64,000 nucleotides of DNA from an uncultured Methanotrichaceae archaeon (GTDB lineage: Archaea > Halobacteriota > Methanosarcinia > Methanotrichales > Methanotrichaceae): assembly GCA_964534145.1 (NCBI GenBank), contig CAZHNU010000005.1:29234-93233 (forward strand). Direction: 5' to 3'. This document shows positions 1-64,000 of the stretch, piece after piece. The notes beneath the pieces were generated by a model, which had not been told where the DNA came from, ran no database searches, and worked only from the letters and a program-made list of their open reading frames with translations. Made by a program: the position numbers and the translations under genes. Within the stretch, counting starts at the first letter, position 1; every line of letters starts with the position of its first letter.

Positions 1-516
1 ATGAACGAGGGTGACGTCATGCAGGCTCATGCTGCGCAACTCCAGATATCTGCCAAGGTAAAATTCCGGCTCTGTCCCACGCATAAGGCCTATTTTTTTC
101 CCTTTAAGATCTATGGCGTTTTTAGATCCGCTATCTCTGGAGGCAATCAGATAAGTTCCCTCATACTTATCAATACATGCGATTATGCTGATATTATCCT
201 TTTTAAGCGCCGTTATCACTATGGGGTACTCGGCGGATACAGAGATATCGACGTCGCCCTTTTCCATCCCGGCGATCGCCTCAGGCCCTGAGCTATAACC
301 GTCTTTTATGGTCGCAAAAAGGCCGTTCCCGGCAAAGAAGCCGCGATCTTCTGCGATATAGATCAATGAGGATGATTCGGCACACTGTGTTCCAATCTTT
401 AGCGGCTCATGTTTGCCAAGATAAGTTGCCTGAGGGCCGGGAATTGGCCACTGTGCAAGCCCCACCAGCGAGATCGCAAAGATAACTGACATCGCGGCCA
501 TAATGATTTTTACCAT
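1..516 (-). CDS. ABC transporter substrate-binding protein, NMT1/THI5-like (NitT/TauT type); its 3' part runs off the window
   Basis: Absent from the ORF track because there is no in-window stop. My reverse-complement translation from the ATG (cat at 514-516) gives MVKIIMAAMSVIFAISLVGLAQW (signal/anchor), then ...IGTQCAESSSLIYIAEDRGFFAGNGL...GMEKGDVDISVSAEYPIV...KGKKIGLMRGTEPEFYLGRYL. The frame stays open to nt 1. Confidence 0.6.
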   Translation of the reverse strand, partial: MVKIIMAAMSVIFAISLVGLAQWPIPGPQATYLGKHEPLKIGTQCAESSSLIYIAEDRGFFAGNGLFATIKDGYSSGPEAIAGMEKGDVDISVSAEYPIVITALKKDNISIIACIDKYEGTYLIASRDSGSKNAIDLKGKKIGLMRGTEPEFYLGRYLELRSMSLHDVTLVH

Positions 517-920
517 AATCTTTCTCCAAACACGATTTTGTGGTCACGGGCGCTCTCACCTCAACCGATTCATGCTTGCGATGAGGGCCTTCTTTGGTTC
601 TTCGCTGTTATGTATGGGTAAACCTGAGCCAGAATTTCTCTTTCTCTGTGTCGCCTTGCCTCTGGAGTGAAATCGTGATGCTCAGACCTCATCACAGAGA
701 CACAGAGGAAATCCTTTCTGCAATGTTTTACCTATACAATTTTGCGGAGAGCCCCTTATTTGCACTGCTCTTCTAGAGGGGCTACTGAACGGCACACCTG
801 CCGCTCCGAGGGGATTTTATCTTATTGCTCGTAATCATTCAAAACTTTATCGGAGATATAATATCATGAAACCTGCGGCTAGAATCTGCGGCGATAGCTA
901 TTTAGGTGCGATTTGCAGGC

Positions 921-1988
921 ATGTTGTTTGCGATGCAGACGGTATCTTTCATCGAGTTGAACGGTTGGGTTGAGCTGGACGGCAAAAGGCTTTCGATTGA
1001 CGATTTAAATGCCTTACTATCGGAAGGCTGCGGCTGCGCCTCGAGGTTCGGCGGCGAATTTTTTTTAAAGTGGAACGGCTGCGCTGCGCGGGACCATTTC
1101 GGAATTGTTTCCGGAGGTGCTGCCGCAGGAGGAGTCGGCATAAAGGAGTCCTCTGATGCCAACTGCCCTCCCGGAGCTGTGGTCTGCAGCGGCAAAGAGG
1201 TCGCAAAGGTGGATCCTGCATATCCATTAATGGATCTGGGAACTGCAATCGAGACAGCCGTAAGGCTTAGGAGCGATGAGGGTGTGGTGGCGCTGTCCGG
1301 CGGCCTTGATTCAGCCCTCGTCGCATATCTGGCCAAACGAGAATGCGTGGTCGTTGGCCTTGCCGGCTCTCACGATTTAAGGAGAGCAGAACAGGTGGCG
1401 GCTATGCTGGGCCTGCCTTTGGAAATGGTCACCATCGATCCGGAGGATATTGAGGAGGCATTGGGCCAGGTCCTAAGCGTAATCCCGAGGACAGATCCTG
1501 TGAATGCATCAATTGCGGCCACTTTGTACTTCGTGGCCGAGTGGGCACGGAATCACGGCTGCAGCCGCATCCTGGCGGGCCAGGGAGCAGATGAGCTTTT
1601 CGGAGGTTATGCGAGATATCTGCAGACCGATACATTGGCCCAGGACATGGAAAGGGATTTTTGCGGGCTTCCTTTGCAGCTCTCAAGGGACCAGGCGGTG
1701 GCAGGGCTGCATGGAGCTTACTTCTCGCTACCCTACATGGATACAAGAGTCGTTCGTGCCGCCAGGGCCATTGCGCCTGAGAAAAAGGTATGCAGCGGAG
1801 TTCGCAAGCTGCCCTTGAGAGAGGTCGCAGCCCGCTATTTGCCGACATCGGTTGCCATGTATGAGAAGAAGGCGATGCAGTACGGCAGCGGGGTGATGAG
1901 GGAGATCCAGAGGCTGGCAAGGCGCAGGGGATTTAAAAATGATGTTGGCGGGTACATAGAGCAGGTCATTAGGGAGATTGATAAATGA
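921..1988 (+). CDS. Asparagine synthetase-like PP-loop ATPase, lacking an N-terminal amidotransferase Cys
   Basis: ORF 906-1988. It has the PP-loop SGGLDSALVAYLA and the AsnB C-domain signature GQGADELFGGYARY. The start is ambiguous (GTG 906, ATG 921 or ATG 933). Confidence 0.7.
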   Translation: MLFAMQTVSFIELNGWVELDGKRLSIDDLNALLSEGCGCASRFGGEFFLKWNGCAARDHFGIVSGGAAAGGVGIKESSDANCPPGAVVCSGKEVAKVDPAYPLMDLGTAIETAVRLRSDEGVVALSGGLDSALVAYLAKRECVVVGLAGSHDLRRAEQVAAMLGLPLEMVTIDPEDIEEALGQVLSVIPRTDPVNASIAATLYFVAEWARNHGCSRILAGQGADELFGGYARYLQTDTLAQDMERDFCGLPLQLSRDQAVAGLHGAYFSLPYMDTRVVRAARAIAPEKKVCSGVRKLPLREVAARYLPTSVAMYEKKAMQYGSGVMREIQRLARRRGFKNDVGGYIEQVIREIDK

Positions 1989-2088
1989 TGCAGGCTGCGG
2001 CAGCTTTCAATGCGGTTGTGGCAAGGCCGGCAGTTGATTTCAGGCATATTTCAGGCATGTATGCATGCAAAAATTAGGTCAATTGCAA

Positions 2089-2703
2089 TCATTCGATATC
2101 TACTGAACGGGATTTAAGCCCGGCCCCGCACTCGGGACAGTACTTCGCGTCCGCGGCGGCAGCCTGGCCGCAGCTTGAACAGAGCGTCTCTTTTGAGGCA
2201 GCTAAAGAAACATCCTCTGTGCCAGCCGTTTTTGCAGCAGCAGTCTCAGGTGTGACAAGATCCACGACGGACTCGCCCGGGGACTGGACCGGAACGCGCG
2301 TTCCTTCAGACGGGCCTCTCTTTTCGGAAATGTACTGCTCTACGACCTCGAATACCTTATCCGGAAGCTGGCTTTGTTTCCAAACGCCGTATGCCATGGT
2401 GATGAGCAGAGGATGAAGTATGAACACTCCCACCGCACCCACAGCCACCTTTTCGGCCCAGCTGCCTGCCTCCGTTTCCACGACCAGGTTGTTTCCCTTA
2501 ACGTCGAAGGTGATGTTCAAGGCGCTGGACATGCCCAGTATGTAGCGCCAAGATTTGGGCTGGCGCGCCTGGACTATTATTCTTCCGTCCGGAAGGTCAA
2601 CAATCTGCGCCTCGAAATCGTGAAGCTTGAGCCAGCTCGACACTTTTCTGGCCAGCTCTCTTTGATCTATGCCTGATGCATCAAATGTTCTCGTCTCTGC
2701 CAT
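2089..2703 (-). CDS. Membrane protein with a C-terminal zinc ribbon
   Basis: 204-aa ORF with a hydrophobic segment VAVGAVGVFILHPLLITMAYGVW and a C-terminal CSSCG...YCPECG knuckle pair. Confidence 0.5.
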   Translation of the reverse strand: MAETRTFDASGIDQRELARKVSSWLKLHDFEAQIVDLPDGRIIVQARQPKSWRYILGMSSALNITFDVKGNNLVVETEAGSWAEKVAVGAVGVFILHPLLITMAYGVWKQSQLPDKVFEVVEQYISEKRGPSEGTRVPVQSPGESVVDLVTPETAAAKTAGTEDVSLAASKETLCSSCGQAAAADAKYCPECGAGLKSRSVDIE

Positions 2704-3054
2704 GAATCAATCACACCCTTAATCTTGTGATATATTATACGGTCGGATTAAAAATAGATTTGCATGGATGAAATTAGATACAGTAATTGACGGCGAATGC
2801 TTCACTGCAGGGACAAATTAAAATAGTAATAACTTCCGTAATATTAATGAGGTGCGAAAATGGACTGCATGACGCTCTGTGTCTATGTCTGTATCGCCCC
2901 TGTAACCGCCCGCGGCATCGAGGATGATCCGCCTGATTACTTTTCTTTCGTGCCTTTTGGCTTCTAGCAGGCTTAACTGCCGCGACATGCACTGTGGCGA
3001 CCTAATTTGATATCTTTTTTAAAAAAGGGCACCACAGGATACGAGCCGTGACGG

Positions 3055-4014
3055 TCATTTTTTTATCTCTCTCTCAAGTCCTCTATTCATGAACCTCTCC
3101 CAATCCCAGGGCTCATCCAGGACATTCACCTCAACCTGTTTGATCCCCGCGACCCCCTCAGCGCGACGCCTTACCTGCTCTTTTATGTGATCGACAAGAG
3201 GACAGGCTTGAGTTGTGAGCACCATGTCCACGATGGCTCTGTCTCCCTCTACATGGACCTCTTTGATCAGCCCCAGATCCACTATGTCTATCCCAACCTC
3301 AGGATCGAGGACGTCCCTCAGTGCCTGCCTGACCTCCTCCTCCTTGGCAATTTCAGCAAGTACCTCATCTGCCCCGGGGCCTGAAGGCAGAGTCTTCTCG
3401 ATGGAGCGCAGCCGCTCCTCCAGCCTGTTCTGGCGGTCGAGAAGGCGGCTGACAACTCTCAGCATGGGATCTGGGAGGACTCCATGCTCCAGGTCGCGCG
3501 GAGGGCACTCCGGCTCGGCAATCCTGCCGGGCACTCCGACGATTGTTGCCCCTGGTGGAACAGGCCTTACAACCACCGATCCGGCGCCGATCTTGGCCCC
3601 TCTTCCAACAGTTATCGGCCCAAGGACGATGGCCCCGCTGCCTATGACAACTCCGTCTTCAATCGTAGGATGCCGCTTCCTCTTCTCAAGGCTTGTGCCT
3701 CCAAGGACTGTGCCCATGTACATCAGCACATCATCGCCGATCTCGGCCGTCTCCCCGATGACCACGCCCATGCCGTGATCTATGAAAAGCCTGCGGCCAA
3801 TCGTTGCTCCAGGGTGGATTTCGACTCCTGTGAGGAAGCGGGCGATATGGGATGTGAGGCGGGCGAGGAAAAAGAGCCTGTGCGTCCAGAAAAGGTGAGA
3901 TATCCTGTGCATCCAGATTGCATGCAGGCCGGGGTAGCAGGTTACGACCTCCCAGACAGTCTTTGCAGCCGGGTCTTTGGCGAAGACCGTCCGGATATCC
4001 TCTAGGATCCTCAT
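3055..4014 (-). CDS. cysE: Serine O-acetyltransferase fused to a C-terminal DUF59/MIP18 (SufT-like) domain
   Basis: The N-terminal ~175 aa are a hexapeptide-repeat CysE ([34 protein letters not shown]..., [24 protein letters not shown]). The C-terminal ~95 aa, [50 protein letters not shown]...[13 protein letters not shown], match the DUF59 pattern. Confidence 0.85.
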
Positions 4015-4066
4015 TCTCTGCCCCTTCCTTTTTTCATCTTGCAGTTTTTTTATCTTGCCGTTTTCG

Positions 4067-4993
4067 TCAGTCCTCGAAGAGATCAGTGCTCAGGTACCTC
4101 TCTCCGGTATCCGGCAGGATTACGACTATCATCTTGTCCTTGTTCTCGGGGCGGTCTGCCACCTGAATGGCAGCCCAAACAGCAGCGCCTGAGGAGATGC
4201 CTGCAAGTATCCCCTCCTCGCAGGCCAGGCGGCGTGAGGCGGCGAAGGCGTCCTCTGATTTCACCTGAATTATCTCGTCGATCAGATCCTGCCGGAGAAC
4301 CTCAGGAACAAAACCTGCCCCTATCCCCTGGATCATGTGCGGCCCAGGCTTTCCGCCTGAAAGGACGGGCGAGTCGGCAGGCTCGACGGCAACAGCCCGG
4401 AACCCTGGTTTTCGGGATTTGATCGCCTCCGACACGCCGGTGATCGTCCCTCCCGTACCAACGCCTGCCACCAGAATGTCCACCTGACCTTCTGTGTCAT
4501 TCCAGATCTCTTCCGCAGTGGTTTTTCGGTGGACCTCGGGATTTGCCGGGTTTCTGAACTGCTGGGGAATGTAGTAGTAGCGCGGGTCTTCCGACAGCAT
4601 TCTCTCCGCAGCAGCTACTGCTCCCTTCATGCCGTCCTTTCCGGGCGTAAGTACAAGATCAGCGCCCAGGGCCTTGAGGAGCTTTCGCCTCTCAATCGTC
4701 ATCGTCTCAGGCATAACAAGCTTTATGCGGTAGCCTCTGGCTGCAGCCACGAAGGCGAGCGCAATCCCCGTATTGCCGCTCGTGGGCTCGAGGATTACCG
4801 TATCCTTTTTGATGTGCCCGGCGCGCTCGGCTGCGTCGATCATGGCCACGCCGATTCTATCCTTGACGCTTGAAAGGGGATTGAACGATTCCACCTTGGC
4901 AAGGACTGTGGCCTCAAGGCCCTTTGTTATGCGGTTCAGGCGGACCAGGGGCGTGTCGCCCACGGTCCTGGTGAGATCCTCATAAATTCTCAT
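4067..4993 (-). CDS. cysK: Cysteine synthase A (O-acetylserine sulfhydrylase)
   Basis: [10 protein letters not shown], the PLP lysine motif [19 protein letters not shown] and [10 protein letters not shown]. It lies 52 nt upstream of cysE on the same strand. Confidence 0.9.
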
Positions 4994-5220
4994 GGTATGC
5001 CTCTATTCTTTGAAAATCACTTTCTAATGCCATTATGTCTCTGACGATACTGCTCGGTCTCTTCCGTTCACGATCGTTAATCAAATATATCTATATAAAC
5101 GTTCACTATTAGGCTGCTTTTGCAGCAAATCGGATGTTTGGTAGAAATCTATATGAACGCCTCATTTGCCGGACAATTTAAAACCAGAAGCCCGAATTTT
5201 ATTCGACGTTCTTCTATCAG

Positions 5221-6180
5221 TCATTTCTTTAGCGCAGATGGATTGACAACATTTTGGGGTCTGCCTCTAACGAACATCTCCACGTTCTCCACGCAGATGT
5301 ATGTGCATTCGTCAATGGATTCCTCTGAGAGGAACGCAATGTGAGGAGTCAGCACTACGTTGTGCATCATAAGAAGAGGGCTGTCCATTGGAAGCGGCTC
5401 TTTCTCAAATACATCCAGCCCGGCTCCCGCAATCCTCTTGCTCCTCAGGACTTCCACAAGGGCATCCTCGTCCACAACGCCGCCTCGCGTGGTATTGATG
5501 AGGATGGCTGTTGGCTTCATCATCTTGAGCTGGGACATGCCTATCATATGCCTCGTTTCCGGGACAAGGGGCACATGAAGGGAAACCACATCGCTCTCCG
5601 ACAGCAGGGTATCCAGATCCACGAACTTCACTCCAAGAGACCTGGCCTTTTCAGTGCTGGGATGTGCTGTGACGGATAGTACGTTCATGTTGAATCCATG
5701 GGCGATCTGAATAACCCTTCTTCCAATATTCCCGGTTCCAAGAACGCCCATTGTCTTGCCCATCAGCTGGTTGCCTATGTAATATCTCCAATCGAATATT
5801 CCCTTTCTCAGGTCCATGTCTGCAAGGTGAACCTTTCTGAGCAAGTTCAGTGTAACGGCGAAGACAAATTCCGCCACGGAGTCAAAGGCATAGTTAGGCA
5901 CGTTGGACACGACAATGCCCCGTTTTGTTGCCTCCTCCAGGTCGACGTTATCAAAGCCTGTCTGCCATAAGGAAATCATCTTCAGCTTTGCCGCAGAGCG
6001 CATTGCTTTTTCATCGACTCCATATCTTCCGACAACCACAATCACTGCATCACCTATCCTTGAGGCAAACTCTTCAGGAGTTGCCGGAACGCTATCATAG
6101 ACCACAACTTTTCCCAGGGCGTCGAGCCTCTTCCTGTACTCTTCAGGCATGAATACAGGATCCGCCACGACTATCTTCAT
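5221..6180 (-). CDS. D-isomer-specific 2-hydroxyacid dehydrogenase (NAD-binding)
   Basis: GVLGTGNIGRRV Rossmann loop, LINTTRGGVVDEDAL, AGAGLDVFEKEP and TPHIAF. Confidence 0.85.
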   Translation of the reverse strand: MKIVVADPVFMPEEYRKRLDALGKVVVYDSVPATPEEFASRIGDAVIVVVGRYGVDEKAMRSAAKLKMISLWQTGFDNVDLEEATKRGIVVSNVPNYAFDSVAEFVFAVTLNLLRKVHLADMDLRKGIFDWRYYIGNQLMGKTMGVLGTGNIGRRVIQIAHGFNMNVLSVTAHPSTEKARSLGVKFVDLDTLLSESDVVSLHVPLVPETRHMIGMSQLKMMKPTAILINTTRGGVVDEDALVEVLRSKRIAGAGLDVFEKEPLPMDSPLLMMHNVVLTPHIAFLSEESIDECTYICVENVEMFVRGRPQNVVNPSALKK

Positions 6181-6338
6181 ACGTTGCCCCAGAAGGTCAG
6201 GTATTTTTCAGGGTTTTCTTCGAACCTTTTCTTGCAGTAAAGGCTGCAGAAGTAGTAGGGCTTTCCTTTGTATTCGGATTTGAAGATCGCGGACGTCTCA
6301 TCGCATTCCATCTTGCAAATAGGGTCGAAAACGACCAT
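6177..6338 (-). CDS. YHS (TRASH-like) domain metal-binding protein
   Basis: DPICKMECDETSAIFKSEYKGKPYYFCSLYCKKRFEENPEKY. An ATG at 6338 is preceded by GGAGGT; the ORF-track start is 6371. The stop overlaps the downstream dehydrogenase start by 4 nt. Confidence 0.7.
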   Translation of the reverse strand: MVVFDPICKMECDETSAIFKSEYKGKPYYFCSLYCKKRFEENPEKYLTFWGNV

Positions 6339-6484
6339 AGTACCTCCGGCTATTTCCATAATAAAATGCATGATTTCTTATTCAATTTTTCTATCATGAA
6401 GCGGATTATATATCATCGTTAAAGCTGTTTCTGCTGTCATAAAAAATTAAAATATTAATAGCATCTATATTCTCAATAGGTGAG

Positions 6485-7642
6485 ATGATCATGAAATTTT
6501 GTGCAGGTTTTGTAGGCTTCGACGGTACAGAGAGCAAGAGAGCTATTCCGGCAGTATTCCAGGTCAAGGAGGCCGAGGGAATTAAAGGTGAATTAAACGT
6601 CCTGCTCAGGTCGCCTCATGCGAGAGCCAAGAGCATGCTGCAGAAGTTCGTCAGGCTGTACGATGTCCGTGCCTTCCTCACAGATAATAAAGACAGAGCC
6701 GGCTGGGAGAAGGCAGGGGCAAGAATTGAAGGCGGATATGAGGACTTCTTCGAGGAATCAGATCTAATAGTGGTAGGAACTCCAGGGGAACAGGAGACGC
6801 CTTATGTAGAGGTCGGGGTTGCTCACGATTGCTCTGTGATGCTCATGGGTGGAGCCAACCGCACTTTAATTTTTCAAGAGCTGGAAAAGAATGGGATAGA
6901 GATAACGGATAAGATCAGGGAGGATCTAAGGAGAGAGTTCTTCTTCGGGCTGGAGAACTATGAGCTGTTCCAGAATGAAAGGTCCGGGCTGGTCCAGTGC
7001 ACCAGCTGCAACACAACAGCCATCTGCAGGGCGGTGCTGGCTTCAAGACCGATTGGCTTAAAGGCGATCCTTGGAAACCTCGACAGAAGGGTGGGCGATC
7101 CCCACAACGTCGTCAGGGCATCTCCGAGCGCAATAAGCTTCGGCGAGGATGTTGGCCATCAGGGCAAGGATGCCGGAACGGTCTTCAAGGACGTAAAGTT
7201 CTCGATAAGGGCGAGCAAGGTCCCAATTACCATACCTCATGTGCATCATTTAAGCCTCATCTTTGAGGGAAAGCAAAGGCCAGAGGACCTCCTTGAAAGG
7301 CTGGCCGATACGCGGCGGGTGGTGGTAATCCCTTATGAAGAGGAGGGCAGGAAACACGAATGGACGAGCGAGATCATAGAGGGCTTTCTATCAGCCTTCG
7401 AGAGGCCCATCTCCCCGGAGATCTTCGAGCTGCTGGTTTCTGATACGGTAATTCCCTTTGAGCTTGGAAGCTATACAGCAATGCAGGTCGTCATGATGGT
7501 GGAGCAGATGTCGCTTCCCGTGCCGAACTACGCCGAAGCCTACCTGATGTTTGCCGGATATCCTGCGGATAAGGTTCACGCCGCTGTCGACAGGGACCTG
7601 GGATGCGTTCATGGCGTGTGGCCTGACCGGTTGAGCGTATGA
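6485..7642 (+). CDS. Divergent archaeal type II glyceraldehyde-3-phosphate dehydrogenase-like protein
   Basis: The catalytic-Cys block CTSCNTTAICRAV matches VSCNTTGLCR of archaeal GAPDH. RRVGDPHNV, GHQGKDAGTV (versus SHHGPDV) and VPITIPHVHHLSL (versus VPTTLMHQH) also align. The N-terminal loop is GFVGFDGTESKR instead of INGYGTIGKR. Confidence 0.6.
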   Translation: MIMKFCAGFVGFDGTESKRAIPAVFQVKEAEGIKGELNVLLRSPHARAKSMLQKFVRLYDVRAFLTDNKDRAGWEKAGARIEGGYEDFFEESDLIVVGTPGEQETPYVEVGVAHDCSVMLMGGANRTLIFQELEKNGIEITDKIREDLRREFFFGLENYELFQNERSGLVQCTSCNTTAICRAVLASRPIGLKAILGNLDRRVGDPHNVVRASPSAISFGEDVGHQGKDAGTVFKDVKFSIRASKVPITIPHVHHLSLIFEGKQRPEDLLERLADTRRVVVIPYEEEGRKHEWTSEIIEGFLSAFERPISPEIFELLVSDTVIPFELGSYTAMQVVMMVEQMSLPVPNYAEAYLMFAGYPADKVHAAVDRDLGCVHGVWPDRLSV

Positions 7643-7682
7643 AGTTTGAGCGCATGAAATTGGGCATCTATTTCTTTTTTAG

Positions 7683-9812
7683 TTACATTTTAAGCAATCT
7701 AGCGTTAACAGCCACGATAACAGTGCTGACGCTCATCAGAATGGCCCCGACGGCGGGACTGAGCAGTATTCCGTAGCCGTAAAGCACTCCCGCGGCCAGG
7801 GGAATGGCAAAGGCGTTGTAGCCCGTTGCCCACAAAAGGTTTTGAAACATCTTTGAGTAGGTCTTCCTGGACAGCCCTATGATGTAGGCCACATCCCTCG
7901 GGTCGTTTCTCACCAGCACGATATCCGCAGATTCCACGGCAACATCAGTGCCGGCACCAATGGCAACTCCGACGTCTGCCTGGACAAGCGCAGGAGCATC
8001 GTTAACGCCGTCTCCAACCATTGCGACGACAAAATCCCTCTGGACCTTTCTTATGGCCTCGGCCTTCTCATGCGGGAGGACCTCTGCAAAGAAGTCGTCC
8101 AGGCCCAGCTCCTCTGCAACCCATTTGGCCACGAATCTGTTGTCCCCTGTGAGCATCATGCACTTCACGTTCATGGACTTCAACAGCTCGATGGCCTCCC
8201 TGGACTCTTTCCTGATGATGTCGGCCAGGGCGATGGCTCCAACAGGCCGTCCATCCTCAAGCAGGAATACAACAGTTTTTCCCTGCCGGGAGAGGCGGTC
8301 CACGCGCTTGTCCTTGACCTCTATCCTGTTCTCCTGCAAATATCCGGGGCTGACTACATTTTGCCTCTTCCCCTGAACCGATCCCTCCACTCCCTTTCCG
8401 GGAATCGCTCTGAAGTCCCTGACAGGCAGAAGCTCGATGCCCTTCTCCTTAGCAGAGTTCGCTATTCCTGCTGCAATGGGGTGCTCCGAGACAGACTCCA
8501 GCGAGGCGGTCCTTTTTAGAATCTCAGCCTCATCCAGCCCTGAGAAGGATATGATATCTGTCACGCCGAAGCGCCCTTCAGTGAGCGTTCCAGTCTTATC
8601 GAAGACCACAGCCTGGAGGTCCTTGGCTCGCTCGAAGGCCTGTCTGTCTCGAATCAGGAGGCCGGACTTTGCGGCAAGAGAGGTCGAAACGGCCACGACA
8701 AGGGGAACCGCCAGGCCAAGGGCGTGGGGGCAGGAGATGACCATCACTGTAACGGCCCTCTCCATGGCGAATGCCGATCCCATCTGGAGAACGAGCCATG
8801 CTGCCAGTGTAATGGCGCCGACGCCAAGGGAAACGATGGTGAGCAGTCGGGCTGCTCTATCTGCCAGGTCCTGAGTCTTGGATTTGCTCTCCTGGGCGGT
8901 CCTTACGAGATCTATCACCTGGGCCAAGTAGGTCTCGGCGCCGGTCTTTCTCACCTCGACGACCACGGACCCCTCACCGTTAATGGAGCCGCCAATAACG
9001 CCATCGCCGGATCGTTTGGTCACCGGCCTTGACTCTCCCGTCAGCATTGACTCGTTTACGCTGGTCTCCCCCTCGATCACCGACCCGTCGACCGGGACCT
9101 TTTCGCCCGGCTTGACCAAAACCCTGTCTCCGGGCTTCAGGGATTCTACGCTGACGTCCACTGCCTGCCCGTCCTTCAGGAGATGGGCATCTGAAGGCAT
9201 GATCTTGACCAGCTCCTCAAGCGCCCTGGATGCACCCATTAAGGACCGCATCTCGATCCAGTGGCCGAGCAGCATGATGTCTATAAGCGTTGCCAGCTCC
9301 CAGAAGAATACCTCTCCGGGCAGGCCGAAGGCCACGGCCGAGCTGTAGAAGTAGGCGGCGCTGATGGCAACCGCGATCAGGGTCATCATGCCGATGTCGT
9401 TGTCCCTGACCTCGCGGAAAAAGCCCTTCAGGAATGGATAGCCGCCATAGAAATAGACGAGCGTGGAGAGCAAAAACAGGACAAGGGCGGAGCCGCGGAA
9501 TGTAAGCTCAAACCCGAAAATGTCCTGGATGAAAGGCGAAAGGATGAGAATTGGGATTGTGAGAATCAGCGATATTATGAATCTTCTCTTGAAGTCCTCG
9601 GCCGCGTGCCCCTCGTGTTTGCCGTGACGCTTTTTCGCAGCTTTTTCCCGGTGTTGGGAGCCATTATCTGTGCCACTATCATGGCCTTTGCCGTGCGTAT
9701 CGTGTTCTATGCTATCATACTCTTCTTCGGCCGCATGAATCTCATGCGATTTGTCTTTCTCGGGCGAGTCTTCTCCTGTCATTCTCGCTTTTCTCCCGTC
9801 AACGGTGAACAT
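7683..9812 (-). CDS. copB: Copper-translocating P1B-type ATPase, CopB-like (CPH motif, His-rich N-terminus)
   Basis: [37 protein letters not shown], and a His-rich leader ([23 protein letters not shown]...HGKHEGH). Confidence 0.9.
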
Positions 9813-9933
9813 TCTCGTTTTTCCGAATGCAAAACTGCAAATTGTTCAAGAAACTTACAGATCGAAGCTGCGTGACGAGTAGAATGCGTCCACAGCGTCA
9901 CCTATCATTATTAAACATTCAAAATAGTTATAA

Positions 9934-10369
9934 TTATCTTTTGAACGATCTTGAGAACTCCTGGGTACTCTCTGCATGAGGATCGTGGTCCGCCGAGAGG
10001 GCGTAGATATCGGGGACCTTCTGGTAGAAGCGCTTTTCTGAGGCCCGAATGTCCCGGATGCGCTCAAAAAGCTCATCGAAATAGTCTGAACCAAGAGCAC
10101 GCTCTCCCTTCAGCCACTCTGTGGCCCAGCGACGGAACTGAGCGTCCCTGTGGCTTCGCACCCTGTAGCCCACGACCAGGATCATTTCCAGGTTGTAGAA
10201 GTCTATCAAACTAGCTCGTGATCGTCATAGATGGTTGAGATGTGCTCGTTGATGGTGGGCACCGATACCTGGTAAAGCTCGGCCAAAAGCCGCTGGCTTA
10301 GCCAAACGGTTCCGCCTGCAAGCGGACCTGAATGCGGGACTTTCCGTCACTTTCAACCCGCCAGGACAA
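9934..10369 (-). pseudogene. Decayed RhuM-family (virulence/DNA-binding) gene
   Basis: My translation gives ...SDGKSRIQVRLQA, a frameshift, then GTVWLSQRLLAELYQVSVPTINEHISTIYDDHELV and a stop. The next frame reads IDFYNLEMILVVGYRVRSHRDAQFRRWATEWL...DYFDELFERIRDIRASEKRFYQKVPDIYA, and the reading frame stops prematurely. Confidence 0.6.
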
Positions 10370-10441
10370 ATTTTAAGAAGTCGGCAATAGCTATGGTATC
10401 CAGACCATCAGCAGCCCTTGCAGAATAATTTGGAGACATTC

Positions 10442-10921
10442 ATGATGAAGCCTGATATCCAGATAAAGGAAATACGGGAACAGCCGACGCTGACCATTCG
10501 GGAGAGCGCCACCATGGCAACCATTCCTGAGAGGATGGGCCAGATCTTCTCGGAGGTCATCGCCTTCATGGGCAAGAAAGGGATCGTCCCCGCGGGCACA
10601 CCATTCGCCTACTGGCATGACATGAACTCGGAGAGCATGAGCAAAGGCGTCTTTGATATGGAATGCGGCTTTCCCGTGGGCGTGCCCGCTCAGGGCGACG
10701 GGCAGATAAAGGCCAGCAGGCTTCCCGGCGGAAAGGTCATAACGGCCATGCACATCGGGCCTTACGAGTCTCTCGCCCAGACCTACGAGGCGGTTTTGGC
10801 CTGGGTAAACGAAAAGGGGTATCAGGTCAAGGAGGATATGTGGGAAACCTACCTGACCAATCCCTGCGAGGAGCCGGATAAAACAAAATGGATGACTGAG
10901 ATTTTCTGGCCCATGAAGTGA
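10442..10921 (+). CDS. GyrI-like small-molecule-binding domain protein
   Basis: IKEIREQPTLTIRESATMATIPERMGQIFSEV...GPYESLAQTYEAVLAWVNEKGY...WETYLTNP. The ATG at 10442 is preceded by GGAGA; the ORF-track start is 10418. Confidence 0.65.
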   Translation: MMKPDIQIKEIREQPTLTIRESATMATIPERMGQIFSEVIAFMGKKGIVPAGTPFAYWHDMNSESMSKGVFDMECGFPVGVPAQGDGQIKASRLPGGKVITAMHIGPYESLAQTYEAVLAWVNEKGYQVKEDMWETYLTNPCEEPDKTKWMTEIFWPMK

Positions 10922-10927
10922 CCTTAA

Positions 10928-11353
10928 ATGTCTGAGCAGGAGTCTTTCTGGGGGGCGAAGTCCTTTGCGGTAATCACCGACAAAACAAAGCCTGCAATGA
11001 AATTTACGATTGAGGAGCTGTCATCAAGGGGAAAGAAGGTTTACGTCGTCGAATTGTCGGAGAAGCCTGACACCGGGGCCCTTAGAAGCATCTCAGAGCT
11101 TCCGGCAGGCGTAGACTGCGCAGTGATCGGTCTAACAAAGATAAACCCTGCAAACGCGATTTCTGAGCTTCAAAGGAAGGGTGTTAAAAAATACTGGATC
11201 CACTGGAGGACCGAAACGCCCGAGGCTGTGGCGAAATGCAAAGAGCTGCAGCTGCAGTGCGTCATTGGGCGATGCCCGATGATGTACCTCGCTCAAGGAA
11301 TAAGCATTCATACAATGCACCGAGGCGTAGCGAAGCTGTTTGGAAAATACTGA
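10928..11353 (+). CDS. CoA-binding (YccU/CoA_binding_2-like) domain protein
   Basis: SFAVITDKTKPAMKFTIEELSSRGKKVYVV...ELPAGVDCAVIGLTK...GVKKYWIH...VIGRCPMMYL fits the CoA_binding_2 layout. Confidence 0.55.
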   Translation: MSEQESFWGAKSFAVITDKTKPAMKFTIEELSSRGKKVYVVELSEKPDTGALRSISELPAGVDCAVIGLTKINPANAISELQRKGVKKYWIHWRTETPEAVAKCKELQLQCVIGRCPMMYLAQGISIHTMHRGVAKLFGKY

Positions 11354-11421
11354 GTGCATCTTAAGGCCTCCAAAAGCCTTTTCTCCTCGTATTTTAAAAA
11401 TTAATATAGGGTGAGGAAAGG

Positions 11422-11862
11422 ATGAGGAAACTAATAATCGTCTTGATCTTATTTGCGCTAATCATCCCATCGATGGCATTGACGGAATACCAGCAGGGCG
11501 TCCTGGATGGGCTCAGCCGCGGCTGGTTTATGGCTTCGAAATACGATCAGGCAAAGGCTGGAGACCCCGCTGCCTATAACGAGGCGGTCTCAAAGTACAA
11601 CGAGTGGATTGTGAGCGTGTTCGGGCAGAACGAATCGCTGATGATGAAGCCCTTTGACCAGACGTCTCAGGCTACTCCCTACTTCGACCAGGCCTCTCAG
11701 GCAACGCCCTACTTCGTCCAGAGGACGATTCAGCCCGTTCATTCAATAGACTCGAGCTGGAACCAGACATCGCTGCTGCCGGAGCCCGATGCAAGCGGCC
11801 GCATTCAAGGAGTGCCTGCTGAAACGTACTACAGCATCGGTCCCGCGCTCATCAATTTCTAA
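11422..11862 (+). CDS. Secreted hypothetical protein with an internal 10-aa tandem repeat
   Basis: Signal-like N-terminus MRKLIIVLILFALIIPSMA and the repeat FDQTSQATPY/FDQASQATPY. Confidence 0.5.
   Translation: MRKLIIVLILFALIIPSMALTEYQQGVLDGLSRGWFMASKYDQAKAGDPAAYNEAVSKYNEWIVSVFGQNESLMMKPFDQTSQATPYFDQASQATPYFVQRTIQPVHSIDSSWNQTSLLPEPDASGRIQGVPAETYYSIGPALINF
11653..11721 (+). repeat. 30-bp tandem duplication (2.3 copies) inside a CDS
   Basis: tttgaccagacgtctcaggctactccctac / ttcgaccaggcctctcaggcaacgccctac / ttcgtccag. Confidence 0.8.
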
Positions 11863-12125
11863 GAGAAATAAAAGGCTGGAGAACCATAGGAGAGGAGGCA
11901 TGGACCCATAGGTCTCCGGCCTGACGGGATTTTTATCAATGCGATGTTCAATTCATTCTCAATTATATCGATAAGTATTACAGGTAGGATATAAAGTTTC
12001 TGATAAAAGTTCAGAATAAACGATTGCCGGGACTTTTGATTGAAGCCCTGGCAAGGGACTGGCAAAATCCTGAATTAAGTAAGGTTTGAACGGCTTGCTT
12101 TGCAGGATAGCTTTTAGTCGAATCT

Positions 12126-12170
12126 AAAAAACATAAGAGAGCCAATAAAGCCATAAGGGGCTTTACTGGC
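12126..12170 (-). terminator. Hairpin plus oligo-T downstream of the tRNA pair
   Basis: On the minus strand, GCCAGTAAAGCC-ccttat-GGCTTTATTGGC forms a 12-bp stem with one G:U. It is followed by ...tatgTTTTTTag. Confidence 0.35.
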
Positions 12171-12196
12171 CTACTGCTCCCTTGCGGGCCAATTTA

Positions 12197-12269
12197 CGCC
12201 CGGACCGGGATTCGAACCCGGGTCGAAAGCTCGACAGGCTTTCATGATGGGCCACTACACCATCCGGAC
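12197..12269 (-). tRNA. tRNA-Asp (GTC)
   Basis: The reverse complement is GTCCGGATGGTGTAGTGGCCCATCATGAAAGCCTGTCGAGCTTTCGACCCGGGTTCGAATCCCGGTCCGGGCG. It shows a 7-bp acceptor stem, anticodon loop CTGTCGA and T-arm CCGGG-TTCGAAT-CCCGG. CCA is not encoded. Confidence 0.9.
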
Positions 12270-12277
12270 ATCTCAGA

Positions 12278-12386
12278 TCCCGCCTCCCAGATTCGAACCG
12301 GGGACATCGCGGTGACTGCGCGCATAGCACCTTCCGGTGCGAAACATACTACAGCCGCGCACTCTACCAGGCTGAGTTAAGGCGGG
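12278..12386 (-). tRNA. tRNA-Tyr (GTA) with a 35-nt intron at position 37/38
   Basis: The reverse complement starts CCCGCCT-TA-ACTC-AGCCTGGTA-GAGT-G-CGCGG-CTGTAG. The intron is TATGTTTCGCACCGGAAGGTGCTATGCGCGCAGTC, at 12314-12348. The rest is A-CCGCG-ATGTC-CCCGG-TTCGAAT-CTGGG-AGGCGGG-A. The C1:G72 pair is the archaeal/eukaryal Tyr identity pair. Confidence 0.85.
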
Positions 12387-12548
12387 CCTCTCGCTACAAG
12401 TTATTTCTAATACTTAGATCTTTCGACACACCGACCGTACTGTTCTGCATAACCCCTTTATGCCATGCGGGCCTAATCGACATGCGCAATGCAAAAAGAT
12501 GGCTTGAAACGAATTGAAACGAATTATCGCGTTTGAGGCAGGGATAAA

Positions 12549-13079
12549 ATGCTCATTGGATTGATGTCCGATTCTCATGATAACATCAAGGGCACAAAAG
12601 ACGCCCTGAAGGCCTTTTCCCAAAGGGACGTTGAGCTGATACTGCACGCGGGCGACATGATAGGCTCCGGCAACTGCTATACCTTCGAGGGCTGCGGCGT
12701 GCCCGTAAAGCTTGTTTACGGAAACAACGACGGCGACCGCGAAGGCCTGATGCGTGAGTTCCACCGCGTGGGCGGGGAATACCTGGGCGACTTCGGCGAG
12801 ATAGAGGCCGGCGGCCTTAAGATCGCCATGCTGCACGGCACTGAGGATTCGCTGGTGAGAGCGGTGGTAGCCTCGCAGATCTACGATGTGGTCGTGCGCG
12901 GCCACAACCACCGCGCTGAGGCGACTCGCTATGGGAAGACATTGCTCTTAAATCCCGGCGAGATCTGGGGCAACTTCACGGGCTTAAGCTCTGTTGCCGT
13001 ACTGGACACCGCGAGCCTTAATGTCGAGACAATCGAGCTTGGCAGGTATAAGACCTTCAGGGAGATACTGATAGAGTGA
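12549..13079 (+). CDS. MJ0936/YfcE-family metallophosphoesterase
   Basis: GLMSDSHDN, HAGDM, YGNNDGD, MLHG and RGHNH motifs. Confidence 0.8.
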   Translation: MLIGLMSDSHDNIKGTKDALKAFSQRDVELILHAGDMIGSGNCYTFEGCGVPVKLVYGNNDGDREGLMREFHRVGGEYLGDFGEIEAGGLKIAMLHGTEDSLVRAVVASQIYDVVVRGHNHRAEATRYGKTLLLNPGEIWGNFTGLSSVAVLDTASLNVETIELGRYKTFREILIE

Positions 13080-13543
13080 CGGAGGCAGAGTCGCATGCAG
13101 AAGGGGCTTATTTTGAAGCACTGGAGTGCAGCCTTCTGGTTGAGCGGTCGGGGCATAAAATAAGGAGGATCTATTTCTCAAAAGAACCGGCCACAAAGCC
13201 TTCAGCTCTCGCCAAAGAGATCATCGCCTACGTGGAGGGCAAAGGGCTGCGCCCAGAGGCGGAACTGGACCTATCGGGCTTCACCGAGTTCCAAAGACAG
13301 GTCTTTGCGGCAGTGCAAAGCATTCCGCGCGGTCAGACCCTGACCTACGGGGAGGTCGCCCTGCTGGTGGGAAGGCCTGGTGCTGCGCGTGCCGTAGGGC
13401 AGACGATGGCAAAGAATCCCTTTTTAATCCTTGTGCCGTGCCACAGGGTGGTCTCAAAGGAAGGGCTGGGCGGATTTGGGTGGGGGCTTGAAGCAAAGAG
13501 GAGGCTGCTGGAAGCAGAGGGGAAGCAGAATTTGGCGGAATAG
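13076..13543 (+). CDS. ogt: Methylated-DNA--protein-cysteine methyltransferase
   Basis: Active site LILVPCHRVV, IPRGQTLTYGEVA and GAARAVGQTMAKNP. A GTG start overlaps the upstream stop by 4 nt. Confidence 0.85.
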   Translation: MTEAESHAEGAYFEALECSLLVERSGHKIRRIYFSKEPATKPSALAKEIIAYVEGKGLRPEAELDLSGFTEFQRQVFAAVQSIPRGQTLTYGEVALLVGRPGAARAVGQTMAKNPFLILVPCHRVVSKEGLGGFGWGLEAKRRLLEAEGKQNLAE

Positions 13544-13828
13544 AATCCAGAAAAAATCGCCAGTTAACTTAGCGATTGCCATTGCGTGCTCCACCAGTGC
13601 GAGAGAGGGACAATACTCCTGCAAGGACTGCACTTTTCTAAAAAAATTTTTTGTTCATAATATAGATCAGCTTGGAATACAGTGTGGATGCGATGAGAAT
13701 CCCGGAAACAATTGTGGCAATCGCTTACTGTTGTTGCAGAATCAGAGACTAAAGATTACATTATTTTAAAAAAACTCGGTTATATTGAATCGAATAGATC
13801 ACTACATTTAAAAAAAGGAGATACTCAA

Positions 13829-14056
13829 ATGCGCGATGAAGAAGATAAGACAATTTACAGAGTGGTTGTAAACCACGAAGAACAGTATTCCATCTGGCCG
13901 GTAGACCGTGAAATCCCGCTGGGCTGGCGCGATGCAGGAGTCTCTGGCCCAAAAGATAAATGCCTGGACTACATCGAGGAAGTCTGGACTGATATGCGGC
14001 CACTATCGCTTAGGAAGAAAATGGAGGCTGAGGCCCAAAATAAACAGAGCGTATAG
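13829..14056 (+). CDS. MbtH-like protein
   Basis: [52 protein letters not shown] contains all three signature Trp positions. The ATG at 13829 is preceded by AAGGAG. The ORF-track start at 13712 is probably too far upstream. Confidence 0.8.
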
Positions 14057-14174
14057 GCCGGCCGCGGCTGCAATGAAGCGACTGGGGCTTTGCCCCGGCC
14101 CAAATTGCAGGAAGACCACTGCCGAGCGTTTTATCAGGAGTTTATATCCGGAGCTTATCAGGACCATTTCTTCT

Positions 14175-14619
14175 CTAAAGCTCGTTGCTTCTTCTATCTT
14201 TCACCCGGTTGGCATGCTCATGCGCCAGCCTGCACGGCTCGGGCAGCTTGTGGCCTTTAAGCCACTGCCTTGTTGCCTCCAGCGCCGATTCTACGGATAT
14301 CTTATGCCCCGGAGCTACAACTATCGGCCTGCAGCCCTTTTTTGATTTAAGCAGGTATCCCACAATGCTCTCTCCATAAAGCAGAGGCTCCATATCGCCT
14401 TCGCTCTCCGGCAGGCAAAACTTTCCGCAAAGAACGCTTTTGCTGATTTCAATTGTCGGCAGGTCGAGGATGACGCCCACGTAAGTCGCCAGCCCTGCTC
14501 TTCGGGGGTGGTTTATGCCGCAGCCGTCTACAAACAGGAGAGTTGGCTTTCTATTCAGGCCCCTGACGGCCTTGACGGCAGCAGGCCCCTCTCGAAATGA
14601 TAGAAATCCGGGAACGTGA
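14175..14619 (-). pseudogene. nfi: Endonuclease V, 3' fragment (about 147 codons)
   Basis: My translation upstream of the track ORF gives HVPGFLSFREGPAAVKAVRGLNRKPTLLFVDGCGINHPRRAGLATYVGVILDLPTIEISKSVLCG...VVAPGHKISVESALEATRQWLKGHKLPEPCRLAHEHAN. Homology stops abruptly at ~14619. Confidence 0.75.
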
Positions 14620-15120
14620 CTACTCCCCGCCCTGAAGGGCGGGGCTTCTATGGCTTCCTATGCCAACAGATTGTAATCCTATTCTGAGAATGCTTATGGC
14701 CGCGTTCCAATCACGGTCCATTGACAGCCCACATTGAGGGCAGTTATGGACTCTATCGGATAGCGACTTTTCAACAAAAAGACCACATCTTGAGCACATC
14801 TTAGACGTATTTCTCGGATCTACCAGGACTACCATCGAACCGGCACTTGCAGCCTTGTACGATGTTGCAGTTACCAGCATATTCCAGGCTACATCGGAGA
14901 TGGATTTTGCCAAGCAGTGGTTACGCAACATGCCTTTAATGTTCAAATCTTCAAAGGCTATGAATCCAAATCTATCAACCAGATTATGACTAACTTGATG
15001 GGCAAACTCATATCGTTTATTTGCTATCCTCTCATGGACTCTCTGAACTACCTTAATAGCTTTCTTCCTCTCAGGCGTACCTCTAAAAGCCTTAGATAGC
15101 TTTCTCTGAACTTGTAAGCC
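14620..15120 (-). mobile_element. tnpB: 5'-truncated tnpB (IS200/IS605 family) with its right-end hairpin
   Basis: The frame is open only from the stop at 15121-15123. It reads LQVQRKLSKAFRGTPERKKAIKVVQRVHERIANKRYEFAHQVSHNLVDRFGFIAFEDLNIKGM...VVLVDPRNTSKMCSRCG...CPQCGLSMDRDWNAAISIL. RuvC-II, the zinc finger and RuvC-III are present but the N-terminal half is missing. The terminal hairpin CCCCGCCC-tgaa-GGGCGGGG is at 14625-14644. Confidence 0.75.
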
Positions 15121-15289
15121 TTAAGCACGATTACTCGTTATGCATATGCATTTATGGGATAAATAAGTTAGTAACATAACAGCGGGGTACGATTCATCCT
15201 GTGGCTGATTTTCATCAGCCACTCCCCCGGACAACAGTCCAGGAGACCGGCCTAAAGACCGGGGTTTTCTCTGCCTCCGCACCCCAACA
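15121..15289 (-). mobile_element. Non-coding IS-end-like remnant
   Basis: No credible ORF. There is a perfect hairpin GTGGCTGAT-gaaa-ATCAGCCAC (15201-15222) and a ccccggtctttaggccgg motif of the kind seen at archaeal IS605 ends. It sits between the truncated tnpB and the nfi 5' fragment. Confidence 0.35.
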
Positions 15290-15388
15290 TTATAAGGCAC
15301 TGCTGTATTCATCGAGCACTGTCCGTGAGGCTATCTTGCGCTGAACCTTGATCAGGCGCCTTTCAAGAGAGCTATTGAGCGGGCTCAT
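15290..15388 (-). pseudogene. nfi: Endonuclease V, 5' fragment
   Basis: The ATG at 15388 lies 3 nt after the upstream phoU-like stop. MSPLNSSLERRLIKVQRKIASRTVLDEY then runs into unrelated sequence and a stop. Confidence 0.5.
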
Positions 15389-15390
15389 TC

Positions 15391-16392
15391 TCAGGACTTT
15401 TGCAGATCCAGGAGCGTGTGGCTCAGGTTTATGGTCAGCTCGCCGATGTTCATGATGTAGTCGAGTATGCGCTCAACGCTTCCGGCAACGACCAGACGGA
15501 CGAGCATCTCTGACTGATCCTTTGCGCCTGACGAGTTTGCAATGATCTGGATGCGCCTTTGCATCTCCTGCGCCCTATCTATCAGCTTGTTAGCCTCACC
15601 TGAATTAGCCTGCAGCAGATAGGACAGTGCATCGTCGATCAGGCTTCCGAAGACCGACTCCAGCCGGGCGACCTCCTCAGCCATCTCTTCAGGCAGCGCG
15701 TATTCGTACTGGCTGGCAACCACTGCTATTCTCGACGCATGGTCGCCTATCCTTTCCATGTTGGATGCGGCCTGCATATAGGTAAATGCCGTTACGGAGT
15801 TCAGGGTCTCCTGCTTTACCGATCCGGATCGCAAGATCTCGGTGAACTGGCGGTATATGAGCAGGTTCAGCCTGTCCACATCGTTATCCCTCTGGACCAC
15901 GTCCAAGGCCAGCTCCTTGTTGCATTTCAGAAGGGCCGATATCGAGTCCTGAATCATCGATTTAACGACCGTCTTTATGCGCCTTAAGGCCCTTTCAGCC
16001 TGAAGCTCCTCCGAGCTTAAAAGGTCCTGGATGACAACCTTATTTATTGTCTCTTCCAATATCTCCGGGCCTATGAGCTTGTTCACGATCTGGTGGAGGT
16101 CCTTCTTCTGAGCGGAGGACATATGGCTGGAAACAGCCTCGATGGTGCGGTAGCCACCCAAATAGCAGCCAATGATATCCCTCACAAGCGGTTCTCCAGA
16201 TTTGTCCCCGATATCCAGACGTGCCCTGAGATCCTTCTCTGATCTATCCGTAGATAGCATCAGTCCGCCGTTGTCGCTCTGGGTGATGTAAATAATAGAT
16301 CCGGCCTGCACCCCGTTCTTCGTCGCCCAGTTCTTGGGCAGGGAGACGATGAATGTGGATTTGCCGGTCCTCTGTACCTTTCTCGTATCCAT
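15391..16392 (-). CDS. Phosphate uptake regulator with an AbrB/SpoVT N-domain and two PhoU repeats
   Basis: The N-terminus RKVQRTGKSTFIVSLPKNWATKNGVQAGS is AbrB-like. It is followed by PhoU repeats (...ERIGDHASRIA...). Confidence 0.85.
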   Translation of the reverse strand: MDTRKVQRTGKSTFIVSLPKNWATKNGVQAGSIIYITQSDNGGLMLSTDRSEKDLRARLDIGDKSGEPLVRDIIGCYLGGYRTIEAVSSHMSSAQKKDLHQIVNKLIGPEILEETINKVVIQDLLSSEELQAERALRRIKTVVKSMIQDSISALLKCNKELALDVVQRDNDVDRLNLLIYRQFTEILRSGSVKQETLNSVTAFTYMQAASNMERIGDHASRIAVVASQYEYALPEEMAEEVARLESVFGSLIDDALSYLLQANSGEANKLIDRAQEMQRRIQIIANSSGAKDQSEMLVRLVVAGSVERILDYIMNIGELTINLSHTLLDLQKS

Positions 16393-16398
16393 AATTAT

Positions 16399-17064
16399 CT
16401 AATTGAGGTGTTCCCTTTTTCCTTCAACTATATAGACTATAGATTCACATATATTACATATGTGATCGCCAATTCTCTCCAAATGCCTGTTCACTAAAAG
16501 AAGCGATGTGGCGTCATCTATTATCTCCGGTCGCTCGATTATTAATTTGAATATCTTGCTCCTGGCCTTTACATATAGGCCGTCAATCTCGTAGTCGCAC
16601 TTGGTTATCTGTCTGGCAAGGTTAGAATCGTCATTTTTAAGCGCGACGACAGACTCTGAGAGCATCTTTTTGGCGATCTCTGCCATTCGTGGTATATATT
16701 CCAGCTTTGTTATATGGGGTTTGTCCCTTGACTGGGCTGCAACTCTCGCTATATCCACCGCAAGATCCCCTATCCTTTCCAGGTCTATGCCGATTTTTAA
16801 AATGCCTATGATCCTTCTCAGATCTTTGGCCATGGGCTGCTGAAGCGCCAGAAGCTCCATGCACAGGTTCTCGATCTTCTGGCTCACATCGTCCACCTTT
16901 TGGTCGCCCTTAATGATCTCCTTTGCCAGCTCTACATTGAGATCGCGAAGGGCCGTGACCGATTGCTCAATGGCCCTGCCCACACTCTCTGCCAGGCCCT
17001 CGGTCAGCGTCTTCAGCTCGTCCAACTCTCTATGATATCGCTCTCTGTATGGGCTCATCTCCAC
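16399..17064 (-). CDS. phoU: Phosphate transport system regulator PhoU
   Basis: Two PhoU repeats carry LERIGDLAVDIA and LERIGDHICNI. Confidence 0.9.
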   Translation of the reverse strand: MEMSPYRERYHRELDELKTLTEGLAESVGRAIEQSVTALRDLNVELAKEIIKGDQKVDDVSQKIENLCMELLALQQPMAKDLRRIIGILKIGIDLERIGDLAVDIARVAAQSRDKPHITKLEYIPRMAEIAKKMLSESVVALKNDDSNLARQITKCDYEIDGLYVKARSKIFKLIIERPEIIDDATSLLLVNRHLERIGDHICNICESIVYIVEGKREHLN

Positions 17065-17080
17065 TCCCCATCAAAACGGC

Positions 17081-17827
17081 TCATCCGAACCTTCCTGTTA
17101 TGTAATCCTCAGTGCTCTTCTCTCTGGGCATCTCGAACAACCGCTTGGTTTCTCCCACTTCAATCAGCTCCCCAAGCAGGAAAAAGGCTGTTATGTCCGA
17201 GATTCTGGCTGCCTGCTGCATGTTGTGAGTGACTATCACCTGGGTATAGTTCTCTTTCAGTGTCTCCATCAGGCTTTCAATCTTTGCCGTGGAGATCGGG
17301 TCCAGGGCGCTGCACGGCTCATCGAACAGGATGACATCCGGCCTCATGGCCAGCGTCCTGGCAATGCACAGCCTCTGCTGCTGTCCTCCCGACAGTCCCA
17401 AAGCGGGCTGGTCCAGCCTGTCTGAGACCTCTTCCCAGAGGGCCGCATCCTTTAAGCTTCGTTCTACAATTTCATTTATCTTTTTGGCTCCGTGGATCTT
17501 GGGGCCGTACGCCACGTTGTCGTATATCGACATGGGAAACGGATTTGGCTTTTGAAACACCATGCCTATCCTTTTTCGAATCTCAACAACGTCGACATCT
17601 TTGTCGTAAATATTTATCCCGTCATACTGCACCTCGCCCTCAACTCTCACTCCCTCAACCAAATCGTTCATCCTGTTGATACAGCGTATGAACGTGGACT
17701 TTCCGCAACCAGAAGGACCGATGAGGGCGGTTATCTTCTTTTCTGGAATTTCCAGATATATGTCCTTTAGGGCGTGCTTTTGGCCGTACCATAGGTTCAA
17801 ATCCTTGGAAATGATCTTAGAGCTCAC
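17081..17827 (-). CDS. pstB: Phosphate ABC transporter ATP-binding protein
   Basis: Walker [10 protein letters not shown], signature [13 protein letters not shown] and Walker B ILFDEP, with PstB-type context ([15 protein letters not shown]). The start is GTG. Confidence 0.9.
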
Positions 17828-18002
17828 AAGAGATCCCCTTCATGTCCGTCTTCCCGGTTTCACAAATCCCTGCATATCCATGAGCATCGATGAGCCTTAT
17901 TTCCCATTCACCGATCATCTGTTGCTAACACCCGAGCAAGAACATCTTATAGGTGGCGATTCCATCCTGGAAGCTGCTCTTTTTACCCTGATTCGAGAAC
18001 GA

Positions 18003-18033
18003 CTATATAGATCTTCCTATATAGTCTATATAT
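18003..18033. promoter_or_regulatory. Three copies of the palindromic octamer CTATATAG/T in the pstB-thermosome divergent spacer
   Basis: ctatatag 18003-18010, ctatatag 18017-18024, ctatatat 18026-18033. Confidence 0.3.
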
Positions 18034-18076
18034 AAGCAAATCCACATACAAATGAGGGCTGTAATTAACCGATTCC

Positions 18077-18084
18077 TTTATATA
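18077..18084 (+). promoter_or_regulatory. Candidate TATA box for the thermosome gene
   Basis: tttatata lies ~47 nt upstream of the TTG start. The RBS GGGGAGG is at ~18115-18121. Confidence 0.4.
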
Positions 18085-18130
18085 GAACTTTAAACTGGTT
18101 ATAGGAAAAAAGTCGGGGAGGACTAAAGCT

Positions 18131-19807
18131 TTGGCTGGTTTGAGCGGCGTACCTGTTATAATACTGAAAGAGGGAAGCAAGCGCGAGAGCGGAAAGGATG
18201 CTCAGCGCAAAAACATTCTAGCGGCAAAGGCAGTTGCCGATGCAGTAAGAACAACATTGGGACCAAAGGGCATGGACAAGATGCTAATCGATGCCAGTGG
18301 CGATGCTACAGTTACCAATGACGGCGCCACAATCCTAAGGGAGATGGACATAGAGCATCCTGTTGCCAAGATGATCGTCGAGGTGGCAAAGGCCCAGGAC
18401 GATGAGATCGGAGACGGCACAACGACAGCGGTCATAATTGCCGGGGAGCTGCTAAAAAAGGCTGAGGCGCTAATTGATCAGGGCGTTCATCCAACGGTCA
18501 TCGTCTCGGGGTACAAACAGGCCTCTGCAAAGGCTCAGGAGGTCCTAAAGGAGATGGCGATAGATGCCTCCGGCAATAAAGAAATGCTCATAAAGATAGC
18601 AGAGACGGCAATGACCGGCAAGGGCATTGAAATCGCCATGGAAAAGCTCTCGAGGATCTCAGTAGATGCAGCCGTGACAGTTGCCGATCAGGTGAAAAAG
18701 GATGTGGATGAGAGCGTCAAGATCGTGAAGATCCCTGGCGGCCGCATAGAGGATTCAGAGATCAACTACGGCATCGTGATTGAGAAGGAGCGGCTAAACC
18801 CCGAAATGCCGAAGAAAATCAAAGATGCCAAAATCCTGCTCCTCGAAGGAACTCTCGAGCTAAAGAAGCTCTCCACGGATGCCAAGGTGACGATAACCGA
18901 GGCCAAGGAGCTGGCATCCTTCAAAGAGGGCGAGGAGAATGTACTGAGGAGCCAGGTCGAGGCAATAGCAAAGGCCGGCGCAAATGTGGTCCTCGCCACG
19001 AAGGGCATCGGACTTACGGCCTCCCATTATCTGGCCAGGTACGGCATAATGGCAGCCCGCAGGATGAAGGATGAGGATATCAAGATGCTGGCATTGGCAA
19101 CCGGCGCCAGGGTCGTCGGCGATGTCATGCAGGTAACCGAAAAGGATCTGGGCAGGGCAGGCCTTGTGGAAGAGAGAAAGATAGGAAAGGACAAGCAGAT
19201 GATCTTCGTTGAGGACTGTCCCAATGCGAAGGCCGTATCCATAATTCTTCATGGAGTCTCTGAACAGTTCCTCGAAGAGATGGAGAGAGCCCTGGATGAT
19301 GCCCTAAACGTCGTCCTGGATGTTATCAAGTCGGGAAAGATTGTGGCCGGAGGCGGCGCTCCCGAGATCAAGGTTGCAGAGAGCATAAGGCAGTATGCCC
19401 AGACGCTCAGCGGCCGCGAGCAACTGGCCATAAAGGCTTTTGCCGATGCTATTGAGGCTATACCCACGACCCTTGCGGAGAATGCGGGATTTGATCCAGT
19501 TGATGTCCTGGCAGCTCTCCGGTCGGAGTACGGATCGGGCAAGAAGAACTATGGAATCAACATCGAAACAGGCGAACCCGAGGACATGCTGGCACAGGGC
19601 GTCGTTGAGCCCTTAAAGGTCAAGACCCAGGCCATCAAATCGGCCACTGAGGCGGCCACGATGGTTCTTCGTGTGGACGATGTTATCGCCGCCAAGAGAG
19701 AGGAGTTCAAGGTAAAGCCGGGACAGAGCCCTCACGATTATACGAGGATGCCGCCGGGAATGGGCGGCATGATGGGCGGTATGGGCGGCATGCCTCCCAT
19801 GATGTAA
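18131..19807 (+). CDS. ths: Thermosome subunit (group II chaperonin)
   Basis: [40 protein letters not shown] and a C-terminal [14 protein letters not shown] tail. The TTG start has a good RBS. Confidence 0.95.
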
Positions 19808-19894
19808 GGACGAAATCGATGAAAAATTAGCCGGCAAATCAGCCGGCTTAAGTCCTCCCTTGGTTTCTAAACGATTGCTTTGTCGGTGGAGCTT

Positions 19895-20398
19895 ATGGAA
19901 GAAAGTGCAGATTCAAACGCAAAGGAGCCTCTGGAAGAAGCGACTGCAGAAAAAGAGGCAGCAATAGACGAGCTAAGACGCCGGCTTCTGGAGACATCAA
20001 GCCTTGCTGAGGAGCGTTTGGATCAGCTTCTGAGGTGCAGGGCGGAAATGGATAATATCCTGAAGAGAGCCGCCAGAGAGAAAGAGGATCAGGCGAAGTA
20101 TGCATCCGAGAGGCTGATCAGCAAGATTCTTCCGGTCCTTGACAGCCTCGAGCAGGCCTCGAAGCATGACGAAGGCACGCGAGTGCTGCATCAGCAACTT
20201 CTAGATATTTTAAAGGGAGAGGGCCTGGTGCCCATAGATGCTGCGGGCCAGAGGTTCGATCCCTACAAGCACGAGGCTCTTTATCAGCTAAAATCACAGG
20301 ATCTGGAAGAGGATACGGTAGCCGAAGAAATACAGAAGGGCTATCTCCTCAACTGCAGGGTCATTCGATTCTCAAAGGTGGCAGTGGCAAAGCGGTGA
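19895..20398 (+). CDS. grpE: Nucleotide exchange factor GrpE
   Basis: Coiled-coil N-terminus, LLPVLDSLEQA, FDPYKHEA and GYLLNCRVIRFSKV. The ATG at 19895 follows GGTGGAG; the ORF-track TTG is at 19880. Confidence 0.9.
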   Translation: MEESADSNAKEPLEEATAEKEAAIDELRRRLLETSSLAEERLDQLLRCRAEMDNILKRAAREKEDQAKYASERLISKILPVLDSLEQASKHDEGTRVLHQQLLDILKGEGLVPIDAAGQRFDPYKHEALYQLKSQDLEEDTVAEEIQKGYLLNCRVIRFSKVAVAKR

Positions 20399-20452
20399 TA
20401 GGTTTAAATATTTATGAAGTATTGTTAGCTTCTAATTTCAGGAGATGATATC

Positions 20453-22300
20453 TTGGCTAAAATTATAGGAATTGATCTCGGAACCAGCAACTCGGCTGCG
20501 GCTGCGCTTATCGGCGGCAGGCCCACCATAATTCCAAGCGCTGAAGGAACAAGCATTGGTGGCAAGGCGTTCCCATCTTATGTGGCGTTTACAAAAGACG
20601 GCCAGGCCCTGGTTGGAGAGCCGGCTAAAAGACAGGCGGTGACAAATCCCGAAGGTACAATTACCGGAATCAAGCGAAAGATGGGCACCGACTACAAAGT
20701 CAAGGTATACGGAAAGGAATACACTCCGGAGGAGATCTCTGCTCAAATACTCCGCAAGATCAAAAAGGATGCAGAGACCTATCTGGCGGACACCGTCGAA
20801 GAGGCCGTAATTACCGTTCCTGCCTACTTCAACGATAATCAGCGCCAGGCTACCAAGGATGCTGGAACGATAGCAGGCTTAAACGTCCGAAGGATCATCA
20901 ACGAGCCGACGGCCGCGGCACTTGCCTATGGCCTGGACAAGACCGGCGAGGCCAAGATCTTGGTCTTCGACCTCGGCGGCGGAACTCTGGACGTCACCAT
21001 CATGGAGATCGGCGAGGGCGTCTTCGAGGTCAGGTCGACGTCGGGCGACACCCAGCTCGGCGGAAGGGACATGGACGAGCGGCTGATGGAATACGTTTTG
21101 GAGAGGTTCAAGCAGGAGTCAGGAGTGGACCTGCGCAAGGACTCAATGGCCATGCAGCGGTTGCGCGAGGCAGTAGAGGTCGCCAAGATAGAGCTCTCCT
21201 CGGTGCTTCAGACCAACCTCAACCTGCCCTACATAACTGCAGATGCTTCAGGCCCCAAGCACCTGACGATGACGCTCTCCCGGGCAAAGCTTGAGGAGCT
21301 GATTCACGACGTCATGGAGAGATGCCGCGGCCCCATGGTTCAGGCGCTCAAGGATTCAAAGCTTGAGAAAAGCCAGATTGACAAGATAATACTCGTCGGC
21401 GGGCCGACCCGGATGCCTGTGATCCAGGAGTTTGTAAAGAGCTTCATGGCCAAGGATATCGAGCGCGGCGTGGATCCAATGGAGTGCGTTGCCATGGGCG
21501 CTGCCATTCAGGCAGGCGTTTTGGGCGGCGAGGTAAAGGACCTTCTCCTCCTGGATGTCACTCCATTAAGCCTTGGAATCGAGACCCTCGGCGGCGTCAC
21601 GACAAGGCTTATCGAAAGAAACACAACAATTCCCACCAGGAAAAGCCAGATCTTCACCACTGCGGCCGATAACCAGACAAGCGTCGAGGTTAACGTCCTT
21701 CAGGGTGAGAGGCCCATGTCCAAGGACAACATCTCGCTTGGAAGGTTCACGCTTGTAGGCATTCCCCCTGCCCCACGCGGGATCCCGCAGATTGAGGTCA
21801 CCTTCGACATCGATGCCAACGGCATAATTCACGTATCAGCCAAGGACCTTGCCACAAAGAAGGAGCAAAGAATTACAATCACAGCTCCGCATAAGCTCAG
21901 CAAGGATGAGATCGATTCAAAGGTCAAGGATGCCGAGCGCTTCGCGGCTGAGGATGCAAAGCGCCGGGAGGAGATCGAGGCTCGGAATGCGGCAGACTCG
22001 CTGATCTACGCATCCGAGAAGATGCTTAAAGATGCAGGAGACGTGGCGACGGCTGACCAGAAGGACAGGATCCAGAAGGGCATAACGGAACTCAAAGAGG
22101 CCCAAGCCGGAGGCGACATCTCCCAGATCAAGGCCAAGACAGAAAGCCTGCAAAATGCCATATACGAGCTGTCTTCCGCCATGTATCAGCGGGCAGCAGC
22201 CCAGCAGCAGGCCCAGGCTTCCTCTCAGGAAGGCCAGTCGAAGGGACCTGAGAGCGAGACTGTGGACGCCGACTACGAGGTAGTAAACGATAAAAAGTAG
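20453..22300 (+). CDS. dnaK: Molecular chaperone DnaK (Hsp70)
   Basis: [28 protein letters not shown] and the rest of the Hsp70 signature set. The TTG start is preceded by GGAGAT. Confidence 0.95.
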
Positions 22301-22330
22301 GCCCGAGAAATAAAGGAGAAAAGGAGCAAC

Positions 22331-23524
22331 ATGCCGGAGAAGAAGGACTACTACGAGGTTTTGGGAGTATCCAAAGAGGCGGGCGAGAAGGACATCAAGA
22401 GCGCATACCGCAAGCTCGCAATGAAGTACCATCCCGACAGGTCGGATGCGTCTGATGCTGAGGAAAAGTTCAAGGAGATCTCCGAGGCCTATGCAGTCCT
22501 CTCCGATCCGGACAAGCGCCGGCAGTACGACCAGTTTGGACATGCCGGCATAAACAGCCAGTACTCCCAGGAGGACCTCTTCCGCGGAGTGAACTTTGAG
22601 GACCTGCTGAGAGGCTTTGGCTTCGGAGGCGGTGGCGGCGGAGAGAGCATATTCGACATGTTCTTCGGCGGAGGCCGGAGGCGCGGGCCCGGTCGCGGAA
22701 GAGACCTTCGCGTCGATCTCAACATGACGCTTGAGCAGGCAGCATCGGGCCTTGAGACGACCATCGAGGTGCCGCGTACAGAGAACTGCCCGACCTGCCA
22801 CGGTAGCGGCGCTCGCCCCGGAACGAGCCCAACCGTCTGCAGCAACTGCAGAGGGTCCGGCCAGGTGACGAGGGCCCAGAATACGCCCTTCGGCCAGATG
22901 ATAACCTCCACTACATGTCCTGCATGCGGCGGCAGGGGCCAGACGATCGCCAATCCGTGCTCTGAGTGCACAGGAACCGGCAGGACGCGCCGTACCCGAA
23001 AGATCAACGTGAAAATACCTGCGGGCGTTGAGGACGGCCAGCACCTGAAGCTTCGGGGCCAGGGAGACGCCGCTCCGCCTGGCGGTGAGCCGGGCGACCT
23101 CTACGTATTCCTAAACATCCTGCCTCATCCCCTATTCCAGCGCCAAGACAGCGATCTGCTTTACGAGATGCCGATCAGCATCACTCAGGCGGCGCTGGGG
23201 TTCGAGGCAGAGGTCCCGACATTGAACGGCAAGGCGATATTGAAGATCCCTCCCGCAACTCAGACAGGCTCCATCTTCCGGCTTCGAGGAAAGGGCATGC
23301 CGAGGCTCCACGGCGTCGGCTCGGGGGATCTGCACATAAGGGTTAAGATCAAGACTCCGGCGACCTTGACGGCGCGGCAGCGGCAGCTTATGGAGGAGCT
23401 GGCGGCAGAGTTCGGAGAGAAGAGAGCAGCTCCAGCCCAGCCAAAACAGCCGCCAAAAAGCGATAAGGGAATTATAAACAAAATTGTGGATGAGGTTAAG
23501 AGCTCTCTGGACCAGCTAAGCTGA
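22331..23524 (+). CDS. dnaJ: Co-chaperone DnaJ
   Basis: J-domain HPD (KYHPDR), a G/F region, and four CxxCxGxG repeats ([32 protein letters not shown]). Confidence 0.95.
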
Positions 23525-23532
23525 AATAAATA

Positions 23533-23898
23533 TTATTTTTTAATTTCCAGCTCCAGGGCCAGTCTAACGCGAAGAAACTCCAACTTGAGCATCTCGGATT
23601 TCTCCTTTGAGCCCTCCATTGAGCCTGAACGGCCCATCATCTCTAGATCTTTGGAGAGCGCAGACAACCTCATCGCCCCAACATAGGCGCTGCTTGACTT
23701 GAGGTTGTGTGCTGCTATCTTCAATGCGTTTGCATCGTTCTTCTCCACTGCCTTCTCGATAGCGGATATTTTTTCAGGAGCATTCTTGAGATACAGTCCG
23801 CCTACCTCTTCCACTATATCGGGCTCTCCTTCCTCCTGCAGCTCCCGCAGGCTTGCCAGCACCGTTTGGTCCAATACCTCCTCTGATACATCCGACAT
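23533..23898 (-). CDS. Hpt (histidine phosphotransfer) domain protein
   Basis: AAHNLKSSSAYVGA phospho-His motif; 121 aa; 56 nt downstream of the hybrid kinase. Confidence 0.75.
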   Translation of the reverse strand: MSDVSEEVLDQTVLASLRELQEEGEPDIVEEVGGLYLKNAPEKISAIEKAVEKNDANALKIAAHNLKSSSAYVGAMRLSALSKDLEMMGRSGSMEGSKEKSEMLKLEFLRVRLALELEIKK

Positions 23899-23954
23899 TT
23901 TAACCCACCTTCAAATGATCCTATGGCCTATTTGAGGCTGTTCACCTTTTAACT

Positions 23955-26780
23955 TTAACTCTTTTCACTCGCGAGAGGCGGATACCTGCATAGGGCTTTT
24001 GTCAGCTCCTCCATCCTCACGGGTTTGCTGATATAGTCGTTCATGCCTGCGCAAAGACACCGCTCTCTATCTCCCTCCAGGCAGTGAGCCGTCAGCGCGA
24101 TTATGTACGGCATGCCCTTCGGCCAGCGTTCGCGTATGATCCTGGTCGTCTCAAACCCGTCCATGTCGGGCATCTGCACATCCATCAGCACGATATCGTA
24201 GTGCTGGCGCTCTAAAGCCATCAGCACCTCCATGCCGTTGGCGGCAACATCTGCCCTGATGCCAAGCTTCCTCAGCATCATGAGTGCCACCTTCTGGTTG
24301 ATCAGGTTGTCTTCAGCCAATAGAAGCCGCAGACGATCGAGACGGTCTGCCTTCGGGCAGCCTTGATGAAACGGCTCTTCCGCCGGGGTTGCATGTTCTG
24401 TCATTGCAGGCTGAACTGAAATTGTGAAATGGAATGTGCTGCCGATGCCTGGCTCGCTCTCTACCCAGATCCTGCCTCCCATTAGCTCTACCAGCCTTTT
24501 GCTGATGGCAAGGCCGAGGCCCGTGCCGCCATACCTGCGCGCCAAAGATGAATCAACCTGGCTGAAGGACTGGAAGAGAGAGCCTAGACTATCCTTGGGA
24601 ATACCGATCCCCGTATCCATTACGGCGAAGCAAAGCTCAATGTCGCCGCCCTGCTTTTGCCGACAGTCGACAGTGACTGAAACATCTCCAATATCTGTGA
24701 ACTTAACTGCATTGCCCAGAAGGTTTACCAGGACCTGTCGCAGGCTGGTGACATCGCCAACTACGATTTTGGGAACGCGATCGCTTATTTTGGAGCTAAG
24801 AGCGATGAACTTCTCTGCGGCTGTAGACGCTACCAGATCCATAGACCCGTCTATGCAGCTTTTCAGGTCGAAGGGCTGTTTCTCAAGCTCTCTTTTTCCC
24901 TCCTCGATCTTCGAGAAGTCCAGAATATCGTTGATGAGGTCCATCAGGACATCGCCGCTTTTGCGCACCATCTCGGCGCATTCCCTCTGCTCTGGGCTGA
25001 GGTTCATGTCCAGGAGGAGACCTGTAAGGCCGATAATAGCGTTCAAGGGGGTCCTGATCTCATGGCTCATGTTTGCCAGGAACTGCGATTTGGCCCTCAT
25101 GGCAAATTCAGCCTTCTCCTTGGCTCTGTGCAGGTCTTCCTCAGCCTTTTTTGTCTCAGAGATGTCGAACATGACGCCCTGGAGGAATAGGGGAGTGCCG
25201 GCATCGTCTAAAACTAGCAGGGCCTCATCGCGAAGCCATACAACCCGGCCGTCACGCGCCATCATCCTGTACTCGGACCTGAAGGGCTGATTGCCGATCC
25301 TGCTTTGCTTCAGCTCCGATAAAACGCGCTCCAGATCATCGGGATGAAGCCTTTTGCGCCAGATGTCGGGATCGTCCTTATAGTCCATCTGAGAGAAGCC
25401 CAGGATGGATTCTATCTGCGGGCTAACGTAAATGGTTGTGCTGGCATCGTCTAGGGCTGCAGTGTAGGTAACGGCAGGGATCTGCTCCACGAGCGTTCTG
25501 TATCGCGCCTCGGCCCTTCTGAGCCGCTCCTCAGAGGTCTTTCGCTCAGTGATATCCCGCGCAACAGAGCATATGGTACTTCTCCTGCCGCAAAGGATGA
25601 GGTTGGCGCTGACCTCGACATCTACAAGAGATCCATCTTTCCTGCGGTAACTGCGCTCCCCAAGGAAATGCCGCCCGTTGGCCAGGACCTTTTGAATGTT
25701 GGAGTTGATGCTCTCGCGGTCATGAGAGACGATATCGTAAACTAAAAGCCCTGCAATCTCCCGAGCGTCGTACCCTAGCATGTCGCAGAATGTTCTATTG
25801 GCCTCCAACAATCGTTTGGAATCGGCATCGAACAGGAAGATGGCCTCCGATGCCTGTTCGATCACCGCATGGTAGCGTGTCTCGCTGTCCTTCAGGGCGG
25901 CCTCTGCCTTCTTACGGCGAGTGATGTTCACGGCTGCGTGGACCACTCCTTTGACCCGTCCGTCTGCGTCCATGATGAGGTTGCTGCGGGAAAGCCAAAT
26001 TTTGCCGTCGGGGGTATTCAGCTCCCCTTCCTGGGGTCTGCCGGTTTGAAGGGCTTTAGAGGCTGTGCAGCCAGGACAAGGCGCTTTCAAGCCATAGATG
26101 ACCTCGAAGCATTTCTTTCCTGATATTTCATCCTCAGAAAGCCCGAGATATCTGGGAATGGCTGCATTGGTCCAGATGATGTGCATTGTTGTATCCAGGT
26201 ATTCTACCGCCACGCTCTTTAGGCCGGATAGGATTGCCTCTTTCTCCTGTTCCGATTTGCGCAAGTCTGCTATTGCAAGCCTGCCTTCAGTAATATCCTC
26301 GCAGCTTATCAGGTTCTCCCCGCCTTCCTGCTGCACTGCCACGAACCTGATAATCTTTTGAGTCCCGTCTTTGCATGTGACCTTAAAGGTCCTCGGCCTC
26401 CTCTCTCCGGGACGGGAGCATTTGAGATCCTCAATCCAGGCGGAAATCGCATGATGCCTGTACGTCGCATTCGGATATGCCTTTCTAAACCACTCTCGCC
26501 CGCATGGAATGTCCGCCAGATCGTAGCCGAACATCTCCTTGAACTTGGGATTTATATATAGAAAATTGCCGTTCCCTTCTATTATCGCCATCCCGAATGG
26601 CGCATATTCTGCAAGGATTTGAAAATGAGAGCATTGAAGATGTTGCGCGAAAAGCTCATCAATGCTGGCATCCAGGCTATCGAGCGCCCGAGATGCCTTC
26701 TCAGGGCAATAAATTTGCCGGCGCGCTTCATCGATCCTTAGATGGATTTCTCGCAAGCTTTCAGCAGCGTCATTTTTCAT
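23955..26780 (-). CDS. Hybrid sensor histidine kinase (multiple PAS/PAC, HisKA, HATPase_c, receiver)
   Basis: H-box SHEIRTPLNAIIG, N/G boxes LGNAVKFT, DTGIGI and GTGLGLAISKRL, and a receiver LLLAEDNLINQ...DIVLMDVQMPDMDG...TAH. Several PAS-like repeats sit N-terminally. Confidence 0.9.
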   Translation of the reverse strand: MKNDAAESLREIHLRIDEARRQIYCPEKASRALDSLDASIDELFAQHLQCSHFQILAEYAPFGMAIIEGNGNFLYINPKFKEMFGYDLADIPCGREWFRKAYPNATYRHHAISAWIEDLKCSRPGERRPRTFKVTCKDGTQKIIRFVAVQQEGGENLISCEDITEGRLAIADLRKSEQEKEAILSGLKSVAVEYLDTTMHIIWTNAAIPRYLGLSEDEISGKKCFEVIYGLKAPCPGCTASKALQTGRPQEGELNTPDGKIWLSRSNLIMDADGRVKGVVHAAVNITRRKKAEAALKDSETRYHAVIEQASEAIFLFDADSKRLLEANRTFCDMLGYDAREIAGLLVYDIVSHDRESINSNIQKVLANGRHFLGERSYRRKDGSLVDVEVSANLILCGRRSTICSVARDITERKTSEERLRRAEARYRTLVEQIPAVTYTAALDDASTTIYVSPQIESILGFSQMDYKDDPDIWRKRLHPDDLERVLSELKQSRIGNQPFRSEYRMMARDGRVVWLRDEALLVLDDAGTPLFLQGVMFDISETKKAEEDLHRAKEKAEFAMRAKSQFLANMSHEIRTPLNAIIGLTGLLLDMNLSPEQRECAEMVRKSGDVLMDLINDILDFSKIEEGKRELEKQPFDLKSCIDGSMDLVASTAAEKFIALSSKISDRVPKIVVGDVTSLRQVLVNLLGNAVKFTDIGDVSVTVDCRQKQGGDIELCFAVMDTGIGIPKDSLGSLFQSFSQVDSSLARRYGGTGLGLAISKRLVELMGGRIWVESEPGIGSTFHFTISVQPAMTEHATPAEEPFHQGCPKADRLDRLRLLLAEDNLINQKVALMMLRKLGIRADVAANGMEVLMALERQHYDIVLMDVQMPDMDGFETTRIIRERWPKGMPYIIALTAHCLEGDRERCLCAGMNDYISKPVRMEELTKALCRYPPLASEKS

Positions 26781-27072
26781 CGAGAGACCTGTCCGTAAGT
26801 ATGCACTTGTTTCTCATTAATATTCATTTCGATGTTCTTAATATTGGAACAATGTTATCGTAAATATTTCATATCAGGCTTCAAAAGCAATCGCTACACA
26901 TCATGTTTTATAAAATTGTTTAACAAAATTTGCGTTCAATTCATAAAACGAACTTAGATATGTCATTTAAATAAATTGTGATTGCAGGCCGTATGCCGGT
27001 ATGTCCGTTAAAATAATTAATGAAATTTTAGAATGACTGCGAAGTTTAGAATGCCTACGAAGGCCAAAGCAC

Positions 27073-27366
27073 CTACCTCCTTTTGCCGGCCGCGAGCTTG
27101 GACTCGATAGATATCTCCTTATCCAGCCGATGATCGATATGCACATCTGTGATGATCCTTTTTGCTCCCATTTCGACCAGCTTTTCGTTTGATCTCTGGA
27201 TTATGTCGAAGATGTCCTTGAAGCTCTCCACCTCGACAGAGGTCGAGTTGGGACCGGGAACGAACCTGACGCCGGATGCCTCCAGCATCTCATAAACTGC
27301 GCGAATGTATTTTCCTGCGCTCGTTCCAGTGCCCATAGGCACCAGGGAGAAGTCCGCTACTATCAT
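27073..27366 (-). CDS. MTH1187/YkoF-family (DUF77) thiamine-binding-like protein
   Basis: MIVADFSLVPMGTGTSAGKYIRAVYEMLEASGVRFVPGPNSTSVE...RIITDVHIDHRLDK. I trimmed the start to ATG 27366 because the track ORF would overlap the pyrF stop. Confidence 0.7.
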   Translation of the reverse strand: MIVADFSLVPMGTGTSAGKYIRAVYEMLEASGVRFVPGPNSTSVEVESFKDIFDIIQRSNEKLVEMGAKRIITDVHIDHRLDKEISIESKLAAGKRR

Positions 27367-27421
27367 GATAAAAATATTGAGTTTTAAAGTATAGATAGGT
27401 TTTGAATTGACAGGATCAAGA

Positions 27422-28063
27422 TCAACGGATTTCCGAAGATAGTCTTTTCGCCGATGCTGCGGGATCATCTGCTTCGATAACCGATCTGCCTACGATAAGG
27501 TAGTTGGCCCCGGCAGCAAGCGCATCGCGCGCAGATCCGCCCTGAGCGCCAACTCCTGGGGATATTATCAGCCTGTTGCCGATGATGCTGCGGACGAGCT
27601 TTATTCGCTCTGGCCGCGTGGCCGGCGCCACAACGCCCGCCGCCCCTACCTCAACCGCCAGCCTTGCCATCTGCTCTGCGATAGGAGCCATGAACTGCTC
27701 AGCGCCGGGATGGCTCATTTCGGTTACTGCGAATAGATCGGCCCCGTGAGCCCCGGCGATATCGGCGCACTCCTGCAGCGAGTCGCGTCCTGGGAATGCG
27801 TGAGCTATTATCCCCATCGCTCCAGCCCCCAGGACGGCCTCGCAGATCAGCCTGTTCGTGTTGGGGATGTCCGCAATCTTCAGGTCGGCGATGACTGGTG
27901 CGAAGGCAGAGATATCTTTCACGACGCCCAGGCCCGCGCTTAGGATAAGAGGATAGCCGATTTTGACTGCATCAAAGTAATCCTTCAGAGAATTTGCCAG
28001 GGATACGGCACGCTCCCTGGATGTCACATCAAGAGCCAGGATCAATCGGGTTTCATTTTTCAT
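27422..28063 (-). CDS. pyrF: Orotidine 5'-phosphate decarboxylase
   Basis: LILALDV, KIGYPL, DLKIADIPNT and PGVGAQGG. Confidence 0.9.
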   Translation of the reverse strand: MKNETRLILALDVTSRERAVSLANSLKDYFDAVKIGYPLILSAGLGVVKDISAFAPVIADLKIADIPNTNRLICEAVLGAGAMGIIAHAFPGRDSLQECADIAGAHGADLFAVTEMSHPGAEQFMAPIAEQMARLAVEVGAAGVVAPATRPERIKLVRSIIGNRLIISPGVGAQGGSARDALAAGANYLIVGRSVIEADDPAASAKRLSSEIR

Positions 28064-28173
28064 GAAAGGGAATATGGAGCGGCAGTATATATCCCTTTCA
28101 CGGTGTCCTTATCATGATGTCTTATCACCGCGTCTCAGCACTGTGTTTTATCAAGATGTTTTACAGCATCGGC

Positions 28174-28812
28174 TCAGACGCAGCCGCAGATTTTTTCTAC
28201 AGCTTCCCTCAGGTCCCCTACGACCTCGCTGCCGCTGCGCATGCCTTTTCTATCCAGGAAGAGGGCATCAAGGCCTGCCTCCAGCGGGGCCTCGTAATCG
28301 TAGCTGTAGTGGTCGCCGATGTGCATGACCTCGAAAGGCCTGGCTCCCAGCTCTTTGCAGACGGCTCCGTATACAAGGGGCGATTTCTTGACGGTCTGAA
28401 AGTCGCTGGTGGCAGAGAAGGTCTCGCGGAAGTAATCACCAATGCCGTCAAGCTCAATCTCTATGAACTCCCTCGCGGCATTGGAGGTGACCACAAGCTC
28501 GTAATCCTCTGAGAGGAGGTCGAGGGTTTCCCTGACCTCAGGATAGGGCTCTATCTCATCCTCATAGGTTTCCAGCAGCTCGTCCTTGCCAACAGTTAGC
28601 TGGAACCTGTCTATCCAGTACTGAAGCTGGTACCACTCAAGCTTATCGCTGCCTACCTTCATGTACTCGCCTATCACGTACTCCTTTGCATCGTGGAGGT
28701 CGAGCCCGTGCTTCTCGGCATAGAGGCGGGGCATGCCCTCCATCCAGACCTTGTCCACAAACCTGGAGTTGACCAGCGTCCCATCCATGTCCAATGATAT
28801 GAAACGAATCAT
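28174..28812 (-). CDS. HAD-superfamily hydrolase
   Basis: Motif I ISLDMDGTLV, motif II VTSNA, motif III/IV HIGDHYSYD. Confidence 0.8.
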   Translation of the reverse strand: MIRFISLDMDGTLVNSRFVDKVWMEGMPRLYAEKHGLDLHDAKEYVIGEYMKVGSDKLEWYQLQYWIDRFQLTVGKDELLETYEDEIEPYPEVRETLDLLSEDYELVVTSNAAREFIEIELDGIGDYFRETFSATSDFQTVKKSPLVYGAVCKELGARPFEVMHIGDHYSYDYEAPLEAGLDALFLDRKGMRSGSEVVGDLREAVEKICGCV

Positions 28813-28922
28813 TTTATCTCCGAATGAAGATACTTCAGTTGGGCTTTGGGTTATTATTCTTTTTGGGAGCTAAATTGCTGAAACGAAAAAGGCATGTATC
28901 TCCTGGCCATTCTGCTTAGCCT

Positions 28923-29555
28923 ATGCGCACCTTCATCATCGTTGGCCACAAGGCCACCACCTCTCCCGATTTCTCGCTTGAGGACATCCCCGGCACCTCC
29001 GGCCGCCTGGACATCCTTTGCCGCGCCGTAACCGCCTCCTTCGTCCTCTCTCACGGCATCCGCAGGGACGCAAACGTCTATCTGGTGCTCCTCGGCGGCG
29101 AGGCGCCCAAAACCCTCTGGCTGAAGGGCGACCTGCTGAAGCACCTGAATCCCGACGAGCGCACCACGGCTGCGCTGCTCAAGAAGGCCCTGGCTCTGGC
29201 GGCAGCGCCCGAGTGGTCGAGGTCCACGCCGGGCATATTCGTCCGCATTGGAGGGCTGGCGGAGCTTTTGCCGGATCTGAAGGATAAGAAGCTGGTTTAC
29301 CTGAGAGAGGACGGCCGAGATATTCGCTCTTTTTCCGACGATCCCCTTAAAGGCGACCTGGCGTTTGTGCTGGGCGACCACATGGGCATGACCCCCGAGG
29401 AGGAAAGCATGATTTTGCAGGCGGGTGCTGTCACTGTTTCGGTGGGCCCAACCAGCCTGCATGCCGATCACTGCATTGTCCTCGTCAACTGGGCGCTGGA
29501 TATAGGGATGATTGGGAATTTGCCGATCTGGCAGGGGCCTAGCAAGCCGGAATAA
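28923..29555 (+). CDS. trmY: tRNA (pseudouridine54-N1)-methyltransferase (SPOUT, DUF358)
   Basis: [55 protein letters not shown]...[16 protein letters not shown] matches the TrmY family pattern. Confidence 0.8.
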
Positions 29556-29691
29556 AAACAGGTCGAGGAGGCCCCAGGCAAAGGCAAAGTCCCAGGCAAT
29601 ATCATTATGGTCGATAGACCGTAATCGCCTTATCGAAGATCTCGTGATAATCTTCCAATACAATGCTAAATAAAAAAATATGATATTAAAG

Positions 29692-30483
29692 TTATGATAG
29701 CGACAACTGCATAACAAAATCGTTGAAGTCGTTATCGGTGCCGTCCTCCCAATTAAGCACCCATTTATTATTGCCGGAATGGGTAATCCTGCAGTGATTT
29801 GGATCTGTTGACAGATACTCCTTCCCGCCCGGCGCGCCAGGTGCATTGCCAATTGTTGCCAGGGTAAATACCAGCTCTGAGCATTTATTGAAGGATCCAA
29901 GGCTATCAGTTCCGCCGACAGCGTGCTGTGCGCTCGCCCAAATCAGTGCATGTGTCGGTTTTTTGATGGATATCGTGGCGTCGTTATCTGCGTCTATGCT
30001 TACAAGCTCGGCTAATACAGACCCGTCAAAAGGCATAATTATGCGATTCGGAGGATTCAAAGCGCATGTTGGCGGTTTCTTAAAGGTGATATCTATAACA
30101 AAGTCGTTAAAATCTCCATCATCTCCATCCTCGAAGCCTAAAGTCCATTTATTTCTTGAAGGATGAGTCACTCTGCATCGGTTTGTGTCTGTAGATTTTA
30201 CCGTTATGCCGCTATAGGAAGTAAGTGCCGAAAATATTAGATTTGTATTGGCAACGAAGTTTGGCTGGATACCGCTGGTTCTGCCAGCTGCATTCTTGCA
30301 GCTGTCAAAAAGGACTCGCGAGATTGGAGAATCCAGAGATAGCTTGGCATCCCCGTCAGCATCAACGCTGGCAACCTTGACCTGTATATAACCATCCTCA
30401 GGAAGTGTTATCGCGCATTGCATGGGAATTATCGACAAACTGAGGATGGCAAAGAGCAAAAGCAATCTTTTTTCTGTACTCAT
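29692..30483 (-). CDS. Secreted protein with two tandem DUF4114-like domains
   Basis: Signal-like N-terminus. Two ~120-aa repeats each end in ...CRVTHPSRNKWTLGFEDGDDGDFNDFVIDITF or ...CRITHSGNNKWVLNWEDGTDNDFNDFVMQLSL. Confidence 0.6.
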   Translation of the reverse strand: MSTEKRLLLLFAILSLSIIPMQCAITLPEDGYIQVKVASVDADGDAKLSLDSPISRVLFDSCKNAAGRTSGIQPNFVANTNLIFSALTSYSGITVKSTDTNRCRVTHPSRNKWTLGFEDGDDGDFNDFVIDITFKKPPTCALNPPNRIIMPFDGSVLAELVSIDADNDATISIKKPTHALIWASAQHAVGGTDSLGSFNKCSELVFTLATIGNAPGAPGGKEYLSTDPNHCRITHSGNNKWVLNWEDGTDNDFNDFVMQLSLS

Positions 30484-30624
30484 TAATAACCCTCCTTTCC
30501 ATAATCAATGACATTCTCATCTGTCACGTATATTAGTTAACGCTTAAATAACTATCGATTTATAAGCGTTGACTAGGAAATAGATGCACATCGAACACAG
30601 TTTTAAAAATAGTGGGTATTTCAG

Positions 30625-30975
30625 TCACCTGGCCTTTGCGTCCATCTCCCAGATGCCGAATACATTGTTCTCGGTATCCATGCAAATCACAAAATACCCC
30701 ATGCCTGGAACGGCCATCTTAGGGACCAGGATTTTGCCGCCCAGCTTCTCGACCTTTGCTGAGTATTCGTCTACCGATGGAACTCCGATGTAGTCTGTTA
30801 TCTGCTGGTCTTTGTGCATTCGCTTCATCATGCCTCCGCCAAGTCCGAATGTGTCGATCATCATGTAGTCCATGCCCTGCACGCCCTCGATCTTCCATCC
30901 AAAAAGCCTGGAGTAGAACTCCTTTGCCCTCTGGATATCATCGGCCGGTATCTCAAAGTGAACTATGCTTGACAT
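30625..30975 (-). CDS. VOC/glyoxalase-family protein
   Basis: IVHFEIPADDIQRAKEFYSRLFGWKIE...GYFVICMDTENNVFGIWE. Confidence 0.8.
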   Translation of the reverse strand: MSSIVHFEIPADDIQRAKEFYSRLFGWKIEGVQGMDYMMIDTFGLGGGMMKRMHKDQQITDYIGVPSVDEYSAKVEKLGGKILVPKMAVPGMGYFVICMDTENNVFGIWEMDAKAR

Positions 30976-31186
30976 TTTTGCACTCCTTTTTGTCCTCTTG
31001 CCCTTAATTTTGTTACACCGTTAGTGTATTACTTCCATAAATAATCATCCAGATAGCCAAGTCCTTGAGCATTCAGCTGCTTCGCCTCAATTAAGTTAGT
31101 ATGTAAGTTAATAATGGTTATTTATTATATAAAGATATACTTGAAAGAGTATATGATATCATCCCATATTTAGGGAGGGTATAAAG

Positions 31187-32083
31187 GTGAATAGACACCC
31201 GAAATATATCAAAGAGCTTGCCCTATTTTTAATGCTCTTTGTATTGGCAAGCGCACCAGCCGTTTCTGGGAATTTCGATACCGCAGATCGTGAAATGGCT
31301 GAGATATTCTCGCCTGCAGTGGACGACGCTGCTGAAAAGACCGATGCTACGACAGCAGATATGGCCGAGATAAGCTTGGAGGAAAGTGCAGATCTAAGCG
31401 CAGTTCTTTCCGAAAGCGCTGATCGAATAGATCGTGAGGTGAAAGGAGAGTCGAACTCAGGCATCGTACCGCCCCTTTCCGTATACGGAAGGCTGAACGC
31501 CGAATGGTTCAAGTGGGCCTTTTCCATGCCGTGGGACGAAAATCACCCGCTCAATAATCCGGGATATGATACTCCGCCGGAAAGCATGGACAGCAGCAAG
31601 CCGCTGCCGGTAAATGTGGTATTCCTGGGATCGAGCTTCGATCCATCATATGCCGCTGATCTGGAGCGCACTATTACGGTTTCTCCGGGAACTGGGATTT
31701 TCATTCCCATATTCAACGTGGAGGCCTCTGAAATTGAGGGAAACGGCAACACAGAGGAGGAGCTACAGGCATCAGCCGACTCCTGGATGGATGTCGTTGA
31801 TATATTGTGCGTTGAGATCGACGGTAAGCCGGTTAAAAATCCCGAGCAGTATGTGGCTCCATCGGGGGGCTTTACATATGAGTCGCTTCCCGAAGGCAAC
31901 GTGCTTGAGGCGCTGTTCGGCTGCGACACAACGGGACAGGAAGGAACCCTTTCGGCAGCCAATGGATACTATCTGCTGCTGTCTCCTCTAAAACCAGGTG
32001 AGCATACGGTTCACTTTGAAACTGGTGGAGCTTTCCCGCAAGACGTGACCTATACAATCATCGTCGGAGGCAGTGGGCGATAA
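31187..32083 (+). CDS. Secreted hypothetical protein
   Basis: GTG start, hydrophobic signal LALFLMLFVLASAPAVSG and an acidic Ala/Asp/Glu-rich linker. I recognise no family. Confidence 0.5.
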   Translation: MNRHPKYIKELALFLMLFVLASAPAVSGNFDTADREMAEIFSPAVDDAAEKTDATTADMAEISLEESADLSAVLSESADRIDREVKGESNSGIVPPLSVYGRLNAEWFKWAFSMPWDENHPLNNPGYDTPPESMDSSKPLPVNVVFLGSSFDPSYAADLERTITVSPGTGIFIPIFNVEASEIEGNGNTEEELQASADSWMDVVDILCVEIDGKPVKNPEQYVAPSGGFTYESLPEGNVLEALFGCDTTGQEGTLSAANGYYLLLSPLKPGEHTVHFETGGAFPQDVTYTIIVGGSGR

Positions 32084-32761
32084 AGCAGACGCCAAGATGT
32101 GCAGCGTAATGAACGGTGCGCTGTAATGGACCATAGCAGGAGGACGGGAAAAAGAGGCGAATGATACCGGAAGAGACCAAAAAGAGGATATGCAAGGAGA
32201 TGGGGTCCCTGCCCCATATCACGCCACATATTCATCGCGGGCAGTGCCCGAGGAGCGGATAGACGCCTGGAAAATAGCGAAAGCGCTGCAAGGCTCTGAC
32301 CGCTCCAGGCACCGCTTAAGCTGCCCTCTTCATTTCCCAGATCTCTAGTGCCCCCTCAAACTAAGTAGTCCTCATTTTTTGTTGTCAGAATATCATTGAG
32401 CGTAAAACACACTGGTCCAATTTAGCTCTCTGTTAACCATAAAAGCCTTCAAATTACCACATAGCTCAAAAAGACCACAAAGGATGCACAAAGAATTTTT
32501 GCATCCAACTTGGACATCAATAGCGCTAGCTATTGACCCCGTTAGTGGGCGTGCGGCCTCTTGATGACTTTTGTTCCGTCTTTAACACTCGAAAAGGCCT
32601 TTTTTCGAGGAAGCGCCGGAGTTTATCGCAGCGACTCTTTTATCGATAGTCCTTCTGTGTCGCCAAACCACTGCCGAATTTGGGTCATCTTCAGCTTTGC
32701 TCAGAATATTCATATATGCTAGTGAAGCAGATCGCAGGATTGGAAAAGAGCAAGAGTCATT

Positions 32762-34084
32762 ATGAGCGAAGAGAATTTAAAAGAGGATATTTCGGAGACT
32801 GCGCGAAGGATTGTGAAGCTGGGGCCCATCTGCGACAGCTGCCTGGGCCGCCAGTTCGCCATGCTCTCCACTGGTCTTACCAACCTCGAGCGCGGAAGGT
32901 CGATCAAAACCGTCCTGTCCATGCAGGCTTCGGCCTCAGACGATAAGGCGATGCTTGAGGCGCTGTCCCCCTCCTTTAAGCCAGCCAGGCTGAAGCTGGG
33001 CAGTAAAGAGGAGGAGGATGCCGCATGTTCCGTCTGCTTGGGCGAGATGAGGCCGGAGAAGCTGGATTCCTGGGCTGTGAAGGCTGGCGAGGCGCTGAAA
33101 GGCCGGGAGTACTCCACCTTCGTGGTCGGCACTAAGATGAGCGGCCTTTTGGCCGAAAACGAGGAGCTGATGCTCGCAGACGGCGGCTCGAAGCATGCCG
33201 AGCCCTTCAAGTCCGAGCTTAACCGCGAGGTGGGAAAGCGCCTAGCAGCATTAACCCAAAAGGAGGCCCGCCTTAAGAATCCCGATGTGGTCGTCCACTT
33301 AAACCTTGAGAAGGGCGAGGTCGAGCTGCAGGTTGCCTTCGTCTTCATTCGCGGCCGATACAGGAAGCTAGTCCGCGGGATCCCTCAGACCAGATGGCCC
33401 TGCCGCGAATGCCGGGGCCGGGGCTGCCCGCGCTGCGAGGGCACCGGCCGCATGTACCAGGAGTCTGTAGACGAGCTGATCCGGCCCGCCGTAATCGAAG
33501 CTCTGCAGGCGGAGGACACGGTTTTCCACGGCGCCGGCAGGGAGGATATCGACGCCCGGATGCTCGGCACCGGCAGACCGTTTGTGGTAGAGGCAGTGAA
33601 CCCGAAGGTAAGAACGGTCGACCTCGAAGAGCTGCAAAAGGAGATCAACCGCAGAGCTTTAGGGAAGGTGGAGGTGCAGGATCTCGCGCCAACGGATGCC
33701 GCGACCATCGAGTACCTCAAAGAGGCAGCCTTCCGGAAGACATATTCCGCCCTCGTGCGCCTGGGAGCGGAGATACCAGAAGAAAAGCTTAAATCAGTCC
33801 TGAAAGAATTGGTAGGCTCTGTCGATCAGCGAACGCCAACTCGCGTCTCTCACCGAAGGGCAGATAAGCTCAGGATCAGGAAGGTATATAGTGCGGACCT
33901 ACTTGAGGTTGCAGGTCCGACTGCCAGGATCATCATCAGAGGCGATAGCGGCCTCTACATCAAAGAGCTGATTTCAGGCGATGGCGGAAGGACCCGGCCA
34001 AGCCTTGCAGATGCTCTCAGAGTTGACGCGATGGTTATTGAGCTAGATGTAATTGACGTAGGTGGAGAATCAGATGGCACATAG
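32762..34084 (+). CDS. pus10: tRNA pseudouridine(54/55) synthase Pus10
   Basis: N-terminal Zn module CDSCLGRQF...CSVCLG, a second [16 protein letters not shown], and the catalytic block [19 protein letters not shown]. Confidence 0.85.
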
Positions 34085-34364
34085 TCATGGAATGAAGAAG
34101 AAGACCAGAGACAAGCTGAGCAAAACGGTAAGGGCCAGGGGAATATCTCCTGTGGTCAGGGCAATCCAGGAGTTCGAGCCCGGATCGAAGGTGCACGTGC
34201 TTATAGATCCGAGCATTCATAAGGGCATGCCTCACCCGAGGTTCCACGGCAAGACTGGAGAGGTACTTGGGAAGAGGGGCAGAGCCTTCGTCCTCAAGGT
34301 TACTGATGGAAACGCCACTAAAACTGTAATCACATTGCCCGAACACCTGATGGCCCAGAAATAG
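34074..34364 (+). CDS. rpl21e: 50S ribosomal protein L21e
   Basis: [17 protein letters not shown]...[11 protein letters not shown]. The ATG at 34074 is preceded by GGTGGAG; the ORF-track GTG is at 34062. Confidence 0.9.
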
Positions 34365-34709
34365 ATGATCGTAAAATCAGTTATCAAGGAGGACCTCATG
34401 ACCTTGGCAGAGGTCAAGGAGGCCCTCGATGGCATTAAGCTTAAAAGAGCCGATGAAGAGGAGCTTGGCTACGAACTGCGGCGCGCGATCAGGCACGCAG
34501 AGATCTTTGCCGTGGGAACCGCTGAGGAAAGCAGGCGCATGGTAGAGGATCTCATGAAGCTGGAGAAGATGACCACTGAGATAGCCGTCAAGATCGCGGA
34601 TATAAGGCCGGTTACCAAAGATGAGCTCCGGGCAATATATGCTAAAGAGAGATTCACTTTAAGCGAAGAAGAGCTGGACGGGATTTTAGAAATAGTGTTC
34701 AGGGGGTAA
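34365..34709 (+). CDS. rpoF: DNA-directed RNA polymerase subunit F (Rpo4)
   Basis: Called from its size (114 aa), the TLAEVKEAL... helical pattern, and the conserved archaeal synteny L21e-RpoF-DUF655-KsgA. Confidence 0.7.
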   Translation: MIVKSVIKEDLMTLAEVKEALDGIKLKRADEEELGYELRRAIRHAEIFAVGTAEESRRMVEDLMKLEKMTTEIAVKIADIRPVTKDELRAIYAKERFTLSEEELDGILEIVFRG

Positions 34710-34715
34710 GGGGCA

Positions 34716-35297
34716 GTGCCTGAGGGGAGACCTCCAAAAAAGGAAGAAGTAGCTAGGATTCTGGATTACCTCCCCTATGGACGTGCTCCTGAGTCAAAGA
34801 GCTTCCAGAAGCAGCCCCTGGTCCAGGGAGTAGGCGAGGCTAACTTTGTTTTGATGGAGATGACTCCCAAGGAGGGAGTTGTTCCTGCGGTTTGCACCCG
34901 TGTTTACATCGGCAGCGGTGAGCGCGATGTAATCGATCATGTCAATCGCAGAATCGAATACGCCGAGCTGTCCAACAACTCCAAGATCGAACTGCCCTTT
35001 GAGATCCAGAGGATCGTTCTCGACAATGACGACAGGTTCATACGTTTCTTCAATAATGCCGGCCCTCTGACGACCAGGATGCATGCGCTTGAGCTTTTGC
35101 CGGGAATCGGCAAGAAGCTCATGTGGGCGGTGCTAAACGAGCGAAAGAAGGGCCCATTCAAGGACTTCAAAGACCTTACAGAACGGGTTAAGGGCCTGCA
35201 TAACCCCGAGAAGCTCATAGCTAAGCGGGTTGAGGACGAATTGATGGACGAGCGGATAAAATACAGGATTTTCACAACTGAGCCGCGCAGGAAATGA
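34716..35297 (+). CDS. DUF655 (HhH-containing, putative RNA-binding) protein
   Basis: ILDYLPYGR..., FIRFFNNAGPLTTRMHALELLPGIGKKLMWAVLNER. GTG start; conserved position before ksgA. Confidence 0.7.
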   Translation: MPEGRPPKKEEVARILDYLPYGRAPESKSFQKQPLVQGVGEANFVLMEMTPKEGVVPAVCTRVYIGSGERDVIDHVNRRIEYAELSNNSKIELPFEIQRIVLDNDDRFIRFFNNAGPLTTRMHALELLPGIGKKLMWAVLNERKKGPFKDFKDLTERVKGLHNPEKLIAKRVEDELMDERIKYRIFTTEPRRK

Positions 35298-35301
35298 GGA
35301 A

Positions 35302-36063
35302 GTGAAGAGGAAGGGACAGCACTTTCTCATAGACCGCGGCGTCATCGACCGCATCATCAGTTATGCAGAGCTTTCGCCCGATGACCGGGTGCTGGAGATA
35401 GGACCGGGGACGGGAAACCTCACCGAGGCGTTGGCTTTGCATGCCGGCAGTGTTTACGCAATTGAGGCTGACCCCGTGCTTGCCGGAAAGCTCCGCGAGC
35501 TTCAGGACAGGCTTCAAAATGTAATTATCAAAAAAGCCGATGCCCTCAAGGTTGACTTTCAGGTTGACTTTCCGGACTGCAACAAAATCGTCTCCAACCT
35601 CCCTTACCAGATATCCTCTAAGATAACATACCGCATCCTCTCCAGTCCCTTTGATATGGCCGTGCTGATGTACCAGAAGGAGTTTGCCGGGCGTTTGACG
35701 GCGGCCCCCGGTTCTGAGGAATATGGGCGCATGGGAATGGTTGCAGGATATCTCTGCGAGGCGGAGATACTGGAGATCGTACCTCGTCATGCCTTTAAAC
35801 CCATGCCGGAGGTTAGGTCTGCGATCGTTCGTTTAAGGCCCAAAGATCATCAGGTGAATGCGGAGCAGTTTATGAAATTCGCCGAAGCGCTATTTAATTT
35901 CAGGCGCAAGAAGGTCAAATGGGCCCTGGCCGCTCTGGGCATCCCTGCTGAGAGGCTGACGACGATGAACTGCGCCCTGCTCGACAGGAGGCCTGAGGAG
36001 TTATCCCCGGAGGAAGCAGCTTTCCTTGCCATGGAAACTGGACAGGAGACGGGACAGAGCTGA
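35302..36063 (+). CDS. rsmA: 16S rRNA (adenine-N6,N6)-dimethyltransferase RsmA/KsgA/Dim1
   Basis: KGQHFLID, VLEIGPGTGNLT, SNLPYQISS and FKPMPEVRSAIV. Confidence 0.9.
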   Translation: MKRKGQHFLIDRGVIDRIISYAELSPDDRVLEIGPGTGNLTEALALHAGSVYAIEADPVLAGKLRELQDRLQNVIIKKADALKVDFQVDFPDCNKIVSNLPYQISSKITYRILSSPFDMAVLMYQKEFAGRLTAAPGSEEYGRMGMVAGYLCEAEILEIVPRHAFKPMPEVRSAIVRLRPKDHQVNAEQFMKFAEALFNFRRKKVKWALAALGIPAERLTTMNCALLDRRPEELSPEEAAFLAMETGQETGQS

Positions 36064-36254
36064 TGGGCCGAAAACAAATAAGCCGGAATAAATGAGCCAG
36101 AGCTTATAAACGATCATATGGTATAAAAGCCTTCATGCGCCAACGGCGAAGCACAATATAAAAAATGGCTGCCTGCTTCGAACAAAAGCAGGTGCGCCCG
36201 GAACCGCCATGCACTCGACAGCCCTATGCCTTCTTTGCATTGATTTTTTCGACT

Positions 36255-37502
36255 TTACGCAGGAATCACAACAAGCAGGCCTGTAGAAGAATAGTCGTAA
36301 GCACCGTTATCCATGTACCCGCCTTTCGCGGACTTGTCATCGACTTTAGGCACCTTTGCAGAATCGTAGCTGTCCATCTCCTTCACCGGTGCGGGTGCAG
36401 ACTTTTGCTTTTCTTTGCAGAACATGTCGCAGTAATCGCCGTAGCCTGTTTCATAGGTGGCCTTCATGCCGCAGCGGTCGCAGTAACCATCATAGTAATG
36501 ATCGTATTCGCATGCATCACAGCGCTCGTAGCAATAGCACTTTTTGCCGCAGTTGTCGCAAATGCCGTCCATTGATTCTTCATTGTCGGATTTTGTGCCG
36601 CATATCGGGCAGTATTCCGAACGATAGGCTTTTTGGCCGCACTTATCGCAGAGACCGTCCCAATAGTTCTCTTCGCCACATCCGTCGCAGCGCTCGAATA
36701 TATAGGAATTTTCGGTCGTCTGCTTTCGATCGGATTTGTCAGCGTCCTCTTTATCTGAGCCTGTCATGCCTGACTTGTCGCCATCGAGGCTCTTGTAAGC
36801 CGGTTTCTCCTGATCGGATTTGGGAGTATACTTTTCTAGATGGCATTCCTCATTGCACCTGTTGCAGTAGCCGTCGAATGCAGAAGTGTAGTGGCAGTTA
36901 TCGCAGTCCTCATAGAGGATGGTTTTCGCGCCGCATTTATCGCAGATGCCGTCATAGGACGACTCGTCAAACTCGTATTTATCTCCGCAAACGGGGCATT
37001 TCTCGTAATATCCGCATCTTTCGTTGCAGTTATCGCAAACCCCGTCGAAGTAGCTTTCCTCGGTGCAGTGGTCGCAATATTCATAGTAATAGCATTTCTC
37101 CAGCTGATTTCCCCTTGTGTAACTGTCTTGATCCTTTTGATCCTTTTCGTCCTTACCTTGTTTGCTTTGATAGCTTTCAGCCGTTTCCGCTTTATCCTTG
37201 GGCTTCTTCTCCTGATACTGCTCATCGCCGCACACTTCGTCCAGGTATTTCTTATCTGCATACTGGTTATCCGCGAATGTATTATCCCTGCACTGCGCGT
37301 TCTGATAATAGCCGGAATATTCATTGCAGTACTCGTCTGCATTCCATTTGTCCTCAAAGGCCTTCATCTTCGAAAAGCCGTATCCAAAGTTCACATTTGC
37401 CAGGGCCATTCCTATAAGAACCATCGCAGTTAATAGCAAGAATATAAAACTCCTCGTACCATCACCTCCATATTTAATTAAGTTTGTTTGTACATTTATC
37501 AT
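36255..37502 (-). CDS. Membrane-anchored Cys/Asp/Tyr-rich protein with six CxxC...DGxCxxC(G) zinc-ribbon-like repeats
   Basis: N-terminal TM segment SFIFLLLTAMVLIGMALANV. The six repeats are YEYCDHCTEESYFDGVCDNCNERCG, YEKCPVCGDKYEFDESSYDGICDKCGAK, YEDCDNCHYTSAFDGYCNRCNEEC, a spacer, then FERCDGCGEENYWDGLCDKCGQKA, SEYCPICGTKSDNEESMDGICDNCGKKC and YERCDACEYDHYYDGYCDRCGMKA. Confidence 0.65.
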   Translation of the reverse strand: MINVQTNLIKYGGDGTRSFIFLLLTAMVLIGMALANVNFGYGFSKMKAFEDKWNADEYCNEYSGYYQNAQCRDNTFADNQYADKKYLDEVCGDEQYQEKKPKDKAETAESYQSKQGKDEKDQKDQDSYTRGNQLEKCYYYEYCDHCTEESYFDGVCDNCNERCGYYEKCPVCGDKYEFDESSYDGICDKCGAKTILYEDCDNCHYTSAFDGYCNRCNEECHLEKYTPKSDQEKPAYKSLDGDKSGMTGSDKEDADKSDRKQTTENSYIFERCDGCGEENYWDGLCDKCGQKAYRSEYCPICGTKSDNEESMDGICDNCGKKCYCYERCDACEYDHYYDGYCDRCGMKATYETGYGDYCDMFCKEKQKSAPAPVKEMDSYDSAKVPKVDDKSAKGGYMDNGAYDYSSTGLLVVIPA

Positions 37503-37899
37503 ATTTTAATTTATCAGGTTATTTTAATCAGGAATCGTCCTCATTCTCTTGAGTAAGGACGAATAATATTTCTCAATAAGTACTGCAAAATGGATGCCTG
37601 ATAATATCCGGATATCTGCAAGTCAATTGACGAATGGCATTAAAGGCCAATGCTAATATGATATCAAGTTAGTTATATAAACATTCAATGGAATGCAAAC
37701 CCTTATTCAATTATTGTTATTGATCATTGACCTTTTTTACAGATGCGCCCGAAAAACTTATATTCGTTAAGAGAATCACTACGTTGAATGCCGTTATATT
37801 TGCGGCAGAGGGTGCGGGAGCTGGCCGGTCATCGAATATCCTCCAGGTCGGCTATGCCTTCATCCCGCTTCGGCGAGCGACAAGCAGAACGGTGGTTCG

Positions 37900-38856
37900 A
37901 TGGGAAGCAATAAAGGATTAGCGACAACCGGGACCAAAAAACGGTATCCAAAAATGGGTAGGAGAGTGGGGCTCCTGATACTCCTGGCGGCCTCCGCCAT
38001 GCTTTTCGCCGTCGCCTTAGCGCAGGATAATAACCCCGATTACTGGATCAAAGAGGGCTATAAGCTGAAATGGAAGGGCTCCATTGAGGAGTCAAATAAA
38101 AGTTTCGAGAATGCCCTGAAGATCTACGACAATATCACCGATTCAAATCCAGGTGACATCAAAGCATGGGAGAATAAGAGCTCAACCCTTTTGACCATGG
38201 GCAGGATTGAAGAGGCCATTTCTACGATGGATAGAGCTATTGAGGAAAATCCCGACAACCCCGATGCATGGAACAGCAAAGGCTTCACGCTGATAACCAT
38301 TGCAGCGAGCACTTCGGATCCCGGTGCCAGCGATAGCCGTTATAATGAATCCCTTCAGGCGTTCAACAGGGCCCTAGCGATGAATCCAGCCAATGAAAAG
38401 GCCTGGAGGGGGATGGGAGTTGTCTACTCCGACCTAGGAAACTTCAGCGAGGCTTTGAGGTGCTTTGACAGAGCTACAGAACTTGATCCACTGTTTGGAC
38501 AGGCCTGGAGGAGCAAAGGGATTCTTCTTCTGGAGATGGGAAGGCCGTCAGAGGCAATTCTGGCTCTGGATGCCGCTCTCAAGATCGAACCGGATGATAT
38601 CGATGCCATGACCATGAAGGCGCAGGCGCTAACTGCTTTGGGCAGGTATGACGAGGCCGAAGCGATCTTTGAAAGAGCAATGAGAATCGATCCTGCAGAG
38701 CCGCAGCCAAGCCAGGCCGCGGCAGCGCAGCCAGCCATAGCATCGCAGAGCGGGGGCAACAGCAGCGTTCCCTTGGCGCTCGGCGGAAGCTCTGATGCCG
38801 CAAAAGCCATTTTCGAGAATAAAGATATGCCAAGAGACGAAGAGCTCTGGATTTAA
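37900..38856 (+). CDS. TPR-repeat protein with an N-terminal membrane anchor
   Basis: Anchor VGLLILLAASAMLFAVALA and repeated TPR units (...AWENKSSTLLTMGRIEEAISTMDRAIEENPDNPDAWNSKG...). The true start may be ATG 37954. Confidence 0.8.
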   Translation: MGSNKGLATTGTKKRYPKMGRRVGLLILLAASAMLFAVALAQDNNPDYWIKEGYKLKWKGSIEESNKSFENALKIYDNITDSNPGDIKAWENKSSTLLTMGRIEEAISTMDRAIEENPDNPDAWNSKGFTLITIAASTSDPGASDSRYNESLQAFNRALAMNPANEKAWRGMGVVYSDLGNFSEALRCFDRATELDPLFGQAWRSKGILLLEMGRPSEAILALDAALKIEPDDIDAMTMKAQALTALGRYDEAEAIFERAMRIDPAEPQPSQAAAAQPAIASQSGGNSSVPLALGGSSDAAKAIFENKDMPRDEELWI

Positions 38857-39024
38857 TTCACGTTTTATATTTCAAATCTGCTGTTAGCGTTTTTTTAGCT
38901 CTTCCGATATCTTTATGTCAGGTCTATGAGGATTTTCATTTGAATAATTGAATACATGGGGTATTTCATAAATAGGCTTACGGTGGCGATGATGGCCTTT
39001 GGAGAAGTTTATTTGTGGATTAAA

Positions 39025-39032
39025 TTTATATA
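39025..39032 (+). promoter_or_regulatory. Candidate TATA box for the MC1 gene
   Basis: tttatata lies ~48 nt upstream of ATG 39080. The RBS AGGAGG is at 39068-39073. Confidence 0.4.
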
Positions 39033-39079
39033 ATACTAGCTACATAAGGTAGCTCTATATTTTGCTAGGAGGATCCGTC

Positions 39080-39355
39080 ATGACCGAAAAAGAGACAAGG
39101 AATTTTGCCCTGAGAGATAAAGAAGGCAACGAGATCGGCGTCTTCGTCGGAAAATCGCCGCGGCAGGCAGCCTTGAAGGTTGCAAACAGGGGATACACCG
39201 ATATAAGGTTGAGGGAAAAAGGCACCAAGAAGGTGCACATATTTGAAGGTAAGAGAGTCCAGGTGGAAAAGCCGAAAGGAGCACCCGACTGGATGCCGGA
39301 TAAGATCTGGAAGCCGCAGGTAAAGAAGATCGGTACCGAAAGGCTAGAGGCATAG
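39080..39355 (+). CDS. Chromatin protein MC1
   Basis: RNFALRDKEGNEIGVFVGKSPRQAALKVANRGYTDIRLREKGTKKVHIFEG...PDWMPDKIWKPQVKKIG closely parallels the known MC1 sequence pattern (RNFVLRD..G.E.GVF.GK.PRQAALKAANRG...IRLRERGTKKVH.F). Confidence 0.85.
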   Translation: MTEKETRNFALRDKEGNEIGVFVGKSPRQAALKVANRGYTDIRLREKGTKKVHIFEGKRVQVEKPKGAPDWMPDKIWKPQVKKIGTERLEA

Positions 39356-39542
39356 GCCTGTACCCCCTTCTGAAGAGAGCTAAATTTTTTTAAGAATGCT
39401 GATTTTTTTAGTTCATAAACCCCATGTGTCGTCTTAGACGCAGAAGTTGATATGGGACTGTGGAGCTGTCTTTCACCATCGTCTTCACCGGCCCTCGTCA
39501 GAATCGAGATTGAGAGAAATGAAAAAGGTTTCGGAATAGGAG

Positions 39543-39773
39543 ATGAATCTGGTAGGTTTCATCCAGAACCGTCCAGGCGGTAGTGTTCTGGTGATCGCCG
39601 AGCTCGATAAACAAGATCAGATGCCCGATAAGCAGGATGCATCAACAGAAGAAATTCATGGGCTCAGATTAGATATGAAGGATCATATGGACATGAGGTT
39701 TAGGCGTATTGAGGCAGACCTTGCCGAGCTAAAGGAAATGAAAGCAGCTCTAAAAGAGAAGGGCATAATTTGA
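39543..39773 (+). CDS. Small hypothetical coiled-coil protein
   Basis: 76-aa ORF with a C-terminal heptad-like RIEADLAELKEMKAALKEKG. No clear RBS. Confidence 0.3.
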   Translation: MNLVGFIQNRPGGSVLVIAELDKQDQMPDKQDASTEEIHGLRLDMKDHMDMRFRRIEADLAELKEMKAALKEKGII

Positions 39774-40237
39774 TAGGCGCGATTTTCAGGCAATTATTTG
39801 GCATAATTATAACTCAAACTGCCTCTTGAACGAGGCGGCGCCACAGGAGATTTCACGCGCATTCAGGTAGTTGCCCTTCCGGAAGAGTTGAAGATCTGGA
39901 TTAAGATTCCGGGCTACCAGGATTGGATCGTAATCGATTTAAAGGGACTATTTCTGCACCAATAGTGACTGGATTTTCCTTTGAGGCGAAAGGCTTATAT
40001 CTCGGCAATCAACGTATATAGTACATGGCAAAGGTCGAAAAGCTTGTTTCGTTCCCTCCTACAAATAAAGACTTTTGCCTCCCTCCTTATCATCCTATCA
40101 ACTGATATCTTCATCAATTGTATCTGTAGAGGAGATAGCAATGAGCCGCTATCAATGAGCCGCTACGGATGTCTCAAATCCCGGTTCCCTCAGGTTTCGG
40201 TTTCTTCCTCTTCCGGTTTCTTCATCCTCTGGATCCC

Positions 40238-40999
40238 TCATCTTCCGGTTCCAAGAGCAACCGTCCTCTTTCCAATGAGATCAAGCGTTGAGGTCTGTCC
40301 CGATAGAACAAGTATCACCCGCGGAGGTAATCCATAGCCCGCCTTAGATGCGTCCACGCGGTGAAGTCCGGGATTCAGGTTGATTCTATAGTACCCTTGC
40401 TCATCGCTGGTAGCAGCCGTTCTAAAGCCATCTATGGTTATTGCAGCCATTGGAATAGGTGCCCCGCTTTGATCAACGATCCTGCCCTGGAGCAGGCCGG
40501 TGCCCCCGCCGAGATATCCTGAATATAGCTGAGCCGGGACGGGCTGATTTCCTGCAAGCGATTGATTTCCAGCAAGCGATTGATTTCCTGCAACCGGCTG
40601 AAATATCGACTGAGCCGGCGGCAGCTGTGTGCCCTCTGCATAGCCTGTGATCTGCGGAGCAACCGATGCATTTTCTGCCCATACCCTCGCCGCGGATGAT
40701 GTAAAGCTGTATCCGGCAAGCTCGGCCATTATGGTGTAGTTTCCCGGAGGTACGCTAAATCCATAGTGGCCGGTGACATTGGTAGTCGCATTAATTGCCT
40801 CGGCGGCATTTGCCACTCCGCCATCTACCCCGACAGTCCAGACTGTTACTCCCTGCATGCCTCGTCCTGTTGCATCAACCACCTGTCCGGCCAATCCAAA
40901 ATTTATCGGGCCTGAAATCGGTTCTGTAGTATTCTGAGAGCTGGCAGTTCCCATCAGGAAAAAAACCAAAACCAATCGAGCCAGATGCCATATCATCAT
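40238..40999 (-). CDS. Secreted protein with two carboxypeptidase-regulatory-like (CarboxypepD_reg) domains
   Basis: Signal-like N-terminus. GQVVDATGRGMQGVTVWTV...TGHYGFSVPPGNYTIMAELAGY and GRIVDQSGAPIPMAAITIDGFRTAATSDEQGYYRINLNPGLHRVDASKAGY, with an AGNQSL x3 linker. Confidence 0.65.
   Translation of the reverse strand: MMIWHLARLVLVFFLMGTASSQNTTEPISGPINFGLAGQVVDATGRGMQGVTVWTVGVDGGVANAAEAINATTNVTGHYGFSVPPGNYTIMAELAGYSFTSSAARVWAENASVAPQITGYAEGTQLPPAQSIFQPVAGNQSLAGNQSLAGNQPVPAQLYSGYLGGGTGLLQGRIVDQSGAPIPMAAITIDGFRTAATSDEQGYYRINLNPGLHRVDASKAGYGLPPRVILVLSGQTSTLDLIGKRTVALGTGR
40543..40596 (-). repeat. 18-bp tandem repeat x3 inside a CDS (encodes the AGNQSL/AGNQSL/AGNQP linker)
   Basis: gctgatttcctgcaagcg / attgatttccagcaagcg / attgatttcctgcaaccg. 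Confidence 0.8.
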
Positions 41000-41080
41000 T
41001 TGAATTCCCGGATTATTATTATCCGCTCGATACTTAAAGATATCGCAGTTATTATTTATTTAAAATATGTCAATGGCTGA

Positions 41081-41113
41081 GTCAGGCTTGAGTCAAGCTT
41101 GACTCAAGCTTGA
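41081..41113. promoter_or_regulatory. Three tandem 11-bp units, each carrying the palindromic decamer TCAAGCTTGA
   Basis: tcaggcttgag / tcaagcttgac / tcaagcttgaa. They sit ~85-115 bp upstream of the 40999 start and directly upstream of an AT-rich TATA-like stretch on the minus strand. Confidence 0.45.
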
Positions 41114-41157
41114 AACATGTATTCAAAGCCGGAGACTAACAGTCTTTCAAGTTTCAT

Positions 41158-41883
41158 TTAGTCAAGCCTTACATCAACCTCGGCCGGAACTGTAATGATC
41201 TGCACGGGCTTAATCACAATATTGGAGTTGGCGACAGCGCTGCCGCCTTCTACAGTGTTGATGGCGGAAACGGTAATGCCGGTCACCTCAATGTTCATAG
41301 TATTGCCAAGGCTTCCTCCCCTTGCCGATCCCAGGTTTCCGCTATTTGCGCCGTTCAGGTTTGAATAGAGCTTGGAGTTTACCAGATTCTCGATGTTGTC
41401 CTCAAAGCTTGAGTCCTCTTCTTCATCGCGACCCCCAGCTCCGCCGAAGATCTGCACATCCATGGAGTTGGACAATCCCTGAGGATCAGACTCGCCCTTT
41501 TGAACCTCATCGTAGACTATGTCCCTTTGTTTGACTGAATTTATGGCCTTTAGATCCCCGACCTGCTGCCGCGACCGGGATCCGGTCATCTCAATATCCT
41601 CTTGTTTGGGATTTGAGGAGGGCGCACCGCTGCAAGATGGGCATTTGGCTCCCACCTCGTCCCGCCCGTACCAGGGAAAATAGATCGTGTCGTCTTTAAG
41701 CACGAGCTGGCCTGCGGGCGATTTATCCTGGTGGTGGACGAAATCGGAATGAAAACCTTTTATGTCGTCTATGGCATTAGCCGCATTTGTGGCCTGCCCT
41801 TGCATCATGCCAGAGATCAATGCGAGGCAAATGCATATCGCCGTTAGGCCGAAACTTCGAGGCTCAGATAGGACGGTCTTCAT
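41158..41883 (-). CDS. Secreted hypothetical protein
   Basis: Hydrophobic N-terminus GLTAICICLALISGMM and a Gly/Asn/Ser-rich C-terminal half. I recognise no family. Confidence 0.5.
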   Translation of the reverse strand: MKTVLSEPRSFGLTAICICLALISGMMQGQATNAANAIDDIKGFHSDFVHHQDKSPAGQLVLKDDTIYFPWYGRDEVGAKCPSCSGAPSSNPKQEDIEMTGSRSRQQVGDLKAINSVKQRDIVYDEVQKGESDPQGLSNSMDVQIFGGAGGRDEEEDSSFEDNIENLVNSKLYSNLNGANSGNLGSARGGSLGNTMNIEVTGITVSAINTVEGGSAVANSNIVIKPVQIITVPAEVDVRLD

Positions 41884-42070
41884 TGCACCAACCCTGTTTT
41901 CCAGTTTATTAGTAGATACGAACTTGTTCTATTTAATTTTTCCTGTAATAAAAATGACCTGGCAGACATTGATTGAATTGATACATCTTTTATACATTTC
42001 TTAATTACTATAATTATTACCATTATTTGCGTTGCCCCTTATCGCTAATCTCTCAAAAGTTCTTTCATCG

Positions 42071-42841
42071 CTATTTTTCGGCCTTTTCCAGGTCATTTCT
42101 TGCATCGCGAGCGAAATCCTGGGTCAGGTAGTCCAGGGTCATGGGCAGGGAAAGCTCCAGCCGATCTATGAACTGAATGCCGATCCTTGCAGTCGATGGG
42201 ATGCATTCCAGAAGGTGGCCGCCGACCTTCAGGTCCGATGAGAGGAAATGAAGATGAAGGCCCGGCACATTGAGGGAGGCCATGAAGGATGGCGTGAAGA
42301 ATCCGGCGATTGTTCCCTCTATATCCTTATAATTAAAAGTTGGCTGGTTCCTGGTTACCTCGACAATTGGCCGATAGCAATCCTGCCTTGGCACGGATCG
42401 TGTTTTAATCCTGGAGAACCGGCCTTCTATCCTGACAGCATAAAAAAGGTTGGTGGATGGAAATAGGCCTTGGAGCATTTCGATAAATGAGCTGTGGACC
42501 ATTTCGCCCTGTATTTCCTCGATGCTCATGGGCCTATAAAACGTCACACAGGCAAACGGCGTTAGGGCATCGTCTCCGATGAGCCCAACGCAGCCCTCAG
42601 AGTTGATCTGATAGGTGATGCCGTCGAGCATGACCATCTCGCCGTCGAGATCGTTGAATGTGCCCAGGCCGAAATTGCCATGCTGCTTGACCTCGGCAAA
42701 GGTTATGTTTTCCTCGTAAATCCCCTCAACCAGGGCATTGACAGGCGTGGAAATGTAGATTGTGTTCCGGTTGATGCATTTCGCGCTTTTTGCTTCGCTG
42801 CCTGTAAGGCCGCTTTGGCTGCTGTTCTGGCCAGGACCCAT
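42071..42841 (-). CDS. alsD: Alpha-acetolactate decarboxylase
   Basis: TIYISTPVNALVEGIYEENITFAEVKQHGNFGLGTFNDLDGEMVMLDG..., GTIAGFFTP and PGLHLHFLS. The ATG at 42841 follows GAGGTGG; the ORF-track start is 42880. Confidence 0.85.
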   Translation of the reverse strand: MGPGQNSSQSGLTGSEAKSAKCINRNTIYISTPVNALVEGIYEENITFAEVKQHGNFGLGTFNDLDGEMVMLDGITYQINSEGCVGLIGDDALTPFACVTFYRPMSIEEIQGEMVHSSFIEMLQGLFPSTNLFYAVRIEGRFSRIKTRSVPRQDCYRPIVEVTRNQPTFNYKDIEGTIAGFFTPSFMASLNVPGLHLHFLSSDLKVGGHLLECIPSTARIGIQFIDRLELSLPMTLDYLTQDFARDARNDLEKAEK

Positions 42842-43126
42842 AATCCACCTCTTAACTATTATTATAGATAATAATTCCAATCATTTTGATTGATTCTTCT
42901 TTACACCTATAATATTTATACCTTGTTAGCTGAATAATATGCTCCATTTTTGCTGCATTCACCGGAGTTATCGGGAGCGATTTCTCCATCCAGGTCGGCA
43001 GCGAAAAAAATCGGAGCGAACGTCTTATGTTGATCCATCTATTTTATTTAGAATAGACTTCGCAGAAAATTTTTATTTAATAAGCAAATTTTATATACTG
43101 TCATAGACTATAAAGATGTCTTAAAG

Positions 43127-43525
43127 GTGAGCAGCATGAATAAGAAGGCTATCTGCAAGTACTGCGGAGTAGTAAACGAGATAAATATAGAACAGCTATC
43201 AGCGGAAAGCAAAAGCGATTGGCTTTACTGCGATCTGCCTGTAGGCTTTGAATGGAACCTGCCGGCGGGAAAGATAACGCCGGTTGTTGGAGACCCGATA
43301 TACATCTCAGGCTTTGGAGAGCATCTCTCATGGGAGGAATACCTCCTGAAGTACAACATCGATCCTGAGATTGCGTACCTAAGGATGAGGAAGAGGTCTG
43401 AGCAGGCGGGCAAGCCCCAGAGCGCGAGCCGAAATAAGAAGGCCGATCCCCGACTGCCGATCCAGGTTGCTGCGAGGCCTGTCAGGACTCATGACCTCCT
43501 GGACGATGATGATTGGACCTCCTGA
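43127..43525 (+). CDS. Hypothetical protein
   Basis: 132-aa ORF with a GTG start, an N-terminal CKYCG and a basic/acidic tail. I recognise no family. Confidence 0.4.
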   Translation: MSSMNKKAICKYCGVVNEINIEQLSAESKSDWLYCDLPVGFEWNLPAGKITPVVGDPIYISGFGEHLSWEEYLLKYNIDPEIAYLRMRKRSEQAGKPQSASRNKKADPRLPIQVAARPVRTHDLLDDDDWTS

Positions 43526-43853
43526 GCATTGGACCTCCTCAGCGGCGATTTGAGTTTCCCGAGATATTGGCAGTCGGAAATTGACAGTATTAATTAAGTA
43601 GGACCTGATTGAGGGGCTGTTCGATAATAAATGTCATGAAGCCTAATTTTTTTCCCGGATAATTATCATAGAAAATCATTGTTAAATTTGGAAGATCATT
43701 GACAGTTAACCTGATTCTGTCCTCGCCTTATCAGTCTCAATTATTCTCTACTGGCCTATTTGCGGAGATAGATTCAAATATGCCGCAGGGTCAGTCTCAA
43801 TCCCGCATATCTATATCCTCGATGACCGGATTGGATGCCTTGAGGAGTCTGAA

Positions 43854-44402
43854 ATGAAGGAGAAGATTGAAGAAATTGGTTCGCGGCTTCGTGAACTTCG
43901 AGAGCTTTCTAAGGTTAGCGCTGAGGAGATGGCAGGTCACCTGAATGTGCCTGTAGAGACCTACAATTGCTATGAGGACGGCAAGCTGGATATCCCGGCA
44001 AGCGTTCTCGTGGGGATTGCGCGCAGGCTTGACGTCGACATGGGCCTGCTTTTAACAGGCGAAGAGCCCAAGATGAACGTGTTCACTGTAACCAGGAGCG
44101 GAGAGGGGGTGGAGGTGGAGCGCAGGAAGCAGTATAGATACCAGAACCTCGCCGGGAAGTTCGTCCACAAAAAGGCTGAGCCCTTCATCGTTACAGTTGA
44201 GCCGAGAGCTGGAAAGCCCTCTGAGTACAGCCATCCCGGACAGGAGTTCCATTACGTTTTGGAGGGCTCGCTCAAGATCCATATCCACGACAATGAGGTC
44301 GTGCTAAATCAAGGGGATTCCATATTCTTCGATTCGTCTTACGGCCATGCAATGGAGGCCTTAAACGACCAGCCTGCAAAGATGCTGGTCCTCGTCATGT
44401 AG
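43854..44402 (+). CDS. XRE-family HTH plus cupin-domain transcriptional regulator
   Basis: [52 protein letters not shown] (HTH_3) plus a C-terminal cupin [14 protein letters not shown]...[14 protein letters not shown]. The RBS is GAGGAG. Confidence 0.85.
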
Positions 44403-44430
44403 CGTTCGCGAATTCATGGAGGAGCTAGAA

Positions 44431-46335
44431 ATGTCTTCGCTACTTAGCAGATTCGTTTCCAAAACCGATTACAAGTCCTACGAGGACTTCAAAGAAAATT
44501 TCAAGTTCGTCGTGCCTGAGAACTTCAACTTTGCCTTCGATGTCGTTGATGCTTACGCGGCAGAAAGCCCCGAAAAAATTGCCCTGGTGTGGTGCAACGA
44601 CAACAATGAGGACTTAATCCTCACCTTCGGAGATATGAAGCGCCTGAGCGATAAGGCTGCCAACATATTTAGCAGCTACGGCGTGAAAAAGGGCGATACC
44701 GTCATGCTCACCCTAAAGAGCCGCTGGGAGTTCTGGGTTTGCATGGTGGGATTAAACAAGATCGGAGCCATTCCCATCCCATCAACACATATGCTGAAGG
44801 CCAAGGACTTCGTTTACCGCATCAAAAAGGCAGATTTAAAGATGCTGGTATGCATAGGGGAAAACGGCGTTCCAGCAGAGGTGGATACGGCCCACAAGGA
44901 GCTGGGCGGCATTTCCCTAATAAAGGCACTGGCAGGGGCCCCAGGACAAAAGAGGGCGGGTTGGGTCAACTTGAACGAGCTGCTCGACGCTGCATCACCG
45001 GATTTTAAGAGGCCTGCGGGAGAAGAGGCCACGAAGAACTCCGACGTCGTTTTAGCCTACTTCACCTCGGGAACGACAGGCTACCCGAAGATGGTCAAGC
45101 ACGACATGACGTACCCCCTGGGCCATATTCTGACCGCAAAGTACTGGCAGAACGTGGAGGACGACGGCCTCCACTACACAGTGGCCGATACCGGCTGGGC
45201 CAAGTGCGCATGGGGGAAAATCTACGGCCAGTGGATAGCAGGGACGGCTGTGTTCGTTTACGATTATGACAGGTTCGATGCCGGGCGGATGATGGATATG
45301 ATGGCCAAGTACAAGGTCACCACATTCTGCGCGCCTCCGACCATTTTCAGGTTCATGATCAAGAGCGACATGTCCAAGTACGACTTTTCAACCCTCAAGT
45401 ACGCAGTCACCGCAGGCGAGCCGCTGAACCCAACGGTCTACGAGAAGCTACTGGAGACGACGGGCCTTAGGCTGATGGAGGGCTACGGACAAACTGAGAC
45501 TGTGGTCATGATCGCCAACTATCCCTGGATGACGCCCAAGCCAGGCTCAATGGGCAAGCCCGCTCCGGAGTACGATGTCATCCTGGTTGGAAAGGACAAC
45601 AAGGTCTGCGATGTTGGCGAGGAGGGCGAGATCGTCATCCGAACCGATAAGGGCAAGCCCACGGGCCTGTTTACCGACTACCACCTGGACCCCGATAAGA
45701 CCCAAAATACCTGGCACGACGACTACTATCATACAGGAGACACCGCCTGGAAGGATGAGGAGGGATTCTTCTGGTTTGTGGGAAGGACGGACGATATGAT
45801 CAAGAGCTCCGGCTATCGTGTCGGTCCCTTCGAGGTAGAGTCTGCCCTCATGTCCCATCCTGCAGTCGTGGAGTGCGCAATCACGGGCGTTCCCGATGCC
45901 ATCAGGGGACAGGTTGTGAAGGCAACCGTCGTCCTCACGAAGGGCTATTCGCCATCAGAAGAGCTGAAAAAGGAGCTTCAGGAGCACGTAAAGAAGGTGA
46001 CGGCACCTTACAAGTATCCCCGCATCATCGAGTTCGTGGACGAGCTTCCAAAGACCATAAGCGGTAAGATCAGGCGGGTTGAAATCAGGGAGAAGGATAA
46101 GCCCTATCCGATCATCAACGCCAAGGAGTGCAAGGCATGCGAGAGGTGCGTCACCGACTGTCCGGCCAACGTTCTGAAGATGAGCGATGAGCTGAACGAA
46201 CGCGGCTACAAGTTTGCGGTCTACACCGGAGACGGCTGCATCGGCTGCGGCGCATGCTTCTATACCTGCCCCGAGCCGCTGGCAATTGAGGTCCATATCC
46301 CGCAAAAGGAGAAGGTCGAGGAGAAGGCCAGCTGA
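44431..46335 (+). CDS. AMP-forming (medium-chain-type) acyl-CoA synthetase fused to a C-terminal 2x[4Fe-4S] ferredoxin domain
   Basis: [46 protein letters not shown] and [10 protein letters not shown]. From nt ~46102 the sequence is [12 protein letters not shown]...[12 protein letters not shown]. The ATG at 44431 is preceded by GGAGGAG; the ORF-track start is 44416. Confidence 0.9.
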
Positions 46336-46405
46336 GTGGACAGGCAAGGATTGGCAGGTTTCTTTGGCAAATTCAGGTTTAGGAAGAATGCTGGCAAAGG
46401 AGAAT

Positions 46406-46464
46406 GCAAGTTAATGCTAAAGCAAGTTAAGGCTAAAGCAAGTTTAGGGTGAAGGCGAGTTCAA
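46406..46464 (+). repeat. 16-17-bp tandem repeat (about 3.5 copies) abutting the OFOR alpha start codon
   Basis: gcaagttaatgctaaa / gcaagttaaggctaaa / gcaagtttagggtgaag / gcgagttcaa-ATG. Confidence 0.75.
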
Positions 46465-47508
46465 ATGGCTTCTCAGTTAGTTGCAGGAAACAGCGCAGTA
46501 ATAGTCGGTGCATTATACGCGGGCTGTGATTGCTTCTTTGGCTATCCAATCACGCCTGCAAGCGAAATACTGCACGAGGCATCGGCTTTTTTCCCTAAGG
46601 TGAACCGGAAGTTCGTGCAGGCTGAATCGGAGGAGGCTGCAATCAACATGGTTTACGGCGCGGCGGGCGCCGGCCACAGGGTGCTGGCAGCATCATCAGG
46701 GCCCGGAATGAGCCTGAAGCAGGAGGGCATAAGCTACATCGCCGGGGCCGAGCTTCCCTGCGTCGTCGTGGATATATGCCGTGCGGGCCCGGGACTAGGG
46801 AACATCGGCCCGGAGCAGTCCGATTATAACCAGGCATGCAAGGGTGGCGGCCACGGCTGCTTCAATAACATAGTGCTCGCACCCGCAAGCGTCCAGGAGA
46901 TGTGCGACTTCACCTACCAGGCGTTTGACCTGGCATTCAAGTACAGAAACCCTGTTGTGATTCTTGCAGACGGTGTGCTTGGCCATATGGTCGAGCCCCT
47001 GAAGTTCCCCGAAAAGGCTATTGAGCCAAAGATCGACGCATCGTGGGCTGTTGGCGGCAGCGCAGCCACCAGAAAGAACCTCATTACGTCAATAGCCCTG
47101 GACTTCGATGAGCTTGAGCTGCACAACCTCAGGCTGCAGAGGAAGTACGAGGAGATAAAGAAGAACGAGGTGGCCTATGAGGGCTATCGGCTGGAGGATG
47201 CAGAGGTCGTTTTGGTCTCTTATGGAATCAGCAGCAGGATAGCCCGATCTGCAGTGGACAATGCCAGGAAGGAGGGAATCAAGGCGGGACTATTCCGCCC
47301 GATCACGCTCTTCCCGTTCCCTGAGAAGGAGATAGCAGCGCTTGCGAGGAAGGGCTGTAAGTTCATCTCTGTCGAGATGAGCAACGGCATGATGAGGGAG
47401 GATATCAGGATGGCTGCAGGCTGTGTCCCCGTGGAGCTTGTGAACCGCTATGGAGGGCGGCTGATCCAGATGGACCGGCTCATGGACAAGATCAGGGAGG
47501 TAACATAA
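46465..47508 (+). CDS. 2-oxoacid:ferredoxin oxidoreductase, alpha subunit
   Basis: [29 protein letters not shown]..., [12 protein letters not shown] and [13 protein letters not shown]. Confidence 0.9.
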
Positions 47509-47509
47509 A

Positions 47510-48955
47510 ATGGCGGCAACTGAGAAGATCATAGGCGGACATAAGGGAATTTACGACGAGTTCTCGAGAAAGGGCGGATCGGCAATTACGGCTACCCATT
47601 ATTGCCCCGGCTGCGGCCACGGGATACTTCATAAGCTGATTGGCGAGGCGATGGCAGACCTTGGCATTCAGGATCGCTGCGTGGTCTTGAGCCCCGTGGG
47701 CTGCTCTGTCTTCGCTTACTACTATCTGGACTGCGGCCATATGCAGTGTGCCCACGGCAGGGCTCCGGCGATTGCGACTGGAATCTCCCGAGCTGAAGAC
47801 AACGCCATCGTCATGGCCTACCAGGGAGACGGCGATCTGGCATCCATTGGCTTAAACGAGACCGTCCAGGCAGCCAACCGCGGCGAGAAGCTGGCAGTCT
47901 TCTTCATCAACAACACGGTCTACGGAATGACCGGCGGCCAGATGGCCCCGACGACGCTCATCGGCGAGGTGACGGCCACGACGCCGACAGGCCGCGACCC
48001 GAGGGACATGGGCTATCCAATTCATATCTGTGAGCTGCTGGACACCCTGAGGGCACCGGTCTACATCGAGCGCGTCTCGCTGTCCGACATCGAGCATGTG
48101 CGGAAAGCCCGACGGGCTGTTCGAAAGGCCCTGGAGATCCAGAGGGACAAGAAAGGCTATGCCTTTGTGGAGTTCCTCTCGCCCTGCCCCACAATTCTCC
48201 GGATGGACGTCAAAGGCGTGCAGAGGTTCATCAACGAGCAGATGGAAAAGGAGTTTCCCTTAAAGAAATTCAGGGACAGGTCTGCGGAGGTAGAGCCAGT
48301 CGTCAGGGCAGAGAGCGACTTCTCCAGGCAGTCGCTGGATCAGGCCTTCGGCTGCGGCTCGATGGAGTGCATCGAGATGCTTGAAGATCCTGAGTTCCGG
48401 CTCAAAGGCGTGAAGATCGCGGGATTCGGCGGCCAGGGTGTCCTGAGCATGGGGATGGCGCTGGCCCAGGCGGCCTTCGGCTCAGGAAAGTTCGTCTCCT
48501 GGTATCCGGACTACGGGCCGGAGCAGCGCGGCGGGACATCGAACTGCTCGGTGATAATTTCGGGGCTGCCCATAGGCTCGCCGGTTATAGATCATCCCGA
48601 TGTGCTGGTGGCCTTCAACAGGCCGTCGCTTGAGAAGTTTGCTCCCACGGTCAAGAAGGGCGGTATCATCCTATACGACAGCCTTGCCGGCCAGTTCGAC
48701 GCCCCTGAGGGCGTCAGGGCGATCTCAGTTCCTGCGACCCAGATTGCGGCAGAGAGGGGCGTGCAGCAGGCAGCGAACACGGCGATGTTCGGGGCACTCA
48801 AGCAGGCCGGAGGCCTGGGGCTTCCCAAGGAGGCATACGGAAACGCCTTCAAGGTCACCTTCGCCAAGAAGCCGAAGCTCATCCCCAAGAACCTGGAAAT
48901 CATGGAGGCTGGAGCAGAGGCGGTGAAGGTGCTGGAGATGGTGGCGGGAAGGTGA
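47510..48955 (+). CDS. 2-oxoacid:ferredoxin oxidoreductase, beta (TPP) subunit fused to a gamma domain
   Basis: Beta part: [23 protein letters not shown] and [11 protein letters not shown]. Gamma part (from about aa 295): [21 protein letters not shown]...[17 protein letters not shown]. The RBS GGAGGT lies inside the alpha 3' end. Confidence 0.9.
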
Positions 48956-49300
48956 GGCAGAAGTGTCCGCTCAGAGATGAGCGGACTACTTATTTTTAGA
49001 TGAATATTTCGCAGCTCGCTGCGGGGCATGTCTGCGCGGTTTAATATCATCCTTCACGCGCGGTGCCAATTGCAATTTTATAGGATAATTCATCAATCTG
49101 AAGGTCATGAACGTTCGTACAACTTGGCCCTGCCTGCTTGGCCAACGATCTCCTCCGGCGGGATAGTTCCATTGATCAGGTTAACCTGGGATTTCATCAG
49201 AGTTGTACAGCCGCTAGTAAATCCTATAAGCTCATAACGAGAAAAATTAAAACACCTGAATTCCGATACAATTGAAGCTCCTGGAAGGTCAGGCGTTCGT

Positions 49301-49426
49301 TTATGTTTTACTTGCTGCCTTCTGTTCCTCTGCAGCCTTTTCTTTCTCTTCTTTCTTGGCTTCCTTCTTGGCGCCTCTATGCTCAGCAGCGCCTACGACT
49401 GCCGCAGTTCTCAATAGTCTTCCCAT
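49301..49426 (-). CDS. Possible 41-aa Lys/Glu/Ala-rich small protein
   Basis: Below the ORF-track cut-off. MGRLLRTAAVVGAAEHRGAKKEAKKEEKEKAAEEQKAASKT is preceded by TGGAGGataacgca. Confidence 0.25.
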   Translation of the reverse strand: MGRLLRTAAVVGAAEHRGAKKEAKKEEKEKAAEEQKAASKT

Positions 49427-49739
49427 TGCGTTATCCTCCAACTAAACCTTGATTTTCTATGTCAGCTCTTTAGACGTTCAATAAGGTCGAGCTGATAAAT
49501 AATATTTGTACTTTAAAGAATTTATAGATATCTGGTGCTTGACCATAAAAATCATGGATAAAATATCTGGTACTGTTTATACCTCCAACAGCTTCTGCTT
49601 GAATTGAATCTAGGCAAAATAAAGATGGGTAGAGGGTTCTTATCCCGTCCACCGAGTGCCAGGTTGGTTGATCCTATGCGAGTTCTTCTTGAATCAACAG
49701 TCGTCAATCAGAACAGATCCGTCTGGTCTGAACGAAATC

Positions 49740-52109
49740 TCACTGTCGAGCCATAGCAATGCGCAAACGCTCCTCCGGACTGATCAGGTGGTCGTGACTG
49801 TCTTTGCCCAGATCGATCTGCACCCAATTGATCTTGCCATTGAACCTGCTGTCCCGAGTTGTATAGTCAGGGCTGACAGGCGTGCCTGATTCGTAGCCGA
49901 TATCGGTCGTCTCATCTGCGGAGAAGACCATCGCCTGCGTCGCAGCGACCCGGCCCTTGCCCACTTCTTTGCCGTCGTAGTAGAGCGTTACTTTTCCGCC
50001 CTTGCCTAAGCCCCCACCGTCATAGACGAACTCCATTCGCACCTGGTGCTTGCCCGCTGGGATAGGCTCAGTCGCCACGACTGGAAATTCCTGGATGCCA
50101 AGAACGTTGTAGACGAACTTGGCCTTGCCATCCTTGGCATAAAGGCTCCAGCCGCCAAAACGTCCGCCCTGGGCGATAATTACACCTTCGGCGCTTTTAG
50201 ACCGTATTTCCAGCTCGGCCGTGACAGAGAATGACTTGTTCTTTATGCTGATGACGCTGTTCTCCGAGAGACGCCCCATCCCGGGGAAGAACAGCTGCGA
50301 GTTGCCCCTTACAAGCGTTGGCCGTCCGGCTAGATCGGGGTTGAGCCGCTCTCCGGTGCGATCGTCCATCGGAAGCACGTTATACTTGGTCGCCTCTATG
50401 AGCCACAGGCGCTGCAGCTTTTGCAGCATGTCCGGCATCTCCTTTGAAAGATCGTTAGCCTGCGTCCAGTCCTTGCTGCCGTCGTAAAGCTCCCACAAGT
50501 CATTGTCGAAGGGAGGGGCCATCTCTATCAATAGCCAAGGCGTGCGGTGCTTGGTAACCGCACTCCAGCCCTTGCAGTAGATGCCGCGGTTCCCGAACAT
50601 CTCGAAGTACTGCAGGTCGTGTCGTTCAGGGGCCTCGGCCTCGTTGAAGCTGTACAGCATGCTTATGCCTTCCATTGGGGATTGCATGACGCCGTTCACG
50701 AGGGTCGGCTCGGGCAGCCCAGCCGCTTCCAGGACGGTAGGAGCGATATCAATGACGTGGCAGAACTGGTTGCGGATAGCACCTTTATCCTTAATGCCTT
50801 TGGGCCAGTGGACGATCATGCCGTTGCGGGTGCCGCCCCAGTGCGAGGCTATTTGCTTTGTCCACTGGTAGGGTGCGTCCATGGCCCAGGCCCAACCGAC
50901 GGAATAGTGGTTGTACGATTCCGGCGAGCCGAACTCATCCATCTTGGACAGCATGAACTCGGGGGTCTCAAGAGCGGCCATACCGTTGAAATTAGCCATC
51001 TCGTTGAAAGCTCCATTCATAGTACCCTCTGCAGAGGCACCGTTGTCGCCGATGATATAGTATATAAGCGTGTCATCCAGGATTTCCAGCTCTTCCAGCG
51101 TTTCGATCAGCCGGCCGACATAGTAGTCGGTATGCTCCAGAAATCCGGCATAGACCTCCATCTGGCGTTCCAGCACCGGTTTGAGCTGCGCTGGCATATC
51201 GTCCCACGCCGCAATCTCGGAATGACGCGCTGTAAGCTCGGCGTCTGGCGGTATGACGCCCAGCTCCTTTTGCCTGGCAAGGGTGATCTCACGCTGTTTA
51301 TCCCAGCCGTGTGCAAACTTCCCCTTATATTTGTCAGCCCATTCCCTGGGTACGTGATGCGGCGCATGGGTCGCACCAGGTGCGAAGTAGACGAAGAACG
51401 GCTTATCGGGCATAAGGGCTTTCTGTTGGCGAATCCAGTTGATTGCATGGTCTGCCAGGTCAACGGTCAAGTGATAGCCCTCCTCCGGCGTTTTGGGCGG
51501 CTCGACCGGGGTCAAGCCTTCGTAGAGCGCCGGGTCCCACTGGTTGTTCTCGCCGCCAATGAAGCCATAAAAGTATTCGAAGCCGCCGCCTCCAGACGGC
51601 CAGGCATCAAACGGCCCCATGGGCGAGGACTGCCAGACAGGGACCTCATGGCATTTGCCGAACTGAGCCGTCGAGTAGCCATTGAGCTTAAGAGTAAGTG
51701 CCAGCGGAGCCTTGGTGTTGGGCCGCAGCGAATTATTGCCTGGGGCGGAAGTGGCAGTTTCGGTGATGCTTCCCATACCGACTGAATGATGATTTCGGCC
51801 GGTCAATAATGCCGCCCTTGTGGGCGCGCATAGGGCTGTGGTGTGGAAACGGGTATACTTCAGGCCGCCTGCTGCCAGCTTTTCGGCAGCTGGTGTCTGG
51901 CACGGTCCGCCAAACGCACTGGAAGCACCAAAACCCACATCGTCGAGCAGGATGATCAGCACGTTTGGTGCACCAGTGGGCGGCAGCAGCGGCTCGATTG
52001 GTGGGTATTTGGTATCAGGGTCCTTGGCGTCATATGTTGTCAGACCGATTTGAGGTCGATCGGGGATGGGCAGGACAGAACGAAGATGTTTATCCGGTTG
52101 GTTTGACAT
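49740..52109 (-). CDS. Arylsulfatase (Cys-type, large AtsA-like form)
   Basis: NVLIILLDDVGFG, the formylglycine motif TALCAPTRAALLTGRNHH, GKCHE and GDNGAS. I see no obvious signal peptide. Confidence 0.9.
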   Translation of the reverse strand: MSNQPDKHLRSVLPIPDRPQIGLTTYDAKDPDTKYPPIEPLLPPTGAPNVLIILLDDVGFGASSAFGGPCQTPAAEKLAAGGLKYTRFHTTALCAPTRAALLTGRNHHSVGMGSITETATSAPGNNSLRPNTKAPLALTLKLNGYSTAQFGKCHEVPVWQSSPMGPFDAWPSGGGGFEYFYGFIGGENNQWDPALYEGLTPVEPPKTPEEGYHLTVDLADHAINWIRQQKALMPDKPFFVYFAPGATHAPHHVPREWADKYKGKFAHGWDKQREITLARQKELGVIPPDAELTARHSEIAAWDDMPAQLKPVLERQMEVYAGFLEHTDYYVGRLIETLEELEILDDTLIYYIIGDNGASAEGTMNGAFNEMANFNGMAALETPEFMLSKMDEFGSPESYNHYSVGWAWAMDAPYQWTKQIASHWGGTRNGMIVHWPKGIKDKGAIRNQFCHVIDIAPTVLEAAGLPEPTLVNGVMQSPMEGISMLYSFNEAEAPERHDLQYFEMFGNRGIYCKGWSAVTKHRTPWLLIEMAPPFDNDLWELYDGSKDWTQANDLSKEMPDMLQKLQRLWLIEATKYNVLPMDDRTGERLNPDLAGRPTLVRGNSQLFFPGMGRLSENSVISIKNKSFSVTAELEIRSKSAEGVIIAQGGRFGGWSLYAKDGKAKFVYNVLGIQEFPVVATEPIPAGKHQVRMEFVYDGGGLGKGGKVTLYYDGKEVGKGRVAATQAMVFSADETTDIGYESGTPVSPDYTTRDSRFNGKINWVQIDLGKDSHDHLISPEERLRIAMARQ

Positions 52110-52400
52110 ATTTATCTAATCTGCTATCAAAGTAAAAAAATTTTTGGGCATGTTGTGGAGAAATGTTCTCGATTTATTTCGGCCGAGGAAAGGATTTTTC
52201 AAGATGCCAAAAAAATGCTTCGAGCTAGCGCTGGCAGTATTCCGAGATTGCCTTGGTGATAACCATCCTTCCACCGCGACCGTGAGGAGCAACCTAAAGT
52301 TGCTTAAGATCCTAAGTTATATGATAACCAGTCAACACCCCAAACCCAATTTAGCTTTTCATACTTTGCATCTGTGATATCTATGACATCTATACGGGCA

Positions 52401-53924
52401 TCATTTATATGGCCATTCGGCCATCGTAGACGGACCTATCGTCTGAACTGCCGGCGGTACCCATGAGCCATTCAGCGCGGCCTCTTGCGGCCAGTACTGG
52501 CGCAAAATAAGCATAAATTCGCCTGGCGGAGCGGGAAGCCAGTTGAACTCTTTATCAGCACCCGGAGAGGCTTTCTGGACATAGATATCGAGGGATCCGT
52601 CCGCGTTATACCTTGGGTTACCAGAGTGCGATGTTATCGCAAACTGGTTCAGTGGATTGGGTACGAAGTGGCCTGCGCTATCATAGAGGGTTACAGACCA
52701 GAATGCGTTGACAGGTGGGGTACTGTTGCTGGCAAAATGCAGTACGTAGTTATTCTTGCCAGAATTGGGGGCGCCCGTTACATTGTTAAATGAAAACCAG
52801 TACAGTGCGTCCTCCGGGAGTATGCCGCCCCCAGTTCCTGCTGCCAGGCCGGCACGAAGCGTGTAGTTTGTTCCGTAGGCACCCATGTCATGCAAAACTT
52901 TCCAGCCGTTTACAACGACGGCTCCTGGCCAGTTTGCGGCTGCGGCATTGATCTGGACAATACCGTCCTTTGCCCCCTGGGCGATCGCATCCTGCATCGT
53001 GGCATTCATGCTGCTCCAGTCAAACGGTATACCTGGGGCGATGCCGATTCGTGTGATCTGATCAATGACCGGCTTATCAACGCTGTTGGGGGGGTTGCCG
53101 TCCATAGCTGCTGCCAAGCGGCCGAAAAATTCGTCAGTGCTCATGTTCGCGATATACGCAGCACTCGCGGAAGCCCTGGAATCTGGAGTCATGTTGGAAG
53201 TCACAGGCACGGCAGTTGGCGGCATATAGTACGTGTTCCACGCGCATAGCGGGGTCAGAGTGACGTTGTCCAGGAAGGCTGTAACCGCCGGAAGGTCGGC
53301 AGGACCGTTCAGCTGTGCCCGTCCTGCAAGCATAACGGTGTTTGTCGACGATAGGATCTCTGTCACGTCTGAGGGAAGCGTGCCGTTCCACCCGGGACCA
53401 ACAATGGCGAAGTTGCCCGGGCCATCTCCGGTAGTGCGGGACCCTACAGATAAGAGATCATTCGTCCACGCATCTTCGAGATTCATGACGTAGTACCTCC
53501 CGTTCGACGCAGGAACGCGGAGCACCATCGGCTCTTTTGTCAGGTCAAGCCATGCTTGGATATAGCTTGCATCCGTTATGGGGTAGGTAGCAGGGCTCAT
53601 GAATTGGAATTTGTCAATCGGCACCTGGTATGCTCTCATGATTTGGTTGATGGGTGCCACAGCACGCGCCGGATCCGGCGCCGGCACTGCAGTCTGGTGT
53701 TCCTTCAGGACATCCATAAAGACGAGGGGATAGCCGTACACGTACGCTACCGCCGCGATCTGTCGTGCCTCTGCCGGTGTCGGCGAACCAGTCGCAGTGG
53801 GAATCATGATCCCATCGATTGTCTGGTTGACAGATGTGCATTGGGTGGTCGGGCTTGTGCACCCAGCGCTAGAGATCACTACGATGATAACGACAGGGAT
53901 GCTAAGCATCCAGAATGGCTTCAT
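52401..53924 (-). CDS. DUF1254/DUF1214 domain protein, lipoprotein-like
   Basis: N-terminus MKPFWMLSIPVVIIVVISSAGC, VAYVYGYPLVFMD (DUF1254 hallmark) and a C-terminal FWSVTLYD...NPLNQFAI (DUF1214-like). Confidence 0.75.
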   Translation of the reverse strand: MKPFWMLSIPVVIIVVISSAGCTSPTTQCTSVNQTIDGIMIPTATGSPTPAEARQIAAVAYVYGYPLVFMDVLKEHQTAVPAPDPARAVAPINQIMRAYQVPIDKFQFMSPATYPITDASYIQAWLDLTKEPMVLRVPASNGRYYVMNLEDAWTNDLLSVGSRTTGDGPGNFAIVGPGWNGTLPSDVTEILSSTNTVMLAGRAQLNGPADLPAVTAFLDNVTLTPLCAWNTYYMPPTAVPVTSNMTPDSRASASAAYIANMSTDEFFGRLAAAMDGNPPNSVDKPVIDQITRIGIAPGIPFDWSSMNATMQDAIAQGAKDGIVQINAAAANWPGAVVVNGWKVLHDMGAYGTNYTLRAGLAAGTGGGILPEDALYWFSFNNVTGAPNSGKNNYVLHFASNSTPPVNAFWSVTLYDSAGHFVPNPLNQFAITSHSGNPRYNADGSLDIYVQKASPGADKEFNWLPAPPGEFMLILRQYWPQEAALNGSWVPPAVQTIGPSTMAEWPYK

Positions 53925-54722
53925 GAGGTATCAGTTGCACTTATACACCTAAATAGTTTGTTCCCTCTTTTTCTTGCTTTATCAATACAAACTATAAGGC
54001 ACATACAGCAAAGTGGTGAGAGCAAGGGTATTGTACGATCTTTTTACTAATAAAAATGTGCGAGAATCTCATCCAACCACGTAATGACGGGAACAAGACC
54101 AGCATCAATAGGCTCGCTCTTGGATAATGCGGCTTGATGGTTACAAATAAATTCACTCAGATGACAAACACTCAAAAAAGTTGTGATCGGAGCAGAGCTT
54201 ACAGCCAAGGGACGATTATGGCTAACACATCCTGAATATATGTTTAGCAAAGGTTATGGAGACGCACGCGATGTTCTGAAAGCGATAGAAATGGCCGTGA
54301 ATGCATGACTACGATATTTATGCATTTGCAGCACTCACAGTCCTTGCACGGCCAAAGTAGTCAATAAGGGTATACCCTAACCTGCGAGGCCTAGAGATCT
54401 TATCCGCCCAAAAGAGCCGATTTAACCAGCGCCATAGCACCGCAGCCCTGTTTCGGGCGCTGCTTGACTTTTAGGAATAATCTACCGATGTAGTTTTTTG
54501 ACGTATCTCCACCGACACCTTTATGTATATTGTCGATAATGTCGTGCTCGAACTAATGGCAAATCGTGTTAAAAAGAGCGAGAATATGTCATTATTGTTA
54601 AGGCTAATCCTTTCAAAAGAGCATAAATGCTCGATCATCCAGGCAGCATTGCTGGTGATAATGGGGCTTGGACAAAAGCTTCAGTCGCCCTTTGACATAT
54701 CAATGCTTTTCGGGGAGGAATT

Positions 54723-56807
54723 ATGAGAGTAAATTCGATAATATTGCTGATAATGCTGATATCTTTTATGGAGAACGCAAGCGCATATCAAATAAATCTG
54801 ACGGGCGATTGTGAAAGCGGAAACATCTCGCTGATTCCTCGGGATATTTTGTTTGGAAATCCGGACAGGACAAACATCCAGCTCAGCCCGGACGGATCAA
54901 TGATAAGTTATCTGGCCCCTACAAACGGATTCCTCAATATCTGGGTGGGATCGGTCGCAGAGCCGGAAAAGGCAAGACCTGTGACCAACGATACCTACCG
55001 GGGAATAAGTGGATATTCATGGGCTTATACCAATGATCATATTCTCTACACACAGGACCAAAATGGGGACCAGAACTACCACATATACAGCGTAAACCTG
55101 AGCAACAGCACGACAATGGACCTGACGCCGTTCAAAGGAGTTCGGTCCGAGATCTATGCGAGGAGCCACAAGAATCCCCTGGAGATCATAGTTGGGATCA
55201 ACAAGCGCGACCCACACTACTTTGACCTTTATCGGGCAAACGTTGTAACCGGAAACCTATCGCTGCTTTTGGAGAACAGGGAGTTCGTCGGCTTCGACAT
55301 AGATGATTGCTACAACGTACGCCTGGGCTACAAGACGGCCTCTGACGGGGGTGTGGAAATCTTCAAGCTGACAGACTCCGGCTGGCAAAGCTTCATCAAT
55401 ATCAGCATGGAAGACAACCTTCCAACGCTCACCAGAGGATTCGACAAGGACAATGGAGCCGTCTACCTGGAGGACTGCAGGGGACGAAACACAGCAGCTC
55501 TTTGTGCGTTGAACCTCAGCACGAACGAAGAGACATTAATCGCCGAAGATCCACAGTCGGATTTTTACAGCTGTTTGATCCATCCTACAGAAAAAAATAT
55601 TCAGGCAGTGGCCTTCAACTACGATCGAGTACACTGGAAGGTCCTCGATTCGTCCATAGCCGATGATCTGGACTGCCTCTCCAAACTGGAGGACGGCGAT
55701 ATGTGGGTGGCGAGCCGCAGCCTGGACGATAAGGCCTGGATAGTGGCCTATATAATGGACGATGGCCCAATAAGCTGCTACTACTACAACCGCGCGGAAA
55801 AGTCAGCCCGTTTTCTTTTCACCGATAGAGAAAAACTGCTGGGCGAGCCTCTTGCCAGGATGAATCCCGTCATCATAAAAACCCGCGACGGCCTCGACCT
55901 GGTCAGCTATTATACCCTGCCTGTGAATAGCGACGCTGACAGCGACGGCATTCCTGATAATCCTCTCCCGATGGTTCTCCTGGTTCACGGCGGTCCCTGG
56001 AGCAGAGATGTGTGGGGCTACAGCGCTATGCACCAGTGGCTGGCCAACCGGGGATATGCAGTTTTGAGCGTCAATTTCCGCGGCTCTACAGGCTTTGGCA
56101 AGAACTTCACCAATGCAGCAAACCTGGAATGGGGAAGAAAGATGCAGTACGACCTCATAGATGCGGTCAACTGGTCAATCAAGCGGGGAATTGCCGATCC
56201 AAAGCATATTGCCGTTATGGGCGAAAGCTACGGCGGTTATGCCGCCCTTGCGGGCCTTACATTTGCGCCGGATGCCTTTGCCTGTGCTGTGGATCTCTAT
56301 GGCCCTTCCAATTTAACTTCAATGCTCGAGGGCATGGCGCCCTATGTAGGACCTGATATCGACTCATATACAACCAGAATTGGGGACTTTAGAACAGATG
56401 GAGGCAGGAGACTCTTGCAGGAGCGGTCGCCCTTAAGCCATGTGGACAGAATCAAGCGGCCCTTGCTGATCGGCCAGGGTGCCAACGATGCCAGAGTCAA
56501 TAGAAACGAATCGGATCAGATAGTCCAGGCCATGCAGGAGAGGAACCTCTCTGTGACCTATGTCCTTTTCTCCGATGAAGGGCACGTATTCGTCAGGCCG
56601 AACAATAAGATAGCCTTCAATGCCGTTGCTGAGGCGTTCCTGGCGCAGCACCTGGGAGGGAGGTTCGAGCCCATCCATGCCAGAGATCTGCGGGGATCCA
56701 GCATCACAGTTCCCGCAGGAGCAGAGCAGATAAATGGTCTGAAGGCGGCTCTATCTGAAAACAGAACGGACGACACAATTATTATTAATTCTCAGAGATG
56801 TGATTAA
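54723..56807 (+). CDS. S9-family serine peptidase (prolyl oligopeptidase/DPP type), secreted
   Basis: Signal IILLIMLISFMENASA. A beta-propeller N-half, then a catalytic triad context of GESYGGY, GANDARV and DEGHVF. Confidence 0.9.
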   Translation: MRVNSIILLIMLISFMENASAYQINLTGDCESGNISLIPRDILFGNPDRTNIQLSPDGSMISYLAPTNGFLNIWVGSVAEPEKARPVTNDTYRGISGYSWAYTNDHILYTQDQNGDQNYHIYSVNLSNSTTMDLTPFKGVRSEIYARSHKNPLEIIVGINKRDPHYFDLYRANVVTGNLSLLLENREFVGFDIDDCYNVRLGYKTASDGGVEIFKLTDSGWQSFINISMEDNLPTLTRGFDKDNGAVYLEDCRGRNTAALCALNLSTNEETLIAEDPQSDFYSCLIHPTEKNIQAVAFNYDRVHWKVLDSSIADDLDCLSKLEDGDMWVASRSLDDKAWIVAYIMDDGPISCYYYNRAEKSARFLFTDREKLLGEPLARMNPVIIKTRDGLDLVSYYTLPVNSDADSDGIPDNPLPMVLLVHGGPWSRDVWGYSAMHQWLANRGYAVLSVNFRGSTGFGKNFTNAANLEWGRKMQYDLIDAVNWSIKRGIADPKHIAVMGESYGGYAALAGLTFAPDAFACAVDLYGPSNLTSMLEGMAPYVGPDIDSYTTRIGDFRTDGGRRLLQERSPLSHVDRIKRPLLIGQGANDARVNRNESDQIVQAMQERNLSVTYVLFSDEGHVFVRPNNKIAFNAVAEAFLAQHLGGRFEPIHARDLRGSSITVPAGAEQINGLKAALSENRTDDTIIINSQRCD

Positions 56808-57746
56808 ATGAGTAAGATTGACCAGACTCCAAATGGCAACAAAGAACTTGCTGAGATGAGCAAGTGGTTCAAAGAATCGACGGGGCCAGGCAGCAAAACA
56901 GCTGAGCGAGTGGCCATCCTCAGGGCCGGTGAATCCATGAAGCCTGAGGCTGAGCGGATCTGTTTTGATCCGTATGCAATCCATTTTATCAGTCCGGGCA
57001 TTCTGGAATGGGCGTCCAATAATCCAGAGGAGGTACGTGCGATGCATGAGAGGACCGAACGCCTCGTTCCGGGACTTGATAATTCAATTATTGCTAGAGT
57101 CAGATATTTTGATGATTTTGTAAAAAGATCTATGGATGAGGGAATGGAGCAGCTCGTCATTCTGGGCGCAGGGTACGACTCCCGTCCCTATAGAATCGAC
57201 GCTCTCAAGAAAATAAGGACCTTTGAGGTAGACCATCCGGCAACACAAGCTGCGAAAATGGAAAAAATAAGAAAGATTTTCGGCCTGCTTCCGGACCATG
57301 TTGTTTATGTCCCTGCCGATTTGGCCGAGGATAGCCTGGGTCAAAAGCTGGCTGAAAAGGGATATGATCGATCTCTAAAGACCCTTTTCATCATGGAAGG
57401 CCTCCTGATGTACCTTACTCCTGGAACTGTGGACGAAATCCTGTCCTTCATCGTAGAGAATTCCGGCAAGGGAAGCGCTATAATCTTCGATTACTACATT
57501 CAATCAGTGGTTGATGGAAGCTGCGAGCTGGAGGCGGGAAAGAATATACATAACCAGCTGGTGCAGCTGGGAGAGCCTTTGAAGTTCGGGATCAAAGAGG
57601 GAACCGTCGAGACATTCCTAAAGGCGCTGGGATTTTTCCACGTTCATAATGTGGCCAGCGAGGATCTTAAAAGGGCCTATTTCCACGAAGCAAATGAAAA
57701 CAGGGCGGTGTGCAGCCTGCATTCGATTGCCCATGCAATGATTTGA
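56808..57746 (+). CDS. Class I SAM-dependent methyltransferase (leucine carboxyl methyltransferase/TIGR00027-like)
   Basis: AILRAGES, QLVILGAGYDSRPYR and FIMEGLLMYL. The ATG immediately follows the S9 peptidase TAA. Confidence 0.8.
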   Translation: MSKIDQTPNGNKELAEMSKWFKESTGPGSKTAERVAILRAGESMKPEAERICFDPYAIHFISPGILEWASNNPEEVRAMHERTERLVPGLDNSIIARVRYFDDFVKRSMDEGMEQLVILGAGYDSRPYRIDALKKIRTFEVDHPATQAAKMEKIRKIFGLLPDHVVYVPADLAEDSLGQKLAEKGYDRSLKTLFIMEGLLMYLTPGTVDEILSFIVENSGKGSAIIFDYYIQSVVDGSCELEAGKNIHNQLVQLGEPLKFGIKEGTVETFLKALGFFHVHNVASEDLKRAYFHEANENRAVCSLHSIAHAMI

Positions 57747-57780
57747 CAAGGATTGTGAAAAGATAATCGAAGAGGAAGCC

Positions 57781-58557
57781 ATGAATCGCAGGATTATCGA
57801 CCTATCAGTTCCTCTGGAGAACGAATGCCAATCAAACCCAAAGGGATACGGTCCCAGGATCGAGTACCAATCCCATAAGGATACGGTTGATACGGTAATA
57901 TCGATCTTCACAGGGCTCAAGAAATCCCAGCTCCCAGATGAAGAAGGCTGGGCAATGGAGCACGTAAAGCTAACTACCCACGACGGAACCCACCTGGATG
58001 CACCCTGGCATTATTCAACCAAGATGAACGGCAACCAGCAGGCCATTACAATAGATGAAGTGCCTCTGGAATGGTGCTTCCAGCCAGCAGTTAAGCTTGA
58101 CTTTCGGGATCTGCCTGATGGATATGTGGCCACAGCGGACGACGTCCAAGGTGAGCTGAAGAGAATAGGCCATGATCTCAAGCCTCTGGAGATCGTGGTG
58201 GTAAATACCAGAGCTGGACTTAGATATGGCCTGCCTGATTATGCATCCAGCGGTGCCGGCATGGGCCGAGATGCGACCCTCTACCTGCTGGAGCGAGGAG
58301 TTCGCCTGACTGGTATCGATAGCTGGTTCTGGGATGCGCCATTCATACATACCAAGAGGAAGTTCATCCAGACAGGGGATGCAGGACTGATCTGGGAAGG
58401 CCACAGGGCCGGACGAACCATCGGCTACTGCCACCTGGAAAAGCTGCACAACTTGGAGCAGCTCCCATCCCAGGGCTTCATGATCGCCTGCTTCCCTGTA
58501 AAGATCAAGGGCGCATCAGCCGGCTGGACCAGGGCCGTGGCCATAATTGAGGATTGA
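57781..58557 (+). CDS. Cyclase-family protein (kynurenine formamidase-like fold)
   Basis: LTTHDGTHLDAPWHY matches the HxGTHxDxPxH motif, and GIDSWFWD is also present. Confidence 0.8.
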   Translation: MNRRIIDLSVPLENECQSNPKGYGPRIEYQSHKDTVDTVISIFTGLKKSQLPDEEGWAMEHVKLTTHDGTHLDAPWHYSTKMNGNQQAITIDEVPLEWCFQPAVKLDFRDLPDGYVATADDVQGELKRIGHDLKPLEIVVVNTRAGLRYGLPDYASSGAGMGRDATLYLLERGVRLTGIDSWFWDAPFIHTKRKFIQTGDAGLIWEGHRAGRTIGYCHLEKLHNLEQLPSQGFMIACFPVKIKGASAGWTRAVAIIED

Positions 58558-58610
58558 CGCTTCCCTGCAGCTGACGAGATCGGACCTTGACGGCTCATGA
58601 ACTACGGCCC

Positions 58611-60896
58611 TTATTCAGGTACTATCTTCATTCCCCACCGGTTGAGCTTGCCCATATCCTCCGCGGCAGTATCCCCAACTTTGAGCTGCCACCTGCCCTT
58701 TATGGACTCGCCGATGAGCCTCTCCAGCTCCGGAGCCGATGCCGTCGAGTAGGTTTTTATGAGGCTGTCGCTGTCGTCGTCTGCCGGATGCTGAAGAACT
58801 GCGCTTTTGCCCCCAGGGGAGATCAGGTTTATCACAAGGTCGCCGATGTAGGTATGCGTAATATCGATGGACACCTCCAGGTTTTTCACAGTCCCTGCAG
58901 CGTCCACATCGATTGAGCGCAAAACTCCGGAAGGATCGTTGTCGGGAATCTTAACGGCCGAGATATCCTCAACCTCGATGACTCTGCTTACCCGGCCGTC
59001 GATCTCAAGGCTCCAGCTGTCGAGGACGCCTGCATCTGATGCCGCAACGTCCTGTATCCACAGCGTCCAGTCGCCCTTTACGGGCTGGTTGATGAGGTCT
59101 CGAAGCGCCGCCGAGGATGATTCGTCCAGGGTAACCTTAAGCTCGCCTGCGCCCGCGCAGTTCCTATCGTAAAGCACTGCCTGGAGCCCTGTGGGCGATA
59201 TCAGGACCACCCTTAAGTCTCCGGTCCAGGGATGCGTAATGCCGATCCCTACCTTTAGAGATGATACGGTCCCCTCTCCGTCAAAGCTAATGATGTCTCG
59301 AACTCCTGTCTCATCGCCGTCGGGTATGGGCTTTTTGGCCTCTGAGATTTTATGGTACTTGTTTTCGCCCTTTTTAATCGACTTTAGGCGTATTTCCCTT
59401 CCGGGGCTGCCGATCTCGATGATTTCCAGGCCCGACGGAGTGCCGTCCCACCATTTGCTGCCGGGCCCTGTGGAGCTGCCGAAGCCCGGGTTGACCTCCT
59501 GGCTGTGAAGATCTCTGCCGTCACCGATATTGGCCTTCAGCTCTAAATCAAAGAGGTTGTCAGCCTGTTCAAGAGAGCATTCGTAATGCTTCTTGGGCTT
59601 CATGTCCTCGAAGTCGTTGCTTCCAAGCTCGTCCACATGCCAGATGGCAAGTCCTGAGCAGGGAAGCGAGCTGTCGCGCCCTTCCTGAAGCCTGTTCTCA
59701 ATGAGGAAGTATTCTGTTGGGCTTTTGCCCTTTATGAGGAAGTCGTTTTCGCCTGCCTTCACAATATGCTCGCCCTCGGCTATCGGCGTCACTTTGTCTG
59801 CCCATCCGGCCTTATATTTCAGGTAGGCGCAGACCTGCACAGGGTTCTTTCTGTCGCGTCCGCCAGAGCACATCAGGCAGTAAATGCCAACGCCGTATGA
59901 TTGGGGTGAATTGAAGGGATCATCCCGCCCGTAATCGTACAGGTCCGGGAAGTTGCAGACCATGTGGCCGTTTTCATGACAGAAAGTGGCTATCGAAAGC
60001 TCATATCCCATATCGGTGATCTGGTAATCGTGGACCTTTCTGTTGCGGCCCACCTCATAAGGCCAGTTGAGATGGTAGGAATGAGGCCACAGCCCCTCGG
60101 CCCAGTTGTTGGTGCGGATGCCCGCATAAAACACATTCACAGCATAAATGTAGCCCTCTTCATCAGCACTTAGGCGACTGAAATCGAATCTCTTCTCCTT
60201 TAAATCGGCGAGCGCCTCCTCGATCAGCTCTACAGCTCTCTCCGGCTGAGGGATGTCCCTGTTCGTGTAGTAGTCCTTGGATTTTTTTGCTGTGTAATAG
60301 GGGGCGACAATATTGGTGTACTTCAGTTTCCCTCCAGACACATCGAAGAAATAATCGAATACCGATCCAGCATTTCCAAATCCGCTGTAGCCCTTTTTAT
60401 TGCAGAAATCATCAATGTCCTGCTGCGAAATGCTGCCCTGGTCGTCGGGGAACTGAATGGGGATGCACAGGCCCACGTAATCTCCCTTCGTTTCCTCCTT
60501 TGGAGGAGCGCGGAAGACGCCCGGGGCGAGGGATGCCAGCCTTTGCGCCTCCTTTGTCCTTTCCCGCCGCATCTCCCACCGGCTTTTGGATCCCATCGGC
60601 TCGTATGCCACACGGGAAATCCTCATTGCGCCATCCCTTGCTCCGCGCAGGTGCTTTTCTATGCGAAGTTTTTTTGGATCTGTCTTGCCTACATCGGCGC
60701 CGGTTGTTATGAGGTAGTTCTTATCCTCAGACAGCTTGGCATACTGATAAAAACCTGTGAGAGGGTCTTTGATGACCGTATAGCCCTCAAGCGTTTCAAA
60801 AACAGAATAATTCTGATTTCCCCAGCCTAAAAGCGCAATCCTGCTTCCATCAGGCTGTGTGAATTCAAATTGCTCTCCATAAAATGGGTATGGCAT
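58611..60896 (-). CDS. M6-family (immune inhibitor A-like) metalloprotease with two C-terminal proprotein-convertase P-domains
   Basis: HENGHMVCNFPDLYDY zinc site. The P-domain signatures are GIGITHPWTGDLRVVLISPTGLQAVLYD and SIDITHTYIGDLVINLISPGGKSAVLQH. The N-terminus MPYPFYGEQFEF is not signal-like. Confidence 0.85.
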   Translation of the reverse strand: MPYPFYGEQFEFTQPDGSRIALLGWGNQNYSVFETLEGYTVIKDPLTGFYQYAKLSEDKNYLITTGADVGKTDPKKLRIEKHLRGARDGAMRISRVAYEPMGSKSRWEMRRERTKEAQRLASLAPGVFRAPPKEETKGDYVGLCIPIQFPDDQGSISQQDIDDFCNKKGYSGFGNAGSVFDYFFDVSGGKLKYTNIVAPYYTAKKSKDYYTNRDIPQPERAVELIEEALADLKEKRFDFSRLSADEEGYIYAVNVFYAGIRTNNWAEGLWPHSYHLNWPYEVGRNRKVHDYQITDMGYELSIATFCHENGHMVCNFPDLYDYGRDDPFNSPQSYGVGIYCLMCSGGRDRKNPVQVCAYLKYKAGWADKVTPIAEGEHIVKAGENDFLIKGKSPTEYFLIENRLQEGRDSSLPCSGLAIWHVDELGSNDFEDMKPKKHYECSLEQADNLFDLELKANIGDGRDLHSQEVNPGFGSSTGPGSKWWDGTPSGLEIIEIGSPGREIRLKSIKKGENKYHKISEAKKPIPDGDETGVRDIISFDGEGTVSSLKVGIGITHPWTGDLRVVLISPTGLQAVLYDRNCAGAGELKVTLDESSSAALRDLINQPVKGDWTLWIQDVAASDAGVLDSWSLEIDGRVSRVIEVEDISAVKIPDNDPSGVLRSIDVDAAGTVKNLEVSIDITHTYIGDLVINLISPGGKSAVLQHPADDDSDSLIKTYSTASAPELERLIGESIKGRWQLKVGDTAAEDMGKLNRWGMKIVPE

Positions 60897-61328
60897 GTCC
60901 GCGTCCTCCTGGATCTCCGCACATATGTAGGATTTTCAGTCATGATCATTCACTATGGTTAAAAGCTTTTCTGAGAATAAGAATGAAATTATTATCCATA
61001 CAACTATTGTTCTGTCTTATTGTATTTGGAAAATGATTATATTATGTCGTGAGGACTGGACTCAAAGACGGCATATCCCCTCGAAAGGCCGTCGGGCAGC
61101 CCGGAGAGACATTTGCCCTCTGTCTCGTTCAATCTCGACCGCGACCATTCCGGACTGCCAAAAGACTTTAGCTTGGCAGCATGCCCGTGAATACCTCATT
61201 TCGGTCCGGCAAAGGAGCGGTGCACGGGCACTGCCATCCCTTGCTTAAATCAGGCATCATTAATCTCTTAAGAAAATGATATAAATAAAGCCATAACAAC
61301 AACTCATCGATCAAAAGCCCCAATATAT

Positions 61329-62129
61329 TTAAATTGCGCTAATATACATAAGTCTCCTCTCATTGAGATATCCTTTCACCTGACTGCAAACGACCTGCAT
61401 ATCACCGTCCTTTGGCAGAGAGTTCATCAGCATTTCCAGATACGGCTCTTCCAGCACCAAAGAAACTGTGACGGGAAAGTTGAGATCGAAAACCCAGCTG
61501 AGATACATGAGCCGCATATCGTTAAGATTTTCAAGTTTGTCAATCCTGACCATCCTGCGGTTTGAGATGTCCTCTACAGCCCCTTTTGAGTCCCCGGGCT
61601 TTTCAGATAGCCCAAAATCCAGCGCAGAGTTGGGCTGAAGCACTCTCTTGCGGAAATGATCTGTTATGACCTTGAGAATGTCCAGCTTATCGGCATCTCT
61701 GATTATCCTGGAGAACAGGAGGACATCCGATTCCTCGTCATAAGGGATATCGTATTTATTATGGTTCCAGATGGCTCTTTGGAGGACTATCCTTTCCACC
61801 TCAGTTAAGCCTTCAAGAGGTGCAGATTCATTTAGCAGGTTGACACCAAGGGCTGCATGGTCCATGGAAACCTTATCGCTGAATGTATTATGCCGCCGGA
61901 GCTGCTCGAATCTCCCTAAATCATGGAACAGCGCGACGGCCTCGGCGAGGCAGAGCTTTTCCCCACCCAAGTGGAGGGATCTGGCAATTTTTACGGCATT
62001 ACCGCAAACTCTAAGCGTGTGCAATCTCTTGAGGTCGATGTTTTCCTGTAGCTTTCTGTCAGGGGATTTAAAGTTTTCAACGTACGATTCAAACCACTCG
62101 TGACAAAAAGCGAGATGCGTTTCATTCAT
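61329..62129 (-). CDS. HD-domain phosphohydrolase
   Basis: HTLRV...ALFHDLGRFEQ...DHAALG...RDADKLDIL. Confidence 0.8.
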   Translation of the reverse strand: MNETHLAFCHEWFESYVENFKSPDRKLQENIDLKRLHTLRVCGNAVKIARSLHLGGEKLCLAEAVALFHDLGRFEQLRRHNTFSDKVSMDHAALGVNLLNESAPLEGLTEVERIVLQRAIWNHNKYDIPYDEESDVLLFSRIIRDADKLDILKVITDHFRKRVLQPNSALDFGLSEKPGDSKGAVEDISNRRMVRIDKLENLNDMRLMYLSWVFDLNFPVTVSLVLEEPYLEMLMNSLPKDGDMQVVCSQVKGYLNERRLMYISAI

Positions 62130-62256
62130 AAGCAGATTTTACAGATGCCGCATCGCCTATTAAAGTCTTTCCAGTTGCCTGCGGGCTGCTGCAGCGGCCG
62201 CCGCTGCCGACGATGTCAAGACTTAAGCACTATTAAAAGGCTCCTCTTGCCGCAGC

Positions 62257-63204
62257 TCAGCGCTTTGATCTAAGGCATGCCAGAGCCTCTTTAAGGAGAT
62301 AAGGCCGGTTAAATCCCAGCCGGGCCGTCCTCAGCAGCCCCATGCTCATGAAAAAGGGAAGCGTTTGGGTAATCCTTTTGAACTCGTCAATGCCATGGCT
62401 GTAATGCCATAGAAAATGGCCTATATAGGGCTCAGCCCTCTGGTCATCACCCTTATGTCTGGCAAAAAAGTGCTTTAGTTCAGCTGCTATAATTCCCAGG
62501 TCGTGAACGAAATTGGCATGCTCCCAGGAGCTTTCGAAATCCATGAGGATTAGCTTATCGTGGTTGAAGACGAGGTTCATCGGATTTGGATCGTTATGTA
62601 TTCTGCAGCCATAAGGCTGATCGATTAAGCTGCTGTACCACCATTCTCCCAGCAAGTTGTTGATCTCCAAACGCTTTTTCCAGTCAAGCCTCAGATGATC
62701 CAGGATTTTATGAAAATGAGCAAACTCATAATGCTTTCTATAGTCCGATCTTGTATGGTCGTGAAGCCTTCTGAGAGTCAGGGCAGTCGTTGTGAGCCGG
62801 TCGTACAGGCCGTCCTCGTTTTTCATGAACTTAAAAAGCAGTTTGCCTTTTGCATGCTCGGTTACTAAGACGCAGTGGTAGTCCTTGCAGACTGCAATCG
62901 GTCTAGGCACGTTTACTATTTTTTCAAGATTTTTGAGAATATCGAATTCCTTCAGCATCGATTTGGCCGGATCATAGTGATTCAGTCTCCCTGTAGGCTC
63001 AGCGCAAAATTTGGCTACAACACTGTAACTCTCCCCAATGAACTCATATCTGCAAACGGTATGTGATGCGGGGCTGATTTTATAGACCGCCACCTTGCAC
63101 CTTTTATTGCCTATTCTTTCGCCGGCTATTTCTATCAGCCAATCCCTGAATGTGTCTCCGGGCCTCAAGGTACTGACATGCTTTTCCGATAGCATAGCTT
63201 GCAT
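62257..63204 (-). CDS. Aminoglycoside phosphotransferase/choline-kinase-like (protein-kinase-fold) protein
   Basis: Catalytic loop IHNDPNPMNLVF and the metal-binding LILMDFE. Confidence 0.7.
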   Translation of the reverse strand: MQAMLSEKHVSTLRPGDTFRDWLIEIAGERIGNKRCKVAVYKISPASHTVCRYEFIGESYSVVAKFCAEPTGRLNHYDPAKSMLKEFDILKNLEKIVNVPRPIAVCKDYHCVLVTEHAKGKLLFKFMKNEDGLYDRLTTTALTLRRLHDHTRSDYRKHYEFAHFHKILDHLRLDWKKRLEINNLLGEWWYSSLIDQPYGCRIHNDPNPMNLVFNHDKLILMDFESSWEHANFVHDLGIIAAELKHFFARHKGDDQRAEPYIGHFLWHYSHGIDEFKRITQTLPFFMSMGLLRTARLGFNRPYLLKEALACLRSKR

Positions 63205-63327
63205 TATAAACCGCTGATCAATGGTTATATACTTTCGCTAAAAAATTATTGAAAAATGAATTCCTTAGATTTCGGCCATCAAAGGTTGACAGAGATTTTT
63301 ATATCTTAAGCGCCCTTAGGCCCCTGG

Positions 63328-64000
63328 ATGAAACGGATATTGGTTACCAATGATGACGGCGTTTACGCCTCCGGCCTGCATGCTGCAGCAAAAAGCGTTT
63401 CTGATTTAGGAGATGTTGTAGTGGTTGCGCCGTCAGGACAAAAAAGTGGGGTTGGAAGATCCGTATCCGTCTTTGAGCCCCTGCGCTATGCGAAGCTTCA
63501 CATGAATGGGCAGGAGGCATATGCCGTTACCGGAACCCCCACCGATTCTGTGATCATCGGCATATTCGCCATAATGAAAGGAAAAATTCCCGACCTCGCG
63601 GTTTCAGGAATCAACGTTGGGGAGAACATCAGCACCGATACAGTCACCACCAGCGGGACGATAGGCGCTGCCCTTGAGGCTGCCAGCTACGGAATACCGT
63701 CCATTGCAGCATCCATCCAGGTGATCGATCAGGGAGACAAGTTCGACCTTCACCACGGGACCAAGTACAGCTTCGACGTTGCAATGAAGGTCCTTCAGAG
63801 AGTGGCGAAGAAAGTCCTGGAACACGGTCTTCCGCATGGCGTAGACATTCTCAACCTGAACGTCCCTGCATCGGCAACTGAAAACACAGAGATTAAGGTA
63901 ACCAGACTTGCAAGGAAGATCTTCAAGACGTCTGTTCAGGAAAGGTTTGATCCGAGGGGGAGGCCTTATTATTGGATCGACGGCGATCTGATATGCTGCG
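63328..64000 (+). CDS. surE: 5'/3'-nucleotidase SurE (3' end beyond the window)
   Basis: Absent from the ORF track because there is no in-window stop. My translation is MKRILVTNDDGVYASGLHAAAKSV...VVAPSGQKSGVGRS...SGINVGENISTDTVTTSGTIGAALEAASYGIPSIA. Confidence 0.9.
   Translation, partial: MKRILVTNDDGVYASGLHAAAKSVSDLGDVVVVAPSGQKSGVGRSVSVFEPLRYAKLHMNGQEAYAVTGTPTDSVIIGIFAIMKGKIPDLAVSGINVGENISTDTVTTSGTIGAALEAASYGIPSIAASIQVIDQGDKFDLHHGTKYSFDVAMKVLQRVAKKVLEHGLPHGVDILNLNVPASATENTEIKVTRLARKIFKTSVQERFDPRGRPYYWIDGDLICC

Follow-up and report, generated by a model that had tools for sequence, protein, structure and literature searches.

The closest described counterparts of the locus are the three-subunit 2-oxoisovalerate:ferredoxin oxidoreductases (VOR) of methanogens, VorABC of Methanothermobacter (MTH703-705) and MMP1271-1273 of Methanococcus maripaludis. 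In both, delta, alpha and a beta-gamma fusion subunit are encoded in this order, downstream of an acyl-CoA synthetase and an XRE-cupin regulator, and delta is a free protein of 79-94 aa. The Methanothermobacter VOR was reportedly purified with three subunits (Tersteegen et al. 1997). Among other 2-oxoacid:ferredoxin oxidoreductases (OFOR), the single-chain PFOR of the Desulfovibrio africanus and Moorella thermoacetica type carries the delta module as domain V, covalently fused within the same pathway enzyme. OorD from Helicobacter pylori (PDB 8YS5) and PorD/KorD are small two-[4Fe-4S] proteins that are integral subunits with medial and distal clusters; they serve 2-oxoglutarate or pyruvate enzymes. 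In the cryo-EM structure of H. pylori OorDABC, the medial and distal clusters sit on OorD (PMC12307629). In methanogens, VOR is anabolic, with a role as 2-oxoisovalerate synthase in Methanothermobacter (PMC3087415), and branched acids supply the synthesis of Ile and Leu (PMC10658910, PMC2812497). The synthetase is represented by Macs of Methanosarcina acetivorans (MacsMa), the characterised member of its orthologous group, for which 2-methylbutyrate is the preferred substrate (PMC10455477).

The window, i.e. the whole 64-kb stretch of Methanotrichaceae DNA that was analysed, contains the same alpha type, beta-gamma fusion and delta family, but delta forms the C-terminal domain of the synthetase. 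Four co-directional ORFs on the + strand were found where an earlier note had placed them, and all expected domains were matched. The first (43854..44402) encodes a 182-aa transcriptional regulator with an XRE-type HTH (HTH_31/HTH_3) and a cupin domain (Cupin_2, 3.5e-18). It is followed by the synthetase-ferredoxin ORF (44416-46335), by the alpha subunit of VorB type (46465..47508, 347 aa, POR_N and PFOR_II), and by the beta-gamma fusion subunit of VorA type (47510..48955, 481 aa). The genes had been described as tightly spaced, which holds for regulator and synthetase (13 nt) and for alpha and beta-gamma (1 nt), but not for synthetase and alpha, which are 129 nt apart.

The second ORF encodes a protein of 639 residues in one continuous frame, with AMP-binding (46-411), AMP-binding_C (473-551) and Fer4 dicluster (565-620) domains recognized by Pfam, in agreement with the AMP-forming synthetase with a ferredoxin tail proposed previously. 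The synthetase portion (residues 1-562, 44416..46101, + strand) is a close homologue of the 2-methylbutyrate-preferring MacsMa, as shown by the match of residues 4-562 to PDB 3ETC (930 bits, E = 6e-279). It shares with MacsMa the common superfamily motifs, including the lysine of the A10 motif, and is predicted with confidence in the full-length AlphaFold2 model. Unlike the Methanothrix-type protein, MacsMa has no Fe-S domain and stops about two residues past the sequence EIRDKDQ.

The tail (residues 563-639, 46102..46335 with the stop codon, + strand; Fer4_7/10/9) is joined in frame to the synthetase without any linker and contains the two CxxCxxCxxxCP motifs already reported. Its best NCBIfam matches are OorD, PorD_KorD and OGOR_delta, and among small OFOR subunits in the PDB 8ys5_D matches it best. 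Its scores for OorD (50 vs 93 bits) and PorD_KorD (36 vs 60 bits) stay under the curated cutoffs, as do those of its free orthologues. These orthologues were found in clusters with the order regulator, synthetase, free ferredoxin, alpha, beta-gamma in M. maripaludis (MMP1275-1271), Methanothermobacter, Methanobrevibacter and an Altiarchaeia MAG. In M. maripaludis, MMP1271-2 are named Vor and MMP1274 AMP-dependent synthetase; the free ferredoxins (76-94 aa) are annotated in the sources as VOR delta subunit. The tail aligns with them end to end with 60-63% identity, the junction being at their N-terminus. A comparison of the tail with 46 free deltas shows no or almost no variation in the non-ligand motifs PYP, ECK..R, N.RGY and TCPEP.A.E.HIP, which fits a retained docking surface. 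The comparison of sequences thus shows that the tail (~75 residues) is orthologous to VorC, which in the three-subunit VOR is a free-standing delta with two [4Fe-4S] clusters. Its earlier assignment as the delta-type module of the adjacent OFOR is borne out by the ferredoxin, 60-76% identical, that lies between synthetase and alpha in the unfused relatives.

No other CxxCxxCxxxC motif was found in any ORF of at least 40 aa across the window, so that there is no separate delta ORF there, as the earlier note had stated. An in-frame start codon was also sought at the synthetase/tail junction and none was found; together, these observations indicate that no free delta is made from the fusion gene. 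Relative to the unfused M. maripaludis locus, about 110 nt are missing, comprising the last few codons of the synthetase, the stop codon, the spacer and the first ~6 codons of delta. A single deletion of this size could have joined macs to vorC.

The genomes of more than 50 species of Methanotrichaceae carry this fused four-gene cluster, among them the closed chromosomes OY762912.1 and OY821645.1 with identical architecture. Fusion proteins with the junction IR[E/D]KD[K/R]PYP of constant length were found in 62 cluster representatives, with 62-89% identity. All eight cysteines are kept in 60 of these 62 homologues, and the tail is about as conserved as the synthetase (75 and 77.5% identity, respectively). 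This pattern of conservation shows that the fusion is maintained by purifying selection throughout the Methanotrichaceae. Apart from some metagenomic relatives without assignment, the in-frame fusion is restricted to the Methanothrix lineage.

The alpha ORF matches NCBIfam VorB PRK07119 with 545 bits (cutoff 399) and is 68-73% identical to alpha of the unfused clusters. The beta-gamma ORF contains TPP_enzyme_C (residues 71-221) and POR gamma (residues 307-470) domains in Pfam, and its architecture is that found in M. maripaludis, Altiarchaeia, Methanobrevibacter and Sedimentisphaera. It has a GDG...NN ThDP motif, and its CPGC (C32, C35) and C65 are spaced like Cys19/22/53 of OorB (PMC12307629). 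The alpha and beta-gamma genes of an OFOR had been correctly recognized, but instead of being a generic four-subunit OFOR the enzyme belongs to the three-subunit VorABC type of methanogens.

Since the regulator-synthetase-delta-alpha-beta/gamma operon occurs widely and its components have been characterised, novelty is confined to the in-frame fusion; the pathway was known before, as were both enzymes and the operon in its unfused form. A fusion of a synthetase to a VOR delta seems not to have been described. A literature search retrieved no paper describing it, the earlier note having been aware of none either. OorD and PorD/KorD are not known to be fused to a synthetase, and where the single-chain PFOR joins delta to other OFOR domains, the Methanothrix-type fusion joins it to the enzyme of the preceding step. 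The occurrence of one gene in Methanothrix-type methanogens and of two adjacent genes elsewhere suggests that both steps of the route act as one complex. The two steps of a known route from acid to amino-acid precursor may thereby run as a single assembly.

The locus is probably an operon by which methanogens scavenge branched short-chain fatty acids, with macs and vorC merged into a single gene and the synthetase held 1:1 on an anabolic VOR. The synthetase would convert acid, ATP and CoA to acyl-CoA, AMP and PPi. VOR would then convert acyl-CoA, CO2 and two reduced ferredoxins to the 2-oxoacid and CoA, and the 2-oxoacid would yield Ile, Val or Leu by transamination. The acids would be 2-methylbutyrate and probably also isobutyrate, isovalerate or propionate; a range extending further, e.g. 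to aryl acids, is speculative. Such a reductive carboxylation, proposed in the earlier note, fits the preference of MacsMa (PMC10455477), the anabolic role of VOR (PMC3087415) and the use of branched acids for Ile and Leu (PMC10658910, PMC2812497). The tail presumably still takes the place of delta on the alpha/beta-gamma core, and its two clusters would pass electrons supplied by reduced ferredoxin on to the proximal cluster and ThDP. If the tail is still in the delta position, the synthetase is tethered to VOR in a 1:1 ratio. The tether would guarantee equal stoichiometry and favour the hand-over of acyl-CoA and the recycling of CoA. We infer from the fusion that the synthetase may be physically coupled to VOR with channelling. 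OorDABC was purified from a construct with an N-terminal His tag apparently on OorD, the first gene (PMC12307629), which suggests that extensions are tolerated at the N-terminus of delta. On the other hand, the tail modelled alone is predicted with low confidence (pLDDT 48). Between half-reactions, the C-terminal domain of enzymes in this superfamily has to turn by ~140 degrees; as the ferredoxin hangs on it with no linker, rigid docking on VOR could hamper catalysis, provided the large N-domain does not move in its place.

An alternative, judged unlikely, is that the fusion is near-neutral: the tail would still be the VOR delta, but the synthetase would be a mere passenger, acyl-CoA would diffuse freely, and products that did not previously interact would have been joined with no channelling or kinetic benefit. 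One ~110-nt deletion suffices to produce the fusion, separate genes suffice in most methanogens, and the N-terminal leaders of the free deltas are variable, suggesting an exposed, passenger-tolerant terminus. Moreover, some Methanosarcinales, close relatives, keep the regulator and synthetase without adjoining VOR genes, so that the synthetase can function untethered. However, the invariant junction persists down to 62% identity, no fission back to two genes is seen where VOR genes adjoin, and the synthetase-delta order is kept across distant archaea, already suggesting a functional link. This alternative and the tethered complex involve the same parts; what sets them apart is solely whether the fusion brings a benefit.

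It is highly improbable that the tail, when fused, serves VOR no longer and is instead a redox-sensing or regulatory Fe-S domain gating the ATP-consuming activation to reduced ferredoxin, or a tethered mobile ferredoxin, with VOR working on a single beta cluster. Two-subunit OFORs without delta do exist, and the relatives of these subunits with solved structures include such enzymes (6N2N, 5B46). With no linker in between, the tail follows the mobile C-terminal domain close to the catalytic Lys, and its pLDDT, 48 when modelled alone, is 60-83 in the full-length AlphaFold2 model, which could mean packing on the synthetase. Nevertheless, both its position and its sequence identify the tail as orthologous to the free delta of this type of enzyme, with all conserved non-ligand motifs kept; alpha and beta-gamma are 57-73% identical to subunits that pair with a free delta, and delta accompanies this type of alpha and beta-gamma in every cluster examined.

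A catabolic operation is hardly credible. In this reading, amino acids would give rise to branched 2-oxoacids that VOR oxidises, and the synthetase would run in reverse, from acyl-CoA, AMP and PPi to acid, ATP and CoA. OFORs are reversible, the VOR of Thermococcales is catabolic, and a reversed AMP-forming acetyl-CoA synthetase is reported in Syntrophus aciditrophicus. However, the hosts, Methanothrix included, are methanogens, in which amino-acid fermentation is not known and which need or use branched acids for Ile and Leu; catabolic archaeal systems use ADP-forming synthetases, and the Methanothermobacter enzyme is regarded as a 2-oxoisovalerate synthase (PMC3087415). Finally, a sequencing or assembly artefact, such as a lost stop codon or a frameshift before nt ~46102, was ruled out by the continuous frame and by the single junction shared by more than 50 independently assembled genomes, with conserved gene neighbourhood, and 62 protein clusters.

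The regulator gene lies directly 5' of the synthetase gene in all relatives examined, fused or unfused, even without neighbouring VOR genes, and the cupin regulator would probably sense the acid or product. Upstream of it, GAGATAGATTCAAATATG ... GGCAGTC (43765..43796, + strand) is the only nearly invariant block in an alignment of 10 Methanotrichaceae loci; it is likely a promoter/operator of the cluster, of archaeal type. The synthetase-to-alpha gap is 4-12 nt in all relatives, so that the 129-nt spacer (46336..46464, + strand) is unique to this genome. This spacer contains a 16-nt tandem duplication (46416-46445), and its sequence was not found again, either elsewhere in the window or among the relatives' loci compared. 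It loosens the coupling of the fusion gene to alpha in this window. At the other end, 10 nt past the beta-gamma stop codon, a hairpin with a 9-bp stem (6 G-C pairs) is followed by the T-rich tail TACTTATTTT (48965..48996, + strand); this terminator-like element, recognized by consensus match only, putatively marks the end of the cluster.

The fusion gene (44416–46335, + strand) encodes a protein of 639 residues, in which a Macs-type acyl-CoA synthetase (residues 1–562) is continued by a ferredoxin tail (residues 563–639). Pfam recognises AMP-binding (PF00501, 1.2e-60, residues 46–411), AMP-binding_C (PF13193, 1.3e-25, residues 473–551) and 4Fe-4S dicluster (residues 565–620) domains. It is the second of four genes that are all co-directional in the ORF reading of the window. 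It is preceded by the gene of a 182-residue regulator (43854–44402, + strand) consisting of an XRE-type helix-turn-helix (HTH_31/HTH_3) and a Cupin_2 domain (Pfam and NCBIfam scans). It is followed by the genes of two subunits of a 2-oxoacid:ferredoxin oxidoreductase (OFOR): an alpha subunit of 347 residues with POR_N and PFOR_II domains (46465–47508, + strand; Pfam, NCBIfam), and a beta-gamma subunit of 481 residues with a TPP_enzyme_C (residues 71–221) and a POR gamma domain (residues 307–470) (47510–48955, + strand; Pfam). The regulator and synthetase reading frames are separated by 13 nt, the fusion gene and the alpha gene by 129 nt, and the alpha and beta-gamma genes by 1 nt. A T-tract hairpin is found 3′ of the beta-gamma gene, the last of the cluster.

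On the basis of sequence, the synthetase is assigned to the AMP-forming acyl-CoA synthetases (ANL superfamily), within the Macs orthologous group. The A10 motif (PKTxSGKIxR, residues 544–554), which carries the catalytic lysine, is invariant in 53 aligned homologues. Residues 4–562 match the medium-chain acyl-CoA synthetase of Methanosarcina acetivorans (MacsMa, 3etc_A) with 930 bits, the second-best structure scoring 415 bits. The best NCBIfam model, MbcS, gives 468 bits and has a cutoff of 850, which excludes the synthetase from the MbcS equivalogs. The preferred substrate of MacsMa is 2-methylbutyrate, the only acid with which it carries the two-step reaction to completion (PMC10455477). 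By analogy, the synthetase would be expected to favour 2-methylbutyrate or other branched acids of small size. A protein search found unfused orthologues of about 558 aa in other archaea, with 68–77% identity. The public labels of fused proteins are 'acetyl-CoA synthetase' (JGI, NCBI MAGs, and UniRef for M. harundinacea) or 'AMP-binding protein'. The former is likely a misannotation of these Macs-type proteins, which can lead Methanothrix studies to overestimate the number and the expression of acetate-activating enzymes.

The tail contains two CxxCxxCxxxCP motifs. Among all ORFs of at least 40 aa in the whole 64 kb, CxxCxxCxxxC motifs occur only there, so that no separate delta gene lies nearby, and no in-frame ATG, GTG or TTG that could give rise to a free delta was found at the junction. 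A query with the tail only retrieved 140 proteins, nearly all of 73–128 aa and 53–76% identical, from Methanococcus voltae, Methanobacterium, Methanothermobacter, Methanobrevibacter, Methanolobus, Methanomicrobiales and a few bacteria. The tail aligns over its full length with the free ferredoxins of unfused clusters, with 60–63% identity, and the fusion point coincides with the N-terminus of the free delta (...EIREKDK followed by PYPIIN in the window, M-ECSTKK-PYPVIN in M. maripaludis). The alignment of the tail with free deltas (A3) identifies it as a sequence orthologue of annotated delta subunits of 2-oxoisovalerate-type OFORs (VOR). Besides the eight cysteines, little or no variation is seen between the tail and 46 free deltas in the motifs PYP, EC-K..R, N.RGY and TCPEP.A.E.HIP. 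The retention of these non-ligand motifs argues that the interaction surface of the free subunit has been kept. The NCBIfam models matched by the tail are OorD first (50 bits, cutoff 93) and PorD_KorD second (36 bits, cutoff 60), with OGOR_delta also among the best (32 bits, cutoff 125), all below cutoff. As the genuine free orthologues from M. maripaludis and Altiarchaeia likewise score below the cutoffs, the NCBIfam delta models leave this subfamily uncovered. The earlier note had described four co-directional genes without a separate delta ORF, and had taken the tail for the delta module of the adjacent OFOR. The Pfam and NCBIfam searches find the same domains, the ORF scan bears out the lack of a delta ORF, and the identity of the tail is supported by its orthology to free deltas and by its position in orthologous clusters.

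The AlphaFold2 model of the full-length fusion protein (pLDDT 80.7) is confident over the synthetase and moderate over the tail (60–83), and shows no long disordered linker. Modelled alone with the 46 free deltas, the tail reached a pLDDT of 48, a value that an apo Fe-S protein would be expected to give. Between the A10 lysine and the PYP motif with which the ferredoxin domain begins lie 16 residues, and between this lysine and the first cluster cysteine 22. With no linker left, the Fe-S domain sits directly on the C-terminal domain of the synthetase. In the ANL superfamily, the C-terminal domain rotates between the half-reactions. If the tail is fixed on the VOR, it is the large N-domain that must move instead.

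The alpha subunit matches NF005507 (PRK07119, VorB) with 545 bits, above the cutoff of 399. In the beta-gamma subunit, the residues C32, C35 and C65, taken as the cysteines of the proximal cluster, are spaced like Cys19, Cys22 and Cys53 of OorB, and a GDG...NN motif for ThDP is present (comparison with PMC12307629); no beta or gamma NCBIfam model reached its cutoff. The unfused clusters encode beta-gamma subunits of identical architecture, 473–480 aa long. The two subunits are of the methanogen VorABC type of VOR, and activity with branched-chain 2-oxoacids and acyl-CoAs may be expected from annotation and from the literature on orthologues (PMC3087415, PMC3475374). Of the OFORs with a known structure, the closest are 1YD7, the OorDABC complex of H. 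pylori (8YS5) and, with two subunits each, 6N2N and 5B46. The medial and distal clusters of 8YS5 are held by OorD, an integral subunit (PMC12307629). The oorDABC construct used for purification had an N-terminal His tag, which we read as borne by OorD, the product of the first gene; this suggests that the N-terminus of delta is accessible (PMC12307629).

It is plausible from the sequence data that the synthetase and the VOR form one assembly. The tail would still take the place of delta on the alpha/beta-gamma core, and would thereby hold the synthetase 1:1 on the VOR. The acid would be activated by the synthetase at the cost of ATP, the resulting acyl-CoA would be reductively carboxylated with reduced ferredoxin, and the 2-oxoacid would enter Ile, Val and Leu synthesis. 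In Methanothrix, reduced ferredoxin is provided by acetyl-CoA cleavage. The contribution of the fusion would be guaranteed stoichiometry and proximity. Many methanogens need branched volatile acids or are stimulated by them, and use them for Ile and Leu synthesis (PMC10658910), and the Ile route proposed for M. ruminantium is the reductive carboxylation of 2-methylbutyrate (PMC2812497). Together with the MacsMa substrate (PMC10455477), this use of branched acids supports the pathway that the earlier note had proposed.

The fusion could further be regarded as a 'Rosetta stone', showing Macs-type synthetases to be true peripheral subunits of the VOR in methanogens even when the genes are separate. 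The two would then make up a 'carboxylate carboxylase' metabolon, driven by ATP and dependent on ferredoxin, in which acyl-CoA is channelled and CoA is recycled on the spot. With the Fe-S domain attached directly to the rotating C-terminal domain, the conformational cycle of the synthetase might also be coupled to electron delivery. This generalisation is possible, and is proposed with considerable doubt. Nothing on synthetase–VOR contacts was found in the Thermococcus interactome paper. It is unlikely, on our estimate, that the fusion is near-neutral, its parts being identical and no kinetic benefit being gained. In line with this explanation, some Methanosarcinales have the regulator and the synthetase but no VOR genes next to them, so that the synthetase can function untethered. 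Orthology to delta subunits and the retained non-ligand motifs speak against the tail acting as a redox sensor or as a tethered mobile ferredoxin, which is disfavoured. Operation in the catabolic direction is likewise disfavoured, given the physiology of the host and the AMP-forming nature of the enzyme. That the fusion is a sequencing artefact is refuted, because the same fusion with a constant junction recurs across genomes.

Among 5.8 billion proteins searched, dozens of homologues were found that have 616–639 aa, 62–89% identity and the same AMP-binding and Fer4 architecture, those with a name being from Methanothrix/Methanosaeta, including M. harundinacea. The fusion gene was found in about 55 Methanotrichaceae/Methanosarcinales MAGs and in two closed Methanothrix chromosomes (one genome per species), and the entire four-gene cluster was detected by tblastn in every sufficiently long locus. 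The closest relative is locus L052, at 90%. The junction, IR[E/D]KD[K/R]PYP, is of constant length in 62 fused cluster representatives, 60 of which keep both Cys motifs; their mean identity to the window protein is 75% in the tail versus 77.5% in the synthetase part, so that conservation is equally high in both. The genome survey suggested in the earlier note thus finds the fusion and its neighbourhood conserved, and the stop or frameshift ahead of the tail that it had considered is ruled out by the conserved junction.

Every carrier of the fusion that has a name belongs to the Methanotrichaceae. Divergent fused forms (62–67% identity) originate from unassigned metagenome contigs; P0083 (locus L069), the single one for which the context was fetched, has alpha and beta-gamma downstream. 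Genes 81–86% identical to the Methanothrix fusion were also seen on contigs of 2.5 and 1.5 kb (L023 and L038) in Dehalococcoidia and Sedimentisphaerales MAGs, and these contigs are probably binning contamination. When the last 175 residues were compared by HMMER with the whole library, no representative matching through the ferredoxin was present among the best 150; this supports the absence of the fusion elsewhere only weakly, because the Methanothrix proteins evidently collapsed under unfused 50%-identity representatives. The longer HMMER matches were rejected as further ferredoxin fusions, being instead glyoxalase, GNAT and cupin fusions. In detail, these natural fusions of the synthetase family are to a glyoxalase/dioxygenase, to a GNAT acetyltransferase, to a C-terminal cupin, and of the XRE-cupin regulator with the synthetase in a single ORF (P0163, P0166, P0200, P0186 and P0188).

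In four unfused lineages, the order is regulator, synthetase, free Fer4 protein of 76–94 aa, alpha and beta-gamma. All five genes are present in Methanococcus maripaludis, an Altiarchaeia MAG and Methanobrevibacter filiformis; in a Methanothermobacter MAG the contig ends after alpha. The Methanothermobacter enzyme was reportedly purified in 1997 with three subunits, VorA (beta-gamma), VorB (alpha) and VorC (delta). The syntenic M. maripaludis genes MMP1271–1272 are named Vor (PMC3475374), and MMP1274 is an 'AMP-dependent synthetase and ligase' (PMC6214177). Relative to the M. maripaludis DNA, the fusion lacks the final few codons and the stop of the synthetase gene, a spacer of about 70 nt and the first six or so (~6) delta codons, and a single deletion accounts for it. 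In a neighbour-joining tree of the synthetase parts, the fused forms are not monophyletic with respect to forms with regulator and synthetase only, a tree that has no support values and hence allows no firm conclusion beyond a possible secondary loss of delta, alpha and beta-gamma. Despite this topology, the invariant junction favours a single origin with later losses. Four Methanosarcinales loci (L061, L066, L067 and L068) contain the XRE-cupin regulator and an unfused synthetase, 73–77% identical, with no adjoining OFOR genes; their nesting among the fused forms suggests secondary loss of the three modules. The bacterium Sedimentisphaera cyanobacteriorum (CP019633.1, locus L072) possesses the same delta, alpha and beta-gamma trio, its delta being 75% identical to the window tail. 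No synthetase or regulator is found upstream of this trio. Its presence in a bacterium hints that the VOR module was transferred between domains of life.

Pathway, operon and both enzymes were known before; the covalent synthetase–VOR link appears to be new. Full-text searches on the synthetase, the pathway and Methanothrix turned up no account of the fusion, and to our knowledge this would be the first acyl-CoA synthetase covalently joined to an OFOR subunit. The link makes physical synthetase–VOR coupling directly testable, the fusion being a natural construct for testing the coupling of activation and reductive carboxylation, and a template for engineered modules converting an acid and CO2 to a 2-oxoacid. 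In wetlands, rice soils and anaerobic digesters, Methanothrix ranks with the most abundant producers of methane, and these habitats offer branched volatile fatty acids released by protein breakdown. A conserved module dedicated to the conversion of branched acids to Ile, Val and Leu precursors would bear on the carbon economy and cross-feeding of these archaea.

The spacer of 129 nt that separates the alpha gene from the fusion gene (46336–46464) is peculiar to this genome, the distance being 4–12 nt in more than 50 relatives. It holds a 16-nt tandem duplication, GCTAAAGCAAGTTA (46416–46445), and a TTTCTTT run. No second copy indicating a repeat or mobile element was found in the window and the fetched loci. 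The spacer may weaken the coupling of translation or of transcription in this strain. About 60–90 nt upstream of the regulator start codon, the motif GAGATAGATTCAAATATG is followed by GGCAGTC (43765–43796). It is nearly invariant in 10 Methanotrichaceae loci, the rest of the flanks being unalignable, and is probably the (TATA-like) promoter and/or an operator of the cluster. A 16-nt tandem direct repeat, TGATGATTGGACCTCC / TGAGCATTGGACCTCC (43507–43538), is found at the end of the upstream ORF (43127–43525). Directly downstream of the cluster, an ORF of 789 aa on the − strand (49740–52109) carries the sulfatase signature CAPTRAALLTGR, and likely encodes an arylsulfatase with no relation to the cluster.
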